From a virus (lineage: Duplodnaviria > Caudoviricetes): 38,055 nt of DNA. Under the pieces are notes generated by a model. It was not told where the DNA came from. It did not search any database and saw only the letters and a list, made by a program, of their open reading frames with translations. The stretch's first letter is position 1; every line of letters begins with the position of its first letter. The stretch spans positions 1-38,055 of IMG/VR virus record IMGVR_UViG_3300046707_000142; one strand, 5' to 3'. Made by a program: the position numbers and the translations under genes. This document shows positions 1 through 38,055 of the stretch, piece by piece.

Positions 1-79
1 AGCCCCGCCATCAACCACCGGGTCGACGTCCGCTCATGACGGAGGCGGGGCACGCGAACACCTCTCGACAGGAGACGAC

Positions 80-1720
80 GTGACCTTCCCATTCGCACAG
101 CCCGCCGAGGCCGACCCGGTGCCGCTGATGTTCGCCCAGCCCGCCGAGGAGCCGCCGGCCACACCGCCGCCGGGCCTGCCCGCGTTCCTCCAACCCACCG
201 ACGAGCAGCCAACCATCCCCACTCCTGGGCCTCCGCCGACCGCCGCCGCCGTCGCACAACTGACCGGGCACGCTCCCACCGACGAACAGCAGGCAATCGT
301 CGAAGCGTTCACCACCGGAGGAAACCTCGTCGTCGAAGCCGGCGCCGGGGCCGGGAAGACCAGCACGCTGAAGATGGCCGCGGCCGTCGCAGGACGCCGT
401 CGCGGCACCTACATCGCGTTCAACCGCGCCATCGCCGACGACGCCCGCCGAGACTTCACCCCCTGGGTGAACTGCGCCACCGCGCACTCCCTTGCGTTCC
501 GGGCGATCGGTAACCAGTTCGGTCACCGTTTGAACGGCCCCAGGGTGCCCGCCCGGGAAACCGCGCGGATGCTCCACATCACCAAGACGTTGAAAACCCC
601 CGCCGACCGGATCCTCACCCCCTCCATGCAGGCCCGCATGATCTCCGACACCGTCACCCGCTTCTGCTACAGCGACGCCGCGACCATCGAGCCGTGGCAC
701 GTGCCGCGCGTCGCCGGCCTCGACGACCACGCCACCGTCACCATGCTCCGAGGCGAACTCCTGCCGTACGCCCGCCGCATGTGGGACGACCTCACCAGCC
801 CCGACGGGATCATGCGGTTCGCCCACGACCACTACCTGAAAATGTGGCAGCTGTCCGGCCCCGTGCTGCCCGCCGACTACGTGTTCCTCGACGAGGCCCA
901 GGACGCGAACCCGGTGATCTCCGCGATCGTCGACGCACAGACCCACGCGCAGCGGATCCTCGTCGGTGACCGCGCCCAGGCGATCTACGGGTGGCGGGGC
1001 GCCCGCGACGCCATGGCCACCTTCACCGCCGACACCCGGCTGCAGCTATCCCAGTCCTTCCGGTTCGGTCCCACGATCGCCGCCGAGGCCAACAAGTGGC
1101 TGAGCCTCCTCGACACCGGCCTCCGCCTCACCGGCTACGACCAGGTCACTTCGACGATCGGCCCCCTCGACGAACCGACCGCGGTCCTGTGCCGCGGCAA
1201 CTCCGAGACCGTACGGCAGGTCATGGCGGCGCTCGCCGCGGGGAAGCGAGCCGCGCTCGTCGGCGGCGGCCGCGAAGTCCGCCGGCTCGCCGAGGCCGCC
1301 GTCACCCTCAAGGCCGGCCGTGGCTGCAGCCACCCCGAGCTGTACGCGTTCAAGACCTGGGGTGAGCTGCAGGAGTACGTCGAACAGGACTCCGACGGCA
1401 GCGACCTGAAGACCTTCGTCAAGTTGGTCGACGAGTACGGGCCCGACGTGATCATCGACGTCATCGAGAACCTCGTTGTCGAGCAGCACGCCGACGTCAC
1501 CGTCTCCACCGTCCACAAGGCCAAAGGCCGCGAGTGGAGATCCGTGAAGATCGCCTCGGACTTCGCGCCTCCCGCCAAGCCCATCGACGGCGAGGAGGAC
1601 CAGGGCGTGCCCACCGAGGACGCCATGCTCGCCTACGTCGCCGTCACCCGCGCCCGCGAACACCTCGACCGCACCGGCCTCGCCTGGATCGACCACCACG
1701 CGGAGGCGAACCGTGGCTGA
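80..1720 (+). CDS. UvrD/Rep-like superfamily 1 DNA helicase
   Basis: Motifs AGAGAGKT, DEAQD, VGDRAQAIYGWRGA, QSFRF, STVHKAKGREW, YVAVTRAR; AGGAG before GTG. Confidence 0.93.
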   Translation: MTFPFAQPAEADPVPLMFAQPAEEPPATPPPGLPAFLQPTDEQPTIPTPGPPPTAAAVAQLTGHAPTDEQQAIVEAFTTGGNLVVEAGAGAGKTSTLKMAAAVAGRRRGTYIAFNRAIADDARRDFTPWVNCATAHSLAFRAIGNQFGHRLNGPRVPARETARMLHITKTLKTPADRILTPSMQARMISDTVTRFCYSDAATIEPWHVPRVAGLDDHATVTMLRGELLPYARRMWDDLTSPDGIMRFAHDHYLKMWQLSGPVLPADYVFLDEAQDANPVISAIVDAQTHAQRILVGDRAQAIYGWRGARDAMATFTADTRLQLSQSFRFGPTIAAEANKWLSLLDTGLRLTGYDQVTSTIGPLDEPTAVLCRGNSETVRQVMAALAAGKRAALVGGGREVRRLAEAAVTLKAGRGCSHPELYAFKTWGELQEYVEQDSDGSDLKTFVKLVDEYGPDVIIDVIENLVVEQHADVTVSTVHKAKGREWRSVKIASDFAPPAKPIDGEEDQGVPTEDAMLAYVAVTRAREHLDRTGLAWIDHHAEANRG

Positions 1721-1751
1721 CCAAATCACCCCGGAAATGGCGGCTGTCTGA
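1713..1751 (+). CDS. 12-aa mini-ORF MADQITPEMAAV (probable gene remnant)
   Basis: GGAGG upstream, GTG overlaps helicase end, TGA overlaps ATG of next gene. Confidence 0.4.
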   Translation: MADQITPEMAAV

Positions 1752-1999
1752 TGCCTGACCAGATTGAGACTCAGATGCATGACGCGATCGAGTCCGCCCT
1801 GTGGCAGGACCTTGCCGACGCGTTGACCCGACTGGAGGACCACGGACTCCTGCCGCTCCCTGACCACGGTGAGATCGATGCGGGGCCGATCATCCACGGC
1901 GGAGTGCGCAAGGGCGGCTACATGCTCCGCCGCAGCGACATGAGCGAGTCTCCCGCGTACTGCTGGACCGTCGTCTCGCGTGACTCCCGCGAGACCTGA
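1751..1999 (+). CDS. Hypothetical phage protein
   Basis: 82-aa ORF filling the gap, TGATG-coupled start. Confidence 0.65.
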   Translation: MPDQIETQMHDAIESALWQDLADALTRLEDHGLLPLPDHGEIDAGPIIHGGVRKGGYMLRRSDMSESPAYCWTVVSRDSRET

Positions 2000-2102
2000 G
2001 AGCCCCGAGGAGGGCAGCGACGATGCCCGGTGATCAGCTCACCACGTAACCGCACCGCCTGCATCCCCGTCCCCGACATACCGCGCACCGCAGGAGCTCC
2101 AC

Positions 2103-4685
2103 TTGAGCAACGACGCCGACGCCACCCCACCCGCGGACCTCACCGCCGCGGCCCTCGATCTCCACGACGTCGGCACCGTCGTCATCCCCGTACGGGGTGA
2201 CGGCACCAAGGCGCCCGCCGTGAACTGGCGGCCCATCTACCGGCAAGAACACCCACCCCCGAGCCGAGAACAGGTCGAGGACTGGGCAACCCGCCACCAC
2301 GGCATCGGCATCCTCACCGGCGCCGTATCCGGCCAGATGGAGATGTTCGAACTCGAAGGCCGCGCCGTCAACGCCGGCCTCCTGCCCGAGCTCCTCCAGC
2401 TCGCCAACGCCGCGGGCCTCGGCGAGCTCCTCCAGCAGCTGCTCACCGGCTACCTCGAACGCACCCCATCCGGCGGCATCCACATCCTCTACCGCGTCAC
2501 CGACGCAGCGGCCCGCCCCAACACCAAGCTCGCCTCCCGCCTGGCCTACGAAGACGAACTCACCGACGAAGAGCGTGCGGTCCGCGCCGAACAGCCCGGC
2601 AAGACCTTCCGCCGGGTGCTCCTGGAGACCCGCGGCGAAGGCGGGTTCGTCGTCGTCGCGCCATCCAACGGGCCCGTGCACAAGACCGGCCGCCCGTGGG
2701 AACTCCTCGCCGGCGGACCCGCGACCATCCCCGCCATCACCGGCGAGCAACGCGACGCCCTCTACGAGCTCGCGGCCGCGTTCGACCAGCTGCCCCCACC
2801 GCCCGAGCCGATCCGGTTCCTGCAGCCGTCCGACGACCGCGAGCACGCCGCCGGCGGGATCTCCCCAGGCGACGACTACGAGGCCCGTACGGACTGGGCG
2901 GACATCCTCGGCCCCGCCGGATGGACTCTCGTCTTCCACCGCGGCGCCACCCGCTACTGGCGGCGGCCCGGGAAACGTGACGGTGTATCCGCGACCACGG
3001 GTGCCCGCGACGACCGTGACCGGCTGTACGTCTTCACCACCTCAACGGAGTTCGACGCCGAGGTCCCCTACACGAAGTTCGGCGCGTACGCGCTCCTTCA
3101 GCACGGAGGAGACCACAGCGCAGCCGCCGCGGCACTCCACGCCGCCGGATACGGGCAACGTGCCCCCGAACCCTCCCGGCCCGTCCTCGGCCCCCAGCCG
3201 GTCCCCACCGGCCTCGGCGTCAACGGGAACCTCGCCACCGTCACCCAGCTCAACCCCGACCAGGCGCAGCCTCTCACCGTCGTCGAAGAACGCACCTACG
3301 AACGCTCCGACGACGGCGCCGCCCTGGCCCTCGTCGACCGCTTCGGCGACGTCATCCGCTACTGCCCCGACCGCGGCCGCTGGCTCTCCTGGGACGGCAC
3401 CCGCTGGCACTGGGAACCCAGCAGCGGCGGCCTCATCCGCGAGTACGCCAAACGCGTCGCACGGTCCCTCCCCGAAGGCCCCGACAAGCACGCCGAGAAC
3501 CACAAGAAACGCGCCCTGTCCGCCGTCGGCACATCCGCGATGCTCGCCCAGGCCGAGACCGACACCCGCGTCGTCGTCTCCATCGACGACCTCGACAACC
3601 ACCCCTGGCACCTGAACACCCCCGGCGGGATCGTCGACCTCCGCACCGGTGAACTCCTCCCCTCCGACCCCGCGCAGCTGCACACCCGCATCACCGCGTG
3701 CACCCCCGACCCCGACGCCGACCCCGCGCTGTGGGCCGGGTTCCTCGCCGCGACGTTCAACGCCGACGACACCCTCATCGCCTACCTCCAGCGGCTCGTC
3801 GGCTACAGCTCCACAGGCGCCGTCACCAAGCACGTCATGCCCTTCGCGTTCGGCTCCGGAGGCAACGGCAAGGGCGTCTTCCTGGAGTCGCTCACGAGCG
3901 TCCTGGGCGACTACGCGACCACCGCACCGAGCGGGTTCCTGATGGCCAAGTCGAACCCCTCCCACGAGACCGAGATCGCCCGGCTCGCCGGCGTCCGCAT
4001 GGTCATCTGCTCCGAGGTCGGCGAAGACGACAAGTTCGACGAGGTCCGTGTCAAGCAACTCACCGGCGGCGACAGCCTCACCGCCCGGTTTATGCGCGCC
4101 GACCACTTCACGTTCACCCCGACACACCACCTGTGGCTGATGGGCAACCACAAGCCCGCGGTGAAGTCCGGCGGCCGCGCGTTCTGGCGGCGCCTCCGCC
4201 TCATCCCGTTCGTGCACGAGGTCCCCAAGGACAAGATGATCGATGACCTCCAGGGGATCCTCGCACGCGACCACGGGCCCGCCATTCTCGCGTGGATAAT
4301 CCGTGGCGCCGTCGAATTCACAAAGGGTGGCTTGGATGAGCCGGAGTCCGTTAAGGCCGCCACTGACGAATACGAACACGACCAGGACAGCGTCGGGCAA
4401 TTCATTGAGGAGTTCTGTCACATCGGCGGAAACAAAGACTACGCCCGCACCCGCGTGTCCAAGGTCCGCGAGGAGTACGAACGCTGGTGCTTCACCGAGG
4501 GCGAGAACCCCGTGTCGGCCAAAGCCCTCACGACAGCCCTGGGACGCCGCGGCGTGGAGTCCACCAAGGGCGGCAAGGGCGTCCGCTTCTACGCCGGCCT
4601 GACGCTCCTGGTGCCCGACGAGCCGCCACCCCACGAGCCACCCGAGAGAGAAGCGCCACCCCCCGAGCAGCTGGGGTGGAGATGA
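2103..4685 (+). CDS. Bifunctional primase-polymerase fused to P4/D5-family SF3 helicase
   Basis: N-terminal Prim-Pol motifs (GIGILTG, TPSGGIH, ETRGEGGFVVVAPS), D5_N-like region, Walker A GSGGNGKG, KQLTGGD, FWRRL; AGGAG before TTG. Confidence 0.93.
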   Translation: MSNDADATPPADLTAAALDLHDVGTVVIPVRGDGTKAPAVNWRPIYRQEHPPPSREQVEDWATRHHGIGILTGAVSGQMEMFELEGRAVNAGLLPELLQLANAAGLGELLQQLLTGYLERTPSGGIHILYRVTDAAARPNTKLASRLAYEDELTDEERAVRAEQPGKTFRRVLLETRGEGGFVVVAPSNGPVHKTGRPWELLAGGPATIPAITGEQRDALYELAAAFDQLPPPPEPIRFLQPSDDREHAAGGISPGDDYEARTDWADILGPAGWTLVFHRGATRYWRRPGKRDGVSATTGARDDRDRLYVFTTSTEFDAEVPYTKFGAYALLQHGGDHSAAAAALHAAGYGQRAPEPSRPVLGPQPVPTGLGVNGNLATVTQLNPDQAQPLTVVEERTYERSDDGAALALVDRFGDVIRYCPDRGRWLSWDGTRWHWEPSSGGLIREYAKRVARSLPEGPDKHAENHKKRALSAVGTSAMLAQAETDTRVVVSIDDLDNHPWHLNTPGGIVDLRTGELLPSDPAQLHTRITACTPDPDADPALWAGFLAATFNADDTLIAYLQRLVGYSSTGAVTKHVMPFAFGSGGNGKGVFLESLTSVLGDYATTAPSGFLMAKSNPSHETEIARLAGVRMVICSEVGEDDKFDEVRVKQLTGGDSLTARFMRADHFTFTPTHHLWLMGNHKPAVKSGGRAFWRRLRLIPFVHEVPKDKMIDDLQGILARDHGPAILAWIIRGAVEFTKGGLDEPESVKAATDEYEHDQDSVGQFIEEFCHIGGNKDYARTRVSKVREEYERWCFTEGENPVSAKALTTALGRRGVESTKGGKGVRFYAGLTLLVPDEPPPHEPPEREAPPPEQLGWR

Positions 4686-5011
4686 ATCCGGTGCGGGGTG
4701 GCGGATCCCCGGGTGTCGGATGCGCCACCCGCCCCCTCCGTTGTCCACAAGCACGACACGCCACCCATGTGGCACGGATCGGGGGAGGAGTATCCGCCAC
4801 CCGGGCCACGATCACCGCAGATCATCGACATGGATATGCCACCACAACTGCCACCCTCAGTACCGTCAACGGAGCAGAGAAAACCGCCACCACGAAAAGT
4901 TATCCACAGGTAGTGGGTGGCGGGTGGCAGTTTTTCCCTAGTTATCGCCTATGCGCGCGCGCATACACATGCGCAACGTGCTCAACGGGAGCACGTGCCA
5001 CACCCGCCACC
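4625..5011. other. Putative phage replication origin (GCCACC iterons, two DnaA boxes)
   Basis: Over a dozen GCCACC/GGTGGC hexamers in both orientations; TTGTCCACA 4741-4749; TTATCCACA 4900-4908; directly after the primase-helicase. Confidence 0.65.
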
Positions 5012-5046
5012 CCGGCCGCAGCAGACCCAGCCGAGGCGGCCAGGCG

Positions 5047-5403
5047 ATGAACCTGCAGAACCCCGCCAGTTCCCTCCACGCCGCCATCGTCGGCTGCCCC
5101 CGCTGCCGCTGCCTGGTCATCCACGCCCTCGACGCCCCCGTCGCCGCGTTCGACGTTCGCCTCGACCCCGAACCCCTCACTGAAATTGGCGAGCTCACCG
5201 CGCTTCTATCCGGGCGAATGACGTACGACCTCATACCTGTGTGGGGCCACCACGAACTCGCCTATCGCGACCAATGGCGAATGCGGCATAGGAAACACCC
5301 GGTGCTAGCCACTCACCGATGCCCCGGCCGTATCCCCGCCACAACCCGAATTCAGCCCTCGACCACGAAAGGCGACCGCAATGACAAACGACCGCCGTTC
5401 TGA
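5047..5403 (+). CDS. Hypothetical phage protein with CxxC motif
   Basis: ATG at 5047; CPRCRC...HRC putative metal ligands; ends RPPF. Confidence 0.7.
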   Translation: MNLQNPASSLHAAIVGCPRCRCLVIHALDAPVAAFDVRLDPEPLTEIGELTALLSGRMTYDLIPVWGHHELAYRDQWRMRHRKHPVLATHRCPGRIPATTRIQPSTTKGDRNDKRPPF

Positions 5404-6274
5404 AGAAACACCGGCCGAGGCACTCGCCCGACTCGTCACCGAACTCGCCGACGAGATCCACACCACCGCCGAGGTCACCCGCTACCGTCGCGTCCGCCGC
5501 GGCCCCGACCGGATCATCGCCGTCATCGACCTCACCACCCACCACACCCGCGCGCCCGGCATCATTGACCAACTCCATGCCATCCAGGCCGCGGCCACGA
5601 CCGTCGCCGTCGACGTGTACCGCTGGGAACGCGACACCGACGATCCCTGCCCCCGCGACGGGCGGCTGTGCGCCCACGGCCGGTGGCTGTACGTCCGGAC
5701 CGAGCGCCGCCCCGCTGCGGCGTACGGCATCGTCACCGCCGGCAGCGCCGTACCCCAGGGCAGCCCCGGATGGGACGCCGACGGCGCGCTGTCCCCGACG
5801 CCCTCCGGCGGCTCGTTCGAGTCGCGGGAGCCGGCTGCGGCCGCCGCCATCGAGCTGTCCCTCGCCATCCGCGTCGGCGTCAACGAACTCCGTGAACAAC
5901 TCGGCGCGACGAGCCCCCAGCCGTCCACGAAGCGAGGCCTCCGCGAGCTCGTCGGCCTGGCCCTCGCTGCCGACGAGCACGACGCCTACCGCGCACTCGG
6001 CCGCGTCCGCTCCTGGGTGTCCACCGCGAAGATCGTGCTCGGCTACGAAGCGCCCATCGTCGCGCTCCGCGACATGTACTGCCGGTACTGCGGCGGGCAG
6101 CTCCTGGTGCGCACCGACGCCTCCAGCGCTGTCTGGTGCGACGGCTACGTGCCCATCCACGGGCCTGCCCGCGAAGATGAGCTCTGGCCGATCGCCTGGG
6201 AACGCTGTGACGCATCCTGGCCCCGGGGCTCCTGGGTCGCGCTCCTTGACGCGATGGAAGGCTTGAGCGCATGA
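5381..6274 (+). CDS. Hypothetical phage protein with C-terminal Zn-ribbon (possible regulator)
   Basis: 297 aa, GC3-rich codons, CRYCGG...WC...RC. Confidence 0.75.
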   Translation: MTNDRRSEETPAEALARLVTELADEIHTTAEVTRYRRVRRGPDRIIAVIDLTTHHTRAPGIIDQLHAIQAAATTVAVDVYRWERDTDDPCPRDGRLCAHGRWLYVRTERRPAAAYGIVTAGSAVPQGSPGWDADGALSPTPSGGSFESREPAAAAAIELSLAIRVGVNELREQLGATSPQPSTKRGLRELVGLALAADEHDAYRALGRVRSWVSTAKIVLGYEAPIVALRDMYCRYCGGQLLVRTDASSAVWCDGYVPIHGPAREDELWPIAWERCDASWPRGSWVALLDAMEGLSA

Positions 6275-6588
6275 GCGGCCTGCGAACCGAACTGCCTGAT
6301 CTGCCGTACGGCGACATCCAATTCACGGAGATCACCGACCCGAAAGACCCGCCGTTCCGGGTCCACATCGACCACGCCGACGGCAAGATCCTCATCAGCG
6401 CCGACATCCTCGACCGCATCCGACGAGAGGAGGCCCATTGGGTACGCCTCGATGGCGACGTCCTGACATTCCACGGGCACAATCGGGTCGTGAAGTACCT
6501 CCTCGGCAACGACGTACCCGAGCAGGGCGCCCGCGAGGCGACGCTTCAGGAGGACGACTTGCTGGAAGTCCAGAGTGGCCGCTCATGA
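6271..6588 (+). CDS. Hypothetical phage protein
   Basis: ATGA overlaps at both ends. Confidence 0.7.
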   Translation: MSGLRTELPDLPYGDIQFTEITDPKDPPFRVHIDHADGKILISADILDRIRREEAHWVRLDGDVLTFHGHNRVVKYLLGNDVPEQGAREATLQEDDLLEVQSGRS

Positions 6589-6914
6589 TCGCGCGACGCT
6601 GCGCGCACGCCCGCGCGGTACCTGTTGAGAGCGGAGGAGAGACCGTTGCCGCGCTCTGCCCGGACTGCGATCGGCAGCTCCCCGCCGCATGGCTCACCTG
6701 CCCCCACGACAATCCGATCGAGCTGCCCACGTTCGACGTCCCGCCGCCGTACGAGCAGCTCTGCAATGACTGCGGCGTCGCGTTCTGGCCAGTGCCGTCG
6801 CCCGGCAGGTGGGTGTTCGTCGAGTCGCTGGCCGATCCGACAGCACCGACAGCGGAAGAGATCGCGGCAGGGGTAGAGCTATCCGGGCCGATCTACGGCT
6901 TCGATGCCGGATGA
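6585..6914 (+). CDS. Cys-rich Zn-finger protein with C-terminal tail-tube-like segment
   Basis: ATGA-coupled; CAH, CPDC, CPH, CNDC; last ~35 aa align to N-terminus of 20209..20694. Confidence 0.7.
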   Translation: MIARRCAHARAVPVESGGETVAALCPDCDRQLPAAWLTCPHDNPIELPTFDVPPPYEQLCNDCGVAFWPVPSPGRWVFVESLADPTAPTAEEIAAGVELSGPIYGFDAG

Positions 6915-7138
6915 TCGGCGACGACTGCGACTGCGAGTTCGACTACCCCGACGACGAGGGCGGCCTGCGCTGGCAGTACCTGCGGACGTGCCAGCTGTGT
7001 GGGCAGGAGTGGGGCGCCCTGCACTGCCCGCATGACGGGGTTCAGAACCCGTGTCCGACCTGCGGGTGGATCGCGCCAGGAGCGCGGACCCCTCTGCAGT
7101 TTCTGGGCTTCGAGATGCCTCCCGATGCGGGACAATGA
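6911..7138 (+). CDS. Small Cys-rich (Zn-ribbon) protein
   Basis: ATGA-coupled; CDC, CQLC, HCPH, CPTC. Confidence 0.7.
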   Translation: MIGDDCDCEFDYPDDEGGLRWQYLRTCQLCGQEWGALHCPHDGVQNPCPTCGWIAPGARTPLQFLGFEMPPDAGQ

Positions 7139-7290
7139 TCGACATGTACCCGCGGCCCAATCCGATCTGGGACGGCGTACGCGACGACGCCCTCACCGCA
7201 CTCGAGGCCGCCGTCGCGGCCGGCTCCCACGTTGACCCTGACCGCCTCGCCCGCATTCTCGCCCAGGCGCCAGCGGCAGGTGAGGCTTGA
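7135..7290 (+). CDS. Hypothetical 51-aa protein
   Basis: ATGA overlap upstream, TTGA overlap downstream. Confidence 0.55.
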   Translation: MIDMYPRPNPIWDGVRDDALTALEAAVAAGSHVDPDRLARILAQAPAAGEA

Positions 7291-7487
7291 GCCGGGCGCC
7301 GATCCTCGTCGACGTCTCCGTGGCCGCCGAGTGGACCGGGCGCCCGGCCGGCACTCTCCGACGGTGGGTCCACGAGGGCCGCATCACCCGGCATGGGACG
7401 CCCCGCCGAATGCTCCTCGACCTCCGCGAACTACCCGAAAAAGCAACGCAACATAACGCACCGTCACAGAGGTGCTTGACGTCCTGA
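7287..7487 (+). CDS. Small MerR/excisionase-like HTH DNA-binding protein
   Basis: VDVSVAAEWTGRPAGTLRRWVHEGRI HTH pattern; last gene before late region. Confidence 0.75.
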   Translation: MSRAPILVDVSVAAEWTGRPAGTLRRWVHEGRITRHGTPRRMLLDLRELPEKATQHNAPSQRCLTS

Positions 7488-7505
7488 CCTGGACCGAACG
7501 ATAAT
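7476..7505 (+). promoter_or_regulatory. Sigma70/HrdB-like promoter (candidate late promoter)
   Basis: TTGACG 7476-7481, 18-bp spacer, GATAAT 7500-7505. Confidence 0.55.
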
Positions 7506-7534
7506 TGCCACCGGGCGAACTCTGCCCAGACACC

Positions 7535-7560
7535 GAAACCCGGCCCTCGCGCCGGGTTTC
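7535..7560 (+). terminator. Hairpin, probable intrinsic terminator
   Basis: GAAACCCGGC-CCTCGC-GCCGGGTTTC, perfect 10-bp stem. Confidence 0.65.
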
Positions 7561-7591
7561 CGCATGTCGGCCCTAGTTCATGCCCTCTTGC

Positions 7592-7644
7592 TTCCTGGCC
7601 TCAGCATTCGGGGAGGGGTGCTGAGGCCAGGAATCCCCTCCCCG
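7592..7644 (+). repeat. Overlapping inverted repeats (alternative RNA structures)
   Basis: 15-bp IR 7592-7606/7619-7633; loop 7609-7618 complementary to 7635-7644. Confidence 0.8.
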
Positions 7645-7714
7645 GGAAACCTCACCCTCAGCAACTGACCCGCTCACCCACATGGGTGTAGGCGGCCCGC
7701 CCGGGGAGCTCACC

Positions 7715-8434
7715 ATGTCCTGGACCATCCACCACGGCGACGCGCTCGCCGTCCTGCCCACCCTGCGCGCCGGCAGCATCGACGCCGTCATCGCCGACCC
7801 GCCGTACAACAGCGGTGGCCGCACCTCCAGCGAACGCCGCAACCAGACCACACGCGGCAAGTACGTCAGCGGCGACGCCAAGCACAACCTTGCGGACTTC
7901 GCGGGCGACAACCGCGACCAGCGCAGCTACATCACCTGGCTCGCCCTGATCCTTTCCCACAGCCTGTGCGCCTCAACGCCCGGCGCGAGTGCCCTGGTCT
8001 TCACCGACTGGCGCCAACTCCCGGCCACGAGCGACGCACTGCAGGCAGCCGGTTGGACCTGGCGCGGCATCGTCCCGTGGCGCAAGCCGATCGCCCGGCC
8101 ACAGCGCGACGGGTTCCGACGCGAATGCGAGTACGTGCTGTGGGGCAGCAACGGCCAGCCACTACGGCACGCTCAGCCGATCTATCTGCCCGGCTACCTC
8201 GAAGGCTCACAGCCGCGTGGCAGCGAACGGCAGCACATCACGCAGAAGCCAGTCGAGGTCACGCGACAGCTCGTCCAGATCTGCAAGGCGGGCGGTACCG
8301 TCCTCGATCCGTTCGCCGGATCCGGCACGACCGGTGTCGGCGCGCTCGCCGAGGGCCGGTCGTTCATCGGCATCGAGGAGACCGAACACTACGCGCAGGT
8401 CGCCCGTGAACGGATCGCCCAGGCCAGCACATGA
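7715..8434 (+). CDS. Orphan site-specific DNA methyltransferase (N4-C/N6-A, beta order)
   Basis: DPPY before DPFAGSGTT; HITQKP; GGAG before ATG 7715. Confidence 0.92.
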   Translation: MSWTIHHGDALAVLPTLRAGSIDAVIADPPYNSGGRTSSERRNQTTRGKYVSGDAKHNLADFAGDNRDQRSYITWLALILSHSLCASTPGASALVFTDWRQLPATSDALQAAGWTWRGIVPWRKPIARPQRDGFRRECEYVLWGSNGQPLRHAQPIYLPGYLEGSQPRGSERQHITQKPVEVTRQLVQICKAGGTVLDPFAGSGTTGVGALAEGRSFIGIEETEHYAQVARERIAQAST

Positions 8435-8484
8435 GCTTCACGCTACGTATTCGCCCTGACCGGCCCCCACATCGACCGCCATCC

Positions 8485-8570
8485 GTGTTTCCGCAGGTCA
8501 GGGCGAATCTTCAGGCGTTTCGGCACGTAGACCTCGGCCGCAGGTCATTTTTTTCGCGTACGGGTCTGGA
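8485..8570. other. Candidate packaging (cos-like) region
   Basis: Non-coding gap before HNH/terS/terL with CCGCAGGTCA direct repeat (8491, 8538) and a T7 run. Confidence 0.35.
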
Positions 8571-8609
8571 GCTCACGGTGTGTGATCCGGGGGTGCCGTG
8601 GGCCGGACG

Positions 8610-9380
8610 ATGCCTCACATCTGCCCAGGTTGCCGGCAATCTGTTGTCGGCGAGTGCAAGCCGTGCGCGGCTGCCCGTCGCGTTGAACCGAGACGTCGGC
8701 AGCATGTCGGGTACGGCCGAAACGAGCGTCGACGGCGCGCTGATCACGTCCGCGTGCACGTCGAGCAGTACGGATGGGTGTGCCCCGGTTGGCAGCGCGA
8801 CGCGCACCCAGCGATCGACCTCACCGCCGACCACATCAACCCGAGTGCGGCGGGCGGACGGATGGGTGGGCCGCTGCGCGTGCTGTGCCGGTCGTGCAAC
8901 TCGGCGCGTCAGGCAGAGCTCGACACTCCCGTCGTTCCCGGCCTCACACTGACCCTGGTGGCGGGCCCTCCGGCGGCCGGCAAGAACGCATACGTCCGGG
9001 GACACGCCGGTGAGCGGGACCTGGTCCTCGACTACGACGCTCTCGCGGCCGCGCTGCAGGTCGGCGGGACCGGCCTGTACGAGCATGTCGAGGCGCACAA
9101 GCCGATGGTGTGCGAGGCGCGTGACGCGGTCCTGGACCGGCTGGTGCTCGGGAACCACGACGTGCGGTGCGTGTGGGTGATCAGCACGGCGCCGAAACGG
9201 GCCGTACGGGAGTCCTACCGCCGCCGGTATGGCGCGCACGTTGTCGTGGTCCTGGCCGCCGAGGAGGTGTGCCTGCGCCGTGCGATGGGGGAGCGACCGA
9301 TGGAGTGGCGCCGGTACGTCCGGGAGTGGTTCGACGACTACGAGCCGGACCCCGCCGACCAGGTCGTTAAGGGGGCGTGA
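8610..9380 (+). CDS. HNH endonuclease fused to P-loop ATPase/kinase-like domain
   Basis: TADHINP...LCRSCNSAR, then LVAGPPAAGKN and VLDYD; start could be GTG 8598. Confidence 0.85.
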   Translation: MPHICPGCRQSVVGECKPCAAARRVEPRRRQHVGYGRNERRRRADHVRVHVEQYGWVCPGWQRDAHPAIDLTADHINPSAAGGRMGGPLRVLCRSCNSARQAELDTPVVPGLTLTLVAGPPAAGKNAYVRGHAGERDLVLDYDALAAALQVGGTGLYEHVEAHKPMVCEARDAVLDRLVLGNHDVRCVWVISTAPKRAVRESYRRRYGAHVVVVLAAEEVCLRRAMGERPMEWRRYVREWFDDYEPDPADQVVKGA

Positions 9381-9958
9381 TGGGTGGTCGCGGCCCGGAC
9401 CGGAAGGACCCGGACAGGCGACAACGGCGTAATGCGCCTGCGTCGCTGGTGCCCGTCGACGACGAGCCTGACGTGGACCTGGTCGAGGTCGTTCCCGAGC
9501 CGCCCACGTCGCCGGCCGGCCTGCTGAAGACAACCCGAGATCGGTGGGCCGCGTACTGGTTCTCGCCGGTCGCGAAGCTCGCCGATCCCGTGTCGGACTT
9601 GCCCGCGTTGGAGCGGCTGTACCGGTTGTACGACGACTTGGAGCGGTCGCACCGCGCGGTGAAGGCGACCGGTCACATGATCGAGGGCTCGAAGGAGCAG
9701 CTGGTGATGAACCCGTTGCTCCGCCATATGCAGACCGAGATGGCGGAGATCCGCCAGCTCGAAGACCGGTTCGGCCTGTCGCCCCGGGCGAGACTGTCGC
9801 TCAACTTCACCTTGGGCCAGACCGCGAAGACCCTCGCCGACCTGAACAGCGAATTCGTCGGGGGCGGTGAGGGCGACGACGACGACCCGCGTCTCGACGA
9901 CGCGCTCTCGGGCGAAGTCGTCGCCGACGACAGCGAAGCCACTGAGCGTTCCGCGTAG
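9380..9958 (+). CDS. Terminase small subunit (P27-like)
   Basis: MGGRGP start, NPLL...LEDRFGLSPRARLSL signature; precedes terL. Confidence 0.9.
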   Translation: MGGRGPDRKDPDRRQRRNAPASLVPVDDEPDVDLVEVVPEPPTSPAGLLKTTRDRWAAYWFSPVAKLADPVSDLPALERLYRLYDDLERSHRAVKATGHMIEGSKEQLVMNPLLRHMQTEMAEIRQLEDRFGLSPRARLSLNFTLGQTAKTLADLNSEFVGGGEGDDDDPRLDDALSGEVVADDSEATERSA

Positions 9959-11411
9959 TCTCGGCTGGCCCTCCCATGGCCGGATCGTCTGCGCCTGGAT
10001 CGAGAAGCACTGCGTTTACGGTGAGGGTGACTTCTTCGGCCAGCCCGTACGGCTGCAGCGGTGGCAACGCCAGTTCATCTACTGGCTGTACGAGTACAAC
10101 CCGAAGACGGGGCAGCGCCGGTTCCGCCGGGCGCTCCTGGAGATCTCCAAGGGCAACGGCAAGACGCCGATGTCCGGGTGGATCATGCTGTTCGAGCTCC
10201 TCGGCCCGCCGCTGTTCGGCCCCAAGGGCAGCCCGGTCATCCCCGTTGCGGCCGCGAGCTTCGAGCAGGCCGACCTGCTGTTCGGTGATATGCGCGACGC
10301 CTGCCGCGAGTCGCCGACGCTCAAGCAGTTCACCGAGGCGTTCGACACCGAGATCCTCGTCAAGGGCGGTGTGCCGGGCCGCGCGTACCGGGTCGCCGCG
10401 GTGGCCGGGACCAACGACGGCCAGCGGCCCAGTCTGTTCGCCGCTGATGAGATCCACGAGTGGACGGGCAACAAGGAACGGGTTCACCTGGTCATCGCGA
10501 ACGGCCTTTCCAAGCGCCGTAACTCGCTCGTCCTGAACACGACCACGGCCGGCTCTGACCTAGAGACCCTGGCTGGCCGGATGCACCTCGATGGCTACCG
10601 CGTCAACGCCGGTGAGATCGACGACTCCGAGTTCCTGTTCGTCCACTACGGCGCTGCCGACATCTACGACCTGGACGACGAGGAGCAGCTGCTCGCCGCG
10701 GTCCTCGCCGCGAACCCAGCGGCCGGCACCTTCCTCCACACCGCAGATGTCCTGGCGCGGTGCCGGCAGATCCCGCGGTTCGAGTTCGAGCGCTACCACC
10801 TGGGCCGGTGGACGCGCGCTGACGAGTGCTGGCTCCCGCCGGGTGCGTGGGAGGGCTGCGCAGGCGTCGTCGAGGTGGACCCGTCGCTGCCGGCGTACGC
10901 CGCGGTGGACATGGCCCTCAAACACGACCACGTCGCCGTCGTCATCGCCCAGCCGCAGCGGAAGGGCCGCGTAGCCGTACGGGCGAAGACCTGGGACCCG
11001 GCCGACTCGGGCGGCATCGTCGACACGCACGCCGTCGAGAATTACCTGCGCGAGCAGCACCGGCTGCTGAACCTGCAGACGATCGCGTATGACCCGGCGT
11101 ACTTCCAGCGGTCTGCGGAGGTCCTCCTCGACGAGGGCCTGCCGATGGCGGAGTTCAGCCAGGGCGCCGCGTCGATGGTCCCGGCCTGCCAGGACGCCTA
11201 CCGGCTCATCACGGGCGGCATGGTCGTCCACGGCGACGACCCAGTACTCACCGACCATGTCCTGGCGGCCGCCGTACGGGAGACCGACTCGGGATGGCGG
11301 CTGTCGAAGGGGCGCAGCAAGCGGAAGATCGACGCCTGCATTGCGATGGTCATGGCCCTGTTCCTGTCCGGCGTCCCGGTCGAAGAGCCCGCGGTCCCCA
11401 ACCTGTGGTGA
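9867..11411 (+). CDS. Terminase large subunit
   Basis: ISKGNGKT, ADEIHEW, TTAG, AAVDMA, KIDACIA; start uncertain (overlaps terS). Confidence 0.95.
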   Translation: MRATTTTRVSTTRSRAKSSPTTAKPLSVPRSLGWPSHGRIVCAWIEKHCVYGEGDFFGQPVRLQRWQRQFIYWLYEYNPKTGQRRFRRALLEISKGNGKTPMSGWIMLFELLGPPLFGPKGSPVIPVAAASFEQADLLFGDMRDACRESPTLKQFTEAFDTEILVKGGVPGRAYRVAAVAGTNDGQRPSLFAADEIHEWTGNKERVHLVIANGLSKRRNSLVLNTTTAGSDLETLAGRMHLDGYRVNAGEIDDSEFLFVHYGAADIYDLDDEEQLLAAVLAANPAAGTFLHTADVLARCRQIPRFEFERYHLGRWTRADECWLPPGAWEGCAGVVEVDPSLPAYAAVDMALKHDHVAVVIAQPQRKGRVAVRAKTWDPADSGGIVDTHAVENYLREQHRLLNLQTIAYDPAYFQRSAEVLLDEGLPMAEFSQGAASMVPACQDAYRLITGGMVVHGDDPVLTDHVLAAAVRETDSGWRLSKGRSKRKIDACIAMVMALFLSGVPVEEPAVPNLW

Positions 11412-11421
11412 GGAGGTCGTG

Positions 11422-11562
11422 ATGAGCGCCATCGATGGTGAGGCCGTATGCGCATGGATCGAGGAGCACGTCGCCGACGTGCAGCTGCCTCTTTGGCAGC
11501 GCGGATTCGTAGGGCGCTGGTTCGACCTGCGAGGGACCACGCCCGGGGGTGGAGGCAGATGA
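11422..11562 (+). CDS. 46-aa protein resembling TerL N-terminus
   Basis: GAGGAGG RBS; VCAWIEEH...LPLWQRGF matches TerL VCAWIEKH...LQRWQRQF; ATGA-coupled to next gene. Confidence 0.7.
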   Translation: MSAIDGEAVCAWIEEHVADVQLPLWQRGFVGRWFDLRGTTPGGGGR

Positions 11563-11801
11563 GCAGGCAGCGGGCAGAGGAGGCCGCCCGGGCGGTTGGT
11601 GCCGCTGTATGGCGGGTGAGGTTCGAGCTCCTCGAGATTGCGTTCCTGGCAGCGTTCGTGGTCGGCGTGTTCCTGGTCTACGTCCCTGCCGGTTGGATGG
11701 TCGGCGGTGTGCTCGGCGTGCTGTGGTGCGAGCGCGTGGCTCCGCGGGCGAAGGCAGCGGCGCCGCGGCCGCGGGTCGTCAGCGAGCGGCGGACCGCGTG
11801 A
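11559..11801 (+). CDS. Small two-TM membrane protein upstream of portal
   Basis: Hydrophobic IAFLAAFVVGVFLVYVPAGWMVGGVLGVLW; coupled both sides. Confidence 0.75.
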   Translation: MSRQRAEEAARAVGAAVWRVRFELLEIAFLAAFVVGVFLVYVPAGWMVGGVLGVLWCERVAPRAKAAAPRPRVVSERRTA

Positions 11802-13045
11802 GCCTGTTCGGGCTGTTCGAACAGCGAGACTCCGTCGAGAACCCCGATACGCCGCTGGATGCGGGCACGTTGACGACGTTGCTCGGCGGCTCGTCGACGG
11901 ACGCGGGTGTGAGCGTGTCGGAGCGGTCGGCGCTGAGCATGGGTGCCGTATGGCGAGCGGTGGCGCTGATCTCCGGCGTGTCGGCTGCGTTGCCGCTGGT
12001 CGCGTACCGCACTGGGACGAAGCAGCCGCAGCCGGCGCTGATCCTGCGAGACCCCCACCCGGAGATGACGTCGTACGACGTGTGGCGGCTGGCGTTCGCA
12101 CATCGGTTGCTGTGGGGCAACGGTTACATCCAGAAGATCCGGAATGCCGCCGGGCAGATCAAGGAGTTGTGGCCGGTCAGCCCGGACAAGGTGCAGGTGT
12201 ACGCATATCAGCCGTCCGAGGCGAACCCCAGCGGGAAGATCTTCTGGGTCCAGACCGGTACCCGAGACGAGCCGGGCCCGGTCGTGCCGAAGACCAGCTA
12301 CGACATCCTTCACCTTCCCGGCCTCGGCTACGACGGTGTCGTCGGGCTGTCTCCGGTGCAGATGGCCCGGCAGACCATCGCGTTGGCATTGGCCGCGGAG
12401 AGGTACGGGGGACGGTTCTTCGGGAACGGCAACTTGATGGGCGGCATCTTGCAGACCGACGCCCGTCTCGACCCGCCGCAAGCCGAAGCGCTGAAGGAAC
12501 GTTGGAAAGCCAAGATGTCAGGCCTCGATAACTCGCACGAGGTGGCGGTCCTGGACTCCGGCGCGAAATTCCAGACCCTGACCATGCCCCACGACGACGC
12601 GCAGTTTCTGGAGTCCCGGAACTTCGAGGTCGAAGAGGTAGCCCGCTGGTTCGGTGTGCCCCCGTTCCTGCTGATGCTGACCGAGCGGTCGACCAGCTGG
12701 GGCACCGGCCTGGAGCAGCAGGCCCTCGGATGGGTGACCTTCGACCTGCACCCGCAGTGGCTCGCGCCGACCGAGCAGCGAATCACCAAGGAGCTCCTGC
12801 CCCTGTCCCAGGAAGCTCGGTACCGCGTGAACGAGCTCCTGCGCGGCGACTCCGCGGCCCGCGCCGCGTTCTACACCGCCATGAGGGGACTCGGCGCCTA
12901 CAACGGTGACGAGATCCGCGACGCCGAAGACCTGCCGCCAGTGCCCGACGGCAAAGGCGAGGACTACTGGCAGCCCACGAACATGATGCCGATCGGCCAG
13001 CAGCCTCCGGGTACGCCACCGCCGGCCGGACCAGGAGGAGAGTGA
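11798..13045 (+). CDS. Portal protein, HK97 family
   Basis: AVWRAVALIS, LLWGNGY, GLSPV, DAQFLESR, VARWFGVPP, LLRGD; GTGA start overlap. Confidence 0.95.
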   Translation: MSLFGLFEQRDSVENPDTPLDAGTLTTLLGGSSTDAGVSVSERSALSMGAVWRAVALISGVSAALPLVAYRTGTKQPQPALILRDPHPEMTSYDVWRLAFAHRLLWGNGYIQKIRNAAGQIKELWPVSPDKVQVYAYQPSEANPSGKIFWVQTGTRDEPGPVVPKTSYDILHLPGLGYDGVVGLSPVQMARQTIALALAAERYGGRFFGNGNLMGGILQTDARLDPPQAEALKERWKAKMSGLDNSHEVAVLDSGAKFQTLTMPHDDAQFLESRNFEVEEVARWFGVPPFLLMLTERSTSWGTGLEQQALGWVTFDLHPQWLAPTEQRITKELLPLSQEARYRVNELLRGDSAARAAFYTAMRGLGAYNGDEIRDAEDLPPVPDGKGEDYWQPTNMMPIGQQPPGTPPPAGPGGE

Positions 13046-13046
13046 C

Positions 13047-13958
13047 ATGCAGCTCGACCGCGAGCGGCGCGGGACGGACGCGTCGCACTCCGAGATCGAA
13101 GACCCCACGCCGCCCCGACGCGGCCGGAGAAGCCGGGCAGGGATCATCGAGCAGAGAAACCTGCCCCTCGCCGGCGCCGACGTCCGTATCGTGCGCGCTA
13201 CCGACGACGCCGCTGCCACTGAGGACGGCCCCGCCGAGGACGACGACCAGGTCGTCGCCGAGCGCTTCCGCGGCTACGCGGCCAAGTTCGGACCCGAAGC
13301 CCGGTACGCCATCGGCAACCCCCTCACCTGGGGGTTTTATGAGGAAGTCGCCGCTGGGACCTTCACCAAGACGTTGTCGGAGGGCGACCAGCGGATGCTG
13401 ATCGACCACGCCTCCTACTACGTCGTCTCGCGGGTGTCCGCCGACAGCCTCAACCTCGCACAGGACAAGATCGGCCTGGCCGTCGACTCCGGCCTCGACC
13501 CCGCCCTGTCGTACGTCTCGGACCTGAAGGCGAACATCCGGAACGGCAACATCACCGGCATGTCGATCGGCTTCTACTGCCTCAAGGCGGACTGGGAGAC
13601 GATCGAGATCAAGACCGTCGACGGCGACACGGTCGACGCCGACCTGCGGATCATCCGAGAGGCCCGCCTCATCGAGGTATCGGCTGTGTCCTTCCCCGCC
13701 TCCCCGACCACCGAGGCGGAACTCAGCTCCGTGGCGCACGCGCTCATGCAGCGCGGTGACGTCGCGGCGATCGAAAAGCGGGCCGCGTACCGGCCCGAAC
13801 TGCGTGACCTGCTGGATGCGATCGACTGCGAGCCGCGTGAGGGCACTCGCGGAGACGAAGACGTCGAGCCGCGTGAGGGCACTCGACGGGACGTCGCCCA
13901 GATCGGCCTGGCAATGCGGGGCATGGCGGCCCGTTACGCGCTGCCTCTGTCCCGGTAA
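13047..13958 (+). CDS. HK97-family prohead protease
   Basis: FRGYAAKF, LIDH, GMSIGF, EVSAVSFPA; AGGAGG RBS. Confidence 0.93.
   Translation: MQLDRERRGTDASHSEIEDPTPPRRGRRSRAGIIEQRNLPLAGADVRIVRATDDAAATEDGPAEDDDQVVAERFRGYAAKFGPEARYAIGNPLTWGFYEEVAAGTFTKTLSEGDQRMLIDHASYYVVSRVSADSLNLAQDKIGLAVDSGLDPALSYVSDLKANIRNGNITGMSIGFYCLKADWETIEIKTVDGDTVDADLRIIREARLIEVSAVSFPASPTTEAELSSVAHALMQRGDVAAIEKRAAYRPELRDLLDAIDCEPREGTRGDEDVEPREGTRRDVAQIGLAMRGMAARYALPLSR
13829..13885 (+). repeat. 21-bp direct repeat in protease 3' end (EPREGTR x2)
   Basis: CGAGCCGCGTGAGGGCACTCG at 13829-13849 and 13865-13885. Confidence 0.9.
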
Positions 13959-14017
13959 CCACCACCCGATCACGACCCCGCCATGCGCGGGGCCGTCGGC
14001 ATGCCCAAGGAGGGCAC

Positions 14018-15265
14018 GTGAGCGACAGGCTCAAGACGCTCATCGATGAGCAGAACACGGTATGGACTCGGATGCAGGAGCTCGTGGGCGCGGCCGAGGC
14101 CGAGAGCCGTGACCTGACGGCCGAGGAGCGCGGCAACTGGGACGCCGCGGAGACGCGGCTGACTGAGGTGTCCGGCGACATTGAGCGGCTGAACCGTATG
14201 GCGGCCCTCGACAAGGTCGACCGCGGCCAGATCATCCCCCCGGCACGCGTCGAGGGGGACCCGGACGAGCGCGGCGACCGCGATGGCGACGCCGAGGCGC
14301 GGTACGCCGAGGCGTTCGGGCTGTACCTGCGGCGCGGCATGAGCCGCCTGTCGGCTGAGCAGCAGGAACTGCTCGCCACGCGGTACGAGGCTCGCGCCGG
14401 GTCGACGCAGGACGACACCCTGGGCGGTTACCTCGTTCCCGACGAGTTCCGGAACGTCCTCACCGAAACGATGAAGGCGTTCGGCGGCATCCTGGCGCTG
14501 GCCACCGTCATCACCACGGCGACCGGCAACAGCCTGGAATGGCCGACGAACGACGACACCGGCAACGAGGGCGAGTTCCTCGGCGAGAACCAGCAAGTCA
14601 ACGAGCAGAACGTGACGTTCGGCGTGCGGAAGCTGTCGGCCTTCACTGTCAACTCGAAGATGGTCCGGCTGCCGCTGCAGCTGCTCCAGGACAGCGCGTT
14701 CGACCTGAACACCTGGCTGCCCCGCAAGGAGGGCGAGCGCATCGGCCGTAGGGCTGCCCGGGCGTTCGCGTCTGGCACCGGCGTGGAGCAGCCGGAGGGC
14801 ATCACTACCAACGCGATCGTCGGGAAGCAGGGCGGGTCGGGACAGACCACGTCGATCATCTACGACGATCTGGTCGACCTGGAGCACTCCATCGACCCGG
14901 CGTACCGGAACACCGCCCGGTACGTCATGGCAGACGGGATGCTCAAGGCGATCCGGAAGCTCAAGGACTCTCAGGGTCGGCCGCTGTGGGTGCCGATCCC
15001 GGCGCCGGGTTTCCCGGCCACCATCAACGGGTTCGAGTACTCGATCGACAACAGCTTCCCCGTCCCGGCCGCATCGGCGAAGACGATCATCTTCGGTGAC
15101 ATCCGCGCAGGCTACATCGTCCGCCAGGTCCTCGGCGTGCAGAACCTGCGCCTCACCGAGCGGTACGCCGACTTCTTGCAGGTCGGTTTCCTGGCGTTTG
15201 CGCGTCTCGACGGCAAGCCCGACGACACCTCCGCGCTCCGCGCGTACCAGCACGCCGCCAGCTGA
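14018..15265 (+). CDS. Major capsid protein, HK97 fold with N-terminal delta domain
   Basis: Coiled-coil N-terminus, GGYLVP, LLQDSAFD, KLKDSQGRPLW, IFGD, QVGFLAFARLDG. Confidence 0.96.
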   Translation: MSDRLKTLIDEQNTVWTRMQELVGAAEAESRDLTAEERGNWDAAETRLTEVSGDIERLNRMAALDKVDRGQIIPPARVEGDPDERGDRDGDAEARYAEAFGLYLRRGMSRLSAEQQELLATRYEARAGSTQDDTLGGYLVPDEFRNVLTETMKAFGGILALATVITTATGNSLEWPTNDDTGNEGEFLGENQQVNEQNVTFGVRKLSAFTVNSKMVRLPLQLLQDSAFDLNTWLPRKEGERIGRRAARAFASGTGVEQPEGITTNAIVGKQGGSGQTTSIIYDDLVDLEHSIDPAYRNTARYVMADGMLKAIRKLKDSQGRPLWVPIPAPGFPATINGFEYSIDNSFPVPAASAKTIIFGDIRAGYIVRQVLGVQNLRLTERYADFLQVGFLAFARLDGKPDDTSALRAYQHAAS

Positions 15266-15271
15266 CCGCAC

Positions 15272-15302
15272 ACCGGCGGGCCGTACACCGCGGCCCGCCG
15301 GT
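15272..15302 (+). terminator. Stem-loop after capsid gene (terminator or mRNA stabiliser)
   Basis: ACCGGCGGGCCG-N7-CGGCCCGCCGGT, 12-bp stem, no U-tract. Confidence 0.6.
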
Positions 15303-15337
15303 CACCCTGACCGCTTCCACCACCAGGAAGGCCCACC

Positions 15338-15739
15338 GTGAAGGATCTTTTCAACAACGTGCAGGTCCGGCCGTCGCTGACTAACGCGCTGCGCTCCGCG
15401 ACCGCGACCGGATCGGCCGTCGACCGCGCCTACAACGGTTCGATGTTCAACTCCGCGATGGTCGTCGTGCACACCGGCACCATCACCGATGGGACCCACA
15501 CGATCACCGTCGAAGAGTCGGATGACAACTCGACCTGGGCGACGGCGACCGCCCTGCAGGGCACCGCGCCGGCGGTCGCCGCGGCCGACGACGACAAGGT
15601 CTTCGAGATCGGATACCTCGGCGGTAAGCGCTACCTCCGCGCCAAGTCCACCGTGTCGGGCTCTCCGTCGACCGGCGGTGTCTACGACGCGTTGGTGCTG
15701 CTCGGCGACCCGCGGACCGCCCCGGTGGTGCGTCCCTGA
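15338..15739 (+). CDS. Probable capsid decoration/minor head protein
   Basis: Beta-rich 133 aa right after capsid; GYLGGKRYLR. Confidence 0.7.
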   Translation: MKDLFNNVQVRPSLTNALRSATATGSAVDRAYNGSMFNSAMVVVHTGTITDGTHTITVEESDDNSTWATATALQGTAPAVAAADDDKVFEIGYLGGKRYLRAKSTVSGSPSTGGVYDALVLLGDPRTAPVVRP

Positions 15740-16032
15740 TGCCCCGCGTCCGCTTCCTCCAGGCCGTCGCCGGCGACGACATCAGCTTCGTCGCCGGTGA
15801 CGTCGTGGACATGCCCGGAGAGAAGGCCGAGGCGTGGGCGGACGGCGTGCGTGCCGAGCTCGTCCGCAGCGAGGCATCAGAGACGCCGGAGCGCGCCGCG
15901 CCCAAGCCCGAAACCACCACCACTCCGACGTCAGCGAAGAACGCGGCCGCGGCCGCGGAGAAGCCGCCGCCGCGCCGCCGCTCCCGATCGGCGCCAGCGG
16001 GCACGCGAGGCCAGGGAGGGAAGAAGGGCTGA
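15739..16032 (+). CDS. Hypothetical head-region protein
   Basis: TGATG-coupled both sides; short folded N-terminus, low-complexity basic tail. Confidence 0.7.
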   Translation: MPRVRFLQAVAGDDISFVAGDVVDMPGEKAEAWADGVRAELVRSEASETPERAAPKPETTTTPTSAKNAAAAAEKPPPRRRSRSAPAGTRGQGGKKG

Positions 16033-16478
16033 TGGCCGACTTCGTATTCAACATCGCAAAGGGGCAGGTCAAGACCCTCGCTGGCCTGCCCGCGGCCGCC
16101 GACGCCCTGATCGTCGTCCCGATCGAGGCATCCGGCCTGGAGACCGACGCGACGCTGAAGGACTACGACGACCTCGCGACTCTGCTCGCCGGCTCCTCCA
16201 ACGAGCAGACCACCTGGGGCCGCAAGACGATCAGCTCGGGCGTCACCATCACGGTCGACGACACGAACGACCGTGTCGACATCGATATCCCCGACCAGAC
16301 GTGGACCGCCGCCACCGGCAACGCCGTCGGCGCGCTCCTCATCTGCTACGACAACGACACCGGTGCCGGCACCGACAGCAACATCGTGCCGCTCACGAAG
16401 CACGATTTCGCGGTGACCCCGGACGGTACCGACGTCACCGCGGTGATCGCCGCGGCGGGTTTCTTCCGCGCGGCCTGA
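16032..16478 (+). CDS. Probable virion structural protein
   Basis: Starts MADFVFNIAKG; Thr/Asp-rich beta composition; TPDGTDVT motif. Confidence 0.75.
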   Translation: MADFVFNIAKGQVKTLAGLPAAADALIVVPIEASGLETDATLKDYDDLATLLAGSSNEQTTWGRKTISSGVTITVDDTNDRVDIDIPDQTWTAATGNAVGALLICYDNDTGAGTDSNIVPLTKHDFAVTPDGTDVTAVIAAAGFFRAA

Positions 16479-16493
16479 TCCCGAGGGGTCGTA

Positions 16494-17936
16494 GTGGCGC
16501 CGGTCAACTCCAACACCTTCGAATCCGGGCAGTCCTCCGGCGCGGCGATCACCACCGGCAACTCCGGTGGTGGCGCCGGCCGGGCCTGGACCAGCCTCGC
16601 CGGCACCTGCACCTACGACACCGCCCACACCTACGGTGGATCGCTCGCAGCGAAGATCGACATGGCTGCCGGTACCACGTCCCAGCTGCGCTGGCTGGAC
16701 GGCGCAGACCAGGCCGGGAACGTCTCCTACCTGCGGTTCTACCTGTTCCTCGCCGCGCTCCCGTCACAAAACCTGTCAGTGGCGTACTTCACCGATCACT
16801 CCAACACGTTCCTGATGCGGGTCCGGATCCGCGCCAACGGGACCGTCGACCTCATCGACGGAGCGACCCAGGTGATGGCCACGACCACCGCGGCGGCCGC
16901 AACGGGTCAGTGGATCCGTATCGAGGCGAAGGTCACCAGCAACGCGGCCACCGGCAGCGGCGAGCTCCGCCTGTACAACAACGCCGACTCGGCCGTCGCG
17001 ACCGAGACGCTCACGAGCACCGCCGCGTGGAACACCGGCAGCACGAAGCCGGGCGGCTGGCGGTTCGGTGGCCTCACGAGCACGGCCGCTTCGGATGTGT
17101 TCTGGCTCGACAGCGTCGCCTCGGACCCGTCCAACTGGATCGGCCCGGCGAACGTCCGGACGCTCGGACAGCCCGCAGAGGCCGACACGGCGACCCCAGT
17201 CGCGAAGAGTAAAGCCGGGACGGCAGGCCAGCCGACCGAGACCGACACGTCTCGTCCTATGAGCCGGGTGAAGACCCGCCAGCTCACTCAACCGGCCGAG
17301 ACCGACACCGCGACACCCTTCGGCCACATCCGAGGTCGCACCGTCGGCCAAGCCAATGAAACCGACCTGGCCCGGCCCATCGCTGCGGCGAAGTCCCGGG
17401 CGCTGACCCAACCCACCGAGACCGACACCGCGGCTACCGTGTCCCACCAGCGGACCCGCACGATCGGCCAGGCCACCGAGACCGCTACCTCCACACCGAT
17501 CGGGCACACGCGGGCCCGGGCCATCGGGCAAGCCACCGAGGCAGACAGCGCGGCCGCGATCATCAGGGCGATACGCGTCGTCCTCGGCGAGGCCGACGAG
17601 ACCGACATAGCGACGGCCATCGGGCATACCCGCGTCCGCGCCGTTAACCAGACCACCGAAGCCGGGACGGCCAACGCGATCGCGGTGCGCAAGGCCCGGG
17701 TGCTCGGCCAGCCGGCCGAGCTGCCGGTAGCGCTGGCGATCATCGCGGCCAAGAGCCGCACGCTGCATGCGGTCACAGAGACCGCCCTTGCGCTGCCGAT
17801 CACCGCGCCGACAACGGTCGTGACACGGGGCCGGATCCGCCCCCGAGCACTGATAGGAGTGCACATGTCCGATCGGCCCGCCCTTGCTCCTGGCCTTCGC
17901 GCGGCGACGATCAGCACGATCCGGAGTGGCTCGTGA
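16494..17936 (+). CDS. Fibre/appendage-like protein: lectin-like N-domain plus eleven 20-aa repeats
   Basis: NTFES...GQWIRIE...WLDSVA domain; repeats of type xLGQxxETDTAxxIxxxxxR. Confidence 0.75.
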   Translation: MAPVNSNTFESGQSSGAAITTGNSGGGAGRAWTSLAGTCTYDTAHTYGGSLAAKIDMAAGTTSQLRWLDGADQAGNVSYLRFYLFLAALPSQNLSVAYFTDHSNTFLMRVRIRANGTVDLIDGATQVMATTTAAAATGQWIRIEAKVTSNAATGSGELRLYNNADSAVATETLTSTAAWNTGSTKPGGWRFGGLTSTAASDVFWLDSVASDPSNWIGPANVRTLGQPAEADTATPVAKSKAGTAGQPTETDTSRPMSRVKTRQLTQPAETDTATPFGHIRGRTVGQANETDLARPIAAAKSRALTQPTETDTAATVSHQRTRTIGQATETATSTPIGHTRARAIGQATEADSAAAIIRAIRVVLGEADETDIATAIGHTRVRAVNQTTEAGTANAIAVRKARVLGQPAELPVALAIIAAKSRTLHAVTETALALPITAPTTVVTRGRIRPRALIGVHMSDRPALAPGLRAATISTIRSGS

Positions 17937-18736
17937 GCTTCGACCTCGGCGCGGTCGTGCCCTTGTCGGTGTCCCTGACGGGCGAGGATGGGCAGCCGGC
18001 GGATGCCACCGCGATGACCGTCACGATCATGCTCCCGGACGGCACGACCGCCAGCACCCCGGTCACCTCGAGCCCGATCGGCACCTACACCTACGAGTAC
18101 CCGACCGTGCAGGCCGGCCGACATGTGGTCCGCTGGCTCGCCACCGGCGCCAACGCCGGTGCCTACACTGACATGTTCGAGGTAGTCCCCGCCGACCCGG
18201 GCGCCCTGGTCTCCCTCAAGGACGCGAAGGATCAGCTGAACATCACGGGCGACAGCGACGACGCCGAACTGATGCGGGTGCTGCGGTCCGTGACCCGGCC
18301 GGTCGAACGGATCGTCGGCTCCGTCGTACGCCGCTCCTGGACCGAGACCGTCGACGGTGGCCACCAGAAGATCACCCTGCAGCGTTTCCCGGTCCTGGCC
18401 GTCACGCAGGTCACCGAGAACGGCACGGTCCTCGACACGTCCGCGTACACCCTCAAGCGGGACGCCGGCGTGCTCACTCGGGTTTCTGGCGGCTGCGCCA
18501 CGCGGTGGCGACCGGGCGTCGACAACCTCGTCGTGACCTACGAGGCCGGCCGCGTCATCACCGGCGACGATGTCCGCCAGGCCGTGCTGATCATCCTGCA
18601 GCATCTGTGGGACACCCAGCGCGGCGGCTTCAACGCCAGCCCGCGCGACGCCGACACCTACGACCCACGGTTCGGCTACTCCATTCCACGCCGCGCACTG
18701 GAGCTACTCGGCGAACCGATCCCCGGGATCGCCTGA
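17933..18736 (+). CDS. Head-tail connector/adaptor with extra N-terminal Ig-like domain
   Basis: LVSLKDAKDQLNI, VTYEAG, AVLIILQHLW, IPRRALELL. Confidence 0.8.
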   Translation: MSFDLGAVVPLSVSLTGEDGQPADATAMTVTIMLPDGTTASTPVTSSPIGTYTYEYPTVQAGRHVVRWLATGANAGAYTDMFEVVPADPGALVSLKDAKDQLNITGDSDDAELMRVLRSVTRPVERIVGSVVRRSWTETVDGGHQKITLQRFPVLAVTQVTENGTVLDTSAYTLKRDAGVLTRVSGGCATRWRPGVDNLVVTYEAGRVITGDDVRQAVLIILQHLWDTQRGGFNASPRDADTYDPRFGYSIPRRALELLGEPIPGIA

Positions 18737-19185
18737 TGCCCAGCACCGTAAGCACCCTGCCAGCCGCCCTGGACGCCCTGCTGCAGGCGCTAGGGCTCGC
18801 GCTGCCAGACAAGGTCCAGCTCATCGACGGCCAGCCGATCCGCACCGACCCCGACATCATCGCCATCGGTTTCAACGGCGAACCGGAAACCGAGATGATC
18901 ACGACCACGCGCCGGCGTGCCGACCGCGGCGGCCGCAGCGACAGCGAAACCCACGACATCAGCTGCATCGCCTCGTCCTGGCGCGGCGACACCGACCCCA
19001 AGCTGGTGCGCGACCGGGCGTTCGAGCTCATCGACCTGGTCGCCGCTGAGCTCGCCCGCGACCGCACCCTCGACCGCACGGTCGCCCGCGCGTATCTCAC
19101 GGTCTCCGGCGTCGCCCCCGTACAGACCACCAAGGGCGCGATGTGCACCGTCCGATTCACGATCCGCATCGACGCCTTCACCTAG
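18736..19185 (+). CDS. Probable tail terminator/completion protein
   Basis: TGATG-coupled; position and size. Confidence 0.65.
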   Translation: MPSTVSTLPAALDALLQALGLALPDKVQLIDGQPIRTDPDIIAIGFNGEPETEMITTTRRRADRGGRSDSETHDISCIASSWRGDTDPKLVRDRAFELIDLVAAELARDRTLDRTVARAYLTVSGVAPVQTTKGAMCTVRFTIRIDAFT

Positions 19186-19189
19186 GCCG

Positions 19190-19612
19190 ATGAGCGTCGA
19201 CCGGAGGGAACTCGAAGACCTCATCCGGGACCTCGGCGCCGTCCCACCCGCCGTGCGGCGTGCCCTTCGCGCCGGCGGCATGGTCCGCGCCGGCCAGCCC
19301 GCACTCCTCGAAGTGAGACGCCGCGCCGGCTGGTCAACCCGGATCCCCGGCGCCACCACCCTGACGCCATCGTCCGGATCGCGGCCCGGCATCACGATCC
19401 GCGTTAGCGCGGCCCAGGCGCCGCACGCCCGCCCGTACGAACACGACGGCAGCCCAGGGATCTTCCGCCACCCCTACTACGGCAACCGCCGCAAGTGGGT
19501 GGACCAGCCAGCGCGGCCGTTCTTTTACCCCGGCGTCGCAGCAGCGGCCCCCCAGGTCGCTGAGGCGGTCGCCGAGATCGTCGTCGGCGTCGCCGAACAG
19601 CACGGTTTCTAG
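19190..19612 (+). CDS. HK97 gp10-like neck protein
   Basis: APHARPYE, FRHPYYGNR, QPARPFFYPG. Confidence 0.75.
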   Translation: MSVDRRELEDLIRDLGAVPPAVRRALRAGGMVRAGQPALLEVRRRAGWSTRIPGATTLTPSSGSRPGITIRVSAAQAPHARPYEHDGSPGIFRHPYYGNRRKWVDQPARPFFYPGVAAAAPQVAEAVAEIVVGVAEQHGF

Positions 19613-19628
19613 CGAAGAGAGGTTTCTG

Positions 19629-19955
19629 ATGGCGACTCTGCCCACGCAGGTGATCGGCCTTACTGGCACGGCGATCACCTTCGACACCGCCGCCGCGTCC
19701 GGTGGTGACAAATGTGTGCCAGGCACGGACGTGAAATTGCTGGTCAAGAACGGCGCGGGATCCAGCGTCACCGTGACCCTCGGTACGCCCGGCACAGTAG
19801 ACGGCGACCTGGCCATCGCGGACCGGACGATGGTGGTCGCGGCCGGCGCGATGGACGGCATCCGGATCACCGACCGGTACCGCGATCCCGCCACCGGGCT
19901 GGCGTCGATCACCTACTCTTCGCCGACCTCCGTCACCGTGGCGGTGATCCGGTAA
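19629..19955 (+). CDS. Hypothetical virion protein
   Basis: GAGG RBS; beta-rich 108 aa (LLVKNG, VTVAVI). Confidence 0.7.
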   Translation: MATLPTQVIGLTGTAITFDTAAASGGDKCVPGTDVKLLVKNGAGSSVTVTLGTPGTVDGDLAIADRTMVVAAGAMDGIRITDRYRDPATGLASITYSSPTSVTVAVIR

Positions 19956-20209
19956 TGGCACCGAAGCTCGTAAAGATTGTTCACCCCGAGGCCGGCGAGT
20001 CGATGGTCCCGGAGAGCGCCGTTCCGCACTGGCGTACGGCCGGGTGGGCTCCGGCTTCGGAGGTCGAGCAGGCCGACAACGCGGGCGAACAGACTCCGCC
20101 CACCCCCACCCCCACCCCCGCCGGGACGAGTCCCCTGAGCTCGGCAGGCGACGAGTCGCAGAAAGACATGCCGGCGGCCCGCGGTCGTCGCAGTGAAGGA
20201 GGTAAGTGA
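19955..20209 (+). CDS. Hypothetical protein
   Basis: TAATG-coupled; VPESAVPHWRTAGW then Pro/Thr-rich tail. Confidence 0.7.
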   Translation: MAPKLVKIVHPEAGESMVPESAVPHWRTAGWAPASEVEQADNAGEQTPPTPTPTPAGTSPLSSAGDESQKDMPAARGRRSEGGK

Positions 20210-20694
20210 TGGCGGCTACGCCGATCGCCGCGACTGAGCGGTTCTTCGCGCCCGAGGTCACCAAGATCGTGTTCGTGACGGAGCTGGGCAGCAAGTCCAG
20301 CCCGCTCCGCAGCGAGATCGACGGCGGCCTGGAGCTGTCCGGCGAGGTCTCTGACGCGTCCGGCTGGAACGTGAGCTCGGCTCAGATCGACACCCCGGAC
20401 TACGGGAAGAAGTTCACTGGCAAGATCGGTGGCCGCACCGAGGTCGCCGACAGCAGCCTGAAGATGTACCAGTCCCAGGACACCGACGACATCCGGCGCG
20501 TCATGCCCCGTAACACCCGGGGTTTCATCTTGATCATGTGGGGTGGCGACGTCCCCACGCAGATGATGGACGTCTACCCGGTCGAGGTCCTGTCCAACGG
20601 CAAGACCATCCCCGACTCCGCGGCCGCCGACATCACGATCAGTTTCTCGATCACGGACGAGCCCGCCGAGAACGTTCTGATCCCGGCCGCATGA
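20209..20694 (+). CDS. Major tail (tube) protein
   Basis: AAGGAGG RBS; IDTPD...KIGGR, DVYPV, FSITDEPAENV; precedes chaperone and TMP. Confidence 0.85.
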   Translation: MAATPIAATERFFAPEVTKIVFVTELGSKSSPLRSEIDGGLELSGEVSDASGWNVSSAQIDTPDYGKKFTGKIGGRTEVADSSLKMYQSQDTDDIRRVMPRNTRGFILIMWGGDVPTQMMDVYPVEVLSNGKTIPDSAAADITISFSITDEPAENVLIPAA

Positions 20695-21212
20695 GCGACA
20701 CCACGAAGGCGGCCCGGCGCGAACGACTGCTGGGCCGCAAACGCCGCACGCTCATCTACCAGCTCGCGGTCGACGAGGACGCCGACGCGGTCGCCGAGCT
20801 CATCGAAGCGAAGGACGCCCTGGACACCGCGCAGATCGCCGCCGAGGACCTGCCGGCCGACCGGGCCGACCAGCTGATCGGCGAGGCCGAAGCGCGTCTT
20901 CAGCGGGCCCGTGAGGCCGTCGCGGCATGCTACGAGCCGGTGCCGCTGACCGCGATGCTGCCGACGGAGTTCGAGGCGCTCGCGGCCAAGCCGGAGCACG
21001 TCGCGCGCGATGGGCGGGAGGAGCGGTGGAACGAGGACACCTTCCCTCGTGCCGTGTTCTTCGAGTGCCTCTCACCGGATGATGACCTGTCCGCCGAGGA
21101 ATGGGCGACTCTCATCGACACCAGCCTGGCCAGCGGCGAGCGGAAGCACCTGTTCGCCGTCGCTGTCGGGCTGAACTCGCGGATGCCCTCCGGGAGCATC
21201 CCAAACGTCTGA
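20691..21212 (+). CDS. Tail assembly chaperone (gpG-like)
   Basis: Between tail tube and TMP; ends at slippery C CCA AAC. Confidence 0.8.
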   Translation: MSDTTKAARRERLLGRKRRTLIYQLAVDEDADAVAELIEAKDALDTAQIAAEDLPADRADQLIGEAEARLQRAREAVAACYEPVPLTAMLPTEFEALAAKPEHVARDGREERWNEDTFPRAVFFECLSPDDDLSAEEWATLIDTSLASGERKHLFAVAVGLNSRMPSGSIPNV

Positions 21213-21541
21213 GGGCAGACCCCGAGCTGGAGCTTGAGCTCGGGGTCTGCCATCACTACCGCATCCCGCACTCCGAGTTCCTCGCGTGGAGCGACGACGA
21301 CCGGGACAAGGCCATCTGGCAGTACCTGCGAGAGCGATCGACCTGCTCGGAATGTGGGACCCGGCCCGATGAATGGGACCCAGCGCAGGGCGGCCACCGC
21401 CGCGCGTACCTCGCGCACGTCGAGACGTGCCGCGGCTGCCAGGCCCGCGAAGCCCGCTCCGACGCCCTGAAAGACGACCAGCGCGGCCGCGGCATGCGCG
21501 TTGTCCTAAGACGACGGGAGGTCACACATGGCCCGGCGTGA
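21200..21541 (+). CDS. Tail assembly chaperone -1 frameshift extension (gpGT-like)
   Basis: CCCAAAC 21200-21206 in X XXY YYZ phase; -1 frame open to 21541 with CSECG...CRGC. Confidence 0.8.
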   Translation, partial: PKRLRADPELELELGVCHHYRIPHSEFLAWSDDDRDKAIWQYLRERSTCSECGTRPDEWDPAQGGHRRAYLAHVETCRGCQAREARSDALKDDQRGRGMRVVLRRREVTHGPA

Positions 21542-24500
21542 CCTCACCATCGGCATCGACGGCGACGACCGCGGCCTCGACGACGCCCTCGACCGGTCGA
21601 AGGATAAAGCCGAAGGTCTGGACCGAGGCCTGGCCAAGGTCGAGCGGCAGCAGGCCGCCCAGGAGAAGGTCACCGAACGCGCGGCCGCCGCCATCCGCAA
21701 GTACAGCGGGGATATGACCGGGGCGGCCCTGGCCGCCAAGCGGATGGGCGACGAGGCCGCGCGTGCCGCCGACAAAGCCGCCAAGGCTCAGGTCCGTGCG
21801 GCGGCCGCCGCCGAGGCCGCCAAACGCGGCATCCTGGATGAGGCCAAGGCCGCGCGGATCGCGGAGCAAGCTGACGAGGCGCTGGAGCGTGCCGCGCTCA
21901 AAGCAGCTGCCGCGCAGATCGCCGTAGCCAAAGCCGCGGACCAGCAGGCCAAGGCTGAAAGGGAACTCGCCGGGGAAGCTGTCCGGCAGGAGGCGGTCAA
22001 CGCCCGGATGCGCGGCGGCCTGGTCTCACTCGCCGCCGCCGGTGCCGCTGTGGCGGTCCCGGTCGGCGCCGCCGGCCTCGCGGTCGCCGGGTTCGCCGCG
22101 GTGGCCGCGCCCAGCATCCTCAAGGTCGTCAAGGCGCAACAGGATCTCGCGACGAACTGGGACACCCTGGATGCGGGCCAGAAGGTCGCGGCGTCCAGCG
22201 TGCAGGGGCTGATCGCCGACTACAAGGCTCTCGCCAAGAGCTATGAGCCCGAAGCGCTGCAGGTCTTCAACGGCGCCGTGTCCACGACGAGGCAGTTGCT
22301 GCCCGAACTCCGCCGGACCGTCGACGCGACGAAGGGAAGCATCGCTGACTTCGGCACCTCGCTGGAGAACACCCTCGGCCGTGAAACCCCTCGCCTGTTC
22401 GCACTCGCCCGCACACAGGCGGCGCCAGCGCTGAATGAGCTCGGTACGACGTTCGATGAGACCGCGCAGCTGGCGGTCTCGCTCGTCCACGATCTGGCAC
22501 CGATGGGCTTGCAACTGCTCGGCGTGGCGAACGGTGGCCTGCGCGCACTCAACGCGCTCGAGGAGATCAACCCTCACCTAGTGGAGGTCGGTGCGACCCT
22601 GCTGGCGGTGCGGGGGCCGGCGTCCGCGCTCGGCAACCTATGGGTCAGCGGCGCGACCAGACTCGGCAGGTACAGCAAGGCCGCGACAGAGGCGGAGAAG
22701 ACGACCGCGACGCTGAGCAAGACGGTCGGCTCTTCCCCGAACATCTACCTGGGTGCGGCGCTCGCGGTAGGGCTGTTGTCCTACCGGTGGGCGACAGCGA
22801 AGAGCGCGCTCGACAACCGCGTCGATGCGATCCGAGCGGAAGCCAGTGCCACCAAGAACAGTGTCGCGGCGCACCAGAAGGCGATCGTGGCGCTCGGCCA
22901 GGAGTCGGTCGGCTGGACGACCTACAACAAGGCCGTGGCCGCGGGTGATGCCGGGCTCAGGAAGCACGCCTCGGCGTTCGACCAGTCAGGCTCGGTGCGG
23001 ATCCGGAAGGCCATCGACGCCGAGCAAAAAGCGATCACCAACATCACCCAGGGTGAGGACCTGCTGGGGAAGCAGTACGGCATCACGGCCACGCAGGCGG
23101 ACGCGCTTGCAACCGCCGCCGGCGTTGACTTGTCCAAGGGCATCACGGGCAGCGGTGCCGCCGCCAAACAGGCGCAGCTGAAGATCAAGCAGTACGCGGA
23201 GTCGGCCAAGGCCGCCAGCGATACGACGTTCATCGTCGGCAAGTCCCTGGACGCTGCCGGGAACAAAGCGCTGGACTTGAAGACGCGGGTGACGGCGCTC
23301 GACACAGCGTTCGGCGCGCTGGCCGGCCCGGAGCTGCAGGCATACGACGCCACGACCAAGACCGCCGGCGCATTCGCACAGATGAACGAGGCGCTGAAGA
23401 AGTCCAAAGGGTCTCTGTCTGTCAACACGTCGGCGGGCCTGGCCGCACGATCCGCGTTCTCTTCTCTCCTGAACACGGTCCAGGAGAGCACCAAGTCGCA
23501 ATATCAGTACGAGTCGGTGACCCTCGGGGTCGTCAAGGCGAAGGCGAACCTGGCGGACCGCGCGAGGGCCATGCTGCCCTTGTTGCTGGCTGAGACGCAT
23601 GGCAGCAAGGCTGCCGCGAACGCCGTCCTGGACTGGGCGAACTCGCAGGGGGTCGGCAAGACCCGCGCTGAGGCGCTCAACGTGATCCTCGGCGTCGGTA
23701 AGAAGGCGTTCTTGGCGGCCGCGAAGAGCGCGGGTCTGGGCACGAAGGCTGCCAACGACCTGTGGGCCGCGCTCAACAAGCTCCCGCAGGTCAAGAACAC
23801 CAAGATCAACAACAACGCCAAGGAGAAGCGGAAGGAGGTCGAGGACTACCAGGCCAAACTGGACGCCTTGCACGGCAAGAACGTCCACATCGGCGACAAC
23901 GCCGCGGACGCTCAGGCACGCGTGAATCGGGTCCAGCAGGCCATCAACGCCCTGCACAACAGGACCGTCACGATCACCACTCGGAAGATCATCGAGACGC
24001 TCGAGATTGCGCACCGGACCTCCCAGGCAGAGCGAGCACGTGCAGACGGCGGCATCGACCGGTATGCCGCCGGTGGGATGCGCCATGACCTGCCACCGCA
24101 CATCGTCACCCGGCCGACCGTCCTGTACGGCGAGCCGGAGACGGGCGGCGAAGCGTACATCCCTCTCGGCGAGGCGAAGCGCACGAGGTCGAAGGAACTG
24201 CTCAGCGACGTCGCGCGCATCTTCGGTCTGTCCGTCGTACGGCCGATGGCCGACGGCGGCATCCTGAAGTTCGCCGACGGTGGCGCGACGGTGAGTCTCA
24301 GCGACGTCTTGTCGCAGTGGCAGACCGTGGTTCAGCCCGCCAGCAGCAGCGACGTGACCGCCGCGAAGAAGACCCGAGCCACGCAGAAGGACCAGCTGGC
24401 CAACGCGAACGCGGCCTTGCGGCGGGCCGAGCGGGAGTCGACCAAGACCCACCGGGACCGCGTGAAGCGTGCCGAGGACATCGCCGCGGCCGAACGCCGC

Positions 24501-25307
24501 GTGAAGAAGGAACGCAGCGACCTCGCGGACGCCACGAAGAAGCTGACCGATGTCGAGAAGCGCTACCAGGCGGGACGGCAGTCCCCGGCGGCGCAGCTCG
24601 GATCGGCACTGGCCCTGAACATCAAGAACACCGGCGCGTTCATCTCGAACTTGAGCACGCTCACCGATCGGGGGTTTGGGGTGCTCGCGCAGCACCTGCT
24701 CGCCCAGGGTGACGCGACCGCGGAGAAGATCGCCGCCGACGCGGTCAAGATGTCGACCTCGAAGCTGTCGGGGTTGCAGAAACAGGTGCAGCAGGCCGAC
24801 CAGCAGCAGACCACCCTCGCGGGCCTCGGCAGCATCCTGACCATCAAAACCGCGATGAAGGGTGGTTCGAACACCTGGGATTCCCTGCTCACCGCGACCG
24901 GCCTCGCGCCGAACGACCTGGCCGCCACCCTCAAGCTCATGTCAGCGGACCTGGCCAAGACCGCGGCAGGGCAGGCGCTGCTCGCGATGATGAAGGCCCA
25001 CGGGTACGCGCGCGGCGGCGAGATCACCGGTACGCCGGGCGTCGACAACGTCCCGCTCTGGGGAACGGCCGGAGAGTTCATGGTCAACCGGCAGGCCACC
25101 GGGCGGAACAAGGACCTCCTCAACGCGATCAACACCGGCCGCCCCCTGCAGCTCCCCGCTGGGATGGTCCGGGGTGGCGACGGAGCGTCCGCCGGGCGAC
25201 CCGTCGTCATCAACGTGTACGCCCGGGACTCTCAATCGGCTCTGGCCACCGCGAAGGCCACCGCGCACGAGCTGGGCTGGGAGCTGAAGAAGGGTGGCAC
25301 CCAGTGA
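21528..25307 (+). CDS. Tape measure protein
   Basis: 1259 aa Ala-rich helical; YAAGG...GEPETGGEAYIPL and YARGG...GEFMVN motifs. Confidence 0.93.
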   Translation: MARRDLTIGIDGDDRGLDDALDRSKDKAEGLDRGLAKVERQQAAQEKVTERAAAAIRKYSGDMTGAALAAKRMGDEAARAADKAAKAQVRAAAAAEAAKRGILDEAKAARIAEQADEALERAALKAAAAQIAVAKAADQQAKAERELAGEAVRQEAVNARMRGGLVSLAAAGAAVAVPVGAAGLAVAGFAAVAAPSILKVVKAQQDLATNWDTLDAGQKVAASSVQGLIADYKALAKSYEPEALQVFNGAVSTTRQLLPELRRTVDATKGSIADFGTSLENTLGRETPRLFALARTQAAPALNELGTTFDETAQLAVSLVHDLAPMGLQLLGVANGGLRALNALEEINPHLVEVGATLLAVRGPASALGNLWVSGATRLGRYSKAATEAEKTTATLSKTVGSSPNIYLGAALAVGLLSYRWATAKSALDNRVDAIRAEASATKNSVAAHQKAIVALGQESVGWTTYNKAVAAGDAGLRKHASAFDQSGSVRIRKAIDAEQKAITNITQGEDLLGKQYGITATQADALATAAGVDLSKGITGSGAAAKQAQLKIKQYAESAKAASDTTFIVGKSLDAAGNKALDLKTRVTALDTAFGALAGPELQAYDATTKTAGAFAQMNEALKKSKGSLSVNTSAGLAARSAFSSLLNTVQESTKSQYQYESVTLGVVKAKANLADRARAMLPLLLAETHGSKAAANAVLDWANSQGVGKTRAEALNVILGVGKKAFLAAAKSAGLGTKAANDLWAALNKLPQVKNTKINNNAKEKRKEVEDYQAKLDALHGKNVHIGDNAADAQARVNRVQQAINALHNRTVTITTRKIIETLEIAHRTSQAERARADGGIDRYAAGGMRHDLPPHIVTRPTVLYGEPETGGEAYIPLGEAKRTRSKELLSDVARIFGLSVVRPMADGGILKFADGGATVSLSDVLSQWQTVVQPASSSDVTAAKKTRATQKDQLANANAALRRAERESTKTHRDRVKRAEDIAAAERRVKKERSDLADATKKLTDVEKRYQAGRQSPAAQLGSALALNIKNTGAFISNLSTLTDRGFGVLAQHLLAQGDATAEKIAADAVKMSTSKLSGLQKQVQQADQQQTTLAGLGSILTIKTAMKGGSNTWDSLLTATGLAPNDLAATLKLMSADLAKTAAGQALLAMMKAHGYARGGEITGTPGVDNVPLWGTAGEFMVNRQATGRNKDLLNAINTGRPLQLPAGMVRGGDGASAGRPVVINVYARDSQSALATAKATAHELGWELKKGGTQ

Positions 25308-26170
25308 CGACCCTGCTGGCCGCCCACACTTTCACCATCGACGGGTGGACGTGCGGCGCCGTCGACGACGCCGGCGTCGAATGGCGGCTCACCGACGTGC
25401 AGGGCTGGTTTGGCAGGGCCGGCGTCGGCGTCCGCACCGCCCGGGACGACCGGCCCGGGCGGCACGGGCAACTCCGCGGCCCGGCGTACCGCACCGAGCG
25501 GGTGATCAGCCTCGGCGGTGTCGCCCGCGCGCCCGACGCCACCACCCTCGACGTCGCCGGGGACCTGTTCGCGGCGATCTGCGACAACGACGACGTCCTC
25601 CACACACTCGTCGGCACCGACGCATCCGGCATCGCCAAGCAGGCCGCCGTGGAGCTGAACGCCGAGAGCAAGTTCGAGCACCAGACCGACACCGTCGCCG
25701 CATGGCAGCTCCAGTTCGCCGCTCCCGACCCGCTCCGATACGCGGTGACACCGTCCACCGGCAATTGCGGGTTGGCCACCACCAGCGGCGGCCTGGCCTT
25801 CCCCCTGACCTTCCCGCTCGACTTCGGGCCCGGCGCCGGCGGCGGCACGCTCCTGCTCCTCAATGCCGGCAATACCACGACCTGGCCGGTCTGGACGATC
25901 ACGGGACCGGTCACCAACCCGGTCATCCTCAACACCGCCACCGGCGAGCGCCTGGCGCTGAGCCTCACCATCGACGCCGGCCAGCAGCTGACCCTCGACA
26001 CCGACGCCCGCACCGTGATCCTCCAGGGCGTCGCGTCCCGCCGTGGATCCCTCGCCGCGACCTCGACATGGTTCCCGCTGAAGAAGGGCGCCACTGCCGT
26101 CGCGTTCCAGGCCGCTAGCTACGACCCTGCCGTCAGCCTCGCGGTTGCCTGGCGATCGGCATGGTCATGA
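25304..26170 (+). CDS. Distal tail (Dit-like) minor tail protein
   Basis: First gene after TMP; APDPLRY, FPLTFPLDFG, NAGN...WP..TITGP. Confidence 0.85.
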   Translation: MTTLLAAHTFTIDGWTCGAVDDAGVEWRLTDVQGWFGRAGVGVRTARDDRPGRHGQLRGPAYRTERVISLGGVARAPDATTLDVAGDLFAAICDNDDVLHTLVGTDASGIAKQAAVELNAESKFEHQTDTVAAWQLQFAAPDPLRYAVTPSTGNCGLATTSGGLAFPLTFPLDFGPGAGGGTLLLLNAGNTTTWPVWTITGPVTNPVILNTATGERLALSLTIDAGQQLTLDTDARTVILQGVASRRGSLAATSTWFPLKKGATAVAFQAASYDPAVSLAVAWRSAWS

Positions 26171-26185
26171 ACAGGAGTACAACAC

Positions 26186-27262
26186 GTGGCTGAACGCGAT
26201 TCCGGATGGGTCGGCGGTAGCGTCGTCGATGCCCAGGACGCCCGTCTGGCGACCGGCATGCTCATCCAAGCCGGCGCTGGGCCACTGCAGGTCCGCCAAG
26301 GCGTCAAGCCCGCCAGCGGTACGCCCGGCCTGGTCAAGCAGACCGGCACCGCTAGCAAGAACATCACGATCGAGCCGTTCCAGGCGGCGATCCAGGCGAC
26401 ACGCGCGACCGCCGGCGGGCCGTACCTGGCGACCCTGGACGCGCAGAAGACCGTCGATCTGCTGACGGCGAACCCGGCAGATGCGACGAACGCTCGCAGG
26501 GACCTGATCATCGCTCGCCAGTCCGATACCCAATGGTCGGACGCCAGCACCGCGATGGTCGTGCAGCAGGTGGTCGGTACCCCGTCCGGGAGCCCGGTCG
26601 ACCCGACACCAGCGGCCGGGGACTTCATCACCTTGGCCCGGGTCACGGTCCCGGCGACCGCGACCACGATCGTGTCTGCGAACATCACCGACCTGCGGCC
26701 GTTCGCCGTCGCGACCGGCGGGATCCTTCCCGTCACGACCCAGACCGAACGGGACGCGCTCACCAAGTACACCAGCATGGCCGTGTGGCGCCTGGACCTG
26801 AACCAGATGGAGGCATGGAACGGAACGACGTGGGGCGTGGTCGGCCCTGCGGCCGCTCCCGCCTACGCCCACGATGAGGGCGGCGGGTCAAGGACAGTCG
26901 CATCTTCCGCATCGTTCCTGGACTTCACCGGCCAGCCGACGGTCACGGTCACGGTCCCCGCCTCCGGAGTCTTGAAATGCGAGTGGGGGTTCGTCGGCTA
27001 CAACAACGCGTCCGAAAGCGCGACCCTGCGGCTGGGGCCCGTGATGTCGGGCGCGAACACAGTGGCAGCCACAACTCCGATCTCAGCCTGCGTGGCCGGA
27101 GGAGCCTCCACCACACCGCCGAGGTCAGCGTCCCGATCCAGGCTGTTCACCGGCCTGACGCCCGGCTCGACGACCGTGAAGCTCCAGGGCCGGCTTTCCA
27201 GCGGTACCACTTCGACGCATGCGATCCAGGATTCCTGGCTGTATGTCGAACCTCGGGTGTGA
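26186..27262 (+). CDS. Minor tail protein
   Basis: ADATNARRDLII, LARVTVPA, NITDLRP; AGGAG RBS. Confidence 0.8.
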   Translation: MAERDSGWVGGSVVDAQDARLATGMLIQAGAGPLQVRQGVKPASGTPGLVKQTGTASKNITIEPFQAAIQATRATAGGPYLATLDAQKTVDLLTANPADATNARRDLIIARQSDTQWSDASTAMVVQQVVGTPSGSPVDPTPAAGDFITLARVTVPATATTIVSANITDLRPFAVATGGILPVTTQTERDALTKYTSMAVWRLDLNQMEAWNGTTWGVVGPAAAPAYAHDEGGGSRTVASSASFLDFTGQPTVTVTVPASGVLKCEWGFVGYNNASESATLRLGPVMSGANTVAATTPISACVAGGASTTPPRSASRSRLFTGLTPGSTTVKLQGRLSSGTTSTHAIQDSWLYVEPRV

Positions 27263-28401
27263 CCGTGGCGACCTACACCTACCTGGCGGCCGACCTGGCC
27301 ACGAATAACATCCTGGCCGAGCTGCCACTTTCCGGCGTGAGGTTCTCCCGCGTCCTGAACGACGCCGGCACGTTCTCCGGGCAGTTGAAGCTGGGGGACC
27401 CGAAGGTGGCGCGCCTGGACCCGGCACGCGCGACCGAACCAGCCCGCACCTGCGTGTTCGTGGCCCGCGACGGGGTCATCCTCGGCGACTACATCATCTG
27501 GACCACCAGCTACGACTCCGACACCCAGACCCTGCAGATCGCTGGCGCCGACCCGCTGTCCTACTTCGACCACCGCAAGATCCTCCCGGTCCTGCCCGGT
27601 GTCCTCGACATCCAGACCGTCGCCCGGCAAAGCATCGCGTTCTCCCTCGCCGACCAGCTCGCCATCGCCCGGACCCTCGTCACAACGGCCCAGTCCCACA
27701 CCGGCGGGTCGATCGGCGTCACCGTCGATGCGACCGTGACCTCCACGACACTGCGTGACATCACCTACAACGGATACGAGCTGCGGAACGTCGGCGATGG
27801 CCTGCGGGACCTGAGTGCGTTGCAGGGCGGCCCCGACTTCTACTTCGACGCCACCTACATCGGCGGTGTCCCGACCCGCCGCCTCATCCTCGGCAACCCC
27901 CGCCTGGGCGCCACCGACCCCGGCGACAACGTCTTCGAACACGGCGCGAACCTGCTCAAATTCACCCAGCCACGCGACGGCTCGCAGATGGTCACCCGGT
28001 TCTTCGCCGTCGGGGACGGCACCGACGCCGACACCCCCATCGCGATCGCCGAGGACACCAGCCGCTACGGCGACGGCTGGCGGCTCCTAGAAGACAGCGC
28101 ATCGTTTTCGGGGACCATCACACCGGCCGACCTGCAGGGCCATGCCAACGCTGAGCAAGCTGCGCGCCGTAAACCGGTCGTGCTGCCGACCCTCACCGCC
28201 TACGGCGCTGGCAAGCCAGCGGTCGGTGAGTACATGCCGGGCGACGCGATCCGCCGGGTCGTGCCCGCGGGATGCGACCCGTACTTCCCCGCCGGCAACG
28301 ACATCACGCTGCGGCTCATCGCCTTCGAGGTCACTCCCGCAGACGGTAACCAGCTCGAAAGCGTTGACCTCACCGTAACGAGCATCCTGGAGGCAGCCTG
28401 A
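27259..28401 (+). CDS. Minor tail/baseplate hub protein
   Basis: ILAELPL...FSRVLNDAG, GGPDF, PGDAI; GTGA-coupled start. Confidence 0.8.
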   Translation: MTVATYTYLAADLATNNILAELPLSGVRFSRVLNDAGTFSGQLKLGDPKVARLDPARATEPARTCVFVARDGVILGDYIIWTTSYDSDTQTLQIAGADPLSYFDHRKILPVLPGVLDIQTVARQSIAFSLADQLAIARTLVTTAQSHTGGSIGVTVDATVTSTTLRDITYNGYELRNVGDGLRDLSALQGGPDFYFDATYIGGVPTRRLILGNPRLGATDPGDNVFEHGANLLKFTQPRDGSQMVTRFFAVGDGTDADTPIAIAEDTSRYGDGWRLLEDSASFSGTITPADLQGHANAEQAARRKPVVLPTLTAYGAGKPAVGEYMPGDAIRRVVPAGCDPYFPAGNDITLRLIAFEVTPADGNQLESVDLTVTSILEAA

Positions 28402-29009
28402 TGGGAAAGGTCAAGCACCCAGACACGCTGCTCTCCTACATCAAGAGCCTGGAAAAGCGGATCGCGGTGCTGGAGACCCAGCAGCGCCTGCAGGCCGCCC
28501 GGATCTCTTCCGGTCAGCTGAACATCGGCGCGGCATCCGCCGGCGACCAGATCGAGATCAACGCCACCCTGAGCCGCATCCGTTTCACTAGCGGCACCGA
28601 CGCCCCGACCGACCTGAACGCCTTCGGCGGCGGCGGCGCCGCATTGCAGACCACGGGCACGGCCGGCGCGATACCCGCACAGACCCTGATGTGGTGCGGT
28701 GACCACCACCACGCTCTGCAGGTCAACCGCGTCAACGCCGACGGCAGCACCACCGTCACAGGTGAGGTCTACACCGACATCCAGGACTCAGGCAGCGGCA
28801 ACCATCGCGGAACGGTCAGCCTGACCGCAACAGGCAGCGACCACGACGGCAGCTTCATCAACCTGTCCGCCGACGGCGGCACCGTGCTTTACACCAACGC
28901 CCGAACCACCGACCCGCCCGCCCCCGCACCCGACACCGTCGTGCTGTACGTCAAGGCGAACCGGCTGTTCTACCGCGACGGCGGCGGCGTTGTCCGCGGA
29001 CCGCTCTAA
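28401..29009 (+). CDS. Minor tail protein
   Basis: N-terminal coiled coil IKSLEKRIAVLE then beta-rich region. Confidence 0.7.
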   Translation: MGKVKHPDTLLSYIKSLEKRIAVLETQQRLQAARISSGQLNIGAASAGDQIEINATLSRIRFTSGTDAPTDLNAFGGGGAALQTTGTAGAIPAQTLMWCGDHHHALQVNRVNADGSTTVTGEVYTDIQDSGSGNHRGTVSLTATGSDHDGSFINLSADGGTVLYTNARTTDPPAPAPDTVVLYVKANRLFYRDGGGVVRGPL

Positions 29010-29094
29010 GCGGAGGCAGCGAACGCATCCATCCGCGCACCCACCCGGTTGAGCGCTGGGGAGCGCGCCCAGGATTTGTGATGGGAGAGCGTGA

Positions 29095-29430
29095 GTGGCC
29101 GATGAATCAAACGCTGACCTGCGGTGGCTCACGGAACGCATCGACCGGAACCATGCCGAGACCACAGCGGACATCGCCCGTCTCGAAGCTCAGGTCACCG
29201 GTATCCCCGCGTCGTTGGAGCGGTACGTGCTCCAGCGGGTCTACGACGCCGATGAGCGGCGCCGCGCGGCCGAGCGGGACGACGACCGCGGCCGGATCAA
29301 ACGCCTGGAGGACAACGACACATCCAAGGCCAGCGGCAACCGAACGTGGCTGCTCGGTCTGGTCCAGACGGTCGTGGGCGTCGCGCTCGGCGTCGTCGCC
29401 GCGTACCTGACCGCGAGAGGTGGGAAGTGA
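29095..29430 (+). CDS. Membrane protein, coiled coil plus C-terminal TM (lysis cassette)
   Basis: WLLGLVQTVVGVALGVVAAYL helix; first gene of lysis block. Confidence 0.75.
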   Translation: MADESNADLRWLTERIDRNHAETTADIARLEAQVTGIPASLERYVLQRVYDADERRRAAERDDDRGRIKRLEDNDTSKASGNRTWLLGLVQTVVGVALGVVAAYLTARGGK

Positions 29431-29906
29431 ACACCAAGGTTTTGAAAGCGACGAGCGCGCGCGGTGGCCCGGTCGTGCTGGCGGCCGGCGCGACGCTGGC
29501 GGCGGTCGCGATCGTCGGCGTCCTCCGTGGGCCGTCCCCGGTCGCGGCGGAGCCCCGGCCGACGGTGACGGTCACCGCGACCGCGCCGCCCATTGCCGGG
29601 CGGGCCGTACGGAGGTCGCCGTCGCCGAGTGCATCGCCGGCCCCGCCCGCGCGGGGCGGCCTGGTGCTCGCGGCGGCGGCGCCACCCGCCCAGGCCCGTG
29701 ACGGGGTGACGGGCCGCCGCGCGGGCAGCGACTCGATGGGCAGCGGGCGCCGCTCGGGCAAGGCCGACGGTGGAAGTGCGCCAACGGCTCATCCGTCACC
29801 GACCTCTCAACCGCCGGCGTCCCAGTCGTCTGGCGTGAGTGTGTCGCTGAGGCGGCCGCTCGGTCTGCTGCCGGACGTCGACCTGACCATCGGAGGTAGC
29901 AAGTGA
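29427..29906 (+). CDS. Membrane-anchored Pro/Ala/Ser-rich protein
   Basis: GTGA-coupled both sides; N-terminal TM; PTVTVTATAPP. Confidence 0.65.
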   Translation: MNTKVLKATSARGGPVVLAAGATLAAVAIVGVLRGPSPVAAEPRPTVTVTATAPPIAGRAVRRSPSPSASPAPPARGGLVLAAAAPPAQARDGVTGRRAGSDSMGSGRRSGKADGGSAPTAHPSPTSQPPASQSSGVSVSLRRPLGLLPDVDLTIGGSK

Positions 29907-30967
29907 CCACACCGGATGACCCGAACTTCATCCCACCGGACCCGAACGAGCCGATCCCACCGCCCGCCGGCGCAACCGACGCAGGCCTCGGCGGAGTGCT
30001 CGTCACCGACACCGATGAGATCGACACCGCGATGGAGCGCTTGGCCGTCGTACTCGCCGACGTCGCCTTCGAGCAGCTCGCCGGGATGGAGGGCGCACCG
30101 ACCTGGGACCAGGTCTACCGGCTCGCGAAGGCGATGCTCGCCAAGTGGGCGCCGGGCCGCCGCGGCGAGAACGTCAACGACCTGACGTTCTGGTACTACG
30201 GCACCTGGAGCATCGCCGCGGCGTTCTGCTTCATCGGCATCTCCTACCTGCTGGCGCACGCGCTGGCCAAGCATCCGACCGCCGCGCAGCAACTGGCCGG
30301 GTTGCAGCTCATCGCAGGCAAGAAGGCGTTCGTCCCCTACATCCGCCAGATCCCCGGGTATGAGGCCGAGCACTCCGGCATGCGCGTCGGCGCGATCGTC
30401 GCTGTCGGCGGGTTCGAACACATCGGCATCTGCGTCGGCGTCGCCGGTTCGACGTTCCTGCTCTGGTCGTGCAACAGCACCGATGGTGACTCCGACGACG
30501 CCATCACGATCAAGACCTATCCACTCTCGGCCGCGAACGGCCACGTGAACCTGCGCTACTCCCCGACCGCGCCCGATCAGGAGGACGACATGCCCGACTA
30601 TGTGAGCCTCGGCCAAAAGAAGCCCCAGCAGGTGAAGGCGGGCCAGGCCGCGCACGCCGTGTTCGACGTTGAGTACAGCGACAAGGGCACGGCGCACGCC
30701 GACGGACCGCACCCGGGCGTCCTGTCCGGCGGAAAGGCGGGCGCCCAGTTCGTCATCGAGATCGACGCCTCGGGCACCGCTGGCGGCTCGTATCGGCTGG
30801 TCGAGACGGACCCGGAGAAGGACTACGCCGTCACCAAGACGTACCCGATGAACAAGCCGACCTACGTCGGCCTGTGCGACGCCGGGCGGCACCTGTACGT
30901 CGAGCTGCACCCGGCCGCGGACGGCGACGCGAACGTGGCGGTGAAAGCCCAGTACTGGCACCGCTGA
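29903..30967 (+). CDS. Putative endolysin, CHAP/NlpC-P60-like cysteine peptidase with C-terminal domain
   Basis: ENVNDLTFWYYG...AAFCFIGISY and EHIGIC motifs; lysis-cassette position. Confidence 0.7.
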   Translation: MTTPDDPNFIPPDPNEPIPPPAGATDAGLGGVLVTDTDEIDTAMERLAVVLADVAFEQLAGMEGAPTWDQVYRLAKAMLAKWAPGRRGENVNDLTFWYYGTWSIAAAFCFIGISYLLAHALAKHPTAAQQLAGLQLIAGKKAFVPYIRQIPGYEAEHSGMRVGAIVAVGGFEHIGICVGVAGSTFLLWSCNSTDGDSDDAITIKTYPLSAANGHVNLRYSPTAPDQEDDMPDYVSLGQKKPQQVKAGQAAHAVFDVEYSDKGTAHADGPHPGVLSGGKAGAQFVIEIDASGTAGGSYRLVETDPEKDYAVTKTYPMNKPTYVGLCDAGRHLYVELHPAADGDANVAVKAQYWHR

Positions 30968-31021
30968 CCGCATCTATCCTCTGTCCCGGCCACGGCCGGG
31001 TCCTCCCCCCGGAGAAACCCT

Positions 31022-32158
31022 TTGAGCATCACGTTCCGGGACGGCCGCCGGCCGCCCCACCCCGAGGACACCCACCCTCGGATGAAGTTCGCCCAGATCC
31101 GCACCCCCGCCAAGCAGCTGCCCAAGCCGCCTTCGCTGATCGACTACGTCACCCGCGTCGCCGCCTGGCCGATGTACGGCAACGATCGGTGGGGCGACTG
31201 CGTCTGGGCGATGATCGCCCACTCGATCGAGGCCGCCACCGCGTACGGCCAGAGCCAGACGGTCCAGGTGTCCGAGGTCGACGTCCTCGCCGCATACTCC
31301 GCGGTCACGGGCTTCGATTCGTCCGCGGGCGAGCCGGGCTCGAACCCTACCGACCAGGGCACCGTGATCCAGGACGCGCTGAACTACTGGCGGCGGATCG
31401 GCGTCGCAGGCCACAAGATCCTGGCGTTCGCGCAGGTCGACCACACGGACCCGGACGAGGTCGACACCGCGCTGTGGATGTTCGGTCACCTCCAGGTCGG
31501 TATTGCCTTTCCCGCCTCGGCGATGGATCAGTTCAACCGCGGCGGGTCGTGGGACGTGGTCGATGACGACGGCGGAAACGAGGGTGGCCACGCGATCGGC
31601 CTCGGTCTCGCCCGCCGCACCCCAGCGCAGACCGCGCTGCCGCGCCGGCCGGTGCTGATCGGCCGGAACGACCGCGGGAACTACGAGGTCCTCACCTGGG
31701 GCAAGGTCCAGGAGATGACCCCGGCGTTCTTCGCGAAGTACGTCGAGGAGTGCTGGGCGGTCATGACGCCGGAGTGGTACGACGCCCAGGGGCGGAACCC
31801 GGAAGGGATCGACCAGGGCGTGGCCGGTGAGGTGTTCACCGCGCTGACCGGCGAACCGTCCCCGTTTCAGTCCGCGCCCGAGTGCCCTACACCGGTTCCT
31901 GCTGCTGCTCCGGCGGCTGTGGATCCGGCTCCGGCCGTGACCCTGCCCGGCCGCCACCCGGGCACCGCGCACCTCGCGCGGTACTTCGCCTACGACCACC
32001 TGCCCGAGCATCTCCAGGCCGTCTCACGGCCGTGCGGCGACGTGGCCGCGCTGATGATCGCGGCACTACCGGATGGGCCGGAGCTGACCGCCGGTCTGCG
32101 GAAGCTGCTCGAGGCGAAGGACTGCTTCGTCCGGGCAGCGCTACCCCCCAAGGAGTGA
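31022..32158 (+). CDS. Papain-like cysteine peptidase fused to C-terminal helical-hairpin domain
   Basis: MYGNDRWGDCVWA, GGHAI, LTWG; C-terminal FAYDHLPEHLQ...LRKLLEAKDCFVRA. Confidence 0.75.
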   Translation: MSITFRDGRRPPHPEDTHPRMKFAQIRTPAKQLPKPPSLIDYVTRVAAWPMYGNDRWGDCVWAMIAHSIEAATAYGQSQTVQVSEVDVLAAYSAVTGFDSSAGEPGSNPTDQGTVIQDALNYWRRIGVAGHKILAFAQVDHTDPDEVDTALWMFGHLQVGIAFPASAMDQFNRGGSWDVVDDDGGNEGGHAIGLGLARRTPAQTALPRRPVLIGRNDRGNYEVLTWGKVQEMTPAFFAKYVEECWAVMTPEWYDAQGRNPEGIDQGVAGEVFTALTGEPSPFQSAPECPTPVPAAAPAAVDPAPAVTLPGRHPGTAHLARYFAYDHLPEHLQAVSRPCGDVAALMIAALPDGPELTAGLRKLLEAKDCFVRAALPPKE

Positions 32159-32160
32159 CC

Positions 32161-32373
32161 ATGAAGTTCTCTAAGTACGCCAAGACCGCCGTGTCCGCGG
32201 TCGCCGCCGGCGCCGTCGCTCTCACCGCGGCGCTGACCGACAGCTCGGTCTCACCGGGCGAGTGGGTGACGATCGGCCTGGCGGTGCTCGGCGCGCTGGG
32301 CGTGTACGCCATCCCGAACGCTCCGGCGGCGAAGCCGGACAGGCAGCAGACGTACGGCCGCCCGACGCCGTAG
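32161..32373 (+). CDS. Holin-like two-TM protein
   Basis: YAKTAVSAVAAG...GEWVTIGLAVLGALGVYAIPN; AAGGAG RBS. Confidence 0.8.
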   Translation: MKFSKYAKTAVSAVAAGAVALTAALTDSSVSPGEWVTIGLAVLGALGVYAIPNAPAAKPDRQQTYGRPTP

Positions 32374-32393
32374 ACCAGATCCCCAGCGCGTTC

Positions 32394-32430
32394 GCCGCCC
32401 GGTTCCTCCTCGGAGAGCCGGGCGGCTTTC
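32394..32430 (+). terminator. Intrinsic terminator ending late operon
   Basis: GCCGCCCGGTTC...GAGCCGGGCGGC then TTTC, between convergent genes. Confidence 0.7.
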
Positions 32431-32448
32431 GTCGCGCTGCCGCCTTGG

Positions 32449-32871
32449 TCACGCTGGCTTGATCGGACGTACTTTGAGGCGTTGCTCCGGCAAAAGGCCG
32501 AACTTCTTCACGTGGAACGCTGTTGGGCAGACCGCATTGGTGAGCCCTTCAAACACGTGCGGCATTGCCGCAAGGTAAGCTGCCGAGATCGTTGCGATGA
32601 GTAGCAACCCATCGGCGGCGGGTTCGGCATGGCCGATCCAATGAATGCCGGCATCTACGTACGCCTGGCGTTCGGCTGGGTTGCGGAGCTGGTTCCGATC
32701 GCGCGTGATGATGGCGTCGAAGCCGAGTTCCGCTACCTCAGTGATTAACTCGGTGTCGGTTCTGCCGCCGAACCCAAGCTCGGCCGCATGCTTGAACTCG
32801 TGCTCGAAGAAGACGGCCTGCAGGGGGGGTAGTACTGCGCTGGTCTCGTTCTCGTCTAGGAAGAACCTCAC
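32449..32871 (-). CDS. PIN-domain toxin, VapC45-like
   Basis: MRFFLDEN, TDTELI, IITRD acidic PIN motifs; coupled to upstream DUF433 gene. Confidence 0.85.
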   Translation of the reverse strand: MRFFLDENETSAVLPPLQAVFFEHEFKHAAELGFGGRTDTELITEVAELGFDAIITRDRNQLRNPAERQAYVDAGIHWIGHAEPAADGLLLIATISAAYLAAMPHVFEGLTNAVCPTAFHVKKFGLLPEQRLKVRPIKPA

Positions 32872-33488
32872 GCGGAACGCCTCCGCAAGGAGGTCACCTG
32901 GTCGTAAAGATCCTTCGCGTCAGTGGCACCGCGTGCGGTCACTGACGGGTAGAAGCGAGAGGCGTCCTCGGGCGCGACCTCGCCGCCGGTGAGTAGCTTC
33001 CCGATGGTGTCGAAGGCGACGCGTGTGTTCTCAACGGTGGGCCAGCCGCCAAGTCTGGCCTCGCGTACCTCCAGGTGAGGCCGGGGCCGGCGGAAATCGA
33101 TGACGTCCGTCCCCTGCATGTTCTCGAATGGAGCGAATACGTCCTGGAGGTTGACGAGGAGCTGTTGCCCCTTCTTTTCCACCAGGTCGATAGACCGACC
33201 GTCATCGGAGAAGTACACGGACTTACCGTCGGTATGTAGTTGGTACTGTGACGGATGATCGGTCAGGTCGAACTCGGGGAGCGCGGCGACAGCTTTCCGG
33301 ATCTTCTGTAGGGAAATGTTCGCTCGCATGCGCACGAAGGTCCGCAGAGCGATGATGTCCCGAAACGAGTACAGGACAACCGGTGTGGACTGGAGTTCAG
33401 GCACGAGCAGTCCGCTTGAACGCCACCCCTTCAGCTGACTGATGGACGCGCCGGTCAAGACTGAGGCGAGCTCAACCGGGAAGGTCAC
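32868..33488 (-). CDS. HTH-DUF433 antitoxin, VapB45-like
   Basis: MerR-like HTH (QLKGW...YSFRDI...SLQKIRKA); LGGWPTVENTRV DUF433 motif; AAGGAGGT RBS. Confidence 0.85.
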   Translation of the reverse strand: MTFPVELASVLTGASISQLKGWRSSGLLVPELQSTPVVLYSFRDIIALRTFVRMRANISLQKIRKAVAALPEFDLTDHPSQYQLHTDGKSVYFSDDGRSIDLVEKKGQQLLVNLQDVFAPFENMQGTDVIDFRRPRPHLEVREARLGGWPTVENTRVAFDTIGKLLTGGEVAPEDASRFYPSVTARGATDAKDLYDQVTSLRRRSA

Positions 33489-33780
33489 CTTGGTTCACCT
33501 CCTTCCATGACCTTGTGCACGTCTCGCTCCAGAATGACAGCCGTTCGTCGGTAAGTCATCGTCCGCCTCGTAGTTGGAGGACCCGCTCGCGATGATCAAT
33601 CAGGTAGCGGGCCGCGAAGTAGGACGCACCGGGACGGATTACGGATGCCGAAGGTTACGTAGCCCTTACCGTTCGGTCATGTCGCAGCCGCAGCGGAGCA
33701 GGAACACAGACCAGCTGCTGCGAGACCGCGGCACCGAACCTCTTGGATGAGCGCGACGACCCGGCGCCTACCCGTCCAGA

Positions 33781-33820
33781 AGCCCGCTCTCCGGTTCGCC
33801 GGGAGGGGGCGCGGCTTTCG
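33781..33820 (+). terminator. Imperfect hairpin upstream of tRNA
   Basis: AGCCCGCTCTCCGG-TTCG-CCGGGAGGGGGCGCGGCT then TTCG. Confidence 0.45.
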
Positions 33821-33862
33821 CCGTGTGCATCACTGGGGAGTGATCGGTGTAGCATCGCGTGC

Positions 33863-33936
33863 AGCGCGGTGGAGCAGTTCGGTAGCTCGTAGGGCTCATA
33901 ACCCTGAGGTCGCCGGTTCAAATCCGGCTCGCGCCA
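33863..33936 (+). tRNA. tRNA-Met(CAT), initiator-type, variant; CCA not encoded
   Basis: Acceptor AGCGCGG/TCGCGCC with A1xC72 mismatch; D-stem GAGC/GCTC; anticodon arm TAGGG-CTCATAA-CCCTG with three G-C pairs; T-arm GCCGG-TTCAAAT-CCGGC. Confidence 0.9.
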
Positions 33937-33950
33937 CTCACGCAGAGCAA

Positions 33951-33986
33951 GGCCCCCGTCCTCTTCGGAGGGCGGGGGCCGTTTTC
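33951..33986 (+). terminator. Intrinsic terminator after tRNA (probably bidirectional)
   Basis: GGCCCCCGTCCTC-TTCG-GAGGGCGGGGGCC then GTTTTC. Confidence 0.85.
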
Positions 33987-34012
33987 GCGTTCCTGCCGGC
34001 GATGTTCTCACC

Positions 34013-34132
34013 TCACTGAAGGCCGTTACGTGGACAGCCGAGGTTCAGCCGCTCGAACATGCAGTCGACGACGTGTCCGGCGAAGCAGTTCGCGAACGCT
34101 CCCACGAACGCCGTAATGATGAGCTTCTTCAT
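34013..34132 (-). CDS. 39-aa hydrophobic peptide MKKLIITAFVGAFANCFAGHVVDCMFERLNLGCPRNGLQ
   Basis: Read by hand (below ORF-track cut-off); GGAGGGAGGGAGG RBS; GC3-rich codons. Confidence 0.65.
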   Translation of the reverse strand: MKKLIITAFVGAFANCFAGHVVDCMFERLNLGCPRNGLQ

Positions 34133-34283
34133 GAGTCCTCCCTCCCTCCAGCATCTAGATCATCTGCGTATCCAGTGTCGCCGGAGGCTCTGACATTTCC
34201 TCTTGTCGCAGGTCAACGTTTCGCCACGGTCGCGGACGGTCGGCCGCTGGCAGACAGAATCCCGTCGCTACTATGTTCGAACT

Positions 34284-34529
34284 GTGGTGCGGCATCCGGA
34301 GCACATCGCGCCGGCCGTCCGGATCCGGCGGACCGGCCAGATCGTGCTCCTGCTCGAGTGGGAGCGCGACCGGCACGGCCGCTGGAAGGGGCACGTCGCC
34401 TGGCTCACTCGCCCGCAGGTGGCATGGCGTGGCGTCGATGTGTGGCTGCCGGCCGAGGACCTCGAGCGGATCGATGGCCAGGACTACCGACGCGTGCCAA
34501 GGCGCATCGCCGACGACGCGCCCTTCTGA
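34284..34529 (+). CDS. Small hypothetical protein with acidic DDAPF C-terminus
   Basis: GC3-rich from GTG 34284; TACTAT/TATGTT just upstream suggests leaderless start. Confidence 0.65.
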   Translation: MVRHPEHIAPAVRIRRTGQIVLLLEWERDRHGRWKGHVAWLTRPQVAWRGVDVWLPAEDLERIDGQDYRRVPRRIADDAPF

Positions 34530-34756
34530 ACTTGCGCAGCTAACGTCGATCGCAGGTCGATGATCTCGACGAGGCTCCCGACATCGACGAGCGCCAGGGC
34601 GGCGTTCAACTCGGCGGGCCGGTAGTAGCCGCGGCCGAGCAGGACGCCGCGGTGCCAGGAGACACGGATCCAGGGCTGTGGGCCGTGGCCGTCGCACATG
34701 TCCAAGACGATGATCTCTACGCGTCGTCCGTACTGGTCGACCATCCTCTTGCCCAC
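34484..34756 (-). CDS. Small hypothetical protein
   Basis: GTG 7 nt after TACGCT -10-like hexamer; RVEIIVLD...WIRVS...VDVGSLVE. Confidence 0.6.
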   Translation of the reverse strand: MGKRMVDQYGRRVEIIVLDMCDGHGPQPWIRVSWHRGVLLGRGYYRPAELNAALALVDVGSLVEIIDLRSTLAAQVQKGASSAMRLGTRR

Positions 34757-34789
34757 GCGCGTCAGCGTATGTGGCCTGCGCAAACGGGA

Positions 34790-34825
34790 ACCGCCCGCTC
34801 TCTCCGGAGCTAGAGAGCGGGCGGT
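34790..34825 (-). terminator. Stem-loop terminating rSAM-PIMT operon
   Basis: Perfect 14-bp IR ACCGCCCGCTCTCT/AGAGAGCGGGCGGT just after PIMT stop. Confidence 0.75.
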
Positions 34826-34839
34826 GGTCGTGCCGGGGG

Positions 34840-35976
34840 CTAAACGGTGATGGTGTGCTGCCACTTCCCGCGGCGGAGGTGGATCACACCGTCAGGGTCG
34901 ACCCGTACCCGCGCGCCGTACAGCGGCAGCGACCCGTCGGTCAGCCACCGGTGGCGGATGTCGTCGAGCAGATCCCACAGCCTGCGCGGGCCACCTTGGT
35001 GGACCTCGGGCCGTTCACCGGTGTGGCCGGTGGCGCGCGCCCAGGAGCCGTCACTGTGCAGCATCCACGCGGTACGCGCCTCACCGTCTTCCCCGTAGTG
35101 GTGCTCGATACCGGGCGCCAGCACGCCGAGCATCGACGACACCTCCCACGCCTCGGGCACGTTGATCACCGGATACCGGCCCCGCGTGACATCGGTCCCG
35201 GCCGCGCTACGGATACGCGCGAGCATGGTGGTGAGCGTCGGCGGGTAGTCCGGCCCGGTCCGGCTGTGCATGAACCCGGCACGGTCCCACTCGATCCGCC
35301 CCTCGGCGCCGCCGTCATCGGTGGCGTCCACGGTAAGGATCAGTGTGGTGTCGGTGATGGTGGTGACGAGCCGGCCACCAGGTCGCAGCGCGGTCAGCCA
35401 GCTCGCCGGGATGGGCCGTACGGCGACGGTCGCGATGATGCGGTCGTAGCTGCCGGGCAGCGGCCCAGTGGCATCGACCGCCACGACCAGCGGTTCCATC
35501 CCGATCGAGTCGAGGCATGCGATCGCCCTCTTGGTGAGGTGTTCATCGACGTCGATGCTCGTCACGCGGCCGTCACCGAACCGTGCGGCGAGCAGCGCGC
35601 AGCCGTAGCCGGAGCCGGTGCCGACGTCCAAGATGTCGACGTGGTCCTCGAGGTAGGCGTGGTCATACATCTGCAGGAGCAGGCCGGGGAGCGTCGCCGA
35701 GGAGGTCGGGCGGCCGATGGCCTGGCCGCCTATGGGGGTGTCGTCGGCGTGGTGGGTGCCGATCTGGGTGACGAGGGAACGGTCGCTGTAGGCCGCATCG
35801 AGCCATGCGGGTATGTCGCTCGTCCCATCCTGGATGGTCCACCGGTCGGCGCCGTCAGGGGTCCACCAGCGCGATACGAAGACGTGCCGCGGTACGGCGG
35901 AGATAATGCCCCGCCACAGAGATGCCGGTGGGCTGACCTGCTCGGCGAGCCGGTCGGCGTAGGCCTGCCAGTTCAT
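34840..35976 (-). CDS. Protein-L-isoaspartate O-methyltransferase homolog, RiPP-associated long form
   Basis: VPRHVFV, AAYSDRSLVTQ, TSSATLP, LDVGTGSGY, YDRIIAT, LRPGGRLV, C-terminal QGGPRRLWD; ATGA-coupled to rSAM. Confidence 0.9.
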   Translation of the reverse strand: MNWQAYADRLAEQVSPPASLWRGIISAVPRHVFVSRWWTPDGADRWTIQDGTSDIPAWLDAAYSDRSLVTQIGTHHADDTPIGGQAIGRPTSSATLPGLLLQMYDHAYLEDHVDILDVGTGSGYGCALLAARFGDGRVTSIDVDEHLTKRAIACLDSIGMEPLVVAVDATGPLPGSYDRIIATVAVRPIPASWLTALRPGGRLVTTITDTTLILTVDATDDGGAEGRIEWDRAGFMHSRTGPDYPPTLTTMLARIRSAAGTDVTRGRYPVINVPEAWEVSSMLGVLAPGIEHHYGEDGEARTAWMLHSDGSWARATGHTGERPEVHQGGPRRLWDLLDDIRHRWLTDGSLPLYGARVRVDPDGVIHLRRGKWQHTITV

Positions 35977-36803
35977 GGGGTCGGCCGCCTCGACGGGTCG
36001 CAGTCGTTGGAGTCGGCGGGGTTGCAGGTCACGCACGCGTCTCGCCGGGGGATCGCGTCCACGATCTCACGCCACTGCGTGCTCTTCAGCAGGACGCCGA
36101 GCGGCGCGTCGGTGACGTAGCCGGCGATCAGGTGCCGGCCGAGGACGCAGGGGGAGAGCGCGCCGTGGCTGGAGATCGCGGCGCGGCCATCACCGCAGCG
36201 GCCACACAGGTCCTCTAACGTGGTCGGTCGCCCGTCGGCGGCGCGGCCGACGGCGCGTGCGTGGTCGACGGCGATGTCGGTGACGCCGAGCCGGCGCAGT
36301 TCGGCCTCGGCCGACTCGACGTCCTGGCCGTCGACGACCTCGACGATTCCCGCGCGCAGCGGGATCGTGCGGCGCAGCGCTTCGACGATGTTCGCGCGGG
36401 TCCGGTAGTAGCTGCCCTCGGTGCCGGTGACCTGCGCGTGCTTGGCCGGGTTCGCCGCGTACCACGACGTCCCGAGGGAGACACCCGGCGTGCTGAACAG
36501 CTCCCACAGCTCGTCTGTGACGTGGACGAGGTTGGTGTAGACGTCGACGTTCAGGCCGGCGTCGAGCGCGAAGCGGACGAGCTCGGCGAGGTCGGGGTGG
36601 AGCGTGGGCTCCCCTCCGATGAACTGGACGGCCTCGACGCCGAACGTGGCGGCCTCGGTGATGATCCGTTTCCAGGCGGGCACCGTCATGCTGCCGGTGT
36701 CACCGTCTGGGCCGGATGAGTTGTAGCAGTGGCGGCACTTCAGCTGGCAGTACGTCGAGATCTCCAACTCGAGGAACGTGACGGGGGCTAGCTGTTCGAT
36801 CAT
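35973..36803 (-). CDS. Radical SAM protein with SPASM/Twitch auxiliary domain
   Basis: CQLKCRHC, IGGEPTLHP, YTN, LCGRCG...SPCVLG...CVTCNPADSNDC; GAAGGG before ATG. Confidence 0.92.
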   Translation of the reverse strand: MIEQLAPVTFLELEISTYCQLKCRHCYNSSGPDGDTGSMTVPAWKRIITEAATFGVEAVQFIGGEPTLHPDLAELVRFALDAGLNVDVYTNLVHVTDELWELFSTPGVSLGTSWYAANPAKHAQVTGTEGSYYRTRANIVEALRRTIPLRAGIVEVVDGQDVESAEAELRRLGVTDIAVDHARAVGRAADGRPTTLEDLCGRCGDGRAAISSHGALSPCVLGRHLIAGYVTDAPLGVLLKSTQWREIVDAIPRRDACVTCNPADSNDCDPSRRPTP

Positions 36804-36836
36804 GTTGGTCCCTTCGTCGTGTCGTGTGATGGGTGT

Positions 36837-36880
36837 GGGCCACGACGGCGCCGTCCCTTGGATGGGCGCCGCCGCGGCCC
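36837..36880 (-). other. Intergenic stem-loop between small peptide genes and rSAM gene
   Basis: 16-bp GC-rich stem with G-U pairs on minus strand. Confidence 0.65.
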
Positions 36881-36889
36881 CGTCTCGGG

Positions 36890-37009
36890 TCAGGCAGCCA
36901 GGTTCACGCTGGTGCCGGTGACCTCTGCGACCTCGACGCACTGCGCCAGGTCCGGGTCGCTGCTGCGGCTGCTCTTGACCCAGGTCACACCGCTCATGTC
37001 GCGGGCCAT
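36890..37009 (-). CDS. Truncated DUF397 (BldB-like) peptide, 39 aa
   Basis: WVKSSRS...QCVEVA motif, no VRDSK half; AGGAGGAG RBS. Confidence 0.75.
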   Translation of the reverse strand: MARDMSGVTWVKSSRSSDPDLAQCVEVAEVTGTSVNLAA

Positions 37010-37017
37010 GTCTCCTC

Positions 37018-37137
37018 CTATCGATCGAGCCAGCGGTTCAGGATCCCGGCGAAACGCGTGCGCCGGCGCTTGCAGTACGGGCAGGTGCTGCACGTGCCCA
37101 GGCATCCGGGATGGTTACAGCTTGAGCAAACCGGCAT
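37018..37137 (-). CDS. 39-aa six-cysteine peptide MPVCSSCNHPGCLGTCSTCPYCKRRRTRFAGILNRWLDR
   Basis: Read by hand; AGGAGG-CCCT-ATG; its TAG overlaps the RBS of the next gene. Confidence 0.75.
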   Translation of the reverse strand: MPVCSSCNHPGCLGTCSTCPYCKRRRTRFAGILNRWLDR

Positions 37138-37186
37138 AGGGCCTCCTGTTTCCTACGCCGCCGGGGCAGCGTGGTCGTGATCGCTG

Positions 37187-37230
37187 GTCCCGGCGGCGCC
37201 GCTGCGGACGGGCTGGGCCGCCGCCGGGAC
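37187..37230. repeat. 12-bp inverted repeat (stem-loop) upstream of Cys-rich peptide
   Basis: GTCCCGGCGGCG 37187-37198 / CGCCGCCGGGAC 37219-37230. Confidence 0.7.
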
Positions 37231-37335
37231 GATCTGGGGGCCGCCAGGGAGCGCGGATACGGGCGGCTCACGCGCTCCCCGGCGGCCGTGGGCGCGCGGA
37301 CTTGACTCCGCGCCCCGGAGGGCCGTCGCGCTTAC

Positions 37336-37875
37336 TCAAGGCGCGGCGGCATCGCCATCGCCATCGCCATCGCCATCGAGAGCCTCATCGGCCATCTCCC
37401 GCGTGAGGATCTCCTCCTCGGCCGCGGTGAGCTCAACCCCGCTGCGGAGCACCACGGCGCACGCGGCCTTGCTCACCGACCGCTGCTTGAACCGGAAACG
37501 GCGGGCGAAGATCTCGACGAGCATCAGCCCACGACCGGACTCGGCATCCGGGTCGCGGCCGTTCACAGCCGACGGGCGCACGCTGGGGTTCCGGTCATCG
37601 ACGATCACCGCGGTCCACCGATCCCAGACCTCGACGTTGAGGTAGATGTTCGCCCGTGGAGCGTTGACTGCCGGCTCGGCGTCGCCGTACTTGATCGCGT
37701 TCGTGACGAGCTCGGAGACGATGAGGATCACCTCGTCGACGTGCGTGGAATCCGTCGTCGCGAGGTCGTCGCCCAGCACCTCACGGGCGAAGTCCCGCGC
37801 GGCCTTGGCCGACTGATCCTCGATCGGCAGCGGCAGGCTGGTGGCGATGAGCGGTTTGAGCTGGGCGTCCGTCAT
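37336..37875 (-). CDS. HATPase_c ATP-binding (anti-sigma-factor-like) regulatory protein
   Basis: LIVSELVTNAIKY N-box, VDD, ESGRGLMLV G-box; GAGGTG RBS. Confidence 0.9.
   Translation of the reverse strand: MTDAQLKPLIATSLPLPIEDQSAKAARDFAREVLGDDLATTDSTHVDEVILIVSELVTNAIKYGDAEPAVNAPRANIYLNVEVWDRWTAVIVDDRNPSVRPSAVNGRDPDAESGRGLMLVEIFARRFRFKQRSVSKAACAVVLRSGVELTAAEEEILTREMADEALDGDGDGDGDAAAP
37350..37378. repeat. (CATCGC)n microsatellite encoding DGDGDGDGD
   Basis: About 4.8 tandem hexamer copies. Confidence 0.85.
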
Positions 37876-38004
37876 CGCACTCACCTCTCGCTCCCGGTGC
37901 TGCGCCGCAGCGGTGACGATCCCCACGGCTCCAGATCGTGGGTGACGACGGCGCGGTACCCCGGGGAGGGTATGGATATGTCCGCGCCGTCGTCACCGCC
38001 TTGT

Positions 38005-38053
38005 TGCGACTGGCAAAGTCGCAGGTCAGAACTAGAACTCCATAGAGTTCTAG
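38005..38053. promoter_or_regulatory. Two operator-like inverted repeats upstream of HATPase operon
   Basis: TGCGACT-N5-AGTCGCA 38005-38023; CTAGAACTC-N4-GAGTTCTAG 38032-38053. Confidence 0.6.
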
Positions 38054-38055
38054 GG

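Follow-up and report, generated by a model that had tools for sequence, protein, structure and literature searches.

A radical SAM enzyme with a Cys-x-Pro tail coupled to a PIMT homologue beside a prophage: a candidate enzyme-fused RiPP substrate

Several described systems resemble parts of the locus reported here. In the sactisynthase SkfB, the auxiliary cluster is held by three Cys and has an open site, and binding of a thiolate to the open auxiliary iron has been proposed for both SkfB and CteB. The borosins (OphMA, types I-III) are the precedent for a precursor fused to its enzyme, with an alpha-N-methyltransferase and a C-terminal core in one polypeptide. The target of RiPP PIMTs is a single Asp of a constrained substrate, typically one followed by Gly (PMC13001092), and the lanthiphages and lanthivirins are actinomycete PIMT-domain clusters which have few transporters, often lie on prophages and act inside the cell (10.1101/2024.06.26.600839). 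Finally, Lee et al catalogued 249 clusters of a radical SAM enzyme (rSAM) with a PIMT homologue (PAMT), for which no precursor was found according to the parts cited here (PMC10787088, section 2.3, Fig. S13b, Dataset S1). The literature searched, which took in few subscription journals, gave no biochemistry on rSAM-PAMT clusters and no paper on a self-substrate rSAM or a C-x-P tail.

In the present study, a viral DNA stretch of 38,055 nt (the window) was analysed and nine of its ORFs were profile-scanned for domain and enzyme families. The gene order given by the first-pass annotation (HATPase_c, six-Cys ORF, half-DUF397 ORF, stem-loop, rSAM, ATGA-coupled PIMT, 14-bp repeat) is present (Table 1), and the prophage beside the cassette is real. 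The genes may form one operon, but two strong hairpins split the HATPase gene from the six-Cys ORF. The inverted repeat behind the PIMT gene is likely a terminator, without a long U run. As had been stated, no LanB/C, ATP-grasp, lasso cyclase, RRE, protease or transporter was found among the nine ORFs, and neither an export nor a release-protease gene recurs in the family loci. No second copy of the tRNA sequence, counting matches from 14 nt upward, was found in the window, and therefore no att site was assigned.

Table 1. Features of the cassette; all coordinates are positions in the 38,055-nt window, and the cassette genes are on the minus strand
Feature	Coordinates	Strand	Evidence
HATPase_c_2, AbaA-like, accessory regulator	37875-37336	-	PF13581, E 3e-11
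Two hairpins between HATPase gene and six-Cys ORF	37187-37287	-	z -4.7
Six-Cys ORF, 39 aa, good RBS; orphan	37137-37018	-	ORF list and translation
Half-DUF397 ORF, 39 aa, BldB-like	37009-36890	-	PF04149, 26.1 bits, model positions 2-25 of 55
GC-rich hairpin 5' of rSAM start	36837-36880	-	z -3.9
rSAM, 276 aa	36803-35973	-	PF04055, E 2e-16
C-terminal Cys-x-Pro tail of rSAM, residues 252-276; candidate fused substrate	35976..36050	-	
PIMT homologue (PAMT), 378 aa, ATGA overlap with rSAM	35976-34840	-	TIGR04188, 267 bits
Perfect 14-bp inverted repeat 3' of PIMT	34790-34825	-	z -3.3

The rSAM carries the CxxxCxxC motif at C19/C23/C26, in invariant columns of the alignment, and three further core Cys (C200, C203 and C219), which on sequence grounds would bind an auxiliary Fe-S cluster. 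This CGxC-x12-17-C motif was found in 148/150 family members, and 144/149 have no core Cys beyond these. The earlier label SPASM is thus only partly borne out: the three auxiliary Cys speak for it, but the PF13186 match (17.4) lies below the cut-off of 21.5 and the second-cluster motif CX2CX5CX3C occurs in 0/151 tails. No NCBIfam rSAM model reached its own cut-off among the best 25 matches listed, and the atlas search returned only SPASM-labelled clusters. The nearest fold to the AF2 model (pLDDT 90.5) was SkfB (6efn, Z 25.0, rmsd 3.2, 244 residues aligned), with Viperins, BlsE and anSME trailing by 4-6 Z units. The barrel begins at residue 10 and SkfB aligns only from its residue 101, which leaves no N-terminal RRE. 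When viral sequences were scanned directly, the rSAM as a single query gave no relative, and the rSAM alignment as query gave 14. Compared with the sactisynthases and ranthisynthases (SkfB, CteB; freyrasin with its Cys-Asp thioethers), the window rSAM is alike in the SkfB fold, the three-Cys auxiliary motif and a Cys-rich candidate substrate. It differs in the lack of an RRE, a separate leader-core peptide, a second-cluster motif, a protease and an exporter, and in the repeated C-x-P units, which only the window side has; identity is 22-23%.

The C-terminal Cys-x-Pro tail of the rSAM was overlooked in the first-pass annotation. In the window it reads C260-x-P-x-D264-S-x-D267-C268-x-P, and C260, P262, D264, D267, C268 and P270 are invariant in 37/37 aligned sequences; the motif is present in 115/120 of the nearest proteins. 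The pLDDT of residues 261-276 is <50, and the tail is probably disordered. Across 151 family members, Pro stands at +2 of 97% of 752 tail Cys, against a Pro background of 16%; each tail holds 2-42 C-x-P units at variable spacing, a pattern that looks like a repeated substrate motif and not like fixed ligands. Apart from Pro+2, the tails conserve no residue that could be an acceptor. The window tail has no aromatic residue and so lacks the aromatic-x-x motif of triceptide (cyclophane) substrates. Its C260-x3-D264 presumably matches the spacing of PapB.

The PIMT homologue has a GxGxG motif and a C-terminal domain, and its nearest fold is T. maritima PIMT (1dl5). RiPP-type models score it far above housekeeping Pcm (267 vs 42.7 bits), in keeping with its earlier placement. 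The TIGR04188 match covers nearly the whole model, but it stays under the cut-off of 380 and no ATP-grasp gene is present, so the protein is not assigned to the ATP-grasp system. The imiditides/pamtides, cysimiditides, lanthimiditides and graspimiditides likewise have a long PIMT with a C-terminal domain, and the candidate Asp-Ser/Asp-Gly site flanked by Cys is a further likeness. The window differs from them in having no free precursor, CXXCXGXG pair, LanBC or ATP-grasp. Near its C-terminus the window PIMT has W-x3-G-S-L-P in place of WXXXGXP; this is one residue longer, its G and P are conserved in alignment A2, and it may be a form of the same motif. Neither the small ORFs nor the tail has the two CXXCXGXG motifs around Asp of the cysimiditides. 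In the lanthiphages and lanthivirins, the cyclase differs from the window rSAM.

As to the pairing itself, an adjacent rSAM and >300-aa PAMT with no known RiPP enzyme mark the rSAM-associated clusters of Lee et al, and both are found here. The PIMT at one family locus (L075), a 55%-identical relative of the window PIMT, is listed as WP_030368492.1 in row 5617 of their table. Judging from these matches, the window pair belongs to the same two-gene family as their 'rSAM-associated?' PAMT clusters (PMC10787088). The pairing is uncharacterised, as the first-pass annotation had it, but not unlisted. Section 2.3 and the table rows give no reading of the tail and no kinase or solo subtypes.

To see how far the tail goes together with its partner gene, 151 rSAM loci were compared: 83 with a close PIMT, 9 with a PIMT of another, second group at about 30-39% identity, 24 with an APH-like kinase in place of the PIMT and 35 with no partner. 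The proposed co-conservation of rSAM with a RiPP-type long PIMT holds in 92/151. Tails with D-[GS]-x-D-C were found in 75/83 close-PIMT, 0/24 kinase and 1/35 solo loci (1/59 of those without a PIMT), and CxP[ST]C tails in 18/24 kinase loci vs 1/83 close-PIMT loci. The second PIMT group goes with D-G tails (any D[GS] in 8/9), and its D-G-C tails resemble the lanthipeptide TxDGC motif as given in the part of the paper cited above (PMC10787088). The rSAM core of one locus groups with kinase-type cores, yet this locus has a PIMT and an Asp-Gly tail (L076). The exceptions are the looser D[GS] motif in 11/35 solo loci, an Asp motif kept with no PIMT within 2.6 kb (L144), a PIMT with no tail Asp-Gly (L131), a first tail Asp replaced by Glu (L100), and a PIMT behind a kinase with no tail Asp (L098). 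The tracking of tail and partner runs along clades, and its significance is lost once the tree is corrected for: on well-supported branches only 3 independent pairs were counted, and the sign test gave p 1 for PIMT and for kinase. A Fisher test (P 1e-11) was discarded as phylogenetically inflated. Being adjacent, tail and partner gene can be passed on jointly even if no function connects them.

The best explanation of the whole, to which we give close to an even chance, is a borosin-like fused precursor tail that is crosslinked by the rSAM and then aspartimidylated by the PIMT. That the tail is a substrate of both enzymes seems probable, and if it is, thioether chemistry would be the likely outcome. 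The tail would enter the barrel in cis or from a second subunit, as in borosins, and the iron left open in the three-Cys auxiliary cluster would be bound by a tail thiolate, in line with the SkfB and CteB proposals. Close to each C-x-P unit, a residue (Pro+2, or Asp+4 in the window locus) would lose H to the 5'-dA radical, and a C-S bond would then form, with -2 Da per crosslink. After crosslinking, the PIMT would methylate Asp264 in the constrained loop (D264-S265; +14, then -18 Da) to give an aspartimide/isoAsp product. As neither a dedicated protease nor an exporter is found, the product would stay inside the cell, freed by host proteases or kept on the enzyme. The likeness to borosins holds if this reading of the tail is true, and in architecture alone; here the enzyme is a radical SAM enzyme, a second and separate tailoring enzyme is present, and an OphP-like protease is absent. 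A role in phage conflict is a guess.

In an alternative which we consider unlikely, the tail serves for metal binding, of Zn or as an additional Fe-S ligand, or for regulation of the enzyme, and the rSAM has its target elsewhere. It draws on the Viperin-like enzymes and BlsE at Z 20-21, on the cysimiditide PIMTs, which recognise Zn-Cys hairpins with no crosslink, on the CxxC C257/C260 of the window tail and on the 35 solo loci. However, CxxC occurs in only 18/151 tails and the four-Cys motif in none, and 2-42 units with a strict Pro+2 are awkward for fixed ligands. The target would then be a nucleotide, a metabolite or a phage protein; for the tail, the PIMT or kinase would have a tuning role at most.

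A fused substrate may also undergo anSME-like chemistry, in which tail Cys are oxidised to thioaldehyde/formylglycine, or its C-x-P units may be altered in some other way that forms no crosslink; this appears rather improbable to us. The C-x-P core motif is shared with anSME, the tail end C268-D-P-S-R fits the (C/S)XPXR sulfatase motif (PMC8746622), D-C-x-P-x-R is found in 81/120 of the nearest proteins, in the window subclade, and anSME is in the fold list (Z 19.7). Yet C-x-P-x-R occurs in only 29/151 loci, so that Arg+4 is not family-wide, no sulfatase lies nearby, the two auxiliary clusters of anSME are fully ligated vs the three auxiliary Cys here, and SkfB is the better fold fit.

We regard it as quite improbable that the substrate is a peptide or protein from another site in the genome of the host or the phage, with the tail being incidental. 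The contig is partial, and relatives' cassettes lie at many unrelated sites. But in 251 genomes sampled from one order, 63 of them with rSAM family members, the stand-alone motif was limited to two decayed cassette remnants (L204, L209) with no intact copy, and the conservation of the tail would be left without explanation. The scan matched 36 genomes, of which 23 held rSAM tails (3 frameshifted), 2 these remnants, 4 proteins that we take to be RHS-like, and 7 chance or non-coding matches; one was out of frame by match length (G115) and three by coordinates (G029, G191, G211). A word search of 30-150-aa proteins, of low sensitivity, gave no stand-alone tail peptide. Across 77 loci no small precursor ORF is conserved, and a small two-CxxC ORF lies upstream in only one.

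The first-pass proposal of the six-Cys or half-DUF397 peptide as precursor is very improbable: the good RBS, same strand and six Cys favour it, but both ORFs lack C-x-P units and Asp-Gly/Asp-Ser sites, with a single Asp adjoining the C-terminus, and both are missing in the two nearest loci, L095 (rSAM 78% identical) and L001. The six-Cys ORF, possibly metal-binding, is without true relatives in a set of 1.84 billion representatives and in the relatives' loci; its two matches (E 3e-5 and 6e-4) were long Cys-rich proteins and were rejected. The half-DUF397 ORF keeps KSS and CVEVA and lacks VAVRDSK from the DUF397/BldB motif list (PMC10294661), and reads as a truncated, accessory BldB-like gene. 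HATPase and DUF397 are members of the common abaA/bldB/whiJ regulatory set; they were called frequent companions, but occur in only 12/77 and 9/77 loci, although the nearest relative, L095, has HATPase_c upstream with XRE and DUF397. A negative outcome is probable if the small peptides are co-expressed, because the likely substrate is the rSAM's own tail.

The fused-tail reading offers a concrete and cheap test for a published gap, the missing substrate of the 249 rSAM-PAMT clusters in the cited parts of that catalogue, since an enzyme-fused precursor is invisible to small-ORF mining. A wider reading, a widespread class of actinomycete self-substrate rSAMs with a new Cys-to-Pro or C-x-P-directed crosslink in their own repeat tails, interchangeable tailoring genes and a life as prophage and island cargo that serves phage conflict inside the cell, is speculative and somewhat doubtful. 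Two PIMT groups and an APH-like kinase would be the interchangeable tailoring genes of such a class. If the fused-tail reading is true, the borosin-like architecture would be new among radical SAM RiPP enzymes, a Cys-Pro linkage may be new as well, and the tails would form a natural set of repeat substrates with 2-42 units. Many solo and kinase-linked members, at present annotated merely as 'radical SAM protein', would then be reassigned.

We believe that the C-terminal tail of the radical SAM enzyme (rSAM residues 252-276, C260-x-P-x-D264-S-x-D267-C268-x-P) is best read as a candidate precursor fused to the enzyme. Inspection of the open reading frames of the window recovered every gene that the first-pass annotation had listed on the minus strand at 34790-37875, its hairpins were real on checking, and profile search of the cassette region matched HATPase_c_2, half of DUF397, Radical_SAM and PCMT. 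The feature is real and its gene pair is known. Lee et al reported 249 clusters of rSAM and PIMT homologue (PAMT), and stated themselves that neither precursor nor substrate was found for these (PMC10787088). Their table includes, as row 5617, WP_030368492.1, the PIMT of one related locus (L075), so the pairing had already been catalogued. It had been proposed as not known as a characterised class; this holds in that no characterisation was found in the literature searched, but as a pairing it is not new. The examined parts of a 2026 review (PMC13001092) do not treat it, those of an imiditide preprint (10.1101/2023.04.07.536058) do not mention radical SAM, and no paper on a self-substrate rSAM was found in the literature searched. 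The PIMT homologue matched TIGR04188 over nearly its full length with 267 bits (cut-off 380) and the housekeeping Pcm model with 42.7 bits, far lower, so it does not group with housekeeping Pcm. Its predicted structure was nearest to T. maritima PIMT, which likewise carries a C-terminal domain.

Outside the cassette, the 38-kb record consists of part of the genome of a tailed phage, with primase, terminase, portal, capsid and tail genes, and after it a PIN/DUF433 pair and then tRNA-Met. Positions 34567-37977 were matched without differences by one contig of run X1, which may be the source sample. Since the closest named relative of the rSAM is from Actinoallomurus (73-74%), the host is likely related to this genus.

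Coordinates of features in the window and in related loci (L numbers)
Feature	Location	Observation
MerR-HTH/DUF433 + PIN_10 pair	window 32449-33488	GC 0.61 vs 0.69 in phage part; likely toxin-antitoxin
tRNA-Met(CAT), initiator-like anticodon stem	window 33863-33937	94% identical to tRNA of sampled genome G001; no second copy (att site) within window
108-aa ORF between tRNA and terminator	window 34203-34529 (+)	no known family; one distant viral relative (L172, 37%)
Stacked inverted repeats at contig end, upstream of HATPase gene	window 37930-38055	z -6.7; possible operator for an XRE gene that would lie divergently past the contig end, like the one in L095
APH-like kinase, downstream of rSAM in PIMT's place	L021:7632-8483	HGDxHW, DWE motifs
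APH-like kinase, same place	L049:6972-7832	HGDxHW, DWE motifs
APH-like kinase, same place	L085:5813-6637	HGDxHW, DWE motifs
APH-like kinase, same place	L089:7661-8566	HGDxHW, DWE motifs
Family member on viral contig	L092:7977-9734	341-aa tail, 42 C-x-P units; neither PIMT nor kinase
Decayed or frameshifted cassette	L204:3490-4485	
Decayed or frameshifted cassette	L209:3560-3690	

In the rSAM, three auxiliary Cys precede the tail, and the barrel begins at residue 10 of the structure model, so there is no RRE; model confidence is high up to about residue 250, with pLDDT <50 at 261-276. For the family, 168 loci and the window were pooled and 151 kept, after removal of 8 duplicates, 6 truncated or frameshifted and 4 open or short loci (18 in all). 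Pro stands at +2 of 97% of the 752 tail Cys, and each tail has 2 to 42 C-x-P units, spaced mostly by 4-9. CxxC was present in 18/151 tails and a second SPASM cluster motif in 0/151. The family is common (63/251 genomes of the order of G001) and, of the 600 stretches that matched its pattern in the genome collection, accounted for 558. A scan of the 251 genomes located the tail motif in 23 rSAM tails, in 2 decayed remnants and at 11 unrelated places, and in no intact free peptide. Decayed or frameshifted cassettes are frequent (also L029, L125, L143 and L182), among them tail remnants lacking the rSAM core. A SAM-cluster motif with one added residue (C-x3-C-x3-C) was seen in L009, L013, L023, L038 and about 16 others, mostly Streptomyces, in a close-PIMT subclade.

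Thioether formation fits this enzyme because it combines three auxiliary Cys with a Cys-repeat tail. The closest fold to the rSAM model is SkfB (Z 25.0, rmsd 3.2, 244 aligned), and the open site of the SkfB and CteB clusters is thought to bind substrate Cys (PMC8326336); an open site of the auxiliary cluster here may similarly bind a tail Cys. Pro+2 alone is universal near these Cys and is one candidate acceptor; Asp264, four residues past C260 and so at the PapB spacing, is another. The PIMT would then act on Asp264-Ser265, invariant as D-[SG] in one rSAM alignment (A1), or alternatively on Asp267-Cys268; Asp269-Pro is excluded, as imide formation is impossible there. RiPP PIMTs modify a single Asp of a constrained substrate, typically preceding Gly (PMC13001092), and borosins are a precedent both for enzyme-precursor fusion and for acting on a partner subunit (PMC8429565). 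A rival explanation is that the tail binds metal and the rSAM acts on a different target, in line with viperins and BlsE at Z 20-21 against the model and with the Zn-dependent cysimiditides (10.1101/2024.10.02.616296). Oxidation of tail Cys as by anSME would suit the (C/S)XPXR motif (PMC8746622) that finishes the window tail; such a motif is present in 81/120 nearest proteins but in just 29/151 loci. With the tail as fused precursor, the substrate logic of the known pair would likely be novel.

The six-Cys and half-DUF397 peptides had been put forward as substrates; they are, like the HATPase gene, accessory. A search of 1.84 billion representatives yielded no real relative of the six-Cys ORF, and the family loci yielded none either; the ORF contains 0 C-x-P units, and its single Asp adjoins the C-terminus. 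It is absent from L095 (rSAM 78% identical to that of the window), which has XRE, DUF397, HATPase and a helix-turn-helix-like gene. HATPase (AbaA), DUF397 (BldB) and XRE (WhiJ) form a common gene set (PMC10294661), and the VAVRDSK block named in that paper is missing from the window DUF397 ORF. Among 77 close-PIMT loci having at least 1.4 kb upstream, HATPase was found in 12, DUF397 in 9 and a small two-CxxC ORF in 1, lower bounds given the short flanks. A DUF6415 gene lies directly upstream of the rSAM in six Streptomyces loci (L025, L026, L030, L035, L046, L051).

Four cassette types were distinguished: close PIMT (n=83), distant PIMT (n=9), APH-like kinase (n=24) and solo (n=35). In this order, D[GS]xDC occurs in 75/83, 0/9, 0/24 and 1/35 tails, the looser D[GS] within 3 residues of C-x-P in 80/83, 7/9, 2/24 and 11/35, and CxP[ST]C in 1/83, 2/9, 18/24 and 3/35. 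Of six kinases tested, two were above the PF01636 cut-off; beyond the four tabulated, 20 more loci carry one, with tails of Ser/Thr-rich C-x-P-x-C repeats. Tyr at +4 of the last C-x-P unit, a unit absent from the window tail, was seen in 41% of close-PIMT and 58% of kinase loci. Because the types mostly track clades (13 changes on the tree) and the association has only 3 independent pairs on well-supported branches (p 1), matching of tail sequence to partner gene is no more than suggestive. Loci that fit it are L076, whose PIMT and Asp-Gly tail occur amid kinase-type cores, and L055, L117 and L118, which combine a close PIMT with the motif although they fall outside the main clade; L144 (Asp motif, no nearby PIMT), L131 (PIMT, no Asp-Gly), L100 (Glu at the first Asp) and L098 (kinase and PIMT, no tail Asp) do not fit.

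A Pfam-confirmed lysin lies within the fetched flank of 5/14 viral loci, and no Pfam match was obtained for the candidate lysis genes of the window itself. No recurring protease or exporter was found beside the cassette in the 150 of 159 flanking ORFs scanned, and its neighbours vary between loci, in keeping with a mobile cassette whose product stays within the cell. Intracellular anti-phage systems bearing a PIMT have a precedent in lanthiphage clusters (10.1101/2024.06.26.600839, 10.64898/2026.08.26.747419), and our guess is that the cassette may serve in defence.
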